Positions 1 to 64,000 are shown, numbered from the stretch's first letter. The stretch: 64,000 nucleotides of DNA from Oligoflexales bacterium (GCA_965215515.1 OZ244057.1:1984001-2048000); one strand, 5' to 3'. The notes: generated from the sequence alone by a model not told the origin. Made by a program: numbers and translations.

Positions 1-2
1 TG

Positions 3-290
3 GGGCTCTTCAGCGGCCTGTTAGATGACTACAGTGATTGGTTCGGCGTGGCCGCGGGGGCAATCAGTGTTGTGGTGGGTGTAGCGATCGTCTACCAGGC
101 CAGAGGCCAGCGGGAGAATCACGAGTACTATCTCGCCTCGATCGGCGAGTTGCGCAAGGTCACATGGCCGACTTGGCCTGATACAAAGAAAATGACCGTT
201 ATCGTGGTAATCGTTGTCGGGATTTTTTCCGCCATTCTCGCGGTCTTCGATCTTGGCTTCGCCTGGCTGTTGAACAAAATAATCGCCTGA
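3..290 (+). CDS. secE: Preprotein translocase subunit SecE (5' end lies outside the window)
   Basis: ELRKVTWPT motif followed by a TM helix; directly upstream of nusG; frame is open to the window edge. Confidence 0.92.
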   Translation, partial: GLFSGLLDDYSDWFGVAAGAISVVVGVAIVYQARGQRENHEYYLASIGELRKVTWPTWPDTKKMTVIVVIVVGIFSAILAVFDLGFAWLLNKIIA

Positions 291-302
291 ACAGGGAAAC
301 AC

Positions 303-851
303 ATGAGCGAACTCAAGTGGTATGTGGTGCACACGCATTCTGGTTGTGAGGGCAAGGCGAGGCTCGCCCTGCAGGAACGCATCGCGCGTAACGACATGTC
401 CCACCTGATTCCAGAAATCTACGTGCCCATCACCGCAGTCGAAAAGCTTACCGAGGGCGGCAAGAAAAAAACCCAAGAACGCACCCTCTACCCTGGCTAT
501 ATCCTTGTCAAGATGGCCTACACGCTGGAGACTCGCCGACTGGTGACAGGCACACCGCGCATCAACGGTTTTGTGGGCAGTTCGACACATCCAAAACCCA
601 TCTCCGAACAAGAAGTGCTGCGTCTCACCACCCGCGGCGAGGAGGGCGCAGAAGGCGAGGATCAGACGCAAATCAGAACGTTTTTCGATAAAGGCGAGAC
701 CGTCAAAATCAACGAAGGCCCCTTCGCTAACTTTAACGGTACAGTCGATGAAGTGCGCCCTGACAAAATGAAGCTGCGCGTGCTGGTCAGCATCTTCGGA
801 CGCGAAACACCCGTCGAACTCGATTTCAACCAAGTGGAGAAAATCGGCTAG
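303..851 (+). CDS. nusG: Transcription termination/antitermination factor NusG
   Basis: [19 protein letters not shown] region [10 protein letters not shown] and [12 protein letters not shown]. Confidence 0.98.
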
Positions 852-962
852 CATCCCACGTTCATGGTTAGCCCTGGCCTTTCCGTCCCCGCCGACACAC
901 CTAGAAAAACGGCGTTGCTAGCTGACTTGCTAGCGAAAGCAAAAAATTGCATCGATCTACCC

Positions 963-1019
963 TTGACAATTTTTTCCCCGCGTATAGACTGACCCGTCTT
1001 GTCGTGTGGCGGACGGGTC
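963..1019 (+). promoter_or_regulatory. Putative sigma70 promoter and leader hairpin for the rplK operon
   Basis: TTGACA (963-968), 16 nt, TAGACT (985-990); perfect inverted repeat GACCCGTC (991-998) / GACGGGTC (1012-1019). Confidence 0.5.
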
Positions 1020-1094
1020 GGGGTGGTCTTCAATCACAAGTCGGTGTAGGTGTATGGTGGGTAGGCCCAGCTCAGCGCGTCTGGTAGGTTGACG

Positions 1095-1520
1095 ATGGCA
1101 AAGAAGGTTACGGGTTTCATCAAGTTACAGATCCCCGCGGGCAAGGCGGCTCCCGCGCCACCCATCGGCCCCGCCCTCGGACAGCGGGGAGTCAATATCA
1201 TGGCGTTCTGCAAGGATTTTAACGCCCGCACGCAGAAGCAGGAGGGCGAGATTCTTCCGACGATCATCACCGTCTATTCTGACAAATCCTTCAGTTTTGT
1301 CACAAAGAGCCCGCCTGCTGCGGAACTGCTCAAGAAAGCCGTCGGCCTCGCCAAAGGCTCGCCGACACCAGGCAGCGGCACGAGTGGTAAGATAAGCAAG
1401 GAGCAGATTCTGGTGATTGCCCGCCGCAAACGCGCCGATCTGAACGCCCGTGACGAAGAGGGTGCCGCCCGCATTATCGCAGGCACAGCACGCAGTATGG
1501 GACTGGAAATTGCCGAGTAG
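1095..1520 (+). CDS. rplK: 50S ribosomal protein L11
   Basis: [37 protein letters not shown]. Confidence 0.98.
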
Positions 1521-1536
1521 GCTAGAGGACAGGAGC

Positions 1537-2229
1537 ATGGCCAGGTCAAAAAAATACAAACAAGCCGTCAAGAGCGTGGAGCGCAACCGCCTTTACGAGC
1601 TGGAAGAGGCAGTCGAGCTGGTCAAAAGGGTGTCCTGCACCGCGTTTGATGGCAGTGTCGATCTGGCCGTAAACCTCGGCGTTGACCCGCGTCACGCCGA
1701 CCAGAACGTGCGCGGCGCGGTGTCGCTGCCACACGGCTTGGGACGTAAAGTGCGAGTGCTCGTTTTCGCCAAAGGGGAGAAAGCGGCCGAAGCAGAACAG
1801 AGCGGGGCTGATTATGTCGGCAGTGACGAGCTCGCCACCAAAGTGAACGACGGCTGGCTCGCCTTCGATCGTGTCGTCGCCACCCCCGACATGATGAAAC
1901 TAGTGGGCAAACTCGGCCGTATCCTCGGTCCCCGCGGTCTGATGCCCAACCCCAAGCTCGGCACGGTTACCTTCGAGATCGCCAAAGCGATCCGTGAGTT
2001 GAAGGCAGGACGTGCCGAATTCAAATGCGATAAAGCGGGTATCATCCACACCTCCGCGGGTCGGATCGGTTTTCCTCCCGCCGAGTTGGTCGCTAACATC
2101 ACCGCCATCATCGACGAACTGCTGCGCTTGAAACCAGCAGCGGCGAAGGCTACTTACCTGAGACGAATCGCCATCGCCCCCACGATGGGGCCAGGGGTGG
2201 CCATCAACCCGCTACGCTTCAGGAGATAA
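1537..2229 (+). CDS. rplA: 50S ribosomal protein L1
   Basis: LGVDPRHADQNVRG, LGPRGLMPNPKLGTV; ATG at 1537 after AGGAG. Confidence 0.98.
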   Translation: MARSKKYKQAVKSVERNRLYELEEAVELVKRVSCTAFDGSVDLAVNLGVDPRHADQNVRGAVSLPHGLGRKVRVLVFAKGEKAAEAEQSGADYVGSDELATKVNDGWLAFDRVVATPDMMKLVGKLGRILGPRGLMPNPKLGTVTFEIAKAIRELKAGRAEFKCDKAGIIHTSAGRIGFPPAELVANITAIIDELLRLKPAAAKATYLRRIAIAPTMGPGVAINPLRFRR

Positions 2230-2231
2230 CT

Positions 2232-2759
2232 GTGAATGCAGCCGAGAAAAGAGAGGTAGTCGAACAACTGAACGAACGCATGCAGCGTGCCCGTGCCTGC
2301 GTTCTGGCAGAATACAAAGGCCTGACTGTCGCTGACCTCACCGCTCTGCGCCGCAGCCTCGATGCCCACACCGCTGAATTCAAAATTGCCAAAAATCGCC
2401 TGACAAGGATAGCGGTCGCAAGCAGCGCTGAATTCGCCCCGCTCCGCGAACATCTGCGTGGCCCTACGGGTGTCGCGTGGCTCTACGGCGATCTCGCCCA
2501 AGGCATCAAGCAAGTGCTCGATTTTCAGAAAGAACACGAGGATTTTAAGATAAAAACCGCCGTCATGCAAGGTACTGCGCTGAGCCCCGCCGAAATGCAG
2601 GAGATAGCCAGCCTGCCGAGTAAAGAGGTGCTGCTGGCACGCCTCCTCGGCACGCTGATCGCTCCGCATAGGAACTTGCTGAGCGTGTTGCAAGGTGTCC
2701 CCCGTGCTCTGGTGGTACTGCTGGGCGCATGGCAAGAAAAAAAGGAAAAATTGCCTTGA
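2232..2759 (+). CDS. rplJ: 50S ribosomal protein L10
   Basis: EYKGLTV, KNRL, LPSKEVLLARLLG; located between rplA and rplL. Confidence 0.96.
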   Translation: MNAAEKREVVEQLNERMQRARACVLAEYKGLTVADLTALRRSLDAHTAEFKIAKNRLTRIAVASSAEFAPLREHLRGPTGVAWLYGDLAQGIKQVLDFQKEHEDFKIKTAVMQGTALSPAEMQEIASLPSKEVLLARLLGTLIAPHRNLLSVLQGVPRALVVLLGAWQEKKEKLP

Positions 2760-2842
2760 ACGAACAGAACAACACTGCCGTGCTTCGCACGAGAGGTCGC
2801 GGCATCGTTACGTCTTTCCATAGCTATTGAAGGAGTCTGATC

Positions 2843-3229
2843 ATGGCGGAAGTGTCTAAAGAACAAGTGGTGGCTTTCCTGGAAAACCTGACTCTGCTCG
2901 AAGCCGCACAGCTGGTGAAGGAGCTGGAGGAGAAATTCGGTGTCAGCGCGCAAGCACCCGTAGCAGTCGCCGCCGCGGGCGGCGATGGCGGTGAAGCCGC
3001 GGCTGCCGCAGAAGAGAAGACCGAGTTCACGATTGTGCTAAAATCTTTTGGCGACAAGAAAATTAACGTCATCAAGGAGGTACGCACCATCACAGGTCTC
3101 GGCCTGAAAGAAGCCAAAGAACTAGTCGAAGGAGCTCCCAAGAACGTGCGCGAAGGTGTGAGCAAAGAAGAGGCAGACAAAATCAAAACCGCACTGGAAA
3201 AAGCTGGAGCTGAGGTCGAAGTAAAGTAG
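2843..3229 (+). CDS. rplL: 50S ribosomal protein L7/L12
   Basis: [36 protein letters not shown]. Confidence 0.98.
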
Positions 3230-3375
3230 CGACGGAGCTAGCCCGCTTCTAGCCTCAGGTGCGAATAGAGCGCAGGGGTGTTTTTGTGCTGTTGCCGCTG
3301 GGCAAAAGTGTTTGATTCGGGTTAAAATGGTCTTGAGGAATTCCTTTTGTGTCTGAAAACAGGAGCAGGAAATAT

Positions 3376-6300
3376 ATGGCTTCCCTAGGAGCGAGCTGTG
3401 TGCGTCCGCGTAAAGTCTACAGTTCCATCCCCGACCTGGCGGAGATACCCTACCTAATCGAAATCCAAAAGGACAGCTACGATGCTTTTCTGCAAATGGA
3501 TGTGCCCCACGAACAACGTGTCGACACAGGGTTGCAAGCTGTTTTCAACTCCGTCTTTCCCATTCGTGATTTCGCGGAAACTGCTTCGGTGGAATACGTC
3601 AGTTACAACTTCGAGAAACCTAAATACTCGGTAACTGATTGTCAGCAACGGGGCATGAGCTATGCAGCACCGCTGAAGGTCGTCATCCGCCTCGTCATCT
3701 GGGACACCGATAAAGAATCTAAAGTTCGCAGTATCCGTGATGTCAAGGAACAGGAAGTCTATTTCGGTGAGATTCCGATGATGACCGATAACGGCACGTT
3801 CATCATCAACGGCATCGAGCGGGTGGTTGTTTCGCAACTGCATCGCTCGTCGGGGGTGTTCTTCGATCACAATCGCGTCGCGGGGTCAGCATCGGGGCGT
3901 ATCAGTTACTCGGCACGCATAATTCCCTACCGTGGCAGTTGGCTCGATTTCGAGTTCGACAACAAAGACATCCTCTTCGTACGGATCGACCGCCGTCGCA
4001 AGATCCATGTCACTACTATGCTGAAAGCGATGGGCTACAACGATGCACAACTGCTCGATCGTTTTTATCAGCGCGAACTGATCCGTATCGAAGACGGCAA
4101 ATTTGAACGTAAATTGAACTTCACCTTGATTCGTGGCCAGCGTGCCACCAGCGATATCGTCGATCCCCAAACGGGGCGGGTCTTCGTCAAGCGCAATCGT
4201 CGTATTTCGCTAGAAGCCATCAAGCAACTACGAGAGGCGGGAGTTGAGTATCAGCCCATCGAGCAGTCGGAGCTCGACGGTAAGATTGTCGTCGCAGAAA
4301 TTCGTGATGCGAAGGGCGAGCTGGTGGTTGCCGTCAACGAAGAATTGAACGAGAACGTGCTCAAGCGCATCGTGCAGAGCAGAGTGACCGAGTTCTCTAT
4401 CTTGTTCATCGATGGCACAAACGTCGATGCCTCTTTCCGCAACACTTTGCTGACCGACAGCGTCGGAGGGAAAGAAGAGGCATTGTTGGAAATTTACAAA
4501 CGTCTGCGTCCTGGCGACCCACCCACGTCAGAAGCGGCAACCATCGTCTTCGGCAACCTGTTCTTCAATCCCGATCGCTATGATTTAAGTGCCGTCGGCC
4601 GCATGAAAATCAACGAACGACTCGGTCTCGACATTTCGCTCGAAAAACGCACACTCGACGAAGAAGACATCTTTGCCACCATTGCCTACTTGCTCAAACT
4701 TAAACTCGGCAACGGCGAAATCGACGACATCGACAATCTCGGTAACCGTCGCGTACGTGCCGTCGGGGAACTGCTGGAAAACCAATACCGTATCGGTTTG
4801 CTGCGTATCGAGCGGGCGGTACGGGAACGTCTGCAACTGCACGATGTCGATTCGCTCCTCCCGCACGACTTCATCAACAACAAACCCGCCTCCGCAGTGG
4901 TGCGGGAATTTTTCGGCGGCTCGCAGCTCAGTCAATTCATGGATCAGACCAATCCGTTGTCGGAGGTCACGCACAAACGCCGCCTTTCGGCACTAGGGCC
5001 TGGCGGTCTCAGCCGCGAGCGGGCGGGTTTTGAAGTGCGCGATGTCCACCCTACCCACTACGGACGTATCTGTCCTGTCGAAACCCCTGAAGGCCCCAAC
5101 ATCGGTCTCATCTCCTCGCTCGCGACCTATGCACGGGTCAACCGTTTTGGCTTTATCGAAACTCCCTACCGTGAACTGCGCACTGCCGACGGCAAGACGC
5201 AGATCAAGTACTACACCGCTACCGAGGAGCACGACAATCATGTCGTCGCCCAATCTTCGATCGCCGATGACGTGTCCCCCGATACCCTGATCGGAGCACG
5301 ACGTAGCGGTGAGGGTGAGATCGTGCGCGCGGACGAGGCCGACATCGCCGATGTCTCGACTTCACAGCTGGTCTCGGTCGCGGCATCGTTGATTCCCTTT
5401 TTGCAAAACGACGATGCCAACCGTGCCTTGATGGGCTCGAACATGCAGCGCCAGGCTGTGCCTTTGCTGAAAACACGTGCTCCGCTGGTCGGCACAGGCA
5501 TGGAGTGGGTGGTGGCGCGCGACTCGGGTGCCTCGGTGGTCGCCCGCCGTGACGGGGAAGTGGTCGCGGTCGATGCCCGACGCATCGTGGTTAGAACAAG
5601 CGCTGAAGGAGGTGATGTCACCGAAGTGGGCACCGAGGTCGATATATATCATCTGGAAAAATACAAACGCTCCAACCTCGATACCTGCATCAACCAGAAA
5701 CCTATCGTGCAGCAAGGTGAGCGAGTGTTCAAGGGTGATATTATCGGCGACGGTTTTGCCACCGAGATGGGTGAATTGGCCTTGGGGCAGAACGTTGTGG
5801 TCGCTTTCATGCCGTGGAACGGCTACAACTTTGAGGACTCTGTTCTTATCTCCGAGCGGGTGGTCAAGGAAGATCTCTATACCAGCATTCACATTCAAGA
5901 ATTCGAGTGTATTTCTCGCGATACCAAGCTCGGACAGGAGGAGATTACCGCCGACATTCCTAACGTCGGGGAAGATGCGCTCAGCGATCTCGACGAGTCA
6001 GGGATTATTCGGGTAGGAGCGGAAGTCGAGCCGAACGATCTTCTGGTCGGAAAAATTACCCCGAAAGGCGAGACACAGCTGTCGCCAGAGGAAAAACTGC
6101 TGCGGGCTATCTTCGGCGAGAAAGCGGGCGATGTGCGCGATACGTCGTTGCGTGTTCCCCCTGGGGTGAGCGGTACGGTTATCGGGGCGAAGATTTTTTC
6201 CCGCGAGGGGGCGGAGAAGAGTGAGCGTAGCATTCAGTTAGAAGAGGCGGAGATCGCGCGGCTCGACAAAAACGAGAAGGACAAGATCGACATCATCAAA

Positions 6301-7506
6301 AACTCGGCACAGGCACGCATCGTCGCCGCCGCACAGGGTGAGAAACTGGCCGCTGATCTGGGCGGGCGAGACAACAAAATCGTCGTCCCGAAAGGTGTGC
6401 GTGTCGATCACGCCATGCTCGACAAAGCTGGTTACCTCAATTGGGAAAGAATCACGGTCGGTGATGTCGACAAGAATGCCAAAATTCAAAAAACCGTGCA
6501 AAGCCTCAAAGAGAAAATCAACCTGATTCGTTTTGAGACAGAAGAAGACCGCAAGAAAATCAAAAAAGGCGATGCGTTACCGCCAGGTGTGATCTGTATG
6601 GTGAAGATCTACATCGCCATCAAGCGCAAGTTATCGGTAGGCGACAAGATGGCAGGTAGGCATGGCAACAAGGGAGTTGTGTCACGCATTATGCCAGAGG
6701 AGGACATGCCTTATCTGGCGGACGGGCGGCCTGTCGATGTCGTGCTAAATCCCCTCGGTGTGCCGTCACGCATGAACGTCGGGCAGATTCTCGAAACGCA
6801 TCTCGGATGGGCGGCGAAGAGTCTCGGCGAAAAACTCAACCGTATGCTCGCAAACAACAAGCGTGAGGAGTTGGAGAAGTTCGCTTTTGCGGTGTGGGAG
6901 GACGACAAGGAGATTTGCGAGTTCATCACACAGAGCGATGACGAGGAGCTGAGGAAATTTATCCACAAGTATCGGGAAGGCACGCATTTTGCTAACCCAG
7001 TCTTCGACGGCGCAAGCGAGCAGGATATTAGGCGTGTGTCGGAGTTGGCTGGTCAGAGCACCGATGGACAGGTCGATCTTTACGATGGCCTGACAGGGCA
7101 GAGATTCGACAAGCGCGTCACGGTAGGGGTGATGTATATGCTGAAACTGCATCACCTTGTCGATGAGAAGATCCACGCGCGTTCGATCGGGCCTTATTCG
7201 TTGGTAACGCAGCAGCCGCTAGGCGGTAAGGCTCAGTTTGGGGGGCAACGTCTCGGTGAGATGGAGGTGTGGGCGATGGAAGCTTACGGTGCTGCACACA
7301 CCTTGCAGGAGTTTTTAACCGTAAAATCAGACGACGTGCTCGGTCGTACCCGCATGTATGAGTCGATCGTCAAGGGGCAGAATCTCATGACCCCAGGTTT
7401 ACCAGAGAGTTTCAATGTTTTGATCAAGGAGTTGCAGAGTCTTGGTTTGGAGGTGAAGCTTATTCGTGGCGACGAGCAGATCGAGTTGGATGCGCTCGAT
7501 GCGTAA
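3376..7506 (+). CDS. rpoB: RNA polymerase beta subunit (alternative GTG start at 3349)
   Basis: [50 protein letters not shown]. Confidence 0.99.
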
Positions 7507-7551
7507 CGTTTCGTTGCTTGAACATCGTGTATTTCTGGGGTTGGAGTTACT

Positions 7552-10500
7552 TTGAAAGACTTGCTCAATTTTTTTGAAAAGCCGACTAATCCTTTGTCCT
7601 TCAATGCCATTCGTATTGCCATCGCTTCCCCTGAAAAGGTACGGAGCTGGTCGTATGGCGAGGTGAAAAAACCAGAAACGATCAACTATCGCACCTTCAA
7701 ACCAGAGCGCGGTGGGTTGTTTTGCGCTAAAATTTTCGGCCCTGTGCGCGATTTTGAGTGTATCTGCGGCAAGTATAAGCGCATGAAGCACCGCGGCATT
7801 GTCTGCGACAAGTGTGGAGTAGAGGTCATTCATTCCAAGGTGCGGCGTGAGCGGTTGGGGCATATCAATCTAGCCACACCTGTCGCACATATTTGGTTTT
7901 TGAAATCTTTACCGTCACGTATCGGCGGGATACTTGACATTCAATTGAAGGATATCGAGCGTATTCTCTACAGCGAGGCGTGGGTGGTGCTCGATGCAGG
8001 TGATACCGAACGCACAGGATTGGTGGTAGGGCAGGTGCTCGACGAGGAAGAATACGAAGACTTGCTCAAGGATCTTGGTAACGGGGCGTTTCGGGTCGGA
8101 GGTGGGGCTGAGGCGTTGCAGGAGTTGTTGTCGAGTTTGCACATCGAGCAGATCGCCGATGAGTTGCGGGAGGGTCTCGCGGCTGCGACTTCGGAGACGC
8201 AAAAAAAGAAACTGCAAAAACGCTTGAAGATCATCGATGCACTCAACAAGTACGACGACGACGGCAACTTGCTGGTGCGGCCTGAGTGGATGATGTTGAG
8301 TGTAATTCCTGTGTTACCGCCTGATTTGCGTCCTCTTGTGCCTCTTGAGGGCGGGCGGTTTGCCACCTCTGATCTCAATGACCTCTATCGGCGGGTGATC
8401 AATCGCAACAATCGTTTGTTGCGGCTGATCAGTTTGAATGCACCTGATATTATTGTGCGTAATGAGAAGCGCATGTTGCAGGAGGCGGTCGATGCGTTGT
8501 TTGACAACGGCAGGCGTGGCAAGGTGTTTACGGGGCCGAATAAGCGTCCGCTGCGTTCGTTGTCGGACATGTTGAAAGGCAAACAGGGACGTTTTCGCCA
8601 GAATCTGCTCGGTAAACGGGTTGATTACTCGGGGCGTTCAGCGATCGTTGTCGGGCCTGATCTAAAACTGCATCAGTGTGGTTTACCGAAAAAGATTGCT
8701 ATCGAGTTATTCAAACCTTTTCTTTACAACAAGCTTGAGGAGCACGGGATCGTTTCGACCATCAAGAGTGCGCGCAAGTTGGTGGAGAAGGAACACCCAG
8801 AGGTGTGGGATATTCTTGAAGAAATCACACGGGAGCATCCTGTCTTGCTCAACCGTGCACCGACGTTGCACCGTCTTGGCATCCAGGCGTTTGAACCTGT
8901 GTTGATTGAGGGCAAAGCGATTCAACTGCATCCGCTGGTATGTTTTGCTTTTAACGCAGACTTCGACGGTGATCAGATGGCGGTGCATGTGCCTTTGTCG
9001 ATCGAGGCACAGATGGAGGCACGGGTGTTGATGATGTCCACCAACAATATCTTGAGTCCTGCTTCAGGCTCGCCAGTGATTGTGCCGTCGCAGGACATCG
9101 TGCTGGGTATTTACTACTTAACACGTGAAGATATTGGGGCGCGGGGGGCGGGGCGGATTTTTTCCAGTCCTTCGGAGGTGCGGGTAGCTTACGACCATGA
9201 TCAGATCGCTTTGCAAGCTCCTATCAAGGTGCGTTTCCGCAATGCCACGCTGAAGACGACGGTAGGGCGGATTTTGTTATCGGAAATATTGCCGCCTGAG
9301 GTACATTTTCGCCACATCAACAAGACGATGGGCAAGAAGGAGCTGGCGTATTTGATCGATGTGACTTTTCGCCGCTGCGGGCACAAGAAGACGGTGATGC
9401 TTGCCGATGCTTTGCGTTCCAATGGTTTTCGCTACTCGACGACGGCGGGTTTGTCGATTTCGATCAATGACATGGTAATTCCTGACGAAAAGGAAAAACT
9501 ACTCGGAGAAGCTTACAACGAGGTCAAAAACATCAAAGAGCAGTATTCGGAAGGTTTATTGACGGAGGGCGAGCGTTACAACAAGGTAATCGACATTTGG
9601 GCGAAGGTGACGGAGAACATCGCCAACTCGATGTTCAGCAATATTGCCTTGATGGAACGTGCTGATCACAAAGGTAAAAAACATCAAGTGCCGAGCGCCA
9701 ATTCTATTTTTATGATGGCTGATTCGGGTGCACGTGGTTCTGCGCAGCAGATTCGTCAGCTCGCGGGGATGCGTGGCTTGATGTCAAAACCATCGGGGGA
9801 AATTATTGAGACTCCGATCACGGCTAATTTTCGGGAAGGTTTGAGTGTGTTGGAGTATTTTACTTCGACGCACGGAGCGCGCAAGGGTTTGGCGGATACA
9901 GCTTTGAAGACTGCTGGGTCAGGTTACTTGACGCGTCGCTTGGTGGATGTGGCACAGGATTCGATCATCGCCGAGTATGATTGTGGCACGAGCAAGGGTG
10001 TCAACATCATGCCTGTGCGTGAGGGCGGTGAGATACGTGAGCCGCTGGGGCAGAAATTGTTGGGGCGCACGTTGTGTGTTGATTTGAAAGACCCGCACAC
10101 GGGTGAGGTGATTGTCGCGGCGGGTGAGATGGCCAGCGAGGCGGATGCCGAACGGGTCGATACCTGTCAGGTGGAGGTTGCCACTATTCGTTCGGTGTTA
10201 ACCTGTGAGTTGCGGCGAGGGGCGTGTGCCAAGTGCTACGGGCGTGATCTCGGTTCAGGACGTTTGATTAATGTCGGTGAGGCAATCGGTGTCATCGCCG
10301 CGCAGTCCATTGGCGAACCAGGCACGCAGTTGACAATGCGCACTTTTCACTTCGGGGGCACGGCGACGCATAAGGTAGAAACAAATACGTTGGAGTCGTG
10401 TTTCTCTGGCAAGGCGAGGTTTCACAATCTGCCCACGGTGAAGAACAGGGATGGTGTTTTGATCGCTATCAGTCGCAATGGCGAGATCCGTATTGAGGGA

Positions 10501-11712
10501 GAAGATGGTGAGGTGAAAGAGGAGTTTCCCATCATCTATGGCTCGTCGATTTTTATTGCTGACGCGCAAGAAGTCACACCAGGAGTGAAGTTGGCCGAGT
10601 GGGATCCGTTTGCTTTGCCGATTGTCGCGGAGGTTGCGGGGTGTATTCGTTATCGTGATTTACTGGAGGGACAGACGGTTGAGGAGCGGGTGGATGAGGT
10701 AACTTTTTTGACTCGCAAGGTGGTGATTGAATCACGCAGTGGCGGATCGTTGAAACCTGCGTTGGAGGTTGTCGATGACAAAGGCAAGGTGTTGTCAGTC
10801 GATGAGCGCAAGGATGCGCGCTATGCTTTGCCGATTGGGGTGACGGTCAGTGTCGAGGATGGCGAAGAGGTGCGGCCAGGGGACGTGTTAGGGCGCATTC
10901 CGCGTGAAATTACCCGTACCAGGGACATCACGGGTGGTTTGCCGCGGGTGGCGGAACTGTTTGAAGCACGGAAACCGAAAGATCCGTCGATTATGGCGAA
11001 GGGTAACGGCACGGTATCTTTTGGTGATGATGTGAAGGGTAAGCGGCAGTTGATTATCACCGATGACGAGGGGGAGGAAGAAGTTTACTCCGTGCCGAAG
11101 GGCAAGCATGTCTTTGTCACCGATGGTGACTATGTGCGCAAGGGTGAGATTGTTTCTGATGGCGGCATCAACCCGCATGATATTCTGAAAATCAAGGGCG
11201 AGATCGAGTTGGCACGCTATCTTGTCGATGAGATACAAGAGGTCTACCATCTACAAGGGGTACGTATCAACGACAAGCACATCGAGGTGATTGTGCGGCA
11301 GATGTTGCGGCGTAGTAAGGTACTTGATTCTGGCGACTCACGTTTTCTTGAAGGTGAGCAGGTGGGGCGGGCGGAATTGCAGGAAGTTAATGCACAGCTT
11401 GCTGCAGAGGGCAAGCGGCAGGTGGTGGATGAACCTGTGTTGCTCGGCATCACTAAAGCTTCGTTGGCGACGGGGAGTTTTATTTCCGCGGCATCGTTTC
11501 AGGAGACAACGCGTATCTTGACCGATGCCAGTCTCAATTCCAGAACTGATTCTCTGCGTGGCTTGAAGGAGAATGTTATCATGGGACGTTTAATTCCCGC
11601 GGGCACGGGGGCTGAGTTCTACCAGGGCATCACTTCGCAGGCAAAAACTGAAAAAGCTGCCGCTCCCGAAACATCCGAGACCGCCGCGGTCGAGCAGACT
11701 GCCACGGCTTAA
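7552..11712 (+). CDS. rpoC: RNA polymerase beta' subunit (TTG start)
   Basis: [12 protein letters not shown] catalytic motif, N-terminal Zn finger, [10 protein letters not shown]. Confidence 0.99.
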
Positions 11713-11817
11713 GTTTGTCGTTTGCCTTGCCAGAGAGAAAACTGCTTTCTGCTTGTGCACCCCATGTATTTGTGGTACGCGCCCGAACATCGCGGGCTGA
11801 TTGGACGGGGGGTATCG

Positions 11818-14800
11818 GTGCTCGGCAAGCTTGGGCTTACTCTGCTGCTGTGTAGTTGGCAGTCGTCGCTGAAGGCAGGGGTTGTGGGCAGTTTTGACGG
11901 CGTGCGCAACTTGCCAGGCTACATCTCCCTGCAACGCGGTGATGATGCGTATCGTGATTTAGTCAAGCGACCGCGGCGGCGTGGCGATGCCCTTGAGCAG
12001 CGCGGTGCGTCTCGTATTCTGAAGGAAGATTACCTGCGCGACGATGGCACAATCGATATCGCTGCTCTTGACGCGAAGATCATCGCCATCAAGGAGCATG
12101 AAAACGTAGCTTTCCTGACCTATTGTGTCGCAAGGTTGCCCCACGAAGCGGTGCAGCATGTGGAGTGGTGTCAAAGCCGTGCGGACGAAAAAATTAAAAA
12201 AAAGTGGCGGAGGAGCAAACTCGCAGCTATCTACGCTTTTGCCCTCAGCGAGCTGCACAAGGCACGTCAGTGTGCGGCGGGCGTACGCAGCGATAACATC
12301 AACCAGGCATCGAGCCAAAATTTCTTGGAGCATCTGTTTCAGGGTCTAGAAACCTTCGCCAGTATTATCGATACAGACCCTATCAATTCTGATTTTTTCA
12401 ATGCAATTATGCACGGCATCGACTTCAGCAAGGTGCGAGTAGGTTTCGCTGTCGAAGCTGCTAATCTCGTCATTCCCGTAGCGATGAAGGAGAAGTATTC
12501 TGAGTTGCAGAAGCAGGTTTTTTTCTCGCCGCGGCAGTTGCAACGTCTCGCCCCGCGTGAGGGTCTAGACATCTCGGCCATCGACCCTCTGGACTCTGGT
12601 TTTTGGCGTAAACCACATTCAATCCGTGCCTTCAACACCAGCAACTACAACGGCCAAAGTGGTTTGCCCGATGATGTTGCTGACGTACATAAGGAAATCG
12701 CGGTCACCTACGACTGGGATGGCAAGTTTACGGGGCGCACTCCCAAGATGCGCGTGCGCTACCGCGACGAACAATACAAGATGAAATATCTTTCCGAAGC
12801 GATGGACATCGAGCATGCCGATGCGCTGAGTAAGATTCACATGCATTGGCGCAAGCATGCTAGCGAAGTCAACACCGAGACGGTGGTCAATAACATCGCC
12901 GCGGCACTCGGTTTTACTGTCGATCCCACTTTCTTTAAGCACAGTGTCAGGCTGTATCTGCCCTTGCAAGACCCAACTTCGCAGGAAGAATTTGACCGTG
13001 CCTATCAACGTCTGTTAGCTGATCATCGACGTTGGAGCGGTTATACTCCTGACAGGGCTTTAGCGAGAATAGCTAGAGATGAGCGCGGCTATTGGTTTAT
13101 TCGCATGCGTTCGGTGTCGCTGGAGCGGCGTTCGCAAGTGGGTACCGATCTCAACGTCGGTGGTTTTATTAAGGCTGCGTTCAGTCGCCCCCTGAAGCGG
13201 GAGTTCCGTGCCTTCGCCTTGTTCCTCGCTTGGTTCTCGGACTTGGATGTCAAGGACGATAACGCCAGCATCGTGTTGGTAGGTGATGCCGACGGACGCA
13301 AGGTGGCTTACAGTGCCGCAGACATGGGGGCGGTACTCGGTAGCTGGATGGGGAAGGATTCGCCGAATTTTCTCAACCGTGATCTGGTCTCGCGGGTGCG
13401 ACGTAAACCCGATGGCTCGATCTACGAAATCGTGCTCAACTACATCTCTCCGTTCGGCAATTCATCCTTGAACGTCATTAGTATCAGCGATGGTAAGTGG
13501 ATAACACGTCTCATCGCACAGTTGTCGCCGACTCAAATCAAAAAAGCTTTCTTGACCGCGGGCTATTCGGAACTGCTCAGCGAGTATTATACCCAGCTAA
13601 TGCTGCGGCGGCGCGACCAGCTCGTGGAAGTATTCGGGTTGATGGGGCACACGATCACCGATGCTGCGGGCACGAATATTTTTCTCAAGCCTGAGAGTAA
13701 GATGACCGATCCCGACACGTATGCCGTCGAAGGGTACGAGCAGTATTTTAAAGATGGCTATCTGCACGACCCAGAGGGGGAGGTTTCGGACAACCCTGGC
13801 GATTTTGTGCGGCGCTATTACGACCGCAATCTCGTCCATGCAACCCCTGGCACGCTGCAAAATGCCCTTTGGAAAACGGTCGAGGCTTGGCTGAAAATCA
13901 GCACAGTGTCGATGACCAGTCAACGCCTGCACAAGTTGAAAATCACCAACCGCACCTTTGGCCTGCCGTTATTGCGCGGTGGTTTCTGTGCGCGTGAGTG
14001 TTTTTATGACGGTTTACGGATCGGGATCACTAACTTTTTGCCGCAGCGTTTTTTGTTGCGCAACCCCTATGATACAAAAGAGAAACCCCTGCTCGTTGTT
14101 GATGTTTATCGGTTTGGTTTTTTGCTAGGGGCTGACGTGGGGGAGGATTTACCCGCTCGTTTTGGCATCGATGCACCGTTGGACGATCGGATGCCGCAGC
14201 TGCGCTACCAGAAAGTCTATGAGTTTGTAAAAGTCAAGCCGCTGAGCACTATTGTCGATAGCGTCAAAACCTTGCAAGAATTATCTCCGCTACAGGTTTT
14301 GAAGTATGGAAGAATTCACCAGCAGCTTATCGAACAGTTGCAGCCTGGCGAAAGCCTTATCGCCAGCACCTATTTGAGCCGTGGGGCAGGAGTGCAGCTC
14401 GGCAAGTACCCGTTTCTCAGCCGTCCGATGGTCAATGCGGAGATTGATCTGAGTCATATCGTCGTGAGTCGCAAGGCTTTAATCAGGAGCGCGGATAAAT
14501 TTTTGTTTCAGTTTTCTGATCTCAAAGCTAGCAAATTCAAGGCGGAGATAGGAGGCGAGTTGCTGTTGACTGATTTTCCTCTTCTCAGTTGGAAAATGGA
14601 AAAGCTTGCCCAAATGGATCGGGTCTTCGCATTACCCGCCGCGGGGGAGCATTACAGCTTGCTGGAGGAGAACCTGGCGGCGCGCTTACCTTCTGATGAT
14701 ATAGCTGACTTTGCCGTAATCGCACGTGCCGTTGCACGTGTCAAAAACCAGTTCAGTCTTATCCTGAAACCAGCAAAGTTTTTCTTATCCGACACAGATA

Positions 14801-15708
14801 TCGCTACGATCAAAACAGACGGCAGCGCGGGTGCTGCTGAACTGCACATTGCGACAGTAACAGAAAAAAAGAAATTCAGGTATTTACCTTTCTACAGTTC
14901 ACACAATACCACGCTCGAAAGTTTTGTTACTCAGGACGAGCAGGTATTCGTCAGGCTGCGGATGAAATTCAAAAACCTTTTTGGTAAACGTGAGCACTTC
15001 AAGTGGGTTTACCAGCACATGTTGCCGCTGCTAGGCAGACCATTTATCTTGTTTACGCCTGAGGATGTTAACTACTACCTCGATGATTTTGAATTCGCGG
15101 GCGAGGTTTACCTTCTTCCCGAAGGGGTGGAAAAAATTATGGCTTATAGGCAGGTAACCAAACAAGAATTTTGTGTAGCCTATGCCAACGCGGCGGGTAA
15201 ACTAAACCCCCAACGATGGTGTGAGAAACTGTTCGCTGACGAACTCGGTACGTTTACGGGACGAGGACGTATGCGAAGCTACGACGAGCGGAGGTTTAGA
15301 AGTTTTTTCGGTCGTTACCTCGAAGCCACCCATAGCTGGCTACGGCAACCGACGGGTGACATGTCGGAAGAAGAGCGTGACCAGCTGTGGCGTGATAAAG
15401 CACGGACAATCGCTAGAATGCTCAGTGTGGATGGGTTCAATGCCGCGGTGTGGAAAATGTGGCAGCGCATCGCAGGAGAAGAAAACATTTACCGTGACGG
15501 CATTCTCACTTCACGTACGGGCGGTTTTCCATCCCAGAGCAAGATAGTTGCCATGCCTGCCTCAGTGCGTGGTCGAGCGGGAGAAAGGGTGGCGGAGGTT
15601 TACAGAAACATCGTGCAGTCGGTGCAAATTTCTACCGATCCGCTGTTCAGTGAACTCAGCCAAGTGTTCTACGAGCCGATGGGGGAAGGCTACTTTTCCG
15701 ATCGCTAG
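11818..15708 (+). CDS. Large hypothetical protein, probably exported, with a putative atypical kinase-like domain
   Basis: Long ORF (track start 11722); in-frame GTG at 11818 after a G-rich SD gives a signal-peptide-like N-terminus; ordered motifs GxxxGRTPK, YKMKY, EVNTE, DVKDDN, DMG. Confidence 0.75.
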   Translation: MLGKLGLTLLLCSWQSSLKAGVVGSFDGVRNLPGYISLQRGDDAYRDLVKRPRRRGDALEQRGASRILKEDYLRDDGTIDIAALDAKIIAIKEHENVAFLTYCVARLPHEAVQHVEWCQSRADEKIKKKWRRSKLAAIYAFALSELHKARQCAAGVRSDNINQASSQNFLEHLFQGLETFASIIDTDPINSDFFNAIMHGIDFSKVRVGFAVEAANLVIPVAMKEKYSELQKQVFFSPRQLQRLAPREGLDISAIDPLDSGFWRKPHSIRAFNTSNYNGQSGLPDDVADVHKEIAVTYDWDGKFTGRTPKMRVRYRDEQYKMKYLSEAMDIEHADALSKIHMHWRKHASEVNTETVVNNIAAALGFTVDPTFFKHSVRLYLPLQDPTSQEEFDRAYQRLLADHRRWSGYTPDRALARIARDERGYWFIRMRSVSLERRSQVGTDLNVGGFIKAAFSRPLKREFRAFALFLAWFSDLDVKDDNASIVLVGDADGRKVAYSAADMGAVLGSWMGKDSPNFLNRDLVSRVRRKPDGSIYEIVLNYISPFGNSSLNVISISDGKWITRLIAQLSPTQIKKAFLTAGYSELLSEYYTQLMLRRRDQLVEVFGLMGHTITDAAGTNIFLKPESKMTDPDTYAVEGYEQYFKDGYLHDPEGEVSDNPGDFVRRYYDRNLVHATPGTLQNALWKTVEAWLKISTVSMTSQRLHKLKITNRTFGLPLLRGGFCARECFYDGLRIGITNFLPQRFLLRNPYDTKEKPLLVVDVYRFGFLLGADVGEDLPARFGIDAPLDDRMPQLRYQKVYEFVKVKPLSTIVDSVKTLQELSPLQVLKYGRIHQQLIEQLQPGESLIASTYLSRGAGVQLGKYPFLSRPMVNAEIDLSHIVVSRKALIRSADKFLFQFSDLKASKFKAEIGGELLLTDFPLLSWKMEKLAQMDRVFALPAAGEHYSLLEENLAARLPSDDIADFAVIARAVARVKNQFSLILKPAKFFLSDTDIATIKTDGSAGAAELHIATVTEKKKFRYLPFYSSHNTTLESFVTQDEQVFVRLRMKFKNLFGKREHFKWVYQHMLPLLGRPFILFTPEDVNYYLDDFEFAGEVYLLPEGVEKIMAYRQVTKQEFCVAYANAAGKLNPQRWCEKLFADELGTFTGRGRMRSYDERRFRSFFGRYLEATHSWLRQPTGDMSEEERDQLWRDKARTIARMLSVDGFNAAVWKMWQRIAGEENIYRDGILTSRTGGFPSQSKIVAMPASVRGRAGERVAEVYRNIVQSVQISTDPLFSELSQVFYEPMGEGYFSDR

Positions 15709-15768
15709 GATAGTGGTCGGTCTCTCAGCCTATACCGCGACCATGTGATGCCAGGGGATTGATACGAG

Positions 15769-16791
15769 TTGCCGATCGAACTGACCGTCAAGGTGCCAGG
15801 CAAGGTTATGCTCTGTGGTGAGTATCACGTGCTGACTCGTGGTGCGCAAGCGCTGGCGTTCGCTCTCGTCGCCTACCTGGAGATTTACGTGCGCTACGGC
15901 ACAGCCGCACGCCAGTCACTGCTGCTGCACTCCAACCTCTGGGAGATGCCGCGGCGGGTCGACGCGCAGACAGGACACGATAGCATGCTTGTCGCCACCG
16001 TAGGCGCGCTGATGCCCCCTGGTAAACATCGGATTGAAGAGATACGGATTAACTCACAGCTGCACCCTAGCTACGGCTTTGGTTCGTCATCGGCACTGCG
16101 TCTAGGGCTGGTCTACATCGCCTACCTGCAAACGTGTGGAGGCAGTTTGCTCGTGCCCCAAGCTAAACGCTGGCAACTGGCGCGGCAAGCCTTCGCTCTC
16201 CAAAAAAAAAGCCAGCAACTGGCCTCTGGTTACGATGTGGCAACACAGCTGGTCGGCGGCATCGTCACCTACCGTAGCGAGGGCGGCGAGTGGCCACCCT
16301 CCCCGAACGTGCAGTCACTGCCAGCACACACCGAGAAAAACGCGCGCAGCAACCTCAAAAACTGCGTCCACCTCTTCGTCGGTGGTCGGGGAACAAACAC
16401 CCGCACCGTCACCCACGCGACGCAAAACTGGCTTGCCACCCAAAGGCAATTGCCTCTAGCCGTAGTTTCGGATAGGCTGAGATGTGCTTTCCTAGGCACC
16501 CTGCACGACCTGCATAACCTACCCACCCTGATCGCGGCAACGGCGCAATGGCGAGAGTGGTTTGCCTCCTCTCCCCACTTCCCTCGCCGCGTAGATACCG
16601 CGCTGCACGGTGTTCACGGACGAGATAGGGAATGGAGCTGGAAAACCAGCGGTGCAGGTGGCGAAGATGCCCTTATCGTTATCGGACTCCAGCAAAACAT
16701 CACGGCAGTCACCGCCCGCCTCGCTGCACTCGGCTGGCAACGTTACCACTACAACATCGCAACGCACGGTATACACTGGCAACGAGTTTGA
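15769..16791 (+). CDS. GHMP-family kinase, (phospho)mevalonate kinase-like
   Basis: PGKVMLCGEY, GFGSSSA, SGYD, KTSGAGGED. Confidence 0.85.
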   Translation: MPIELTVKVPGKVMLCGEYHVLTRGAQALAFALVAYLEIYVRYGTAARQSLLLHSNLWEMPRRVDAQTGHDSMLVATVGALMPPGKHRIEEIRINSQLHPSYGFGSSSALRLGLVYIAYLQTCGGSLLVPQAKRWQLARQAFALQKKSQQLASGYDVATQLVGGIVTYRSEGGEWPPSPNVQSLPAHTEKNARSNLKNCVHLFVGGRGTNTRTVTHATQNWLATQRQLPLAVVSDRLRCAFLGTLHDLHNLPTLIAATAQWREWFASSPHFPRRVDTALHGVHGRDREWSWKTSGAGGEDALIVIGLQQNITAVTARLAALGWQRYHYNIATHGIHWQRV

Positions 16792-16865
16792 AAAAATTGT
16801 CCACAGTCGCTTGCAGCTGTGCTACAATGAGCCGTTTCTGACTTGACGCGGGGGAGTACCGTAGA

Positions 16866-18026
16866 GTGCAAGGTAGGTATTTGTTCACCTCGGAGTCGGT
16901 GAGCGAAGGACATCCCGACAAAATATGCGATCAGGTTAGCGATGCCGTGCTCGATGCGTTGCTGGCCAAGGACACACAAGCACGGGTGGCTTGTGAGGCA
17001 TTGGTGAAGACAGGACTGCTGGTGCTAGCAGGTGAGGTCAGCAGCACCGCACACGTCGATTACGGACAGCTGGCCAGGGAGGTGATCGCCGACATCGGCT
17101 ACGACGACCTCGCTCTGGGTTTCGATGCCAGCACCTGTGGAGTGCTAGTGGCAATCGAAGAACAATCACGGGACATCGCCATCGGCGTTAACGAAGGTAG
17201 CGGTCTGGATCGCAGACTAGGAGCAGGCGATCAGGGAATGATGTTCGGCTACGCGTGCGAGGAAACACCTGAACTGATGCCAGCTACCATCAGCTACTCA
17301 CACCAACTGCTACGTAACCTCGCCGAACAACGACGCCGCGGTAAGGTTAAATTCTTGCGCCCCGATGCCAAAAGTCAAGTAACAGCCATCTACGAAAATG
17401 ACCGTATGGTCGGCATCGACGCAGTAGTCGTCTCAACCCAACACCATAAAGAAATTAGCCGCGATGACCTGAAAGAATTCGTCATCGAAGAATGCATCCG
17501 TCAAGTCATCCCCGCGGAGTTGCTGTGTGCTGACACGGATTTTTTTGTCAACGAAACAGGAAACTTCGAGGTCGGAGGGCCACATGGTGATTGCGGCTTG
17601 ACAGGGCGCAAAATCATCGTCGATACCTACGGCGGACACGGCTCGCACGGCGGAGGGGCGTTTTCAGGCAAAGACCCCACCAAGGTCGATCGCTCGGCCT
17701 CCTACATGGCGCGCTGTATTGCCAAAAACCTCGTCGCCGCAGGCACGTGTGGCAAGTGCTTAGTGCAAATTGCCTATGTTATTGGCAAAGCAGAGCCAGT
17801 GTCGGTGTACGTCAACACCTATGGCACAGCGAAGGTGGGCGGGATAGACTTCCCCCAACTGGTGAGAGAAACCTTCGCCCTGCAACTGAAGGACATCATC
17901 ACCTCGCTCGATCTGCGCCGCCCTATCTATCGAGAGACCGCGGCATACGGTCATTTTGGGCGCAACCAGTTTCCGTGGGAAAAACTTTCTCATGTTGATA
18001 AAATCAAGGAGAAGATCTTCAGCTAG
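16866..18026 (+). CDS. metK: S-adenosylmethionine synthetase
   Basis: [35 protein letters not shown]. Confidence 0.99.
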
Positions 18027-18042
18027 CATTAAGGGAGAGGGG

Positions 18043-18558
18043 ATGCGCAAAAAACTCTACTTGATCAACCGCCACTTTCAGTTCCGCTTCATGTGGTTGG
18101 CGGTGACGGTGGGCTTGTTCTCAACCGTGCTGACCGCCATTATTATTCTCTACCCGCTGTTCATGTTCCGCATTCTGCGTATCCCAGAGTTTCTGCCACT
18201 GCCCATATTCGGGGTCATGACACTGGCCGCACTGGTTAACATCGCTCTGATAAGCTACCTGACTATCACCGTGACCCACCGCGTCGTCGGGCCGCTGTAT
18301 AACCTCGTGCGCAACATGCGACGCTTCGAATCACCCAACTGGAACGGGCATATCCGCGTGCGCGAGAAAGACGAACTGCAGTATGTAATGCGTAACTTCA
18401 ACAACATGATCGACTGCATCGTCGGCACAATCAACAAAGACCTCGAAGTTCTACAAAAATCAAACAACAATACTCCAGAAATGAAAAACTTAACGCAATC
18501 CCTCCAAAAACGCACCGAAGAATTTCATTCGCTGTACACCGAAGAAACACCGTCGTGA
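18043..18558 (+). CDS. Two-TM membrane protein with HAMP-like domain
   Basis: Two hydrophobic helices then THRVVGPL...REKDELQ...FNNM; ATG at 18043 after GGAGAGG. Confidence 0.7.
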   Translation: MRKKLYLINRHFQFRFMWLAVTVGLFSTVLTAIIILYPLFMFRILRIPEFLPLPIFGVMTLAALVNIALISYLTITVTHRVVGPLYNLVRNMRRFESPNWNGHIRVREKDELQYVMRNFNNMIDCIVGTINKDLEVLQKSNNNTPEMKNLTQSLQKRTEEFHSLYTEETPS

Positions 18559-19178
18559 TTTACCAACTGCAAGGCACGTTTACCACACGCATCCCTGACG
18601 GTTTCGTATTGACCACCACGGCAGGAGTGGGCTACCAAGTGCTGTGCGCTGCACGCACCGCGGATTTTTTTGCAGAACAGCCACACGTCGAAGTGTGGAT
18701 CTTTACCCACCTGAAAGATAACGGGCTATGTCTGTACGGATTCAGCACCCAACAAGAACGAGAGTTCTTCGCTGAACTGACCGCCATCAACGGCATAGGC
18801 CCAAAGCTAGCCCTGCTGCTGCTAGAAACACTGACCATTAGCGAAATCCTACAAGCAGCCACAGCAGAAAGACACCACGCCTTCCTGCAAGTGACAGGAG
18901 TCGGCGAAAGAACAGCCCGCAAACTAACCCTGGAAATTAAACACCGCCTGCCCAAACTACAAACACTGCTGCCACCCCTACCGACAACACAAACCACCCC
19001 CCATCTACAACGACAAAAAGAAGTCGTTTCCGCCCTACTTAACATGGGATTTGCCGAGAAAAACGTACGCAATGTCCTGATCGACTTCAACTGGCAACAA
19101 AAAAACGATACTCAAACCCTGCTGCGACGAGCACTGCAAATGATGACACGCCACACCGCACAAGAGGCACAACCATGA
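18555..19178 (+). CDS. ruvA: Holliday junction branch migration protein RuvA
   Basis: GVGYQV, LYGF, NGIGPKLA, GVGERTARKL, ALLNMGF. Confidence 0.95.
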   Translation: MIYQLQGTFTTRIPDGFVLTTTAGVGYQVLCAARTADFFAEQPHVEVWIFTHLKDNGLCLYGFSTQQEREFFAELTAINGIGPKLALLLLETLTISEILQAATAERHHAFLQVTGVGERTARKLTLEIKHRLPKLQTLLPPLPTTQTTPHLQRQKEVVSALLNMGFAEKNVRNVLIDFNWQQKNDTQTLLRRALQMMTRHTAQEAQP

Positions 19179-19194
19179 ACGGAACAAAAACAAA

Positions 19195-20229
19195 ATGCAA
19201 CACAAACACAACGGAGTAGCCACCACACGTTTCATCGCAGCAGAACAAACAGAGAAGGATGCCATAGCCGAGTCCGACAGACAACTCAGACCACAATCCT
19301 TCGCCGACTACCCTGGACAAACACGGGCCAAAAGTAACCTGACCACCTACGTCAAAGCAGCACGCCTGCGCGACGAAGTGATGGATCACGTCCTCCTACA
19401 CGGCCCGCCAGGCTTAGGCAAAACAACCCTCGGCCGTATCATCGCTAACGAATTAGGTATGCCCTTCTTCGCTACCAGCGCACCTGGCCTTGAAAAACAA
19501 GGAGATTTGGCAGGAATTTTGGCAAGCTTCGAACAACGCACAACGGTGTTCGTCGACGAAATCCACCGCCTACCAAAAACAGTAGAAGAAACACTTTACG
19601 CCGCGATGGAAGACTTCGCCCTCGACCTCGTCGTTGGACAAGGACAAGCGGCACGCCCCCTGAAAATGCCAATCGCAGCATTCACCCTAGTCGGGGCCAC
19701 AACACGAGTATCACTGCTGTCACGCCCACTGCTGAGCCGCTTCGGCATTCAAGAACGCCTTGAATTCTACACCGCCACAGAACTTGCACAAATCATCACC
19801 CGCGCCGCCCGCGTGCTCGCCATCCCCATCAACGCCTCTGGCTGCGCCGAAATCAGCTGCCGAGCACGAGGCACACCACGCATCGCTAACCGACTCCTAC
19901 GACGAGTATGGGACTTCGCAGTCGTCGCAGGCCACAAAGAAATCAACCGACAAATTACCCGCCATGCCCTGCAACAACTCGAAATCGACGGCGACGGACT
20001 CGACCGAGTCGATCGCGCCATCCTCCACACACTCCACGACCAGTACCAGGACGGCCCCGTCGGTATCGATACCCTGTCCGCCTCCCTCGGCGAAGAACGC
20101 AAAACTATCGAAGAAGTCTACGAACCATTCCTCGTTTACAACGGCTACCTTACCCGCTCACCCCGAGGACGAGTACTAACTACACGCGGCATCGCACACA
20201 TCACCAACCACACCCCGACAACGCTCTAG
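19195..20229 (+). CDS. ruvB: Holliday junction DNA helicase RuvB
   Basis: LRPQSFADYPGQ, GPPGLGKTT, FVDEIHRL, GATTR, RGTPRIANRLLRR. Confidence 0.98.
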   Translation: MQHKHNGVATTRFIAAEQTEKDAIAESDRQLRPQSFADYPGQTRAKSNLTTYVKAARLRDEVMDHVLLHGPPGLGKTTLGRIIANELGMPFFATSAPGLEKQGDLAGILASFEQRTTVFVDEIHRLPKTVEETLYAAMEDFALDLVVGQGQAARPLKMPIAAFTLVGATTRVSLLSRPLLSRFGIQERLEFYTATELAQIITRAARVLAIPINASGCAEISCRARGTPRIANRLLRRVWDFAVVAGHKEINRQITRHALQQLEIDGDGLDRVDRAILHTLHDQYQDGPVGIDTLSASLGEERKTIEEVYEPFLVYNGYLTRSPRGRVLTTRGIAHITNHTPTTL

Positions 20230-21284
20230 TTCTGGACAGGAATGCCACTCTTGAAATAACCCTCTCTGTTAGCGTCGGTATCACCTTCGCCAGAGAAAAA
20301 CGCGGTGCGAGGGTCTAGCTCATCTTTTGCGTACTTACCGTGCGCCCACTTGCCTGACGAGTTTTCCAAAAATTCTGCCGCGTTTACCTTAAACTGTTTC
20401 TCTAACGCTGACGAAGCGGCGGTGTGCACCCGCTCAGCATCAAAGTAACGCACACCGCCAAAACTAGCGTCTGCACACGACTTGTTGAAGTCTTCCCCCG
20501 CCCCAATGTCGCAGGTGGCAAACAAAACTGCTGAACCGCTATCTTTCAGATGCGCTAAGGCCAAGTATATTTTGCTGGAATAATCATGATGGTAGAGACG
20601 CAAGCCGAGCAGATGCTCTTTGTCAGTCCCAGAGCCGTGCTCTACGAGATAACTGCGTTGCACAACATTCTTGCCCTCCCCCGCCTGCAAAAAGAAAACA
20701 CTCGCGATCTGTCGCAAGCCGTCTTGCTTATCCAGCTCAATGCGGGTTTGAGTTCTGAAGCCGTTTTCCTGCAAGTAAAGATTAACCATCTTGCCCGTAA
20801 CCGTATCAGCCTCACCATCGGTCATAGGAACTTCGCCCGTATCGCTATCCTTTTGCTCCTCCCACTCCACAAAACGCGTGCCATCCCACAACTCAGCGCT
20901 CTGTCGGTGAGAGCGGTGAAGAACCCGCACGTCAGTTTCGTCAACGATCTCAGCCCCATCTTCTCTTGCCTGCTGACGCATGTTGCAGTCGTAAAACAAC
21001 GCCTGGGCATAGCCGTAACCAGCCATGCCCAACGCTATCTCATTACCGCTCTCACTCTTCCCCAGCGCGTCGGCCATAGCAGCACCAGCCGTGTCACGGT
21101 GTTCCATCTTCGCAATGCAATCACCATCGTGCTGCAAAGTTAACGAGGTAGCCCAGTCCTTCGTAATGTAGGAGAAAGGTTGTGCCGCGAAAGCAGGCGG
21201 TACAGCTCCGCTCCCACCCTGCTTGTCACTACTGAAACCACAACCAACCACAAGCAAAGCTACCGAGAGCAAAATAATCATCAT
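20226..21284 (-). CDS. Hypothetical lipoprotein
   Basis: MMIILLSVALLVVGC lipobox-like signal; ATG at 21284 after AAAGGTGG; long ORF. Confidence 0.7.
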   Translation of the reverse strand: MMIILLSVALLVVGCGFSSDKQGGSGAVPPAFAAQPFSYITKDWATSLTLQHDGDCIAKMEHRDTAGAAMADALGKSESGNEIALGMAGYGYAQALFYDCNMRQQAREDGAEIVDETDVRVLHRSHRQSAELWDGTRFVEWEEQKDSDTGEVPMTDGEADTVTGKMVNLYLQENGFRTQTRIELDKQDGLRQIASVFFLQAGEGKNVVQRSYLVEHGSGTDKEHLLGLRLYHHDYSSKIYLALAHLKDSGSAVLFATCDIGAGEDFNKSCADASFGGVRYFDAERVHTAASSALEKQFKVNAAEFLENSSGKWAHGKYAKDELDPRTAFFSGEGDTDANREGYFKSGIPVQN

Positions 21285-21512
21285 GCCACCTTTCTCAAAT
21301 TTTACGCCGAACCATACCACCATGCTACCACGTCGGTCACGTCGTTGCAAATACCACTTGTAGATGACCCCATAGAGGGCAAGGGAGGTGTTTTTTTAAG
21401 AGCATCTATACGTCGCACCGCACAAAACGCTTGGCATGATCTTAGCGAGAATGTACATGGAGCTTCGCCAGGCTGGCTAGACCGTCCGTTTTGAAGGAAG
21501 ACGACCCCACAG

Positions 21513-22511
21513 ATGACTTGCGCAACAAAGCCCATGTCCCCCTCCTCCTCGGCAGAGGTGCTACGCTACCGAGCACAGGTGTTCGCTTTTCTCAGGCAAT
21601 ACTTCACTGCGCATGGTTTTCTTGAAATCGAGACCCCACTGCTCGTCACCTGCCCAGGCACCGAACCCTACCTGCGCTACTTCAGTAGCCACTGGCAAGA
21701 CGAGCGTGGACGGCGACGGCGCAAGTTCTTGCGTTCCAGTCCCGAACTGCACATGAAACAGGTACTGAGCCATGCGACACCGAAAATCTTTCAGCTAGGC
21801 ACGTGTTTTCGCAACGGTGGCGAACACAGCACATGGCATCACCCTGAATTCACCCTGCTCGAATGGTACGAAGCAGAGACAGAATTCGAGACTTTCATCA
21901 CTTTCACCACCGATCTGCTAACCGAACTGTTTCGACAACACGGACAACGCCCGCTCCCTGCCCTGCACAAATTCACCGTCTATGATGCTTTCGCCGAGTT
22001 CGCAGGCATCGTCTTGCACGACAACGATCCCCAACTAGGACATGAGGCTGCGGCAAAAGGTTGTGTCTCGGTACAGAAAAGCGACGATTTCCCTACCGCC
22101 TTTTTCAAGGTGTTGCTAGAATGTATCGAGCCACGGCTGCGCAAACTCGGCAACGTGCTACTTTACAACTACCCACCCTCACAGGCAGCGCTCGCGAAGG
22201 TGGTGGCAGGACGTGCCCAGCGTTTCGAAATTTATCTCGACGGCATAGAAATTTGCAACGCCTTCGCCGAATGCCTCGACAAGGAAGAAAATGCACGGCG
22301 TTTCGCGACCTACGCACGTCTCAGACACGCACACGGCCTGCCACCCGTACCGCGTGACACGTACTTCGAGGCGGCTTTGCAGCGAGGCATACCACCCGCC
22401 TGCGGCAACGCACTCGGGATCGATCGTGTTCTCGCCCTACTGCGCGGTGCACCTGACCTCGATGCAGTACTACCGTTTCGTACCCAATTTACTCTCAAGT
22501 CTGCGCAGTAA
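21513..22511 (+). CDS. epmA: EF-P lysine aminoacylase EpmA (GenX/PoxA)
   Basis: LysRS catalytic domain without anticodon-binding domain: SSPELHMK, FRNG, HHPEFTLLEWY, ALGIDR. Confidence 0.9.
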   Translation: MTCATKPMSPSSSAEVLRYRAQVFAFLRQYFTAHGFLEIETPLLVTCPGTEPYLRYFSSHWQDERGRRRRKFLRSSPELHMKQVLSHATPKIFQLGTCFRNGGEHSTWHHPEFTLLEWYEAETEFETFITFTTDLLTELFRQHGQRPLPALHKFTVYDAFAEFAGIVLHDNDPQLGHEAAAKGCVSVQKSDDFPTAFFKVLLECIEPRLRKLGNVLLYNYPPSQAALAKVVAGRAQRFEIYLDGIEICNAFAECLDKEENARRFATYARLRHAHGLPPVPRDTYFEAALQRGIPPACGNALGIDRVLALLRGAPDLDAVLPFRTQFTLKSAQ

Positions 22512-22520
22512 CACACCGAC
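22495..22520 (+). promoter_or_regulatory. Putative sigma28 (FliA)-type promoter
   Basis: TCAAG-N15-ACCGAC upstream of the lipoprotein gene at 22559. Confidence 0.4.
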
Positions 22521-22558
22521 AACAGGTGTGAGTGAGTGCTACAAAAGGAGATGCTGGG

Positions 22559-23206
22559 ATGTACATTCTACCACAGTTGCTACTGGCAATGCTGTTGTTG
22601 TCGTGCTCAGCAAGCGAAAAAAAGCGTACCGACGATCCTCCGTCATCGTTGCCGCCACCGCCGCAGACCCCTACACCTAAGGCAGAAGACACCACCTTGC
22701 GCGACACAAACCGCACCTCTAAAAAATACATCACCTCTGCACCGACACCCACGCTAATCGTCGTAAATGGCGACGAGGAAGGTGCACAGAAAGGAAATGA
22801 AAAGCAAGAAGAACCACCGCGCACTGAGCAGGAAGCTCGCCCTATGCCACGACAGCAACAGGAGGTGGCAGAAACCACCGCGGAGAAAGAAGAGCCCCAA
22901 CCGCCAGTTCCTCCCGCACCAGATGTTCCCTTAACGGTCAAGGTGAGTTTTGTAAACAGTGATAATGTCTTGTATCCGCAGCTGGAATTTTCTCCGCAAC
23001 ACGTGTCTGAGATAAGTGACATCACCTGGCAGCATGCGGGAGAAGTTACCATGCAGTTAGAAGACGATGCCTTTGTTTTCAAGAACGAAGGAGTCATGAT
23101 ACCACCGCTGAGCTTTTGGTTAAAGTTGCGGTGGGGTGACAAAACATGCCACGAGCGTATCGAGGTTAGCGACATGACACACACGGTGGAGATAATATGT
23201 TCATGA
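22559..23206 (+). CDS. Hypothetical Pro/Glu-rich lipoprotein
   Basis: MYILPQLLLAMLLLSC lipobox, disordered linker, small C-terminal domain. Confidence 0.65.
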   Translation: MYILPQLLLAMLLLSCSASEKKRTDDPPSSLPPPPQTPTPKAEDTTLRDTNRTSKKYITSAPTPTLIVVNGDEEGAQKGNEKQEEPPRTEQEARPMPRQQQEVAETTAEKEEPQPPVPPAPDVPLTVKVSFVNSDNVLYPQLEFSPQHVSEISDITWQHAGEVTMQLEDDAFVFKNEGVMIPPLSFWLKLRWGDKTCHERIEVSDMTHTVEIICS

Positions 23207-24081
23207 AAATACTGTTGCTTACTATCTCATTGTTTGCCTGCAAACTGACTTCCATGTCCTCGTCCGATTTACACGATCATTCGACAGCTGCTCAGGCAGA
23301 TGACCAGGCGGTGTTTTTGCATGTGTTGCCGCGTGGCATCGAAGTTACGGTGCCAGACACGTCGGTAACAGGTGCTCTGCCACAGGCTTTCTATCACCTA
23401 CGCAGTGCTGATCAAAAATTTGCGCGAGATGCAGTTACCGCACAACCGTTGCGGGCTGCGCCTGTTACTTTTGCGGAGCTGGTCTTGGCCTGGCAGAACC
23501 AGGCCTACACCTGGTTGTGTTTTTTGCAAGATATCGCTGGTAGCCGTGTGATCGAGCCGACGCGGGATAACAGATGTTACCGACAGGACGCACAACACTC
23601 CTACCTCCAGCAGTTTGCTGCGTGGTGCAGCAAAGACAATAAGTACCACGCCCCTTTTTTTCTCGACAGCGCTGCCCCATATTGCAAGGTGGGCAAAATC
23701 AGTGCTAGCAAAACAGTACGTATTCCACTGCGTTGTTTCACAGGCAATGCCAACCTGTGTTTTCCTCCCGCAAAACGCAGCATTAAGCGTGCGGGGCGCA
23801 ATCCACAACGTATCCCCGATCGGCGTTTCAGAGCCGACGAATACTATATCGCTAAATACCTACAAAAGAGCGGCAAAACTTTCCCCGCCCTGCTCGACGA
23901 CATCTACGCACAAGCCTCAGACTGTCGTGACGGAGCTGGGATGGAGGTGCATACCTTTGTGCGAAGACATCCATTTTACTGTAGTTGCCCGCGGCACAAA
24001 AACAAAAAAATAATTCTCAATGGACAGGAAAAAAAATGTGGTGCAACGGGCTACGCTTACTTTTTTCCTCCACTCCCCTAG
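23203..24081 (+). CDS. Hypothetical Cys-rich lipoprotein
   Basis: MKILLLTISLFAC lipobox; ATGA overlap with the upstream gene. Confidence 0.65.
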   Translation: MKILLLTISLFACKLTSMSSSDLHDHSTAAQADDQAVFLHVLPRGIEVTVPDTSVTGALPQAFYHLRSADQKFARDAVTAQPLRAAPVTFAELVLAWQNQAYTWLCFLQDIAGSRVIEPTRDNRCYRQDAQHSYLQQFAAWCSKDNKYHAPFFLDSAAPYCKVGKISASKTVRIPLRCFTGNANLCFPPAKRSIKRAGRNPQRIPDRRFRADEYYIAKYLQKSGKTFPALLDDIYAQASDCRDGAGMEVHTFVRRHPFYCSCPRHKNKKIILNGQEKKCGATGYAYFFPPLP

Positions 24082-24136
24082 TTTCCAACTTGAACACAGA
24101 CACGCGGCTGCTCCCCTTCTTTCCTAATGATGGCGA

Positions 24137-24284
24137 CTAATATGTAGATGCCCTCCTAGTTAAGGTTTGCAATTTAGTGGTCACCTCTCGCAGTTCCTGC
24201 TGTGGTCGCTGTCCAGGACAATACCACCCCCTGCGGCGTAATCGCGCCGACAAGATGATGAACGGTAGCAAAACTCCGCACCCG
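24137..24284 (-). pseudogene. Remnant of a chorismate-binding enzyme gene (PabB/TrpE component I), C-terminal fragments
   Basis: Minus strand reads RVRSFATVHHLV, then in another frame DYAAGGGIVLDSD, then after a 1-nt deletion QQELREVTTKLQTL...stop; matches the VHHLVS and AGGGIVxDSxPxxExxExxxK motifs of this family. Confidence 0.75.
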
Positions 24285-24610
24285 TGCCGCACAACGGTGT
24301 TGGACATACACGCGGTAAAGGCTGAGCATCTTGCAATAATATCCACAGGCGTAGCCTATATTGCACCTCGCGGTCACGAAACCAGGCTTTAGTTGCTTGC
24401 TTAGCTTGAGTGAACTAGGAGAGGATATACTTATCGAGATGTTTTAATTTAACCCCCTCCCCAAAACCACATCGCTCGCCTCGTTGAATAACCTGCTTGT
24501 TAATAATTTAATGGTTATTTACAAATATTTATAAATTAATACTATAAAATATATAGAACATGTTGTATCATGTCCAACGATGAGATAGGACATGCTTCAC
24601 AGGGAATGTA

Positions 24611-25723
24611 ATGGCAAAGATAACTTTTTATCCGCTTGGCAACGCGGATTCGACTTTGATTGAGCTTAATAACGGCAAGACCATGCTTATCGATTATGCA
24701 CACTCAAAAAAATCAGAGGATTGCGATGATGAAAAAATAGTTTTAGATCGGGAAATAAGAAGGAGACTCAATCATTATAATCCCCATATTGATGTTGTAG
24801 CCTTTACTCATGCAGATGAGGATCACACGCGTGGTGCTGTGGATTTCTTTGCTCTTGAGCATGCAAATAAATATCGAAGCAAGGGTCGGGTGGGCATAGG
24901 TGAGTTGTGGGTACCGGCCGCGATGATCGTCGAGGAGGGGTTGAAGGGAGATAGTAGAGCGATCAGACAGGAGGCGAGATATAGGTTGAAAAAGGGACAT
25001 GGCGTTCGGGTGTTTTCCTGCCCTGGACTTTTAGATGACTGGCTTAGTCGAGAGGGTGTAGACATGGAATCGTCGCAGCGGTGTGTTGCCATCAGTGCTG
25101 GCAATGTTATTCCTAAATTTGACCTGTTAAATGATGGGCTTGAGGCTTTTGTCCATTCACCGTTTGCATCTCGCGATGGTAAAGGTTTGCAGAGCAGAAA
25201 TGATGGTTCACTCTTCTTGCATCTGACCTTTGCTAGCGATGGCAGGAAGACAAGGGTAATGATGGGGGCTGACGCAACATGGGATGTTCTCGAAGATATC
25301 ATCAGAATCACAAAATACTACGGGCATGAAGAGCGGTTGAAATGGGATATTTATCGGGTCTCACACCACTGTTCCTATCTTTCACTGTCACCTGATAAGG
25401 GCGAGGAGGTAACCATTCCCAGCGAGAGTATCGACTGGCTCTTTAAGCAAGGAAGCGTTGGCAGCTACATAATTTCTTCTAGTAGTCCAATTGCCGCCTC
25501 TGGAGAGGGCTCCAGCCAGCCACCGCATCGGCAAGCAGCAAATTACTACAGGCAAAAAGCACGCTTCCTAGATGGTGAATTCTTGGTGACTATGGAGTAT
25601 CCAGATGCATATCTACCAAGGCCTATGGTGTTCACCATCTCTGCTCACGGAATCACGCTTGAAAGCATAACAACCTCTGTTACAGATTCTATAGTTATCA
25701 ACGATTCTTGTAGGTTAGGATGA
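24611..25723 (+). CDS. Metallo-beta-lactamase-fold hydrolase of the type found in prokaryotic ubiquitin-like (6A-MBL) operons
   Basis: FYPLGNADSTLI, THADEDH, HHCSY, QPPHRQAANYY; ends in RLG. Confidence 0.85.
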   Translation: MAKITFYPLGNADSTLIELNNGKTMLIDYAHSKKSEDCDDEKIVLDREIRRRLNHYNPHIDVVAFTHADEDHTRGAVDFFALEHANKYRSKGRVGIGELWVPAAMIVEEGLKGDSRAIRQEARYRLKKGHGVRVFSCPGLLDDWLSREGVDMESSQRCVAISAGNVIPKFDLLNDGLEAFVHSPFASRDGKGLQSRNDGSLFLHLTFASDGRKTRVMMGADATWDVLEDIIRITKYYGHEERLKWDIYRVSHHCSYLSLSPDKGEEVTIPSESIDWLFKQGSVGSYIISSSSPIAASGEGSSQPPHRQAANYYRQKARFLDGEFLVTMEYPDAYLPRPMVFTISAHGITLESITTSVTDSIVINDSCRLG

Positions 25724-26841
25724 AAAATACGAACCCTCCCAAAATTGGAATATGTCTCTCTGGTGGTGGCTCACGCGCGATGGCTTTCCATCTGGGTTGT
25801 TTAAGGACGTTGCACAAGCGCAGCATACTCAACAAGGTATCACTGATATCCACCGTATCAGGAGGATCAGTAATCGGTGCGATGTATGCCTACAGCAACG
25901 ATAGTTTCGAAGAATTTACCGCGAAGGTTAGCCAGCAGCTTGAATCTGGATTCCAACCAGAAGAGGATAATGGTATTTTTTTTACACCCAAAATGCTTTT
26001 TTCTTTGATTAGGGTTGTTTTTTTCTCGTCTGAAAATAAATCTGAAAAACGTAAAAAAGCTGCAAAAATTTTTGAAGATCGACTCTATCGAGCAGAAGAG
26101 TTGGCAGCAATTTTTGATGAAAAGCTTTACCAAGGAAAGAAGCTCTCAGCAGAGACTCGTAATGGGCTTGAAATAACAATTAATGCCTGCGAACTCAGTA
26201 CCAACACCGCGTTTCGCTTTAGCAACAAAATCATCAATAACTGGCTTCTAGGTGAGGTATCGACAGATTCAGTGAGCCTCGCTGAAGCAGTGGCTGCATC
26301 GGCTGCCTATCCAATACTTGTCTCAACGATGGACAAACACTTTGAGTTTAAAAAGAATGGGGGAAGGAAAAAGAAAAAAGTTTTCTTGACCGATGGTGGG
26401 GTTTATGAGAACCAAGGGATTACCGCTCTTTGGCCAGATCGCTCAGCTGAGTACAGTTATCCACATTGCCACTTTGACTACATAATCGCCTGTGACGCTG
26501 AGCCCAGCCGTTCACTGCCAAGACAACCTAACTTGACCCTGTTAGATAAGTTTAAGGAGTGTCTATCAACGTTAATGGGCAGAATAAGTTCGATGAATTT
26601 TAAGGTATTGCATGAATATAAAAACGCTAGAAAAATTAAGGGGTTTGTACTTGCACGGCTGAATACCGAAGATGAAAATATTTTATTCAAGGATGATAAA
26701 TTCGTGTCGTATGCACGTGTTGCCGACTATCCCACCGATTTCAAGGCAATGAAGAAAGAAGATATCGAGAGGTTAAGCAATCGTGGCGAGCAGATCACAG
26801 ATAGTTTTGTCAGGCAGTATGCAAGTGATCTAATAGTATAA
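25720..26841 (+). CDS. Patatin-like phospholipase
   Basis: LSGGGSRA oxyanion loop, STVSGGS nucleophile, ASAAYP, DGGVYEN; ATGA overlap with the MBL gene; AT-rich. Confidence 0.92.
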   Translation: MKNTNPPKIGICLSGGGSRAMAFHLGCLRTLHKRSILNKVSLISTVSGGSVIGAMYAYSNDSFEEFTAKVSQQLESGFQPEEDNGIFFTPKMLFSLIRVVFFSSENKSEKRKKAAKIFEDRLYRAEELAAIFDEKLYQGKKLSAETRNGLEITINACELSTNTAFRFSNKIINNWLLGEVSTDSVSLAEAVAASAAYPILVSTMDKHFEFKKNGGRKKKKVFLTDGGVYENQGITALWPDRSAEYSYPHCHFDYIIACDAEPSRSLPRQPNLTLLDKFKECLSTLMGRISSMNFKVLHEYKNARKIKGFVLARLNTEDENILFKDDKFVSYARVADYPTDFKAMKKEDIERLSNRGEQITDSFVRQYASDLIV

Positions 26842-26948
26842 TTTTTAACAAAAACGGAAGCCATCACGGCAACAATGACGACGCGATTGGGTTGCTCTTT
26901 TTTTACTTCATTTGCTCTCCTTACCAGCACTCACTTGGTCAGCATGTG

Positions 26949-27059
26949 TTAAGCTCCCATTAAGCGGCGGGAAAGTCCAGAGCTTATCCCTGGATCGCGG
27001 TATTTTAAAAATTCAGGCAGTTGTGGATAGCTGTGTTCGAAGAGATCTTTTGGCATGCG
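26949..27059 (-). pseudogene. C-terminal remnant of a FAD-linked oxidoreductase (DprE1-like family)
   Basis: Minus frame RMPKDLFEHSYPQLPEFLKYRDPGISSGLSRRLMGA* resembles the YP..xEF...DP..S..RRL C-terminus of this family; in-frame stop a few codons upstream. Confidence 0.6.
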
Positions 27060-27146
27060 TATTGTAGATGCCCCCGTAAAAAGCCTTCTCGTTTATCTAT
27101 TACCGCAACATGCACAAAGCTCTGCTGTGAACCTGATACACCGACC

Positions 27147-28340
27147 CTAGTCCAACACTTCCGCCACCACTCCCGCACCGACCGTGCGTCCGCCCTCGCG
27201 CAGGGCGAAACGTAGCTCCTTATCCATCGCAATCGGTGTAATGAGATCGACTTCCATGTCGATGTTGTCGCCAGGCATAACCATCTCAACGTTATCAGGC
27301 AACTTGATAATACCTGTCACGTCCGTGGTGCGAAAATAAAATTGCGGACGATACCCCTTGAAGAAGGGTGTGTGTCTGCCACCCTCCTCCTTGGTCAACA
27401 CATATACCTGCGCCTTGAATTTACGATGCGGCGTAATCGCACTAGGCTTGGACAGCACCTGTCCACGGAAAACTTCGTCCCGCTTCGTGCCGCGCAGTAG
27501 CACTCCCACGTTGTCACCCGCCCGCCCCTCGTCGAGCAGTTTGCGAAACATCTCTACCCCTGTGCAGGTAGTTTTGCTCGTTTCCTTGATCCCGACAATC
27601 TCAATCTCATCACCGACCTTGACAATACCCCTCTCAATCCTACCCGTGACTACCGTACCCCGTCCAGAAATAGAAAACACATCCTCGATAGGCATCAAGA
27701 AATCCAAATCAATAGGACGATCAGGAACAGGAATATAGTCGTCGCAAGCTTTGACCAACTCAAAAATAGCCTTGCAATCGTCACTATCGATGTTGTCGGA
27801 TTCGAGCGCTTTCAAAGCCGACCCCTTGACAATAGGGGTATCGTCGCCAGGGAACTTGTACTCACTGAGCAGTTCCCGCACCTCCATCTCCACTAAATCA
27901 AGCAACTCGGCATCGTCTACCATGTCAACCTTGTTGAGGAAGACTACAATCTTGGGCACACCTACCTGACGCGCCAACAAAATATGCTCCCGCGTCTGTG
28001 GCATCGGCCCGTCCGCCGCACTCACCACCAACACCGCACCATCCATCTGCGCGGCACCCGTAATCATGTTCTTCACATAGTCGGCATGACCAGGACAGTC
28101 AACGTGTGCATAATGGCGCTGCTCCGACTCATACTCGACATGCGAGGTCGAAATCGTAATTCCCCGCTCCTTCTCCTCAGGAGCCTTGTCAATCTCCTCG
28201 AACGCTAACGCCTGCCCACCGAATTTCTTCGACAATATCTTGGTAATCGCTGCCGTCAACGTCGTCTTGCCATGATCGACGTGACCGATCGTACCGACAT
28301 TAACATGCGGCTTGTTGCGCTCGAATTTCTCCTTCGCCAT
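27147..28340 (-). CDS. tuf: Elongation factor Tu
   Basis: [38 protein letters not shown]. Confidence 0.99.
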
Positions 28341-28443
28341 CCCTGACCTCCACGGTTAAACTAAAACCCACACCGAAAATATCCCGACTCGCCAGCCGTC
28401 ATACCCCACAACAAAGAAATTGACAACAACAGCCTCTCCGTTA

Positions 28444-28515
28444 AGCCTGAGATGGGATTTGAACCCATGGCCTCATCCTTACCAAGGATGTGCTCTACCC
28501 CTGAGCTACACAGGC
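28444..28515 (-). tRNA. tRNA-Thr(GGT)
   Basis: Cloverleaf; anticodon arm CATCC-TTGGTAA-GGATG; GTTCAAAT T-loop; CCA not encoded. Confidence 0.95.
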
Positions 28516-28800
28516 CCAGCACACATACACACAAAGCGGAAGACGGGGATCGAACCCGCTACGCTCGCCTCTCCGCCGCTTCCTCGCTCCGCTTGGAAGA
28601 CCGATGCCCCCCAGCACACATACACACAAAGCGGAAGACGGGGATCGAACCCGCTGCGCTCGCCTCTCCGCCGCTTCCTCGCTCCGCTTGGAAGACCGAT
28701 GCCCCCCAGCACACATACACACAAAGCGGAAGACGGGGATCGAACCCGCTACCCTCGCCTCTCCGCCGCTTCCTCGCTCCGCTTGGAAGACCGATGCCCC
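28516..28800 (-). repeat. Three tandem 95-bp tRNA-Gly-derived repeat units
   Basis: Units start at 28516, 28611 and 28706; the next period (28801) runs into the real tRNA-Gly; each unit is a 19-nt spacer plus a 76-nt tRNA-Gly-like segment. Confidence 0.95.
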
Positions 28801-28819
28801 CCAGCACACATACACACAA

Positions 28820-28892
28820 AGCGGAAGACGGGGATCGAACCCGCTACCCTCAGCTTGGAAGGCTGATGCTCTACCAGATGAGCTACTTCCGC
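28820..28892 (-). tRNA. tRNA-Gly(TCC)
   Basis: GCGGAAG...CTTCCGCT acceptor stem; anticodon TCC; GGTTCGATCC. Confidence 0.96.
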
Positions 28893-28919
28893 ACAACCCA
28901 CACACAAGCCTAGCAAGCA

Positions 28920-29002
28920 TGGAGGGAGATGGATTTGAACCATCGAAGGCTAACGCCAACGGGTTTACAGCCCGTCTCCTTTGGCCACTCGGACACCCCT
29001 CC
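28920..29002 (-). tRNA. tRNA-Tyr(GTA)
   Basis: Anticodon arm ACGGG-CTGTAAA-CCCGT; long variable arm. Confidence 0.96.
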
Positions 29003-29016
29003 GTGACAGAACACAG

Positions 29017-29089
29017 AGCTGGCGATGGGACTTGAACCCGCAACCTGCTGATTACAAGTCAGCTGCTCTACCAGTTGAGCTACGCCAGC
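29017..29089 (-). tRNA. tRNA-Thr(TGT)
   Basis: GCTGGCG acceptor stem; anticodon arm GCTGA-CTTGTAA-TCAGC. Confidence 0.96.
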
Positions 29090-29130
29090 CTAACAGACAC
29101 AACCCCCTGCGGCTAGGAAGTCACCGAAAA

Positions 29131-29159
29131 GTTATGACCGAATGACAATCTCATGTCAA
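29131..29159 (-). promoter_or_regulatory. Putative sigma70 promoter of the tRNA-tuf operon
   Basis: Minus strand TTGACA-N17-CATAAC about 40 nt upstream of tRNA-Thr(TGT). Confidence 0.5.
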
Positions 29160-29163
29160 CAAC

Positions 29164-29856
29164 TTAACTCCCAGAACAACTGTGCTGCTGCAAAAAAATC
29201 GCCGCGGCCGCCGACACATTCAACGACTGCAACCTCCCTCGTCGCTCACTCACCCCTCCCTCAATGCACAACAGGCGATCACACTGTGCCCGTACCGCAG
29301 GCGATATCCCCCTGCCTTCCGCACCAAACACCAACACCTGCTGGGCAAAGAAACCACTGTCCCGCAAACTTTCCCCCACCATATCCGCACCCACTACCCA
29401 GAAACCACGCTTCTTTAAATTCACCAACGTGCGCGCCAAATTAGTCACCAAAAAAAGATCCAACAACGCAAAACCACCCCGCGCCGCATTAACCACCGCC
29501 GCAGTCAAACCAACCTGCCGCCGCCGCGCCACCACCACACCCCGCACCCCAAAGAAAGCCGCCGAACGCACCACCGCACCGAGATTATGAGGATCGACAA
29601 CATGATCGAGCGCTACCAACACACGGCCCAACCTGCCCGCCCCCAGCACCGCGTACAACTCACTCTCATAGCGCGGCGTAAGCCTCAACTCCGCCACCAC
29701 CCTCTTGCCAGCCTGACCCCGCACCGCGACATCCCGATCCGACAAGCCACGCAAGCGCGCCACCAAACGCGGCGGACAGCCGACCTCTACCACCACCTGC
29801 GGACGATGACGTAGATACTCCGCAACATGCCGCTCGCCCTCAATGGTAAACTTCAC
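29164..29856 (-). CDS. TrmH/SpoU-family RNA methyltransferase (RlmB-like)
   Basis: DPHNLGAVVRSAAFFG, FGAEGRGI, SLNVSAAAAI; GTG start overlaps the upstream stop (GTGA). Confidence 0.9.
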   Translation of the reverse strand: MKFTIEGERHVAEYLRHRPQVVVEVGCPPRLVARLRGLSDRDVAVRGQAGKRVVAELRLTPRYESELYAVLGAGRLGRVLVALDHVVDPHNLGAVVRSAAFFGVRGVVVARRRQVGLTAAVVNAARGGFALLDLFLVTNLARTLVNLKKRGFWVVGADMVGESLRDSGFFAQQVLVFGAEGRGISPAVRAQCDRLLCIEGGVSERRGRLQSLNVSAAAAIFLQQHSCSGS

Positions 29857-31013
29857 CGCGCCGCAGAGCCGCGATACGAAGCCGTTACCCGCGTTAGCTC
29901 CCTGGCAGGCAACAAATCCACCGCCGTCTGCAGCAAAAAACGCGTCAACATATGTATCCTGCCAGCATAAAAACACACCCGACTCGGATCAAGTACACAA
30001 TGATTCGCCATACATGCCAACGCATGCGGAGTGATGTCAGCATTACAACCCAACACCAGCGTACGCAACCAAGGACTTGTCAACGTCGCAGAAAACTCAC
30101 GCACCACTCCTAACTCGCCCTCACAGCCATTGCGTGTAAACGCCACCGTCACCTTCTCCAATACCGCCCGATAGCTGTCCACCGCCTCCTTGAGCACAGC
30201 TAACTTCTCCTCTGCCAACAACCCCCTGTCAACAAAATCAGCCTGCAACGAACAGACATCCATCATCACCAACTCCAACAACGCCGCCATCGTATAAGGC
30301 GCACTCAAACGCGAGGCCTTCACCACCTCACGCACACTACGGTGACTCACCACCAAAGCCAACATGTCTCCATGAAAACTATCACGCCGCAACGACGTAG
30401 CCTTTTCTTCGGAAACAGTCAAAAGAGTGCCATCACCAACTGCGTGACAGAATTTTAGAAAAATTGCATTGAAGCTTTTAAAAGATTCAACGAGTTCATA
30501 ACAGTCATCTACGATAGCGAGGTTGGTTGCAGGTGGTGTGCCCCGCTGTATCCGATAGCTGACGTGTTCGTGCATGAACAGTGACCAGACGGTGCTGATA
30601 AGCTGCATCTGTAGCGCCTGCCACAGCTGAATACTGTTCATGAGACCGTGCTTGCGTATTACCTGTCCGAACTTGGTGGCAGGAGTCACCTTCATCGCTA
30701 ACTCGGCCAACTGCTCGGCCGTCAGTAGGTCACGTCGTCGCAGCACTTCACCGAGACGGTCATCGCTAAGTGTCGAAGTCGCAAAACAAAAACGCCCCTG
30801 ATCGAGGTAAAGGCATTTTTGCCGCTTTCCTACGTCGGCGGTAATCATGCCTGACCAGCGGTCACGGATCAAGCCCTGTAGCAGATGGCCGAACACCTGC
30901 GGCGAACTACGCCCTACATCGATGCCTGGTGCAAGTTTGTCAGCACTGTCGGTTGCTGCCAATGTAAAATCCCCCCCGTGAAGCACTAGTTCTATTCTAA
31001 CAACATTTCCCAC
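29853..31013 (-). CDS. DUF4388-like protein with MshEN-like RLG repeats
   Basis: WSGMI...LYLDQGRFCFATS, RLGEVLRRRDLLTAEQL, KFGQVIRKHGLM...LWQALQMQ. Confidence 0.65.
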   Translation of the reverse strand: MGNVVRIELVLHGGDFTLAATDSADKLAPGIDVGRSSPQVFGHLLQGLIRDRWSGMITADVGKRQKCLYLDQGRFCFATSTLSDDRLGEVLRRRDLLTAEQLAELAMKVTPATKFGQVIRKHGLMNSIQLWQALQMQLISTVWSLFMHEHVSYRIQRGTPPATNLAIVDDCYELVESFKSFNAIFLKFCHAVGDGTLLTVSEEKATSLRRDSFHGDMLALVVSHRSVREVVKASRLSAPYTMAALLELVMMDVCSLQADFVDRGLLAEEKLAVLKEAVDSYRAVLEKVTVAFTRNGCEGELGVVREFSATLTSPWLRTLVLGCNADITPHALACMANHCVLDPSRVCFYAGRIHMLTRFLLQTAVDLLPARELTRVTASYRGSAAR

Positions 31014-31014
31014 C

Positions 31015-31710
31015 TTAATCAGCAGTAATCTGCAACGGGATGCGGGCAAAAATTTTGTCGCCGCGTGCAAAACGAATTTCGTGCGACACCGCTGCGTTTG
31101 CATCGCGATAAATATCAAAGGTGAGGCCCTGGTATGATGTAAAGTTGACCGACACGTTGCTAATTGTCAAACGATCGTCGAGTGCAACTTGCACAGGTTC
31201 ACCGTCGCGCAAAACCAGCCGTTTGCTATCGTTGACGCGCAGCACGGCATAACGCAGCTGCGGGTCGAGCAAGCGCAAGAAGGCTTCGCCATGCACCTTA
31301 ACACCACTGCCCACGACAAACGCGTATATCTTCCCCTCGCCACGCTGGGAAAAATACGGCAGCAACTGCGTGTCTGTCTTGACCACATAGCCCTTGTCTC
31401 TGCCGTTATCGGGCGGATTCTTGAAACCGACGAAGTTGATATATTGTGCCTGCCGCCGACGATCCCGAAGCAGTGCAGCGACGACCTTTAGGGTATCGCC
31501 GCGCACGATGTCAGTCTGTGCCCCCGCCCTCAGCAAACGCCGCTCGCCGTTGACCTCGATGATCAGATAAGCAAGTTGCTGTGCGGGTGCGGCAAACCTC
31601 TCCCGCGGGGAATACCGCGTCGGGCTTACCCAGCTACGCCATGCGGTACAGAAAAACAAAATTAATACCCACAGTATCCTTAAAAACGGAAAAGCATGGC
31701 TTAGACGCAT
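31015..31710 (-). CDS. Hypothetical membrane-anchored or exported protein
   Basis: 231-aa ORF with N-terminal hydrophobic segment; abuts the next gene. Confidence 0.55.
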   Translation of the reverse strand: MRLSHAFPFLRILWVLILFFCTAWRSWVSPTRYSPRERFAAPAQQLAYLIIEVNGERRLLRAGAQTDIVRGDTLKVVAALLRDRRRQAQYINFVGFKNPPDNGRDKGYVVKTDTQLLPYFSQRGEGKIYAFVVGSGVKVHGEAFLRLLDPQLRYAVLRVNDSKRLVLRDGEPVQVALDDRLTISNVSVNFTSYQGLTFDIYRDANAAVSHEIRFARGDKIFARIPLQITAD

Positions 31711-31755
31711 GAAAAAAACTTACCCTCGTGCTAGAATGGTAGCGATGACACCAAG

Positions 31756-32658
31756 ATGGCGATGGCGATGACCGATGTCTTCACCAGTGAAAATTTTACC
31801 GCATTTATTCCTGCCTTCAAAGCCCACCTCGCGATACGGGGATGTAGTGGGGCGACTGTCGACTCCTACAGCAGCGATGTGCGGTTATTTTTGCAGTTCA
31901 TGCATGCCAGACAGCTGAGCAGCGAAGATCTAGATGCGAGTACTTTGCACGCCTATTGTGATTTTCTTCAGACCGACAGTGCTCGACACGAAAACTCCCA
32001 GCGTCGTAAGATAATTGCCATTCGTCAGTTTTTCACCTTCTTGACGGACGACGCTACCCTGACCGACAACCCGTTTGAGAAAGCTATCATCCCCGTACGA
32101 GATGACACGCTGCATTACGAGCTGCAGAGCGACAAGCTCACCCAGCTGCTAACTGCATTGGCAAAACGTGCGGACACGCAAAGTGTGCGCAACCTCGCCC
32201 TTATCAATCTGCTGGCTTTCGAGGGGCTTAAGGCTAGCGAGCTGGTCGCCTTGCGTTGGCAAGATTTCGTGCCCAGCCCCCGCGGGGCGCTGCTCCGTAT
32301 CGGAGGTAACCGTCAGCGGGTCATAAACCTACAACCAGCAACCGTCGCAGGCTTACGCCAGTGGCAGCGCGTGGCGCGACAACGTCATCCTCAACTCGAC
32401 ACACGGCTCATGTTTGGAGGTTTCAAGGGGCCTGAAGGGGCTTTGCCGCTCGCCACCCTGACCCGTCACGGGCTGAAATTTATCCTCGCTCAGCTCGCCG
32501 TCCAAGCCGATATTCCTTCGTTAACCCCCGCCCTGCTGCGTCACCATGCGACAAGACACATGTTGCTACAAGGCAAGAGCATCACCGACAGCATGGCACA
32601 CCTCGGTCTCAGGCGCACAGGCAACGTTCGTCAACATCTCCTGCAACTTCAGCGGTGA
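31756..32658 (+). CDS. XerC/XerD-like tyrosine recombinase homologue with degenerate active site
   Basis: SAM-like N-domain (TVDSYSSDV, AIRQFFTFL, DNPF); box I GLKASEL; box II TPALLRH...LGL; no C-terminal catalytic Tyr. Confidence 0.85.
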   Translation: MAMAMTDVFTSENFTAFIPAFKAHLAIRGCSGATVDSYSSDVRLFLQFMHARQLSSEDLDASTLHAYCDFLQTDSARHENSQRRKIIAIRQFFTFLTDDATLTDNPFEKAIIPVRDDTLHYELQSDKLTQLLTALAKRADTQSVRNLALINLLAFEGLKASELVALRWQDFVPSPRGALLRIGGNRQRVINLQPATVAGLRQWQRVARQRHPQLDTRLMFGGFKGPEGALPLATLTRHGLKFILAQLAVQADIPSLTPALLRHHATRHMLLQGKSITDSMAHLGLRRTGNVRQHLLQLQR

Positions 32659-33104
32659 ACGACGACACACACTACATGGAAACCGCCCTGCAAGCCGCCG
32701 CAGAGGCTGCGCCGCGCGGCGAAGTTCCCGTCGGTGCGGTGTTGGTGCGCCACCACAACATCATCGCAACCGCGGCAAATGCCAAAGAAACCCAACGGGA
32801 TGCCACTTGCCACGCCGAGATGCTCGCCATCCGCGCGGCTAGTCGCCACCTGCAGGCATGGCGTTTGCTCGACACTACGCTTTACGTGACCCTCGAACCG
32901 TGCTTAATGTGCAGCGGGGCGATCTATCAAGCTCGCATCGCCCGCGTCGTCTTTGCCGCCCGCGATCGACGTTACGGTGCGCTCCAGTGGATACAAGCGC
33001 GCCAGCACGAGCTGGGCAATCACCGCCTCACGTTGCAACACGGCATCTGCGCCGAGGCTAGCAGCGCACTGCTGCGTGCCTTTTTCCAGGGGAAACGTCC
33101 GTAA
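32655..33104 (+). CDS. tadA: tRNA adenosine(34) deaminase
   Basis: EVPVGAV, HAEMLAI, TLYVTLEPCLMC. Confidence 0.9.
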   Translation: MNDDTHYMETALQAAAEAAPRGEVPVGAVLVRHHNIIATAANAKETQRDATCHAEMLAIRAASRHLQAWRLLDTTLYVTLEPCLMCSGAIYQARIARVVFAARDRRYGALQWIQARQHELGNHRLTLQHGICAEASSALLRAFFQGKRP

Positions 33105-33138
33105 CCCCGAGGCACACCTGCAAATTCAGCGCAGCCTA

Positions 33139-33888
33139 CTAGCTCAACTTGTCTTTGAAAACCTGCAACAGATCGATCGGCAGGGGAAAAACGATCGTCG
33201 TCTTCTGATCCGACGACATGTCGATCATACTTTGCAAGTAGCGGAGCTGCAAGGTGACAGGGTTTTTGGCAAATTGGTCAGCAGCTTCCCGCAGCTGCTC
33301 AGCGGCCTGAAACTCACCCTTGGCGGCGATGATTTTGGCACGGCGTTCACGCTCGGCCTCGGCTTCCTTGGCCATCGCCCGCTGCATTTCGGTAGGTAAA
33401 TCAACATGCTTGACCTCGACCGAGATGACCTTGATTCCCCACGGGTCGGTGTTGGCATCGAGAATGGTTTGCAGTTTGGCGTTGATGGAGTCGCGATCGA
33501 CCAGCAGTTCGTCGAGCGTGTGCTCGCCGAGGGTCGAGCGCAAATGCGTCTGTGCCAACAAGCTCGTGGCGTAGAGGTAGTTCTCGACGTTGACCAACGA
33601 CTTGGTGGGATCGACGACACGAAAGTAAAGCACTGCGTTGACCTTGAGGCTGACGTTATCGCGGCTGATGACATCCTGCGGATCGATATCCATCGTCACG
33701 GTGCGAATCGATATTTTGACCATGCGATCGATAAAGGGGATGATCAACACCACCCCCGGCCCCTTGGGGAGGTCGAGCACGCGGCCGAGACGGAAAACCA
33801 CCCCGCGTTCGTACTCGTTGATTATCTTGATAGCATTGGCAAGAAACAGCAGCAACAACCCTATCGCTATCGGCAAACCCCAACTCAT
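33139..33888 (-). CDS. SPFH/band-7 (stomatin-like, slipin) protein
   Basis: [44 protein letters not shown]. Confidence 0.95.
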
Positions 33889-34011
33889 CGCTCATCCCCT
33901 TGCTAATTCAACCCTCCGAGTATACGTGAAGATGTCCTGTCTTAGCAAGTTTTGTCTCACTTTATCTCTTCTCTGCTGTCCTTGCGGTACACTCCTCTCA
34001 CAACAAATGCC

Positions 34012-34037
34012 TTAGGTAAGGCCAGCTTGTTGCCGAT
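34012..34037 (+). promoter_or_regulatory. Putative sigma28-type promoter upstream of the pilin gene
   Basis: TTAGG-N15-GCCGAT. Confidence 0.4.
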
Positions 34038-34058
34038 GCGGCAGCAGGGGGATGGGGA

Positions 34059-34565
34059 TTGAGAAGATCGAAGCGTGTAACACGGGCGTTTAGCCTTGTC
34101 GAGATGATGGTGGTGGCGGCAATCATCGGGATCCTTGCCACGCTGGCAGTGCCTAGATTCCGCGTCTTCATAGCTAGGTCACGCATGGGCGAAGCGACTC
34201 ACAACCTCGGTGTCATCGATAAACTACAGAAAAGTTACAATATCCATTATCAGATGCTAGGAACAGATGATGTTTGGTATGGGGGGGGGCTTATCGGCCG
34301 CGACGGTGCTAGCAGTAAATGCGCTGATGCTGACCTGAAGAACAGCCTGGGTTTTCGGGTCGAGGACTGCTCTCTACTGCGCTACTTTTACACGGGGTCA
34401 GCTAATGCAGACACAGCAAAAAACTCCTCAGGAGGAGGTGATGTGAATTATAGAATTTACCCTGGCTGCGATACTGGAGATGACGAATGGCAAATTAGTC
34501 GTGCCACCCGTGGCAATCCAAAGTTAGATCAAACGATAGACGTTCTCGATGGATGCAGAGAGTAG
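34059..34565 (+). CDS. Type IV pilin-like protein
   Basis: Prepilin cleavage/methylation motif A/FSLVEMMVVAAIIGILATLAVP; C-terminal cysteines. Confidence 0.9.
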   Translation: MRRSKRVTRAFSLVEMMVVAAIIGILATLAVPRFRVFIARSRMGEATHNLGVIDKLQKSYNIHYQMLGTDDVWYGGGLIGRDGASSKCADADLKNSLGFRVEDCSLLRYFYTGSANADTAKNSSGGGDVNYRIYPGCDTGDDEWQISRATRGNPKLDQTIDVLDGCRE

Positions 34566-34610
34566 AGCCATGCAGTTGCAATATCGGCCCGCTCACCCTA
34601 TACTCGAGGC

Positions 34611-36056
34611 ATGAAATCAGCACCACCTGCGATAAGGATTTGGAACACGTTGACGCGGCGCAAGGAGGAACTGCGCCCGTTGGAGGACGGCCATGTGCGC
34701 ATCTATGCCTGCGGGGTGACGGTCTACGACGATTGTCATGTCGGGCATGCCATGCAGGCATTAGTGTTCGACTTATTGGTTAATTTTCTGCGCAGCTGCG
34801 GCTATCGGGTCACCTATGTGCGCAATTTTACCGATGTCGATGATAAGATTATCGCCCGCAGTCAGGAGCTAGCCATCTCGCCGCGGCAGCTCGTGGACAA
34901 GATGATCGCCGCGTGTCAGCGTGATTTCGCGGCTCTCGGTCTGACTGCCCCCGATCGAGAGCCGCGGGTATCGACACACATCGCCGAGATCATCGCCATG
35001 ATTCGCACGCTCATCGTGCGTGGTTATGCCTATGCGAGTGAGGCGGGCAATGTTTATTTCCGTGTACGGCGATTCCCCGACTATGGCAGGTTGTCCAACC
35101 GCAAGCTTGAGGACTTACAGAGTGGCGAGCCGCACACGGACGACAAGGAGGATGTGCTCGACTTCGCCCTGTGGAAGGCTGACCAGCACGAGGGTGCAAG
35201 CTGGCCAAGCCCTTGGGGGGTGGGACGGCCAGGCTGGCACATTGAGTGCAGTGCCATGTCGGCCGCTCATCTCGGCAAAAGTTTTGACATTCACGGTGGG
35301 GGGCAGGATTTGGTTTTTCCGCACCACGAGAACGAGATTGCCCAATCCGTCTGCGCCAATGCCAGTCCTTATGCCTCGCTTTGGATGCACAGCGGTTTGG
35401 TAACGGTTGATGGCCGCAAGATGTCCAAGAGCCTGCACAATCACATCACTATCGTACGATTTCTCCAGGACTGGTCGCCAGAGGTGCTTCGTCTTGCGGT
35501 GTTGACACATCACTATCGCTCCCAGATCGATTTCTCGTCTGCTTTTTTGCGTACCGTTCGTCGTCGTCTACTCTACTACCGTGAGACGCTGGTTTTTTTG
35601 CGCCAGGCCGTGGGCACTGCGAAGGTCAAAACTTGGGCGGCGGAGGATGATGATATGCAGGCAAACTTTACCGCCGCCCTATGCGATGATCTCAACACCC
35701 CCGCCGCGCTGGCGCAGCTGAACATCGCCTGCAAGAAAGCCAACGCCTTGCGTCGCCGCCCTGCCGCTGCCCAGGACGAAGCTGCCCGTTATCTCCAACT
35801 CATCACACGCGGCGGTGAGCTACTCGGTATTTTGCGCCGTGATCCGCAGGCATTCATCGCGGCGACCCGTCGGGAGGTGTTGCACGAGCACGGTCTTGAC
35901 GAGCGGCAGGTGCAAGACATGATCGCTGCTCGTGTCGAGGCACGTCGGGCGGGAGACTATCAGCGTGCCGACATGTTGCGTGCTACCTTGCAAGCACGGG
36001 GGATTGAGCTGCAAGATACTCCTGATGGCACGACCTGGACGGTCAGCTACGGGTAA
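34611..36056 (+). CDS. cysS: Cysteine--tRNA ligase
   Basis: CGVTVYD, HVGH, GRPGWHIECSAM, HHENE, KMSKS. Confidence 0.98.
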   Translation: MKSAPPAIRIWNTLTRRKEELRPLEDGHVRIYACGVTVYDDCHVGHAMQALVFDLLVNFLRSCGYRVTYVRNFTDVDDKIIARSQELAISPRQLVDKMIAACQRDFAALGLTAPDREPRVSTHIAEIIAMIRTLIVRGYAYASEAGNVYFRVRRFPDYGRLSNRKLEDLQSGEPHTDDKEDVLDFALWKADQHEGASWPSPWGVGRPGWHIECSAMSAAHLGKSFDIHGGGQDLVFPHHENEIAQSVCANASPYASLWMHSGLVTVDGRKMSKSLHNHITIVRFLQDWSPEVLRLAVLTHHYRSQIDFSSAFLRTVRRRLLYYRETLVFLRQAVGTAKVKTWAAEDDDMQANFTAALCDDLNTPAALAQLNIACKKANALRRRPAAAQDEAARYLQLITRGGELLGILRRDPQAFIAATRREVLHEHGLDERQVQDMIAARVEARRAGDYQRADMLRATLQARGIELQDTPDGTTWTVSYG

Positions 36057-36137
36057 GAACCACATAGCAGTTGCACAGGAAGCATATTCCTGTAATTACA
36101 GTATGTTGGGAAATTTACCTGCGGAACTCAGGAGGGT

Positions 36138-38138
36138 TTATTTTATCCTAAATTTTTCGGCAATGTCTCTGAGCGTATCGCTCGGCAGGTGTGCAAGTTC
36201 TTCAGCGATAAGTTCTCTAATCTCTTTATTTTTTTCAAATAGTTGTGGCTTAATATTTGCGGCATATTTTAAGATCAGATCTAGTGTTTCAGGCTTTATC
36301 TTACCCTCCCTAACTAACTGTAGCGTTAGAGTAATGTGGTGTTGCAGTGCAAGCGTTTCGTCGAACATGATTTGTGAGCGTTTTACTAGCGATGTCTTCT
36401 TCGCGATTCTCTTAAAAAGGTAGTGCAGGCTGTCATACAGCTCTTCTCTTTTTGTTACATCCTCATAGCCATGTAATATGACCCAGTCAGCGATGTCTTC
36501 TACTTTACTATCCAGAAATCCTCCTCCGAGCGTCGCCTTTCTTCCTATAAATTGTCCGTAAACGTGTCGTATGTGCTCTGGGGCATCAGATGTGACTCGT
36601 TGGCCTAAGGTTAAATCTACAGGTGTATCGTAGAATCCCGCTGACGCGATGTGTCCAGCATCGTGGTAGATTGTGGCTAAGGTTCGTCTGGCTTGCATGT
36701 TCTTGCTATCTAAGAAGAATGCTTGCCGCAGTTTTTGGAAAGCTTTCTGATAGCTATTTGCATCTGCATTGTTTGTTAATAGCTTTTGTGCTTCTTTTCG
36801 CAGCTTATCTGCTTCTTTTTTAAAGTCATAGTACTTCTTTCTACGCAGTAGTATGGCTCGTCGGACGGAGTCAGACTCGTTGAAGCCTGCGTCATGCAAT
36901 TTTTCAGCGACTCGCAGCATTTTGTAGTGATTGAGCACTCCCGCACCATCGACTTTACTGACGGTGTGAATGCTTGTGCGGGTGGCAGTCTTTTGCAATA
37001 AGGTAACCGCTTCGTCTCGACTTAACTTTGGTAAGATACTCATGGTATCGGCAAGTGCCCTGGTAACTAGCGGCGCAGCCCCGCTGGTGCCACCGAATCT
37101 GATATGCACCCCCCCGATCTCGGTGGTCAGGTAATCATCGCTAGGGGCGAGCACAACTACTTTTTCCGACGCTTGGGAGAAGTGGCTAGTAACTCCCTCA
37201 GGGCCGACACTGCCTGTCGGGATCATTTTATCACCGAGATCGCGAATAAAGTAATCAACAGGCTCAGGAAAATTATTACCTGCACTCTTGACTATAATTG
37301 CGTTGTCGAGTCTGCGCTCTGCCGTAGAAACAAATTTTGCATACGCACCAGCTATAGTTTCTCCCTCAGCGTAGGCAAGCTCATCAGAGCGATAGGCAAG
37401 CTCATTAGAGGGAAAACGAGCAAATCGCATCGATACATTAACAATGTGGGGGGGATCTGCATCGATAGCCGCGTAAAATATATTTCCGTCTTCTGCAAGA
37501 AAATAGTTTTGCATAATTCTACCTGCGTGACTTAATCTTCCCTTTGTGCTTCCTCCCGCGGGCATTTTGCCGAAGATCAAGTCGAGCACTGCCATGCCAT
37601 GATCATCATATTCAAACCTACCTGCTTCCCTTTTAAGAGCGACCATCAGATCACTATTGTAAACTCTTGCCCGTACCGTTTTGCTCATTTCTCCAGGGTC
37701 TATGACACGATCGATGATGCCTATCTTAGGTTCAACAAAGGCAAAACCGTCGTTTTCTAGCTTTTTTATAAACATACCTGCTTCAGGTTGCCCACACGCC
37801 TCCTGTGCCCAAAATGTGCTAATCTTTCCCAGCTGCTGATCGGGGCGTTCGTGCTTTGCCCAAAAATCTGGGTTTTTGTACCACGCCTGATAATAGGGAT
37901 GCTCGTGCGATGTCTGATAATATGGGTGTTTGTACCGTGCTGTATACCCGATTGTCCCATAGTCTTTGTCGTATAGATGCGGCAGCTTCTGATTGCCTGA
38001 GGCAACGATATGCTCGCCTGAACCACGGATATACCGCTTGATTATCTTAAATCCTTTGTACACAGCACGTGCACTAGGAGCGGTGAAAACAGGAGTAGAT
38101 AACGATATAGCGAGGATAACTGTGATGACCCTAATCAT
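36138..38138 (-). CDS. Secreted S8 subtilisin-like serine peptidase (AT-richer than the flanking genes)
   Basis: Signal peptide; IGIID, DHGMAV, SAGN, FGGTSGAAP. Confidence 0.88.
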   Translation of the reverse strand: MIRVITVILAISLSTPVFTAPSARAVYKGFKIIKRYIRGSGEHIVASGNQKLPHLYDKDYGTIGYTARYKHPYYQTSHEHPYYQAWYKNPDFWAKHERPDQQLGKISTFWAQEACGQPEAGMFIKKLENDGFAFVEPKIGIIDRVIDPGEMSKTVRARVYNSDLMVALKREAGRFEYDDHGMAVLDLIFGKMPAGGSTKGRLSHAGRIMQNYFLAEDGNIFYAAIDADPPHIVNVSMRFARFPSNELAYRSDELAYAEGETIAGAYAKFVSTAERRLDNAIIVKSAGNNFPEPVDYFIRDLGDKMIPTGSVGPEGVTSHFSQASEKVVVLAPSDDYLTTEIGGVHIRFGGTSGAAPLVTRALADTMSILPKLSRDEAVTLLQKTATRTSIHTVSKVDGAGVLNHYKMLRVAEKLHDAGFNESDSVRRAILLRRKKYYDFKKEADKLRKEAQKLLTNNADANSYQKAFQKLRQAFFLDSKNMQARRTLATIYHDAGHIASAGFYDTPVDLTLGQRVTSDAPEHIRHVYGQFIGRKATLGGGFLDSKVEDIADWVILHGYEDVTKREELYDSLHYLFKRIAKKTSLVKRSQIMFDETLALQHHITLTLQLVREGKIKPETLDLILKYAANIKPQLFEKNKEIRELIAEELAHLPSDTLRDIAEKFRIK

Positions 38139-38311
38139 GGCCTGCTCCCTTTTTATAACAGGATACTACCTGAAACAGGTATCATACTACATATAAAATC
38201 ATAGTCAATCCATATATTATATAGATTAAACTTATTATTGTAGTATTAAGCAGTTAGTGTTGTTGGGAGGGAACTTTAGTTCTGATTTTCACACGCTCTC
38301 GCTTCGTGTGT

Positions 38312-40543
38312 TTATTGAAAATCAAACATAAAGCGACCTTCGACACAATCGACGGTGACTTGACGGCTGTGTTTAGCCTGCTTGTTGAATAGTAGTTCTT
38401 TCGCCAGTGGTTTCTTGATGTAATCCTGCACTGCACGGTAAAGAGGTCGTGCTCCTTGACTGCGGTCGTAGCCCAGCTTGCCGAGCTGCCGTTGGGCGGC
38501 GGGGGTGACTTGAAGATGTAAGTCACGTTCCTGCAAACGATGCGTTAGTTCCTGCAAAAACTTAGCAACAATCTTCGTGACCATCGCTTCACCCAATGGA
38601 CGGAAAAACACTACGCGGTCGAGACGGTTGCGAAATTCAGGCGTGAAGCCCCCTTTGACCGCTTCGGCGTTTTTGTCATCATCGCCTGCACGCCCGAAAC
38701 CGATCGTATCACCCATCATCTCTGCAGCATGCACGTTAGTGGTCATAATCAAGATAATATTGCGGAAATCTGACTTACGTCCACTGCTGTCGGTCAGCAT
38801 ACCGTAATCCATCACCTGTAACAACACACTGTGCAGATCTACGTGCGCCTTTTCTATTTCATCGAGCAACAACACCGCATGCGGAGTGCGGTTGACCGCA
38901 TCGGTCAACTGGCCACCCTGCTCGAATCCCACATAGCCAGGCGGTGCACCGATCAAACGTGACACCATGTGCTTCTCCATGTATTCGCTCATGTCAAAAC
39001 GAATAAACCCGATACCGAGCAACTTACCCAACTGCCGTGCCAACTCGGTTTTGCCTACGCCCGTTGCACCAGAGAAAAGAAAACTGCCGACAGGACGGGT
39101 GCGGTCTTCGATTCCCGCACGCGACAACAACACCGTCTCACACACCGCCGCGATCGCCTCGTCCTGCCCAAAAATCAATCCCTGCAGACGTGTCTCGAGA
39201 TCAGCCAACTCCTCTCGGTCTTGCAGGCTGACTTCCTCAACAGGAATTTTGGCAATCGACGCGACGGTTTTCTGCACGTGTTTTTCCAGCACTCGCACCC
39301 TTCGTCCACTACCTGCAAGTGCCAGCGATGCACCTACCTCATCGATGATGTCGATCGCCTTGTCAGGCAACTGCCTGTCCTGCATGTAACGTGAGGAAAG
39401 ATCGACCGCGGCCTGCAACGCTTCCTTGCTGTAGCGCACTTTGTGGTATTCCTCGTAACGATCCTTCAAACCCTGCAAGATCTGCATCACTTCCGCAGTA
39501 CTCGGTTCGCCGATGTCTATTTTTTGGAAACGACGCGCAAACGCTGGTTCGTTCTCGATATGCTGACGATACTCGCTAAAGGTAGTCGCCCCGATAATTC
39601 GTAAACCTGAAGTCGTCAACAACGGTTTCAAAATATGAGATGCATCGAGCGCACTACTGCCCGTAGCACCCGCCCCGATAATCGTGTGCAGCTCATCGAT
39701 AAACAAAATCGGACTCGGCTGCCGTTCCAACTCCTTCAACACACCTGTGAAACGTTCCTCAAAATCCCCCCGATAGCGCGAGCCCGCTAACAACAACCCT
39801 AAATCAAGGGCAAAGAGACTCGCTTTCTGCAACCGCGGTGGCACTTTGTGGGTGACGAGCAAATGTGCCAACCCCTCAGCGATAGCCGTTTTTCCCACCC
39901 CCGCATCGCCGACATACAACGGGTTGTTCTTGTGACGGCGACACAACACTTGCATCGTGCGCTGTAGTTCGCTCTCCCGCCCAATAAGAGGATCGAATAC
40001 TTTGCCGCGAGCCGCTTTGCACAAGTCGGTGGTAAACAACGCGAGCGGGTTGCGCGAGGCCACTGTCACACTGGCACGAGACGCAGCGTGCTCCGCAGTC
40101 CACTCTCCCTCTGCGGCAGTTTTGCCTTGCGAGATGAAACTAACCACATCATAACGCCTGATGTTGTTGCTGTGCAGGATATGCACAGCATGCGAAGAGG
40201 TCTCCGACAGCATCGCCACCAAAATAGCGTCGGTTTGTAGTTTCTTAATCCCTGCCCGCTGCATGTGACCCGTGGCACGCTGGAGAACACGCCGAAAAGC
40301 AATCGTCAACCTCGCCTCCTGATCTTCCACCAGCTTGCCCTTGGGTAAATGGCGGGCGAGAAATTCCTCCAAGCGAGTTTTCATGTTATCGACAGAACCA
40401 CCGCACGCGGCAATTATTTTTTTGATGTGGAGATCATCGACCATCACCAAGAGCAGATGCTCGATCGTGACAAACTCATGCCCCGCTTTGGTAGCATCCT
40501 TGATGGCGTTATTGATGGCTAATTCTGCTTCAGAACTGATCAT
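38312..40543 (-). CDS. clpA: ATP-dependent Clp protease ATP-binding subunit ClpA
   Basis: Two AAA modules (GDAGVGKT, GATGVGKT), IGF loop, no middle domain, downstream of clpS. Confidence 0.95.
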   Translation of the reverse strand: MISSEAELAINNAIKDATKAGHEFVTIEHLLLVMVDDLHIKKIIAACGGSVDNMKTRLEEFLARHLPKGKLVEDQEARLTIAFRRVLQRATGHMQRAGIKKLQTDAILVAMLSETSSHAVHILHSNNIRRYDVVSFISQGKTAAEGEWTAEHAASRASVTVASRNPLALFTTDLCKAARGKVFDPLIGRESELQRTMQVLCRRHKNNPLYVGDAGVGKTAIAEGLAHLLVTHKVPPRLQKASLFALDLGLLLAGSRYRGDFEERFTGVLKELERQPSPILFIDELHTIIGAGATGSSALDASHILKPLLTTSGLRIIGATTFSEYRQHIENEPAFARRFQKIDIGEPSTAEVMQILQGLKDRYEEYHKVRYSKEALQAAVDLSSRYMQDRQLPDKAIDIIDEVGASLALAGSGRRVRVLEKHVQKTVASIAKIPVEEVSLQDREELADLETRLQGLIFGQDEAIAAVCETVLLSRAGIEDRTRPVGSFLFSGATGVGKTELARQLGKLLGIGFIRFDMSEYMEKHMVSRLIGAPPGYVGFEQGGQLTDAVNRTPHAVLLLDEIEKAHVDLHSVLLQVMDYGMLTDSSGRKSDFRNIILIMTTNVHAAEMMGDTIGFGRAGDDDKNAEAVKGGFTPEFRNRLDRVVFFRPLGEAMVTKIVAKFLQELTHRLQERDLHLQVTPAAQRQLGKLGYDRSQGARPLYRAVQDYIKKPLAKELLFNKQAKHSRQVTVDCVEGRFMFDFQ

Positions 40544-40901
40544 CTGCCACTACCATCGTGCACTGCAACGGGTGCTTATGCTTTTTGGCATACTCACTTA
40601 CCTCCGCCACCTTCGTCTCCGCGATCTCAAACGGATACACACCTCCTAGACCGACACCCAAACGATGAATGCTTATCACCACCTCCGTCGCTTGACTGCG
40701 TTCTTGATCGAAGAAAATCTCCAACACCTCGACAACAAACTCTTTCGGGGTATAATCATCGTTGTGCAGCAACACATGATACAGGGGCGGCTCAGTCGTC
40801 TGCAATCCTCCACCCTCCTGCACATCGGCGAGCACTTCTTGCGCCCCGTGCTCAAGCAACAACCCGCTACTAACCTCGTTCAGCTTATCGACATCCATCA
40901 T
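40530..40901 (-). CDS. clpS: ClpS N-end rule adaptor
   Basis: YHVLLHNDDYTPKEFVV, EIAETKV, HPLQCTM. Confidence 0.96.
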   Translation of the reverse strand: MMDVDKLNEVSSGLLLEHGAQEVLADVQEGGGLQTTEPPLYHVLLHNDDYTPKEFVVEVLEIFFDQERSQATEVVISIHRLGVGLGGVYPFEIAETKVAEVSEYAKKHKHPLQCTMVVADDQF

Positions 40902-40924
40902 ACCCCTCCGCGTTCGAGCAGATA

Positions 40925-41923
40925 CTATCTCACTATCTGATTAATTTCATCCACAACATCCACACCAGAAGTTTTTTGTCGCAAAATCACCAGAAAACGC
41001 CGCGAGGACGGGTTGAGCTGCCGTGCCAATTTCTCCACACAGGCGAACTGCACCCAATACGGCAGACGTGCCAGTAATTGTGCTAACTGCCCAGCATGTT
41101 TATCATAGTAGACCGCCAACACCTGCTGTGCCGCCTCCGCCAAGGCAGGGTTGCGAGATACAACATAGCTGAAGAGCACCCTCAACTGAGGGTGCTGGAC
41201 GGTGACGGGGTACAGGCGCAGATGCTGCAACATCAGGAGACGCAGAGGGATGTTGTGCACCGCGGGTAACCTCTGACGCAAGGAGGCGGGGGACACATCG
41301 GCCAGGTAGGCAAGAAAATCCTCGCTGGCACGGTGAGGGTTGAGCTTCAGTAACGCACGGGCAAAATCCTTGTTGTGTGTCCCCTGTAAACCCTGCCGCA
41401 CAAACGTATAACCCTCGTTCACCCGATTGGCCGCGACAGCAGCCGCCACCTGCGGAAAAAATAACGCCCGCTCCCGCCCCTGTCGCAGAGCTTGCTCCAA
41501 AGTTTGTGTGATGGACACAGCCATGCGCGACGACGGCATCAAAGTAGCAACCTGCCACCCCGTCTGCAATAACACCGCATGCCGCTGTTCAGGAGCAGTT
41601 AACAAAACAAAAATACGCGGGGCATGGGGGTCAGCGGTCAATTGATAGAGGTGCAGTATCGCTACCAGCCCTACCACCTCCCCGCGCCGCAACATACGAG
41701 GCACTGCCGCCGCAATGTGCTTGCCTGCCGCAGCTAGACGCTGTTCCCTCTGGAGCTGCCGATACACAGGCCGCAGAGCCTTGCCGCCGTGTGTCCGCAC
41801 CGCTGCTACCAGCTCGGCAACACTCAAACCCTCGTAGCTCTGCGGCAGACCATCGTCCAAGCGCATCAAGGTCGCACAAGAGGTTAGCAGCACACCCCCT
41901 AGCAGAATTCGCCATGCCATCAC
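40925..41923 (-). CDS. Hypothetical lipoprotein, alpha-helical (possibly HEAT-like)
   Basis: LLTSC lipobox; Leu/Ala-rich ORF in a tight gene run. Confidence 0.6.
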   Translation of the reverse strand: MMAWRILLGGVLLTSCATLMRLDDGLPQSYEGLSVAELVAAVRTHGGKALRPVYRQLQREQRLAAAGKHIAAAVPRMLRRGEVVGLVAILHLYQLTADPHAPRIFVLLTAPEQRHAVLLQTGWQVATLMPSSRMAVSITQTLEQALRQGRERALFFPQVAAAVAANRVNEGYTFVRQGLQGTHNKDFARALLKLNPHRASEDFLAYLADVSPASLRQRLPAVHNIPLRLLMLQHLRLYPVTVQHPQLRVLFSYVVSRNPALAEAAQQVLAVYYDKHAGQLAQLLARLPYWVQFACVEKLARQLNPSSRRFLVILRQKTSGVDVVDEINQIVR

Positions 41924-42315
41924 CCGTTTACCTCCACAGCCAGCATCTTGCCAAAAACACCCGCGGGGAAACTACCCGTCGCGGGTGTCTCAGTCTTGAT
42001 AGTCAGCACACAACCGCCACCTCGGCAGGGACATACCCGCATAGATTGTATCCCGTATTGCCGATAAAAATCTAAAAAACCCCGCACATCGACCAACACA
42101 GGCGGCAACGGTACTGCCCTCTGGACATGCAGCTCGATCTCACACAACGTTGCAAAACGCCGCACAAAAACAAGCGGGCAAAGACATAGTTTCTCACCTG
42201 AACGCTGAGTTTTGAGCAGCGCACACAGAAAATCACGCTCGTGAAACAACCGCCGCAACAAGTACAGGAGCACCAAAAACACCAGTGCCGAGCTCAGGTG
42301 CAGGAAGAGCGACAT
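41920..42315 (-). CDS. Hypothetical membrane protein
   Basis: ATG at 42315 followed by a TM segment; overlaps both neighbours. Confidence 0.45.
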   Translation of the reverse strand: MSLFLHLSSALVFLVLLYLLRRLFHERDFLCALLKTQRSGEKLCLCPLVFVRRFATLCEIELHVQRAVPLPPVLVDVRGFLDFYRQYGIQSMRVCPCRGGGCVLTIKTETPATGSFPAGVFGKMLAVEVNG

Positions 42316-44249
42316 CGCTGCCTCCCCGCACCCAACAGTGGCAACAACAGCAACAACGACAGCGGATAGGCAGACACGTCGGCATCGACAGTGCCGCACG
42401 CGACGATATCCACCCGATGGACAGGGTCTTGAGCGATAATATCCTGCGCGGGGGTCACCTCCCCCCGCACCGCGGTATCTGCGTCGAGCAGCCCAAAACC
42501 GAGCAACGGCACGGGGTGTTCGGTGTTGTCGAGTTTAGCTAAGTAGTGAGTTCTGTTGCGGTTATGCCTGAAAAGGTCTTTGTTCTTCTCCTTGTCGGGG
42601 TACAGCTTGTCAGGGTTGGAGCTAAAAAGAAGACGATTCTCAATCTGCTCAGCACTCAACGGCTCCGCCCGTACCGCGACCATCAAACCCGCCACACCCG
42701 CGACTACAGGGGTAGCCATAGATGTGCCCGCCTGCTTCTCGTAGCCATCGCCTGGCACGGTCGAGCAGATCCTGCTGGTACTGCTACCGCCTGGGGCGGC
42801 GATGTCCACCCACATGCCGAAGTTAGAGAACCTTGACTTACTGCCGTTCGCACCCGTAGCGGACACTGCCAGCACATCTTTGAGGGCGGCGGGATAGGTA
42901 CGTGCCATCGTGTCCTCGTTGCCAGCTGCACCGACAACCAATACTCCCTTGCCTTCGTCAGTACTGGCCTTGTGCTTGAGGTTGTTGATCAACAGTGCCA
43001 CCGCCCGTGAGCGGTGGAATTTGCCGATGGAAGCGTTGATGACGCGCACTTCGATTCTTTTCCGCCACAGCTCGTGGACGTACTTCAGACCATTCAGGAT
43101 AGAGGTATCGGTAACACCGCCTGTTCTGCTGTCCTCAGGACCTCCTGCCCCTACTCCCGTCAATACCCTGATGTTGATAATTTTGCAAAAAGGGCACACA
43201 CCAGCTATCTTACAGTTGTTACCGCCGTCCGCCCCCACCCCACCGTCAGCGGCAATAATGCCAGCCACGTGCGTACCGTGCGAACAGGAGGCAAAGCCTA
43301 CATCATCCCCGCCGCGCGGACACGCACCGCCTTCGGCCTTGTCGAGTCGCTTCGCCCAGTGAGGGTTTGTGCCCCACGGACGTGCATGCCCGTCACCCAG
43401 CTCGCCCTTCAGGGGGTTGGTGGTGTTGCAGCCGTGTCGGTCATCACCACACGCGAGGTCGTACCTAGTAGCGAGCTGTAACATTTTGCTCTTCAGGGCG
43501 GGATGTTCGTGGTCAATCCCGCTGTCGAAGATCGCGACGATCGTCTGGTTGACATCATCCCAGCTGCGATAGTTGCTGTCGTCATCCTTGACAGCTTGAG
43601 CGATGTTGCCGAAGGCATCGGCGAGGTTGATCTCCTTGTGCCACCAAAAGTTCTCGCTGCGGTGCATCTGGTAACTGTCGTATTCCCTGCGCAAGGCATC
43701 GTAGTCAGTAACATTCTCTGGTTGGGAAGAATCTTCCTCCGACTCTGAGGGGTCTTCCTCTACCAGACCAATATAGACAGGCTCGGCAAAATAAATATCA
43801 CCCCGTGCCTGCCAGTGTTGAAGGTGCGCGGCAGCCAGGGCGTTGGAGGCAAACCTGACCTCGACGATAATCCCCGTCGGCGGACGCTCACCTTGCTGCC
43901 AGTTGAGTGTGTCGAGCGGGAGAAATGTGTTGTCCTGCATGGAAGGCAATGTCACCGCACTGATCAACCTGATGTCTGTGATGCCCGCATCGTAGTGGTA
44001 CATCTCGTTGAGGAAGGGGGAGAAATGAACAGTTTCGGCACGATAGCCGACGAAACTTTCCCGCGCCAAGCCTGGCAGCGACTTGAAGAGAACGATGTAG
44101 CGGTTAGCCACAACCTGCAGCGTGTCGATCTGCTCCTGTGTCGCGATTACTACCGCGGGTAGCGAAGTGTCCCTTTGCGGCGGGGATGCGCCGCAGGAAA
44201 GTTGCCATAGAGTGCAGAAAAGAGCATAGTAGAGAGAGCTGGTGCGCAT
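42294..44249 (-). CDS. S8 subtilisin-like peptidase, lipoprotein with a C-terminal sorting-like tail
   Basis: VAIFDSGID, HGTHVAGII, AAGNE, GTSMATP; N-terminal LSC lipobox. Confidence 0.93.
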   Translation of the reverse strand: MRTSSLYYALFCTLWQLSCGASPPQRDTSLPAVVIATQEQIDTLQVVANRYIVLFKSLPGLARESFVGYRAETVHFSPFLNEMYHYDAGITDIRLISAVTLPSMQDNTFLPLDTLNWQQGERPPTGIIVEVRFASNALAAAHLQHWQARGDIYFAEPVYIGLVEEDPSESEEDSSQPENVTDYDALRREYDSYQMHRSENFWWHKEINLADAFGNIAQAVKDDDSNYRSWDDVNQTIVAIFDSGIDHEHPALKSKMLQLATRYDLACGDDRHGCNTTNPLKGELGDGHARPWGTNPHWAKRLDKAEGGACPRGGDDVGFASCSHGTHVAGIIAADGGVGADGGNNCKIAGVCPFCKIINIRVLTGVGAGGPEDSRTGGVTDTSILNGLKYVHELWRKRIEVRVINASIGKFHRSRAVALLINNLKHKASTDEGKGVLVVGAAGNEDTMARTYPAALKDVLAVSATGANGSKSRFSNFGMWVDIAAPGGSSTSRICSTVPGDGYEKQAGTSMATPVVAGVAGLMVAVRAEPLSAEQIENRLLFSSNPDKLYPDKEKNKDLFRHNRNRTHYLAKLDNTEHPVPLLGFGLLDADTAVRGEVTPAQDIIAQDPVHRVDIVACGTVDADVSAYPLSLLLLLPLLGAGRQRCRSSCT

Positions 44250-44341
44250 GGGCGGTTGCTCGTCCGTGTCGGTGAATCAAGTCTCGCGACCATTCTACCA
44301 GACACGAGCGCGCAACTTGAACAACAAATTTTCACAGGCTT

Positions 44342-45445
44342 ATGGGCGAAGGAAAACACGGTGCACAGACGAGGGCTTGGCTCACAGAGCTGACCACAGA
44401 GTATCGCCGTATCTGTTATTCTTTTGCGGTACGGTTGACAGCTCCGATTATCCGTATCGCCGACCTGCCGTCTGCTTGGGGGATATGGCAAGCGCAGCCT
44501 CGCATGATTACCATCGCCCACCGTCTGATTAGCGATTATCCTTGGAACACCGTTATTGAGGTGCTCAAGCACGAGATGGCACACCAGATGGTCGACGAAA
44601 TCCATCACTGCAACAACGAGCAGCACGGCGAGCTGTTCCGATCCTGCTGCCGTCAACTGGGAATGGCGAGCTGGTCGATGCGAGCCGAAATCGAACTGGG
44701 TGCACAGGTCTTCGCCCACGAAAGCGAGGCGGGTGATGTCAGCCACAGCCCCGTGCTGCGCAAGATCAAAAAACTCCTCGCCCTAGGCACTTCCAGCGAA
44801 AAGCACGAGGCTGAGCTAGCCATGCAGCGAGTACGCGAACTTTGCGACCGCCATAACCTCAAGTCTTTGCCCGAAGCAGACGATCGGTATGTTATGCAGA
44901 TACTGAACCAACACAAGCAACGCCTCAGTCGCACACAGTTGGCGATCTGCGGCCTGCTGACCAGCAACTTCGCGGTCAACGTTATCTGTGCATCGCTTTA
45001 CAATGCGGCTGACAACACCACTCACCGCACTATCGAACTGTTCGGACGGGCAGCCGAGGTCAAAATTGCCGAATACGTTTACAACTTCTTGCTACATCAG
45101 ATTAGCCTGTCATGGGACGAGGCACGCCGTGCTTTGCCCGCCTCAGCCCGCCGCAGCAAGAGTTCCTTCAGCGAAGGGCTGCTAGCAGGGTTTGCCCAAA
45201 CGCTGGCACGCGCTGCCCAGACGGACAGTGCGCGGCAGGCACACGCGCTGACCGTGCAGCTGCGCACACAGGCGGTTGACTTCTCCAAAACACGCTGCCC
45301 ACGAGTGCGGTCGGTCAGTGTCGGGAGCAGGCGCTATCGGCGGGACAGCTATACTCGTGGTTACGAGGCGGGTCGCCAACTCAAGCTACGGCCAGGCGTG
45401 GGGGAAGACGGTGAGCTGCGGTATCTTAAGGGAGGTTTGTCGTGA
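44342..45445 (+). CDS. SprT-like metalloprotease / DUF2786 domain protein
   Basis: LKHEMAHQ zincin motif, HGELF, KIKKLLALGTSSEKHEAELAM. Confidence 0.85.
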   Translation: MGEGKHGAQTRAWLTELTTEYRRICYSFAVRLTAPIIRIADLPSAWGIWQAQPRMITIAHRLISDYPWNTVIEVLKHEMAHQMVDEIHHCNNEQHGELFRSCCRQLGMASWSMRAEIELGAQVFAHESEAGDVSHSPVLRKIKKLLALGTSSEKHEAELAMQRVRELCDRHNLKSLPEADDRYVMQILNQHKQRLSRTQLAICGLLTSNFAVNVICASLYNAADNTTHRTIELFGRAAEVKIAEYVYNFLLHQISLSWDEARRALPASARRSKSSFSEGLLAGFAQTLARAAQTDSARQAHALTVQLRTQAVDFSKTRCPRVRSVSVGSRRYRRDSYTRGYEAGRQLKLRPGVGEDGELRYLKGGLS

Positions 45446-46095
45446 AGAAACGTCTCGTCATCGTCTCAGCCCCTTCGGGCACGGGCAAAACTTCGCTCGA
45501 CCTGTACGTGCAACGCCACCATGCCGATCGTGTCACGATAGTACGCAGTTGCACCACCCGCCCCGCTCGCAGCGAGGGTACAGTGGAGAAAAGCTATCTG
45601 CACGTTACCCCGCAAGAATTCCAGCAGATGCGCACCGCAGGTGAGTTTATCGAGTGGGCGGAGGTTTTCGGCAACCTCTACGGCACAACTGAACACGAGG
45701 TCACACGTATTACCGCAGCGGGCAAGACCGCTTTATTGGAAATCGATGTGCAGGGAGGACAACAGATAAAAACTAAATTTCCTGACAGCTTGGCTGTTTT
45801 TATCCTTCCTCCGAGCATCGCGGAATTGCACCGTCGCCTGACGCAACGCGGGACAGACACGGCTGCCGCACAGCAGAAACGTTTACAAGCAGCCTGTGTC
45901 GAGATTCAGCGCGGGCGCACCTATGATTGTTTCATGGTCAACGCTGATTTTGCCACCTCTTGCACAGAGCTGGAAAATATCGTCTTGCAGCGCCATGCTC
46001 CACGCCTCACACGAACGCAGGGGATTGCTTGCTGTGATCGTTTGGTGGAGGAATTTCAGCAGTATGACTGGCAACGCACCGCGGAGGTAGGTTGA
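45442..46095 (+). CDS. gmk: Guanylate kinase
   Basis: SAPSGTGKTS, TTRPAR, EWAEVFGNLYGT, EIDVQG. Confidence 0.95.
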   Translation: MKKRLVIVSAPSGTGKTSLDLYVQRHHADRVTIVRSCTTRPARSEGTVEKSYLHVTPQEFQQMRTAGEFIEWAEVFGNLYGTTEHEVTRITAAGKTALLEIDVQGGQQIKTKFPDSLAVFILPPSIAELHRRLTQRGTDTAAAQQKRLQAACVEIQRGRTYDCFMVNADFATSCTELENIVLQRHAPRLTRTQGIACCDRLVEEFQQYDWQRTAEVG

Positions 46096-46186
46096 AAAAA
46101 ATATCTTTGTGCTCTAGACAAGGAAATAGCTACCCGCACTAAGCGTTGCCTGTGAGGGGCAATGCCAGCAGAGATGAGGTGTCGAA

Positions 46187-48421
46187 TTGATCGAGCCAGC
46201 GAGCGGTATGCCTTCCGTCGCCACGGAGGGCGGGGAAGATTTTCCTCATGCGGTGTTCGCACAACTGAAAGAGAACCTCGGCGGCTATCTCAACGACACC
46301 GATCTGGAGTTGGTAACTCGTGCCTATCGCTTCGCCGCCCGCAGCCACGCGGGGCAGTTTAGGGCATCGGGCGAGCCGTACATCACCCATCCGCTGGAGG
46401 TCGCGAACATCTTGACGATGATGAAGATGGACACCGCCTCGGTTGCCGCGGCGGTCTTACACGATGTCGTCGAGGATACCGCAACGACGCTGGGGGACAT
46501 CCACAGCTCTTTCGGCGCAGATGTTGCACAACTGGTCGATAGTCTTACCAAAATTTCTCGCATCAAATTCCGTTCGAAGCAGGAGCGTCTGGCGGAAAAC
46601 TTTCGCAAAATGGTGGTGGCGATGGCCAAAGACTTGCGGGTCATTCTGATCAAGCTCGCCGATCGCCTGCACAACATGCGCACCATCAGTGTTTTGCCCC
46701 CCGCTAAACGGATGCGCATCGCACAGGAGACGCTCGACATTTATGCCCCGCTAGCAACACGCTTGGGCATTTATGGAATCAAGAGCGAACTCGAAGACTT
46801 ATGTTTTCGGCAAGTCAAGAAAGACATCTACAGCGAGATAACTAGCAAAGTTGCGCAGAAAAAAACACAACGGGAACGCTACATAGAAGAGGTGCGTGGC
46901 ATTATCGCTGAGGAACTGCAACGCTATGGCTTTAAAGCCAATGTCTATGGTCGTCCGAAACATTTTTATTCTATTTACAAAAAAATGGTTGATCGTAAAT
47001 TAAACTTTGAAGATATCCATGACTTGTTTGCGTTTAGGATTATCGTTGCCACGATCAAGGATTGTTATGAGGCGTTGGGCATTATTCATGCGATGTGGAA
47101 ACCGATGCCAGGGCGTTTCAAGGATTACATTGCCATGCCTAAGGCTAACCTTTATCAATCGCTGCACACGACCGTGATACGGCCTGGTGGTGAGCCAGCC
47201 GAGATTCAAATTCGCACCGTCGATATGCATGAGCGCAGTGAGTACGGCATTGCTGCCCATGCTTTTTACAAGGAGAGTGTGAGTAAGAGCAGTAAGACGG
47301 ATGAAAAGACTTTCTCGTGGTTGCGGCAGATCATGCAGTGGCAGAGCGAGTTGACCGACCCCGATGAGTTTCTGGAAGCGGTGAAGGTTGAGTTGTTTGA
47401 GGAGGAAATATTTGTTTTCACTCCACAGGGTGATGTCATTCAATTGCCGCTGGGGGGCACAGCGATTGATTTTGCTTTTTCGGTGCACACCGATGTGGGT
47501 TTGCATTGTGCGGGAGCGAAGGTCAACGGCAAAATGGTGTCGATCAAACAAGAAATCAAGTCGGGTGATATTGTTGAGATTATCGCGTCGCCGCATCAGA
47601 AACCGAACAAAGACTGGCTCACCTATGTGCGCACTTCCAAAGCTCGCAACAAGATTCGTTCTTTCTTACGCAGTGAGAAGCGCCAACGCAGTCATAGCAT
47701 GGGAGGTGATCTGCTCAGGACGGAGTTGGAGGCACGGCAACTCAACTACAACAATTTTCTCACCGACGCTGAAAAAGATCGTTTATCTCGTCTGGGCAAA
47801 GAGAGTAATTTCGACGATCTGCTGATTTCAATCGGGTATGGCAAGGTCAACGTGTCCAACCTGTTGAACAGGCGTTTCAAGGACACTAAAGACGAGCATG
47901 TTATAGCGCAGACACGCGGGAAGGCGAGCAAGGCTACCGCACAAAAAGGCGTGCTTATCTCTGGCTTGGACGATATTCTAGTCAGCTTTGGGCGTTGTTG
48001 TAGTCCTTTGCCTGGGGAAGATATTGTTGGTTTTATCACCCGCGGGCGGGGTGTAACGGTGCATCGCAAGACCTGTTCACGTGCGTATGACATGGATCCT
48101 CAGCGGCGCATCGCGGCATCTTGGAAGGGTGGGAGTGACAACGGTGATGACCACCCTTGCTATTTGCGGGTCATGTCAAAGTCTCGCAAAGGCGTGCTGG
48201 CGGAAGTTACCAATGTCATCGCGGCTCACGGAGCGAACATTTTGGAAGCAAATATTCGCACTACTGAAGAACTGACCGCGGTGCATGATTTTTGTCTTGG
48301 GCTTAGCAGCATGAAGCAGCTGCAAGCTATCATCGGCAAGCTAGAAATGGTGAGCTCCGTTGTCAGTGTCGAGCGCCGTTCCCCCACCTCGCTACGGCAG
48401 CGGCGACGGAGTCGGATGTAG
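46187..48421 (+). CDS. spoT: Bifunctional (p)ppGpp synthetase/hydrolase (long RSH)
   Basis: HDVVED hydrolase motif, RFKDY, YQSLHT, TGS, CC and ACT domains. Confidence 0.96.
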   Translation: MIEPASGMPSVATEGGEDFPHAVFAQLKENLGGYLNDTDLELVTRAYRFAARSHAGQFRASGEPYITHPLEVANILTMMKMDTASVAAAVLHDVVEDTATTLGDIHSSFGADVAQLVDSLTKISRIKFRSKQERLAENFRKMVVAMAKDLRVILIKLADRLHNMRTISVLPPAKRMRIAQETLDIYAPLATRLGIYGIKSELEDLCFRQVKKDIYSEITSKVAQKKTQRERYIEEVRGIIAEELQRYGFKANVYGRPKHFYSIYKKMVDRKLNFEDIHDLFAFRIIVATIKDCYEALGIIHAMWKPMPGRFKDYIAMPKANLYQSLHTTVIRPGGEPAEIQIRTVDMHERSEYGIAAHAFYKESVSKSSKTDEKTFSWLRQIMQWQSELTDPDEFLEAVKVELFEEEIFVFTPQGDVIQLPLGGTAIDFAFSVHTDVGLHCAGAKVNGKMVSIKQEIKSGDIVEIIASPHQKPNKDWLTYVRTSKARNKIRSFLRSEKRQRSHSMGGDLLRTELEARQLNYNNFLTDAEKDRLSRLGKESNFDDLLISIGYGKVNVSNLLNRRFKDTKDEHVIAQTRGKASKATAQKGVLISGLDDILVSFGRCCSPLPGEDIVGFITRGRGVTVHRKTCSRAYDMDPQRRIAASWKGGSDNGDDHPCYLRVMSKSRKGVLAEVTNVIAAHGANILEANIRTTEELTAVHDFCLGLSSMKQLQAIIGKLEMVSSVVSVERRSPTSLRQRRRSRM

Positions 48422-48474
48422 GTTTTCTTTCTTGTCATTTATGGGGGCGCGGGAGTATAGCCACTCCTCTTTTT

Positions 48475-49341
48475 TCAGTTAGTAGCGCGCAAAGTTTTGC
48501 ATAACGTCAGGGTGCGCACCAGGCCGTGCAGGTCACGCACGGCCGCTGTTGTTACTAAACCTTGGGCGAGAAAAGCTTTCTCGGTCGCCTGAGCTGTGTG
48601 GGGATTGAGTTCGATAATCAATTCTCCCTCCTCTTTCAGCAGTTGCACGGCTAAGGCGGCGAGACGGCGATAGTGAGCTAAACCATGTCGATCGGTGAAC
48701 AGTGCGAGGTGTGGTTCGTAGTCACGTACCGCGGCAGACAAACTCGGCTGTTCACGCGGCAAAATATAGGGCGGGTTGGCGACGATAAGATCGAAGAGGG
48801 TCGCGGTCGGTGGCGGGTCGGTAAACATGTCGTGCTGCACAAAGGTAATGTTATGACAGTTGTGCTGTGTGGCATTGCGTGCGGCAACCGCAAGGGCTGC
48901 GGTGGAAATCTCCCATGCGGTGACCTGACTGTGCGGGAATTCACACGCCAGCGTGATGGCAAGGCAACCGCTGCCCGTGCCGATATCGAGAATATGCAGG
49001 TCTGCGGTAGCAGGAAAATTTTTTTTCGCCGCCGTAATCAGCTGTTCTGTCTCAGGGCGTGGAATGAGTACATCCTTATCGACGTAAAAGCTTCGTCCGT
49101 AAAATTCTTTCTCGCCGACAAGATAGGCGATCGGCTCACCGCGTTGACGGCGCAGCAGCAAGTCGTGCAGGTGTGCACGTTGCGTGCGGGTTAACTTTTG
49201 TTCGCGGTGTGCATAGAGTTGTTCTTTGCGCATTCTCAGTACACGTTGCAACAAGCATTCCACATCGAGTCTCGCGACGGCGGGGACGCGCCACAGGGTT
49301 TCCCCGATAGTCGGGTGTGAGGGAAGGCGGTTAGCGAGCAT
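48475..49341 (-). CDS. prmC: Release factor glutamine methyltransferase
   Basis: GEPIAYLVG, LIPRPETE, DIGTGSG, NPPY; ATG overlaps the end of pgi. Confidence 0.95.
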   Translation of the reverse strand: MLANRLPSHPTIGETLWRVPAVARLDVECLLQRVLRMRKEQLYAHREQKLTRTQRAHLHDLLLRRQRGEPIAYLVGEKEFYGRSFYVDKDVLIPRPETEQLITAAKKNFPATADLHILDIGTGSGCLAITLACEFPHSQVTAWEISTAALAVAARNATQHNCHNITFVQHDMFTDPPPTATLFDLIVANPPYILPREQPSLSAAVRDYEPHLALFTDRHGLAHYRRLAALAVQLLKEEGELIIELNPHTAQATEKAFLAQGLVTTAAVRDLHGLVRTLTLCKTLRATN

Positions 49342-50632
49342 TAGTCGCGGCACATTGCCGCAGGTTTTTTTTGTAAACTTCCACCCCTGGTTGATCGAAG
49401 GGATTGACATCGAGTAGTGCGCCGCTGAGCGCACAAGCAGTTTGCATGAAGGCGAACAGATAACCGAGATGAAATTCATCGAGGTGCGGTACGGTGATAT
49501 CGAGATTAGGCACGCCACCTTTGCCGTGTGCTGCCTGTGTGCCTTGCACGGCAGCGAGATTGAGCTCTTGCAGTAACCTGTTGGTGGCGAAACCGAGCCC
49601 ATCGTCAGTGTCAGGGGGGATACGCAGGCGACGTTCAATACCACGTGCATCGTGAGAAGGGGCGGTAATGGTCAGGAAGGTTTCCAGCAAATGACGTTTG
49701 CCATCTTGCAGGTACTGCCCCAACGCATGCAAATCGGTGGTCAACAACATGATGCTAGGAAAAATGCCTTTGCCATCTTTTCCCTCCGACTCACCGAAGA
49801 GTTGTTTCCACCAATCGGCGAAGGCACGTAACTTGGGATCGCTACAGGACAACACCTCGATCAACTTGCCGTGGCGATGGCAAGCGTTGCGCAACGTAGC
49901 GTACTGCACCGCGGGATTTTGTGCATTGTGGGGCAGAGAGAAAAAACTCGCAGCACCGCGCAATAGTGCCTCAGTGTCGTATTGTGCGAGTGCGAGGGGA
50001 ACTAAACCCACCGCAGTCAGTACTGAATATCGCCCCCCGATATTATCGGGCACGGGGAAGGTCAAACAACCGTGCTGTTTAGCGAAGGCACGCAGCGCTC
50101 CCTTTGCGGCATCGGTGACAACGACAATGCGGGCGTACGCAGCCGCAGCACCGAACCGTTGCGTCAGGTAACTTTTAATCAAGCGAAAGGCAACCGCGGT
50201 TTCCAGCGTTGTGCCGCTTTTGCTGATGACCACGACCACAGGCTCGCTGCGATCGAGTGCGTCGATACATTCGAGCGTCAGCGTTTCCGAGAGATGATAG
50301 CCGCAGAAGGATAACCGCGGCTTGTCTGTTGGTGGCAGGTAACTGTGGGACAGGGCTTCGTGTACTGCCAGCGTGCCTTGAAACGAACCGCCGATACCGA
50401 GCACCAGCACGTGATCGTAAACGAGCGGCAGCTTCGCGAGCTCGTCCGAGATCTGGGTGCTGAGTGCGAAACCGTCCCGTTGCGGATAGGCGAAGAATCC
50501 CGTCCATTCCCCGCCACGATAAGTGCCCGCCGCCAAAGCTGCCAGTGCTTCACCAGCCTGCCGCTCCAAGCCGCGAGCTTCTTGCACGATGTCGGGGGGA
50601 ATGAACTGCTTGTCAATGCTTGCACTCATCAC
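49331..50632 (-). CDS. pgi: Glucose-6-phosphate isomerase
   Basis: GIGGS, SKSGTTLE, GGRYSV, QLFGESEGK, FDQPGVEVYK. Confidence 0.97.
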   Translation of the reverse strand: MMSASIDKQFIPPDIVQEARGLERQAGEALAALAAGTYRGGEWTGFFAYPQRDGFALSTQISDELAKLPLVYDHVLVLGIGGSFQGTLAVHEALSHSYLPPTDKPRLSFCGYHLSETLTLECIDALDRSEPVVVVISKSGTTLETAVAFRLIKSYLTQRFGAAAAYARIVVVTDAAKGALRAFAKQHGCLTFPVPDNIGGRYSVLTAVGLVPLALAQYDTEALLRGAASFFSLPHNAQNPAVQYATLRNACHRHGKLIEVLSCSDPKLRAFADWWKQLFGESEGKDGKGIFPSIMLLTTDLHALGQYLQDGKRHLLETFLTITAPSHDARGIERRLRIPPDTDDGLGFATNRLLQELNLAAVQGTQAAHGKGGVPNLDITVPHLDEFHLGYLFAFMQTACALSGALLDVNPFDQPGVEVYKKNLRQCAATNAR

Positions 50633-50778
50633 GTTCTGTCATGTTTAGCCGCGGTTTTCTTTTATCCATGCGAGGGAAAAAAAGCAACGGTGGTGTGAGT
50701 TGTCCGTCTCTTACTGGGATGAGGAAAATTTAGTTGTCTTAGTGGTGTCGAACGTGATACACTGCTGCGGAACTTTGC

Positions 50779-52476
50779 ATGGGGGAATCGGCGATGAGAA
50801 AGGCTTGGTTGGGTGCTTATCCCGCGGGTGTGGGTGAGTGCATTGATGTCGGTGAAGGGTCTTCGCTGCTCGATCTGTTCGACAGGAACTTCAGCAAGTA
50901 TGCGCCGCTGCCTGCGTTCACTAACATGGGCAAGACGATCACTTATGAGGAGCTGGATCGCTGTTCGCGGCAGGTGGCGGTGTATTTAAGCACGCGGCTT
51001 AATCTCAGGAAAGGCGATCGGGTGGCGGTTATGATGCCTAATCTCTTGCAGTATCCTGTCTGTCTCTACGGGATTCTGCGAGCTGGCATGGTTGTTGTCA
51101 ATGTCAACCCTCTATACACGTCGCGTGAACTTGAGCACCAATTACGTGATTCTGGTGCGGCTGCCATTATTATTCTTGCCAACTTTGCCCACACACTGCA
51201 GCAAGCTCTGACTAAAGTCAGTATTAAACACGTTGTTGTCACTAAAATCGGCGACATGCTTCCTCCTTTGAAGGGTGCTCTGGTCAATTTCGTGGTCAAG
51301 AGTGTCAAGAAGATGGTTCCGCCCTATCAGCTGGGTGATCACTTGCATTTCAAGCAGTTGTTGGGTTGCAGTGCCGAGCACTACCGACGACCGCAAATCG
51401 GCGGCGATGATATCGCCTTCTTGCAGTACACGGGGGGCACGACGGGCGTATCGAAGGGGGCTGTGTTGCTGCATCGCAACATCGTTGCCAACATTATGCA
51501 GGCACGGGAGTGGATCAAAGCTTCGCTGGTTGAGGGGAAGGAGACGATCGTTACCCCGTTGCCTCTTTACCACATCTTCTCGCTTACCGCGAACTGTTTT
51601 ATCTTTGGCTCGATCGGTGGTTGCAACTACTTGATTACCAATCCTAAAGACATCCCCAACTTCATCAAGGAGGTAAGAGATCTCAAGTTTACCGCGATCA
51701 CGGGTGTGAACACGTTGTTCAACGCCCTGCTCAGTCATCCTGATTTTCATCAGGTTGACTTTTCGCGGCTCAAGCTCTCGCTCGGTGGGGGTATGGCGTT
51801 GCAACAGGCGGTGGCAGAGAAGTGGAAGAAGATGACGGGGTGCACGTTGGTTGAGGCATATGGCTTGACTGAAACTTCGCCCGCGGCGGTCATCAACCCT
51901 CTTGATCTCAAGGAATTCAATGGCTGTATCGGGTTGCCGATTTCCAACACCGATATTTCTATTCGTGACGATGAAGGAGCGGAACTTTCCGTGGGTGAAG
52001 AGGGCGAGTTGTGGATAAAAGGGCCTCAGGTCATGCAGGGTTACTGGCAACGTCCCGACGAGACCGAGCAAGTCATCGTCGATGGTTGGCTGAGGACGGG
52101 TGATGTCGCTAAAGTCCTCGACGATGGCTATGTCAAGATCGTCGACCGCAAGAAGGACATGATCCTTGTTTCTGGTTTCAATGTTTACCCTAATGAGATC
52201 GAGGACACTGTCGCTCGCCATCCAGGGGTATTGGAGGTTGCCGCGGTCGGTGTGCCCGACAAAAAATCGGGCGAGGCGGTTAAGTTGTTTGTCGTCAAGA
52301 AGCACAATTATCTCACTGCCCAAGAGATTATCGACTTCTGTCGCAAGAGTCTGACCGCTTACAAAGTTCCCAAGGTGGTTGAATTTCGCCAGGAGTTGCC
52401 CAAAACCAACGTGGGTAAGATTCTGCGTCGTGAATTGCGTTCTCCACCCGCACAGGAGGAAGCGCAGGCCTCCTGA
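50779..52476 (+). CDS. fadD: Long-chain fatty acid--CoA ligase
   Basis: YTGGTTGVSKG, YGLTETSP, DRKKDMILVSGFNVYPNEIE. Confidence 0.95.
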   Translation: MGESAMRKAWLGAYPAGVGECIDVGEGSSLLDLFDRNFSKYAPLPAFTNMGKTITYEELDRCSRQVAVYLSTRLNLRKGDRVAVMMPNLLQYPVCLYGILRAGMVVVNVNPLYTSRELEHQLRDSGAAAIIILANFAHTLQQALTKVSIKHVVVTKIGDMLPPLKGALVNFVVKSVKKMVPPYQLGDHLHFKQLLGCSAEHYRRPQIGGDDIAFLQYTGGTTGVSKGAVLLHRNIVANIMQAREWIKASLVEGKETIVTPLPLYHIFSLTANCFIFGSIGGCNYLITNPKDIPNFIKEVRDLKFTAITGVNTLFNALLSHPDFHQVDFSRLKLSLGGGMALQQAVAEKWKKMTGCTLVEAYGLTETSPAAVINPLDLKEFNGCIGLPISNTDISIRDDEGAELSVGEEGELWIKGPQVMQGYWQRPDETEQVIVDGWLRTGDVAKVLDDGYVKIVDRKKDMILVSGFNVYPNEIEDTVARHPGVLEVAAVGVPDKKSGEAVKLFVVKKHNYLTAQEIIDFCRKSLTAYKVPKVVEFRQELPKTNVGKILRRELRSPPAQEEAQAS

Positions 52477-52505
52477 GTATCGGACTTAGGTAACGATGTC
52501 GGTGT

Positions 52506-54002
52506 TCAGGCAGCGGGCATACTGGTATTGTGTTCTTTGTTGATACGTCCTTGCTGGCAGGCTTGTGCGAATATCTGCAAAATTTCTGGGTCGAACAGAT
52601 CGTGACTTTCGGTAACGAGGCGTTCGGCCGCGACCGTGGTATCGACAAACCCTGTGTAGCTACGTCCTGAGGTCATGGCATCGAAGGCATCGACGATGGC
52701 AATAATTCTGGCAAAGAGAGGTATGTTATCGCCGCGCAGGCCGTCGGGATAGCCAGTGCCGTCCCATTTTTCATGATGGTGTTTGATGCCTCCGACAAAT
52801 TTTTCGACATCGGGGATGTTACGCACGATAGCTGCACCGACGTTGGGATGGGTTTTCATGTCTTCGTACTCATCGAAACTCAAGCGAGTTGGTTTTTTGA
52901 TAATGGCATCGGGAATGGCAATTTTGCCGATGTCGTGGCACAGAGCACTGACGATAAGATTTTTTTTCTGTTCTGTACCGAGCTGCATTTCCTCGCCAAT
53001 AATTGTGGCATAGCGACAGACGCGTTCGGAGTGTCCGTAGGTGTAGGTATCCTTTGCCTCTACCGTGCCGACGATAGTCTCCAGCATTTTGACAAACACC
53101 TGATTAAGTTCGTCGCGCAGCAGCGATGATTCAAGAGCAGCGGCACAAAAATCGCTCAGGGTGTTCAATTCCAATAGTTTTTCCATCTGCTGACTTGACA
53201 ATCTACGACCGATGTCAATATCCATAATCATAAGCATATTGCCACAGCTCTTAATAGGAATGAGTGCTTTCTTGACAATCTCCAGATCACCGACAATCTT
53301 CAGAAGAAGACCTCGCCCTTCGTCTCGCGCAAGGTTATAAACGGTAGGAAATTCCGAGTTCTCTGTGTGGGTAAAATTTTCCAGGAAAAAACTGTTGTTT
53401 TTAAAAAACAAATAATTAATGCTTTTGATAACGGGCAAAATATGCATAGCTTTGCGCCGTAGCGTCTGTAAAGCCGTAGCGATGTTTTTCTGCTGTGCGA
53501 CTTCGGCATATTTCTGATACATACTGTGACTGATGATTTTGCGTGCCGAATGCGGTAACAACTCAACCTTGAATTGCGAGTGTTGTACCATCCCGAAATC
53601 AATACGGGTCTCGGCTTCACGGCGGTGCGGTGAAGGCGGTTTGGGTTTCGCACTCAGCACCTCTACGTTGCCGTGCAGTTTGCCATGGTCAAAGCTGAGT
53701 GCAATATGGGTATGTCCCGCGGTAATCTGTCCGTTAACCATGATCAACTTGCGAGGGGGAATACGTCTACCATCGACATACGTGCCATTTTTTGATCCCA
53801 GATCTTCTACCACAACACACTTGCTGCGATAGTCGATACGCAAATGATGTCGTGATATCTTGCTGTCACTCAACACCAAGTGACTGTCACCACCACGCCC
53901 GATAAGCAACGGCAAACGCGTCGTACGATATGTAGAACGACGACCGTCGGCATGCCGCACCGTTAGCATCAGTGCAGAAGTCGCAGAGAGCTGTGCTTTC
54001 AT
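52506..54002 (-). CDS. FHA domain plus HD-GYP phosphodiesterase
   Basis: IGR...SRHH...DLGSKNGT (FHA); HSERV, HDIGK, HHEKWDGTGYP (HD-GYP). Confidence 0.92.
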   Translation of the reverse strand: MKAQLSATSALMLTVRHADGRRSTYRTTRLPLLIGRGGDSHLVLSDSKISRHHLRIDYRSKCVVVEDLGSKNGTYVDGRRIPPRKLIMVNGQITAGHTHIALSFDHGKLHGNVEVLSAKPKPPSPHRREAETRIDFGMVQHSQFKVELLPHSARKIISHSMYQKYAEVAQQKNIATALQTLRRKAMHILPVIKSINYLFFKNNSFFLENFTHTENSEFPTVYNLARDEGRGLLLKIVGDLEIVKKALIPIKSCGNMLMIMDIDIGRRLSSQQMEKLLELNTLSDFCAAALESSLLRDELNQVFVKMLETIVGTVEAKDTYTYGHSERVCRYATIIGEEMQLGTEQKKNLIVSALCHDIGKIAIPDAIIKKPTRLSFDEYEDMKTHPNVGAAIVRNIPDVEKFVGGIKHHHEKWDGTGYPDGLRGDNIPLFARIIAIVDAFDAMTSGRSYTGFVDTTVAAERLVTESHDLFDPEILQIFAQACQQGRINKEHNTSMPAA

Positions 54003-54033
54003 AAGTCTTCATCTACAATGTTCCGTCTCCCCC

Positions 54034-54059
54034 ATCGGCAGATTTTTTGCGGAACTTGA
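54034..54059 (-). promoter_or_regulatory. Putative sigma28-type promoter of the FHA-HD-GYP gene
   Basis: Minus strand TCAAG-N15-GCCGAT about 30 nt upstream of the ATG. Confidence 0.5.
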
Positions 54060-54149
54060 AATAATTATTAATTTTTTCAAAAATATCAGTAAATTACGCT
54101 GCGTCTGGGTGTTTTTTGTCGTTTATGTGCGAGGTTGGCAGGAAACTGG

Positions 54150-55049
54150 CTACAGTTCACTCAAAGTTTTTTTGAGTATTTCGTCATCGTGTAGTGGTTC
54201 GTTATCGATGAATTTGCGGAGGAAATCGGCGGAGATGGCGAAGTTTATTTTTTGTGTGATATTACCGATTTGCAGCTTGAGTCCTCCCCAGCTGACACCG
54301 AGTAGTTTTCCTGTGGTAAAGTCGAGCAGTGCTGCGCCGCTTGACCCTCTGGTCATGTCGCAGCTGTGTGTCATGCCAAATGGCACCAATCGCCACAGGC
54401 CTTTTTTGGGTCTGCCTTGAACGACGCAGCCATCCGCGGAGACAGCTGTGATAGGGAAGTAGTGGGTAGTGCCAGGTAGTTGTTGGACACTACGGGCAGG
54501 GGCCGCAAGGTTATGGATAACATGGGGGTAGTGCAGCAAAAAAGCTTCACGCTGGGGGGGTATTGTTCCCCGCCAGAGAGCGAGGGGTTGTTGGGAGGGG
54601 GGGAGTTTACGTTGCAGTTTAAAGATAGCGAGGTCGGCACCAGCGTGTGCGCGCATTGAGCCGCGTGCGCATCTGCGTCCTAGCAAAGGTGTCTCGGGCT
54701 GGGAAAAATTGAAGTAGGCGCTGGTGTGCGCACATGCTGTAGCGGGCAGTCGCGCGCGTGCAGATGCGAAGCAGTGGCGGTTAGTGACGACACGTGGTTG
54801 TTGTTCGCCTTTAGCTGCGGGCAGCAGTGAGCCGAAGCAGTGCTTATATTCGTTTTTCGTCGCGATCACCAGTAGTACGGCAGCGTTGAGGCTGCGGCGC
54901 AAAACAGCGGCATCTACTTGTCCTGCCTCTTTTGCTACTGCAACGGGCACGATTTCGTTGATCCCGATGATGTTGCCATGTCGTGACAGTAGTTGCCGCG
55001 GAGCTTCACAGGATAGGAGCAGTAGCGTTATCAGCCATATTTTTGTCAT
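54150..55049 (-). CDS. Trypsin-like (S1) serine protease, lipoprotein
   Basis: MTKIWLITLLLLSC; TNRHC, ADLAIF, GSSG catalytic motifs. Confidence 0.85.
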   Translation of the reverse strand: MTKIWLITLLLLSCEAPRQLLSRHGNIIGINEIVPVAVAKEAGQVDAAVLRRSLNAAVLLVIATKNEYKHCFGSLLPAAKGEQQPRVVTNRHCFASARARLPATACAHTSAYFNFSQPETPLLGRRCARGSMRAHAGADLAIFKLQRKLPPSQQPLALWRGTIPPQREAFLLHYPHVIHNLAAPARSVQQLPGTTHYFPITAVSADGCVVQGRPKKGLWRLVPFGMTHSCDMTRGSSGAALLDFTTGKLLGVSWGGLKLQIGNITQKINFAISADFLRKFIDNEPLHDDEILKKTLSEL

Positions 55050-55355
55050 CGGCAAACACACCCCTCCTCCAACGCGGTCGGCAATAGTGGCTAAAACCAG
55101 TAGAGAAGCAACTATCTGCTTATTAATATTCATATTTTAGATTGGTTTTTTCAAAAAATGGGCGGGCGACGGAAGGAGATGTGGCGTTGCTGTTGTAGAA
55201 AGTGCGGAAGATTCCAGCTGCACACAAGGGTATTGTGATGATTCCGTTAACAGACCGCTATGAGTATACCGACGAGGCGTTCGTGAGGGGTGGGTGGACT
55301 TGCTCCCCAAGAGCTGTTCACTGGCAAGATTAAGCTTTGGAGTGATTGTTGAGGA

Positions 55356-57140
55356 GTGAAAATGCTTAGACCGTGGCTGTTCTCAACATTCGTGTGTTTT
55401 TTGATTACAGAGAAAGCCTATGCTTATTTCGATCCAGGTACAGGCAGTATACTGATTCAGTTGTTACTTGCATTAATCGGAGGTGTAATTGTTTTCTATC
55501 ATAGAATTGTATTTAAAATAAAAAATATTACCAAAATTATATTACCATCCTCTAAAATTAAGCACATAATATCTTCTCGGCATAGGCATTACTATTTGGC
55601 ATCCACAATCGGAGTTTTTGCGGCTCTTTTTTATGCGAGTCACAACGTCTCTTACCTAACTACTGTTAGCTTTCTTTTTAACATGTTTCTTTTTGTTTTA
55701 ACTAGTGTGTTGTTTAGTTTATTGTTTCATCTAGCACTAAGGAAGAGAAAAAATAGAGAGCAAATTTTACATGCCATGCTTTTCCTCCTATTATTTTTCT
55801 ATATGCAACCCCCTATATATCAATGGTTACAATTTTTATCTACTGTATTTTTATATCCATGGTTATTATTTTTAGTATTATATCTAGGATATAAACTATA
55901 CAACAACACCCATAAAATTATAGTCGTGATTGTAATTGCTTCTTTTCTCCCGACTTACAAGTTGGTCAAAGGAGTTTACATACGTATGCCACAAAAAACG
56001 GTAGCCACAACTGACAAGCGTATCATTTTTCAACACAAACCCAATGTATATTTCTTTCTTTTTGATTCCTACACTAACGCGCAAGGCATGAAGGTAATCG
56101 GACTTGCCCCTCCTCCACACGACACAAATGTAATATCACAGCGACTGCAGGAAAAAGGCTACACATTATACCCCGATTTTTTTACTAACTTTCAGAGCAC
56201 GAGATTTGCCCTTACTTCCTATATGAGTATGGATGTGATGGTTAGAGATAAGTCCATTTATCATATGACATACTAAAATATGAATGAAATTATAGCAGGG
56301 AAAGGGGAAATATATGGCATATTCACTAACAACGGCTACAGTAATTATTTGTTTGCGAGAGAAGCTGCATTTGTTAGTAATAAATGTTTTGTATCTGAAT
56401 GTATAAACGCAATTAGCTCAAATCAACACATGTTATCAGTGTTGTTTGATAATATTTTCTTCACTCTCACTGATAAACGCAACCGTGCTTCACACAATAT
56501 GCAGAGTAATTTTTACCGTTATCTGGACTATTTTGTAAAATCACCGAACAATTATTTTGCATTTCTACATTTTCATTCGCCAGGCCACGCAAAATCGTAT
56601 TCCCTAGCTAAGGGATTGTGTAATGAAGAAAGAGAAACAGAAAATTATAGGTCTAGATTGATTTACACAAACGAATTAATTTATGATTTAATCAATAAAA
56701 TAGATAACATAGACCCAAATGCCTTGGTTATAATTGCTTCCGACCATGGCCCTTACATCTTTAACGGCTGCTCCCGATCTGCTCCACTAGCAACGAGAGA
56801 AGAAGTAGTAGAGCGACAAGGTGCTTTCTTGGCTATTAAATGGGGTAAAGATTATGATGGCAGGTACGATAAAAACATTAAGAGTTCTGCAAATTTATTC
56901 CGCTATATCTTTTCCCATCTATCTAGAAATGAGAAGCTGTTAGAGAACAGGGCTGATGACGATGCCTACTATCTGCATGGCGACGATATAATTTTGAGCA
57001 TCGACGATGGAGTCATCCTGCCACCTGCCAGGTCTAATTCTCGCAGCCGAAATACAACTCCAACCGATAGAAAGCCCCTGGCTGGAGACAGAAACCATAC
57101 CTCTCTCCAACTTGGAGGATCTTCTCGCCTTCTTCCATGA
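55356..57140 (+). pseudogene. Membrane sulfatase/LTA-synthase-like (alkaline phosphatase superfamily) gene split by an in-frame TAA
   Basis: Multi-TM N-terminus and KPNVYFFLFDSY in the first ORF, IIASDHG in the second; same frame across TAA at 56274-56276; AT-rich. Confidence 0.8.
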
Positions 57141-57276
57141 CTCAGAAGACAGACACTGGCCATATACAACAACGAAAAAATTACTTGCCTTAGGGCACTC
57201 ATGTTGCTATGGCACGCCGCGGGTTAATTGGTTAGTTGTTTGCCGCACATGTGCGGTGTGTATAAGGAGGAGTGGT

Positions 57277-57843
57277 ATGTTGAGGCTACTGCAGGGGTTA
57301 CTGTTTCTCGCACTGCTATCGGGCACTGCGATGGCGGCACGTTCGCTGACCACCCGACAGACGCTGGCGAAAGCGACGGAAATCGTCGCCCAGCACCTGC
57401 TGGGAAGACAGGTTTTATCGGGCAAGCATGGTGCAATCATCACCGCCGTGAAACTACCTACCCCACTCGTGCATAGCTGGCGGGAGACGGTCAGGAACGG
57501 GCGGGTAGGTGCACCTGCCCACAAACTGCAACTTGAACTGTCGTTGCTCGACGGGCAGGGGCAGGATAGCGGTACACGTCAGCTGGTTGCTTTGGCGGAC
57601 GTAGAAGACACGATGAAAATTGAAATTCATCCCGCCATCGGCGAGGTGGTGGCCATCGACGATGCCCGCGAGCAGGTGGAGTGGCTCGTTGCCCGCACTC
57701 TGGAAGTTGACGACAGCGGTTGGCGCACCGTGCTGGTGGAAATGGAAGTGGTCAGCAACGGACGCACCCAGCGCAAAGAGGTGCGCGCGGGTACGCCGCA
57801 CCTTCGGCTCGTGCATGCCGACGAGCTGTTGTTTCGTGATTGA
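57277..57843 (+). CDS. Hypothetical secreted protein
   Basis: AAGGAGG SD, then signal peptide MLRLLQGLLFLALLSGTAMAA. Confidence 0.65.
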   Translation: MLRLLQGLLFLALLSGTAMAARSLTTRQTLAKATEIVAQHLLGRQVLSGKHGAIITAVKLPTPLVHSWRETVRNGRVGAPAHKLQLELSLLDGQGQDSGTRQLVALADVEDTMKIEIHPAIGEVVAIDDAREQVEWLVARTLEVDDSGWRTVLVEMEVVSNGRTQRKEVRAGTPHLRLVHADELLFRD

Positions 57844-57852
57844 CTGACACCC

Positions 57853-59442
57853 CTACTGCAACCCGATCGCGAAGTCTCCCCGTTCCTGTGCTGCCGCTTC
57901 TGCTTGCCAGTTATACGCGCTGCGCAGGTGTTCCGTACTCACCTGCTCTTGCAGTTCGATGTCGGCGATGGTGCGCGCTACCCGTATGGTTTTAATCAGG
58001 GCGCGCTTGCTGAGCTTTTGCAGATAGTTAGCGGTCAGTAACTGGCGAAATGCCGTCGCCGACAAGCCACTAACCGCCAGTAACTTGCGGGCAGGGATAG
58101 TGTTGTTGAAACGCAATCCCAGTGCTGTGTTTCTTTTTTTGCTGAACGCTAAACAGCGCAACACCCGCTCCTGCATCTTCGCGGTCTGATCATCGCAGCC
58201 GTGCTTGATAAGATCGAAGAGCAGTGTTGTGTCATGTTTGTTTTCGGGCACGTTAAGATGGATATCGATGCGATCTATAATCGGCCCCGACAAACGTCGG
58301 CGGTAGGCGATGACGCGGGTAAGCGGGCAAGTGCATTTCTTTTTACTGCTCCCCCAGAAGCCGCAGGGACAGTTGTTAGCCGCCGCGATGAGAATAAGCT
58401 TGGCACACCAGCGCACCTTGTTTTTGGCGCGGGAAATGTTGATCTCACCCGTTTCCAGTGGTTCACGTAGCGACTCGATGATGTCACGGCGAAATTCGGG
58501 GAACTCGTCCAGAAACAACACCCCGCCGTGGGCAAGGGCTATATCGCCAGGACGCTCGGCTGTCCCCAACACACCTTGCACACTGGCGGAATGATGCGGA
58601 GCACGAAAGGGCGGTTGCCCCGCCAACAACCTGTCATCGACATTGACGGTGTGCGCGCTGCTGATGCGCAAAGCCTGCAGATGTTCGGTGCTTTCCAACG
58701 GGGGCAAAATGCTCGGCAGACGCATGGCGAACATCGACTTGCCCGTCCCTGGCGGGCCGCTCATGATAAGGCTGTGCCGTCCCACCGCAAGACACAGGGC
58801 GGCACGGTAAAGGTCGGCATCGAGAATCATATCATTGAAGTTGCAAGCCACAGACGAAAATTTTGCGCGTGTTGCTGAAATGTTGAGCGACAGAGTTTTC
58901 CCCCCGCCATAAAGCCATTCCCGCACCTCGCACAGGTGCTCGAAGGCACATATGTCAAGATCAGCGAAACGAGCGTTGTTCAGTTCCCGCAATACCGCGA
59001 GGTCAGCGAGATTTTCCCGCGCAACCACCAAGCCCGTGAAGCCTTCGGCAACCGCGGCAATCGCATAGCCGATAACACCCCGCACTGGTTTTAACTCACC
59101 CGCCAAACTCAGCTCGGCAACGTAGACATAGCGGCTAGCCGCAATCTTTGCCTTGCTCTCGCTGTTGAGTAAGAGCAGGTTGATGGCGATGCCAAGATCG
59201 AACTGATCCCCGCTTTTTTTGACTTCCGCAGGCGTGATGCTCATAATCAGTTTTTTGGGCGGCACATGTACCCCCAAACCTTCCAGTGCCGTGCGTGCCC
59301 GCTCCTTGCTGTCTCGTAGCGACTCGGAAATATTACCGATCATCTGCAAACCCGAAAACCCCCTGACATACTGCGATTCGATCGTCACCACCAACCCGTT
59401 CATCCCATCGCAGACCGCACTGTGGGTGATGTTCTTCTCCAT
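57853..59442 (-). CDS. comM: YifB/ComM Mg-chelatase-like AAA ATPase
   Basis: GPPGTGKSM, PFRAPHHSAS, LAHGGVLFLDEFPEF, NCPCG, SGPIIDRID. Confidence 0.93.
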   Translation of the reverse strand: MEKNITHSAVCDGMNGLVVTIESQYVRGFSGLQMIGNISESLRDSKERARTALEGLGVHVPPKKLIMSITPAEVKKSGDQFDLGIAINLLLLNSESKAKIAASRYVYVAELSLAGELKPVRGVIGYAIAAVAEGFTGLVVARENLADLAVLRELNNARFADLDICAFEHLCEVREWLYGGGKTLSLNISATRAKFSSVACNFNDMILDADLYRAALCLAVGRHSLIMSGPPGTGKSMFAMRLPSILPPLESTEHLQALRISSAHTVNVDDRLLAGQPPFRAPHHSASVQGVLGTAERPGDIALAHGGVLFLDEFPEFRRDIIESLREPLETGEINISRAKNKVRWCAKLILIAAANNCPCGFWGSSKKKCTCPLTRVIAYRRRLSGPIIDRIDIHLNVPENKHDTTLLFDLIKHGCDDQTAKMQERVLRCLAFSKKRNTALGLRFNNTIPARKLLAVSGLSATAFRQLLTANYLQKLSKRALIKTIRVARTIADIELQEQVSTEHLRSAYNWQAEAAAQERGDFAIGLQ

Positions 59443-59688
59443 CTCAACCTCCACATTGACAAAACTACCCACGGGACATTCTGCCGTGAAAAACAAGGGT
59501 CTGGCCACTGAGTTTTGCTCTAACACGTGCCTATTAAAGGGTATTTTTTGCGGGGCCTCTACCATCATGCAAATGCCCCCTGACAAGAGGTATGCGAACA
59601 AGAGGAAGGCTGGTCACACTTAAGCCCTCTAACAAAATGAAGACAGTTGTGATAAGATACGCGGAGGGAAGGGTGTGGTGTAGGCAGC

Positions 59689-60819
59689 TTGAGCTTGCAC
59701 GGAAAGGTGTTCTTGCCTAAAGCAACCGTCATCGTCATCTATGGGGGACGCTCGCCTGAACATGAAGTGTCATGCCGCAGTGCGCAGTTTATTGCCGCCG
59801 AGCTACAGGCGGCGGGCTACCCGCTTCGTATCATCGGCATCTCTACCGCGGACACCTGGCACTTGCAGGATAACGAGGTTTTCGCACAGCAGGCAACAGT
59901 GCATGAGGGCGAGACGATCACCTGCGGATTCTATCCCCAGACACAGAATTTTTTCGCCGCCATCGATGTCGATTACCCACACGCAGAAGTCATCGTGTGG
60001 CCAGTGATGCATGGACACAACGGTGAGGACGGCACGTTACAAGGTATGCTGACTCTGAGCGGCGTGCCCTACGTGGGTGCGGATGTCACAGCTTCAGCAC
60101 TCAGCTTCGACAAGATCATGACCAAAACACTAGTGCAAGCAGCAGGTATTGCCGTGGTGGAAAACATGGTGCTTACGGCAACGGAGTGGCAGAGCGCACA
60201 AGCAGGCTGCTTGGCACGGATCAAGACAGAGCTGATTTTGCCGCTGTTTGTCAAGCCTTCACGGTCGGGCAGTTCAGTCGGAATCAGCCGTGTCACCGCC
60301 CCACAAGAACTGCAACCAGCTATCACGCAAGCTTTGCGAGGTGACGGGCGAGTGCTGCTGGAACGAGCAGTGGATGCGGTCGAAATCGAGTGCGCAGTAG
60401 TCGGTGACCTCATCCCCGAATCAGCCGAGTGTCTCGCCGAGGTCAACACCACCTCTGGTTTTTACGATTACCACGCCAAGTATATCGATTTCCGCGAGGT
60501 CGATGTCGCTATCCCCGCTCGCCTCAATGCCCCACGGGTAGAGGAAGTGAGAGGTCTGGCACATCGTATTTTTAAACTGCTGTGTATCAACGGACTCGCC
60601 CGCATCGATTTTTTACACGACAAACAACGCAACCGTATCTACTTCAACGAGGTCAACACCCTACCTGGGTTCACTCGTCTATCACGCTTTCCCCTGATGT
60701 GGCAGAGGTCAGGAGTGAACATGCCCCAACTGCTGAGCAAAATATTGCACACCGCACAGCGGCGTCAGCGTAGGATCACCGCGTGGGAACAGCATTTGTT
60801 GCAACAAAAAAGAGGATAA
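59689..60819 (+). CDS. ddl: D-alanine--D-alanine ligase
   Basis: GGRSPEHEVS, HGHNGEDG, GSSVG, YDYHAKY, NEVNTLPG. Confidence 0.96.
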   Translation: MSLHGKVFLPKATVIVIYGGRSPEHEVSCRSAQFIAAELQAAGYPLRIIGISTADTWHLQDNEVFAQQATVHEGETITCGFYPQTQNFFAAIDVDYPHAEVIVWPVMHGHNGEDGTLQGMLTLSGVPYVGADVTASALSFDKIMTKTLVQAAGIAVVENMVLTATEWQSAQAGCLARIKTELILPLFVKPSRSGSSVGISRVTAPQELQPAITQALRGDGRVLLERAVDAVEIECAVVGDLIPESAECLAEVNTTSGFYDYHAKYIDFREVDVAIPARLNAPRVEEVRGLAHRIFKLLCINGLARIDFLHDKQRNRIYFNEVNTLPGFTRLSRFPLMWQRSGVNMPQLLSKILHTAQRRQRRITAWEQHLLQQKRG

Positions 60820-60823
60820 TCAT

Positions 60824-61504
60824 ATGCAAAATGACGAAGCAACAGTTATCACGCGTCTACCGCCACCGCCTAGCCGTGTTACGGGAAGAGCAAAAGTGCT
60901 ATCATTAGTAGCACTGCTGTTCATGGTGGTAGGCAGTATCGGTCTTGACCAGGCCAGCAAAGTCATGGCGGAACAACAACTGATGGTCTGGCAACACAAC
61001 GATAACCTGAAGATGTACCAAGGGCGACCGCATCGTGTCTGGTCGAACACCCCCACCCCGCCCGCACGCGGTAGCGCTGAGCTGTACCTCTATTTCGGTT
61101 TCAACTACGTTCGCAACCAAGGTGCTGCCTGGGGCATGTTGTCCGACCTGGACGATAAACTGCGCGTGCCGTTTTTCTACGGGATGACAGCATTGGCGGT
61201 GTTTATCATTCTCTTCTACCTGAAGGTGACTCCCTTCGGACACCGTTTCGCACGACTAGCGCTGGCTTTGATTCTGTCGGGAGCACTGGGTAATTTCATC
61301 GATCGAGTGCGAGTCGGTTACGTCATCGACTGGATCGATGTGCGTTGGAACGTCTTCGGCTGGTCATACAGTTTCCCCAATTTCAATGTCGCTGACTCCT
61401 GTATAAGTGTGGGGGTTGTCATGCTACTGATCGATGCCACCCTGCTGGAAATTCTGCGCCGCAAGAAAATCAACACCCGCAACGCGTTGTTGGGAATGAG
61501 CTAA
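60824..61504 (+). CDS. lspA: Lipoprotein signal peptidase
   Basis: DQASK, NQGAAWG, GALGNFIDR, VIDWI, FNVADS. Confidence 0.95.
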   Translation: MQNDEATVITRLPPPPSRVTGRAKVLSLVALLFMVVGSIGLDQASKVMAEQQLMVWQHNDNLKMYQGRPHRVWSNTPTPPARGSAELYLYFGFNYVRNQGAAWGMLSDLDDKLRVPFFYGMTALAVFIILFYLKVTPFGHRFARLALALILSGALGNFIDRVRVGYVIDWIDVRWNVFGWSYSFPNFNVADSCISVGVVMLLIDATLLEILRRKKINTRNALLGMS

Positions 61505-63973
61505 ATGTCACAGCACCTGCTAAAAAGCTCCACCGTCAAAGTTGCCGAACTGCTCCAGCGAGTAGTGATGGAACTGTCCAACCTACGCCGCGGCGTGATT
61601 ACTGCCGAGTTTGTCCTGATGGGGCTGGTCGAACAGAAAGATTCCATCGTCCTGAAAATTTTTGACGAGCTACGGCTTGCCTCCGCCGAATTGCGCCGCA
61701 AAATCGTCGATGTGGCGATGGAACAAGCCAGCACCCTGCCTTCCCTGGAGTTTGAACAGGCAGGTAGCATGCAAGTCACACAAGACGTACAAAACCTATT
61801 CACCGCCGCAGATCGCGAGCGACACAGCTGCGGCGATGCTTACATCTCCACAGGTGCGGTATTTCTCGCTTGCTTCGATCCCTCCGTCCCCAGCACGGCG
61901 CGGCTGTTGCAAGAAATGGGGCTTGAACAGGAAGCTTGCCGCAAAGCCTGGCTAGAAATTCGCGGGCTGAGCAAAATTACCCAGAAGGATGACGAGTCGC
62001 GCCGCGCCCTGCTTGATCAATACACCACTGACATCACCGCCTTGGCTCGTAAAGGCACACTCGACCCCGTACTCAAACGAGAGCGAGAGATTACCCGCGT
62101 CATCGAAATTCTCTCCCGCCGCAAGAAAAACAACCCCGTGCTTATCGGCGAGCCTGGTGTAGGTAAAACGGTCATCGTGGAAGGCTTGGCACAGCAGATC
62201 GCCTCAGGCGACGTGCCCGAGCACCTGCTGAGCAAACGCATTCTTCTCCTAGAAATCGGCACGTTGATCGCGGGAGCGAAGGTGCAAGGCGAATTCGAAG
62301 AACGCCTGAACAACCTCAAAGACGAGGTAATTGCCGCCGCGGGTGAAGTTATTTTGTTTATCGATGAACTGCACACGGTGGTCGGTGCAGGACGCACAGG
62401 GGGAGGACTCGATGCCTCCAACATGCTAAAACCAGCCCTAGCGAAAGGCTTGTTGCAATGTTTGGGAGCGACAACGAGCAAAGAGTACAAGCAATACATC
62501 GAGTCAGACAAAGCACTAGAGAGGAGATTTCAGCCTGTGCGCATCGCCGAGCCGAGCGTAGCACAGACGTTAGCGATTTTGCACGGGTTACGGTCGCGCT
62601 ACGAAGCACACCACCAAATCACCTACGAGGACGAAGCACTGCAAGGAGCGGCAGAGTTGTCGCAACGTTACCTACCCGATCGTTTCTTGCCTGATAAGGC
62701 GATCGACCTGATCGACGAGGCGGGTGCCGCGAAACGTCTGAAAATCGTCTACAATCCGCCCGAATTACGCAAAATGGAAAAAGAACGCAACGATCTGCTC
62801 GCCAAAAAAGCAGAGGCTTTCAACGACAGCGATTTCGAATTAATGTCACGCTACCAGACGAAGATCTCACGCCTAGAAGCAAAGATCAGCAAGGAACGAG
62901 AGAAGTTCAACAAAGAACGCAAGAAGCGCGATACACAAGTTAACAAAGAAGACATCGCCCGTATCGTGCACCGCATGACAGGTATTCCCGTCGCACGCAT
63001 GGTGGCAGAAGAGATTGCCAGACTGAAAGCACTGGAGGAGCGTTTTCGACAACGAGTTATCGGGCAGGAACATGCAATCACTGCCGTCGCCAACGCTATC
63101 CGCCGCAATCGTGCAGGCTTGCGCCGTGTTGAAGCACCGATCGCATCGTTTCTCTTTCTCGGCCCAACGGGGGTAGGGAAGACAGAATTGGCGAAGGCAA
63201 TTGCCGCGGAGATGATGGACAATGAGGCGAACATTATTCGTCTCGACATGTCGGAATACAGCGAACGACATGAGGTAGCCAAGTTGATCGGTTCACCGCC
63301 TGGCTACGTCGGTTACGGCGAAGGCGGACAGCTGACGGAACGTATACGGCATCAGCCCTATGCGGTGGTGTTGTTCGATGAGATTGAAAAGGCACATCCC
63401 GATTTACTCAGCATCATGCTACAGATTCTCGACGAAGGTTGGCTGACTGACGCGGAGGGCACAAAAGTCAGTTTTCAGAACGCAATCGTTGTCGGCACTT
63501 CCAATCTCGGCTCGGCAATCATGACAGAACAAAAGCGCCCCGTGGGTATCGGAGCGCAATCCTTCAGCCGTGACGATGAGCTGCGGGAAATTATGGCTGA
63601 GGTGAAACGCTTTCTGAAACCAGAATTCATCAATCGTCTTGATGAAATAATAATTTTTAACCGCCTGCGTAACGAAGATTTACGCCAGGTGCTTGATTTA
63701 CAGATAAAAGACCTAGCCAAACGCTTGGCTACCAAAGACATCACCTTGAGCCTCGCGAACGCGGTGCAAGATCACATTATCAGTGCGGTCGATACACGCA
63801 ATTATGGTGCACGCCCCTTGCAACGTAAGCTACAACAATTGGTGGAAAACAAAATCGCCGTGCTGTTGATGGATGAGAACACCACAGCTAAGCGACAGAT
63901 CGACGTGGCACTTGATGGCAAAGAAATAACAGTGCGCTTCGTTCAAGCATCCTCCGCACAAGCACGCAAGTAG
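61505..63973 (+). CDS. clpC: ClpC-type AAA+ chaperone
   Basis: Clp-N repeats, GEPGVGKT, short coiled-coil middle domain, GPTGVGKT, IG-type docking loop (VGIGA). Confidence 0.85.
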   Translation: MSQHLLKSSTVKVAELLQRVVMELSNLRRGVITAEFVLMGLVEQKDSIVLKIFDELRLASAELRRKIVDVAMEQASTLPSLEFEQAGSMQVTQDVQNLFTAADRERHSCGDAYISTGAVFLACFDPSVPSTARLLQEMGLEQEACRKAWLEIRGLSKITQKDDESRRALLDQYTTDITALARKGTLDPVLKREREITRVIEILSRRKKNNPVLIGEPGVGKTVIVEGLAQQIASGDVPEHLLSKRILLLEIGTLIAGAKVQGEFEERLNNLKDEVIAAAGEVILFIDELHTVVGAGRTGGGLDASNMLKPALAKGLLQCLGATTSKEYKQYIESDKALERRFQPVRIAEPSVAQTLAILHGLRSRYEAHHQITYEDEALQGAAELSQRYLPDRFLPDKAIDLIDEAGAAKRLKIVYNPPELRKMEKERNDLLAKKAEAFNDSDFELMSRYQTKISRLEAKISKEREKFNKERKKRDTQVNKEDIARIVHRMTGIPVARMVAEEIARLKALEERFRQRVIGQEHAITAVANAIRRNRAGLRRVEAPIASFLFLGPTGVGKTELAKAIAAEMMDNEANIIRLDMSEYSERHEVAKLIGSPPGYVGYGEGGQLTERIRHQPYAVVLFDEIEKAHPDLLSIMLQILDEGWLTDAEGTKVSFQNAIVVGTSNLGSAIMTEQKRPVGIGAQSFSRDDELREIMAEVKRFLKPEFINRLDEIIIFNRLRNEDLRQVLDLQIKDLAKRLATKDITLSLANAVQDHIISAVDTRNYGARPLQRKLQQLVENKIAVLLMDENTTAKRQIDVALDGKEITVRFVQASSAQARK

Positions 63974-64000
63974 TTACGCACCTCCAGCTGCAAACGTGCC

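Follow-up and report, generated by a model that had tools for sequence, protein, structure and literature searches.

The tRNA-tuf operon of an Oligoflexales bacterium carries a tandem array of three 95-nt units between an intact tRNA-Gly(UCC) gene (glyT) and the downstream tRNA-Thr(GGU) gene. With a probability of roughly 75%, we consider these units to be partial copies of glyT, which arose by local duplication, mini-repeat insertion and amplification, and which are probably inert rather than an RNA gene. The purine-rich 24-nt insert present in each unit is a member of a mini-repeat family that has spread within the genus. Throughout, “the window” denotes the whole stretch of 64,000 nt that was analyzed, and plain coordinates refer to it; G000 is this genome (2.18 Mb, single contig), and G001 and G002 are sister species of the same genus.

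The operon lies on the minus strand downstream of a terminator-like hairpin (29200-29216, minus strand). In transcript sense, the gene order is tRNA-Thr(UGU) (29016-29089), tRNA-Tyr(GUA) (28920-29002), tRNA-Gly(UCC) (28820-28892), the three 95-nt units, tRNA-Thr(GGU) (28443-28516) and tuf, which codes for EF-Tu (27147-28340; Pfam GTP_EFTU, D2 and D3). The four tRNA genes are called by ARAGORN and match the Rfam tRNA model (RF00005) with 68.3, 54.7, 68.3 and 69.9 bits, respectively, the last match spanning 28444-28515. tRNA-Gly(UCC) is single-copy in the genome, and the sole other glycine tRNA among the 35 tRNA genes called by ARAGORN is GCC. Promoter-like or terminator-like sites were not found inside the array, and therefore, the units are presumably co-transcribed with the operon.

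The region 28516-28892 (minus strand) comprises the intact tRNA-Gly(UCC) gene and the array, whose units are 98-99% alike. Each unit is composed of a 19-nt spacer (TTGTGTGTATGTGTGCTGG), 20 nt resembling tRNA-Gly positions 21-40, the 24-nt insert (GGAGCGAGGAAGCGGCGGAGAGGC) and 32 nt representing tRNA-Gly positions 42-73. In unit 1 (28725-28819) these four parts are located at 28801-28819, 28781-28800, 28757-28780 and 28725-28756, in unit 2 (28630-28724) at 28706-28724, 28686-28705, 28662-28685 and 28630-28661, and in unit 3 (28535-28629) at 28611-28629, 28591-28610, 28567-28590 and 28535-28566, all on the minus strand. The 19-nt Gly-Thr spacer is present a fourth time at 28516-28534 (minus strand), where it ends in CTGG. 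This sequence is a genuine spacer; its homologue in G001 begins with TTGTG and finishes with GCTGG.

The 5' part agrees with tRNA-Gly 21-40 at 16 of 20 positions and differs at the remaining four, and the 3' part matches tRNA-Gly 42-73 at 32/32 (unit 1), 30/32 (unit 2) and 31/32 positions (unit 3). The units are distinguished at one or two positions, all of which, as read from the assembly, fall within the motif GGGTA, which is GCGCA in unit 2 and GCGTA in unit 3. Tandem Repeats Finder reports a period of 95, 3.5 copies, 98% matches and a score of 653 at 28515-28851, and a repeat of such length and identity cannot be due to chance. A block of 304 nt covering the array has no second occurrence in the 2.18-Mb genome, and among the 35 tRNA genes partial copies elsewhere exist for tRNA-Gly(UCC) only. 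The pseudo-tRNA-Gly array described in the initial annotation was thus borne out in all details checked, and alignment of the units upheld its statement that they differ at one or two positions.

A tandem repeat in a metagenome-type, single-contig genome might be an assembly artefact, i.e., the stutter of a single unit. Logan unitigs were inspected for three runs, each from a different sample of a single study, which may be the source study; they contain a fraction of 0.82-0.83 of the sampled words, and the RNA runs listed contain 0.09 at most. In each of the three runs, the 52-nt unitig common to the units exceeds the unique flanks in depth by a factor of about three (24.8 versus 7.0-7.5, 155 versus 43-57, and 106.6 versus 32-37). 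The copy number in the reads is therefore about three in 3/3 runs. The short-read unitigs do break at the repeat, as expected of short-word graphs, and in the aligned contigs the depth bins 28561-28676 are zero, from which nothing is concluded. Run X5, which belongs to a different study, yields only fragments that are 90-95% alike, plus a 261-nt skip; these fragments are read as tRNA-Gly of another organism. Given the threefold depth, the positions that distinguish the units and an analogous structure in the sister species G002 (see below), an artefact appears extremely improbable.

The 24-nt insert belongs to a mini-repeat family with the core GAGCNAGNAAGCGGC. In G000 the exact 24-mer is restricted to the three units, and 7 or 72 sites are found if up to 4 or up to 6 mismatches are allowed, respectively. 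A genome search for the insert had been proposed at the outset; the exact sequence turned out to be private to the array, but the diverged copies form a genome-wide mini-repeat that had escaped the first reading. The 82 occurrences of the strict core in G000 group into 29 clusters, 10 of which lie in sense orientation within long reading frames, 4 in antisense orientation and 15 in intergenic regions or at gene edges. Tandem arrays of the mini-repeat show periods of 18, 27, 29, 39, 41 or 57 and comprise up to 13 copies. Within the genus, the core is counted 82 times in G000 and 489 and 315 times in the other two members, compared to zero in a sister genus as well as in another family; a reversed control pattern is absent from all five genomes. 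Searching one genome each of 185,579 species with a two-copy core pattern retrieved 77 stretches, of which 74 are located in two Oligoflexales bacterium MAG chromosomes of this genus and the remaining three are single stray matches.

Several conserved protein-coding genes of G000 harbour the mini-repeat in frame. Arrays are found in genes for a DapD-type succinyltransferase (10 x 13 residues; G000:C1:350296-351768), a fused NuoC-NuoD protein (NuoCD; G000:C1:1527331-1529265), a fusion of a VTT domain and a pyridine-nucleotide-disulphide oxidoreductase (G000:C1:2097893-2100292) and a ComEC-type protein (G000:C1:563063-564670), and further in-frame insertions affect a 4HBT thioesterase, LptF/LptG and a large DnaJ-domain protein. 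In none of the six frames do the 39-nt units within genes contain a stop codon. The insertions in DapD, NuoCD, ComEC, the thioesterase and LptF are missing at the orthologous site in both G001 and G002 (5/5), and also in G003 at those sites for which an orthologue was found there. For a sixth insertion, in the oxidoreductase, G002 has a single copy, and a decayed remnant is left in G001. The family is therefore young and has continued spreading after the species split. The protein-gene insertions aligned are not accompanied by a long target duplication.

Further repeats were noticed in the same genome. Seven 41-nt mini-repeat units in antisense orientation directly follow the 3' end of tRNA-Val(GAC) (G000:C1:1759048-1759418). 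A hairpin-capable composite, about 75 nt long and containing two inverted cores, is present at G000:C1:1528523-1528644, 2098975-2099082, 1202778-1202852 and 2091751-2091807; its copies within NuoCD and the oxidoreductase are in frame and read ...AAFSNARLLARS.... Tandem repeats of 12 nt with related sequence (GCAGGGTATCGA, CCTTGCTCGATA and others) occur at many loci, e.g., 544145-544305 and 2063587-2063715, and runs of TGGCGT-type hexamers are likewise present; in all, there are 123 tandem-repeat regions per 2.18 Mb. Repeats of GTTTCAATCCACGCTCCCGCATGGGGAGCGAC with dissimilar stretches between them (G000:C1:825254-825619) look like a CRISPR array.

The Thr-Tyr-Gly-Thr arrangement is general in the order (41 genomes), and 30 operon loci were compared, 28 of which contain both tRNA-Gly and tRNA-Thr(GGU). 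The Gly-Thr spacer measures 303 nt in G000, 242 nt in G002, 26 nt in G001 and 4-149 nt at the other 25 loci. Partial tRNA-Gly copies are confined to G000 and G002 (2/30 loci); the Gly-Thr spacer of G001 holds neither units nor tRNA-Gly fragments. In G002 the fragments represent tRNA-Gly 1-19, located upstream of the intact gene, 16-40, present twice, and 57-73; none of them includes the 5' half of the T-arm, and each adjoins a purine-rich motif resembling the 24-nt insert. In G001 the Tyr-Gly spacer bears two to three copies of the motif, which are flanked by a duplicated 23-nt stretch of the spacer. Mini-repeat arrays of about 300 nt with periods of 22, 38 and 44 were also observed in this species directly upstream of the tRNA-tuf operon (G001, L005 1180-1479). 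Accordingly, the mini-repeat has entered the tRNA-tuf operon of all three species at differing sites: the Gly-Thr spacer in G000, the Tyr-Gly spacer and the upstream region in G001, and both spacers in G002.

The units themselves are not conserved across the genus members. Such an absence of conservation in relatives had been named in the initial annotation as a finding that would refute its proposals, and it is what the loci display, G001 being devoid of units and G002 possessing differently broken fragments. In both G000 and G002, the insertion nevertheless follows tRNA position 40 and the start falls in the D-loop, which could mean that an old structure has been retained and that the units are not junk. 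The tRNA-derived parts of both species carry the letters of the respective species' own tRNA, including a compensatory pair in the acceptor stem. Own letters together with shared sites require that the events were recent and independent but favoured one spot, or else that an old structure has been kept alike by gene conversion. The three species are nearly equidistant, with identities of 85.1%, 86.2% and 87.0% over five protein segments (about 1,575 aligned residues). Amid the debris, each species retains just one whole tRNA-Gly(UCC) gene, presumably because loss of the last intact copy would be eliminated.

The units might also be functional small RNAs, i.e., minihelix-like, T-arm-bearing molecules that are glycylated or titrate GlyRS, RNase P, EF-Tu or a tRNA-targeting toxin. 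In every unit the T-arm is intact and both the 3' acceptor strand and U73 are preserved, the operon would normally be strongly expressed, and in the predicted optimum fold the insert pairs with CUUCCGCU. Yet ARAGORN, run with default settings or with introns allowed, calls none of the three units and reports the four true tRNAs only. The Rfam tRNA model does not match the units either (28300-29250, E up to 10); two of them produce tRNA-Sec matches only, at 17.6 and 16.4 bits (E 1.7 and 3.4), far below the gathering score of 47. The predicted folds of the 95-nt units (-34.4 to -36.2 kcal/mol) are no more stable than those of shuffled sequences (z -0.28, +0.55 and +0.43; 200 shuffles each), compared to a z-score of -2.58 for the intact tRNA-Gly. 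Moreover, the optimum folds are unlike among the units, and the T-arm is broken in that of unit 1.

A weak cloverleaf of 91 nt per unit, labelled “tRNA-Leu(caa)”, is drawn by ARAGORN if thresholds are relaxed to 80%. This structure recruits the spacer sequence GUGUAUG as 5' acceptor strand with 5/7 pairs, and its energy is -11.9 kcal/mol versus -34.4 to -36.2 kcal/mol for the optimum. Enforcing the acceptor stem and the T-arm yields -22.8 to -25.1 kcal/mol, which is 9.7-13.4 kcal/mol above the optimum, and CCA is not encoded in the units. Hence, the units do not form a cloverleaf above detector thresholds, which defines a functional tRNA gene, and judged by folding and sequence they do not provide the stable coaxial stack of acceptor stem and T-arm with an NCCA end that defines an aminoacylatable minihelix. 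The proposal that the units are processed into minihelix-like RNAs serving as decoys, glycine donors or regulators, for which ARAGORN and folding checks had been suggested, consequently finds no backing in default tRNA calls, excess stability or conservation. Considering also that G001 is without units and G002 with another structure, functional small RNAs are a distinctly improbable explanation.

Alternatively, the array could act in cis as a long structured spacer, which tunes precursor processing, maturation of thrT or the amount of tuf mRNA. Its position between glyT and thrT, upstream of tuf and without a terminator-like site, would suit such a role, and enlarged operon spacers exist in all three species of the genus (303, 242 and 173 nt), compared to Gly-Thr spacers of 4-149 nt in 25 other relatives. 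However, the enlarged spacer differs in position and content among the three species, many unrelated loci have been enlarged by the same mini-repeat, and the structure does not exceed that of shuffles. We therefore deem a role in cis unlikely, and return to the interpretation of the units as partial glyT copies that are probably inert.

The most likely path to the array would comprise three steps. In the first step, a tandem duplication would have extended from the D-loop of glyT through the end of the Gly-Thr spacer, leaving the essential tRNA-Gly(UCC) intact. The junction may have formed at a 4-nt microhomology, since CTGG is shared by the spacer end and the D-loop (TCTGG in tRNA-Gly). In the second step, one period of the mini-repeat would have been inserted behind tRNA position 40 of the redundant copy; the ends of the insertion probably correspond to short matches with the tRNA (AAGC on the left, GTAGCGG on the right), between which a few tRNA letters would have been replaced. 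In the third step, unequal exchange or slippage between identical 51-nt blocks of tRNA 3' part and spacer could have given rise to three 95-nt units. Co-transcribed in the Thr-Tyr-Gly-Thr-tuf precursor, the units would most likely be excised and degraded as spacer RNA.

The junctions bear on the second step. On the left side the insert is preceded by CCAAGC, and arrays of the family typically pass from AAGC to GGAGC in each period. On the right side, the sequence is GGCGAGCGTAGCGG in unit 2 and GGCGAGCGCAGCGG in unit 3, and the tRNA itself reads GGGTAGCGG at this position; the right junctions of units 2 and 3 resemble array linkers elsewhere, and also GGCGTAGCGGGG at the right boundary of the LptF insertion. 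These matches are short and as support for an insertion between them are suggestive only. Derivation of tRNA-Gly from the repeat family, or a special likeness to it, was rejected: upon local alignment of the 35 tRNAs with ten array consensus units, tRNA-Gly scores 10, compared to a shuffle mean of 9.6, 147/300 shuffles reach 10, and five other tRNAs score 12. Matches in metagenomes to the junction of tRNA loop and mini-repeat (7 stretches) contain neither tRNA genes nor repeat cores and are unrelated.

A second composite array of the same build is located at G000:C1:1241562-1242001, where four units of 110 nt end in an intact mnmG gene. Each unit combines a mini-repeat copy with the 5' leader (5'UTR) and the first 20 codons of mnmG (MKHEFNIIVIGAGHAGCEAA). 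At the junction, GCGAAGCGGCA of the gene meets GAAGCGAGAAAGCGACA of the repeat, and another repeat copy is situated just upstream. It is conceivable, and we put this forward tentatively as a minority view, that the mini-repeat is an active, transposase-free “repeat-seeded amplifier”, which copies itself to sites matching the ends of its period in a few letters, e.g., by template switching during replication or repair, and then amplifies together with adjacent host sequence. If so, the pseudo-tRNA-Gly array and the array of mnmG 5' ends would be two captured intermediates, and the tRNA-tuf operon, which is heavily transcribed, would serve as a hot spot struck independently in all three species. 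Insertions such as the 10 x 13 residues of DapD could then arise in proteins, and novel spacers in RNA, without a dedicated enzyme.

Known mobile-element mechanisms were considered as drivers. The units might be scars of site-specific integration and excision, i.e., att-site duplications at the 3' half of glyT. Partial 3' copies beside an intact tRNA gene are described as the usual trace of an integrase (PMC9897764), and the window holds a tyrosine recombinase gene at 31756-32655. On the other hand, the copies are spaced by 19 nt without an island between them, their D-loop start and internal insert are not products of att duplication, and the neighbours of the operon are housekeeping genes, for a SpoU methylase and EF-Tu. 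The only PF00589 match of the genome is this Xer-like gene, which is followed by tadA. Copies of a tRNA that flank an element with an integrase, the mark of att duplication, are not present here, and scars of this type are very improbable. Of the “att-site-like duplication scars” suggested in the initial annotation, the duplication part is roughly right, as the units are most likely partial glyT copies, and the att-site part fails, as there is neither an island nor an integrase.

The sole PF00589 recombinase lies about 2.7 kb from the operon, and its best NCBIfam matches, XerD/XerC, stay below the cut-offs. A lone Xer-type recombinase, followed here by tadA (31756-33101), may mean that dimer resolution is accomplished by a one-recombinase system. 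Two other candidate drivers were rejected. Retroposition from the operon transcript finds no RVT_1 (PF00078) match in G000, the control being positive in 3/14 genomes. Spread driven by a RAYT is at odds with the occurrence of the Y1 transposase (PF01797) in G000 only, i.e., in one of three repeat-bearing genomes (completeness 91-94%).

The E. coli tyrT operon contains units of about 178 bp, each of which repeats the 3' end of its tRNA as a piece of about 19 nt. One of these tandem units encodes the sRNA rttR (PMC3318445). The array described here resembles the tyrT repeats (rtT) in that tandem units reside directly downstream of a tRNA gene within an operon and each contain a 3' tRNA piece. 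In contrast, the tyrT units are longer with a shorter tRNA piece, and here each unit additionally includes a mini-repeat copy. Furthermore, tyrT gives rise to a stable RNA, whereas the present units are most likely degraded as spacer RNA; the two share no sequence likeness, and an RtT-type Rfam match was not obtained (E up to 10, 28300-29250).

The Rickettsia palindromic elements (RPE) provide a second point of comparison, and insertion of an RPE into an RNA gene does occur. The source describes them as abundant both between genes and in protein-coding regions (PMC1779305). To the extent that RPE are portrayed there, the mini-repeat is similarly a lineage-specific, short, selfish repeat found in intergenic regions and in frame in conserved genes. 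Yet RPE are 100-150 bp long, palindromic and single, while the mini-repeat has non-palindromic units, 18-57 nt in length, of which up to 13 follow one another as direct tandem repeats; the palindrome typical of RPE is not its basic form, and the inverted form of about 75 nt is limited to few loci. With REP/REPIN sequences the mini-repeat shares that it is short, dispersed, intergenic and expanded in a lineage-specific manner. Unlike the REPIN/RAYT pair, its units are mostly direct, and G001 and G002, which lack the Y1 transposase, nonetheless hold 4-6 times more copies. A description of the mini-repeat family or a comparable array was not found in the literature covered, mostly titles and abstract openings.

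As sources of tRNA gene fragments in prokaryotes, integration of mobile elements (attL/attR) and capture of CRISPR spacers are listed, and fragments near an intact gene can mislead tRNA finders at low thresholds, according to the source on tRNA fragments cited above (PMC9897764). The units are akin to such fragments as non-functional partial copies near an intact gene, and relaxed ARAGORN was misled here too. They differ in that no island, integrase or CRISPR array is involved, and in that they form a tandem series, spaced by 19 nt, in which each copy is split by a mini-repeat.

On this comparison of sequences, the array is best classified as tRNA-linked repeats made by an RPE-like mini-repeat. 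It would represent a third route to prokaryotic tRNA gene fragments, besides integrase scars and CRISPR spacers, and fragments of this kind run the risk of being miscalled as tRNA genes at low thresholds. Unless RNA data contradict, the idea that the units represent a novel class of tRNA-derived small RNAs is thereby removed. The mini-repeat reaches beyond protein genes into a core RNA operon, where insertions appear to be tolerated only if the one essential tRNA-Gly(UCC) gene remains intact. The pseudo-tRNA-Gly units and the mnmG array jointly offer a concrete picture of how repeats may carry along neighbouring host sequence during amplification.
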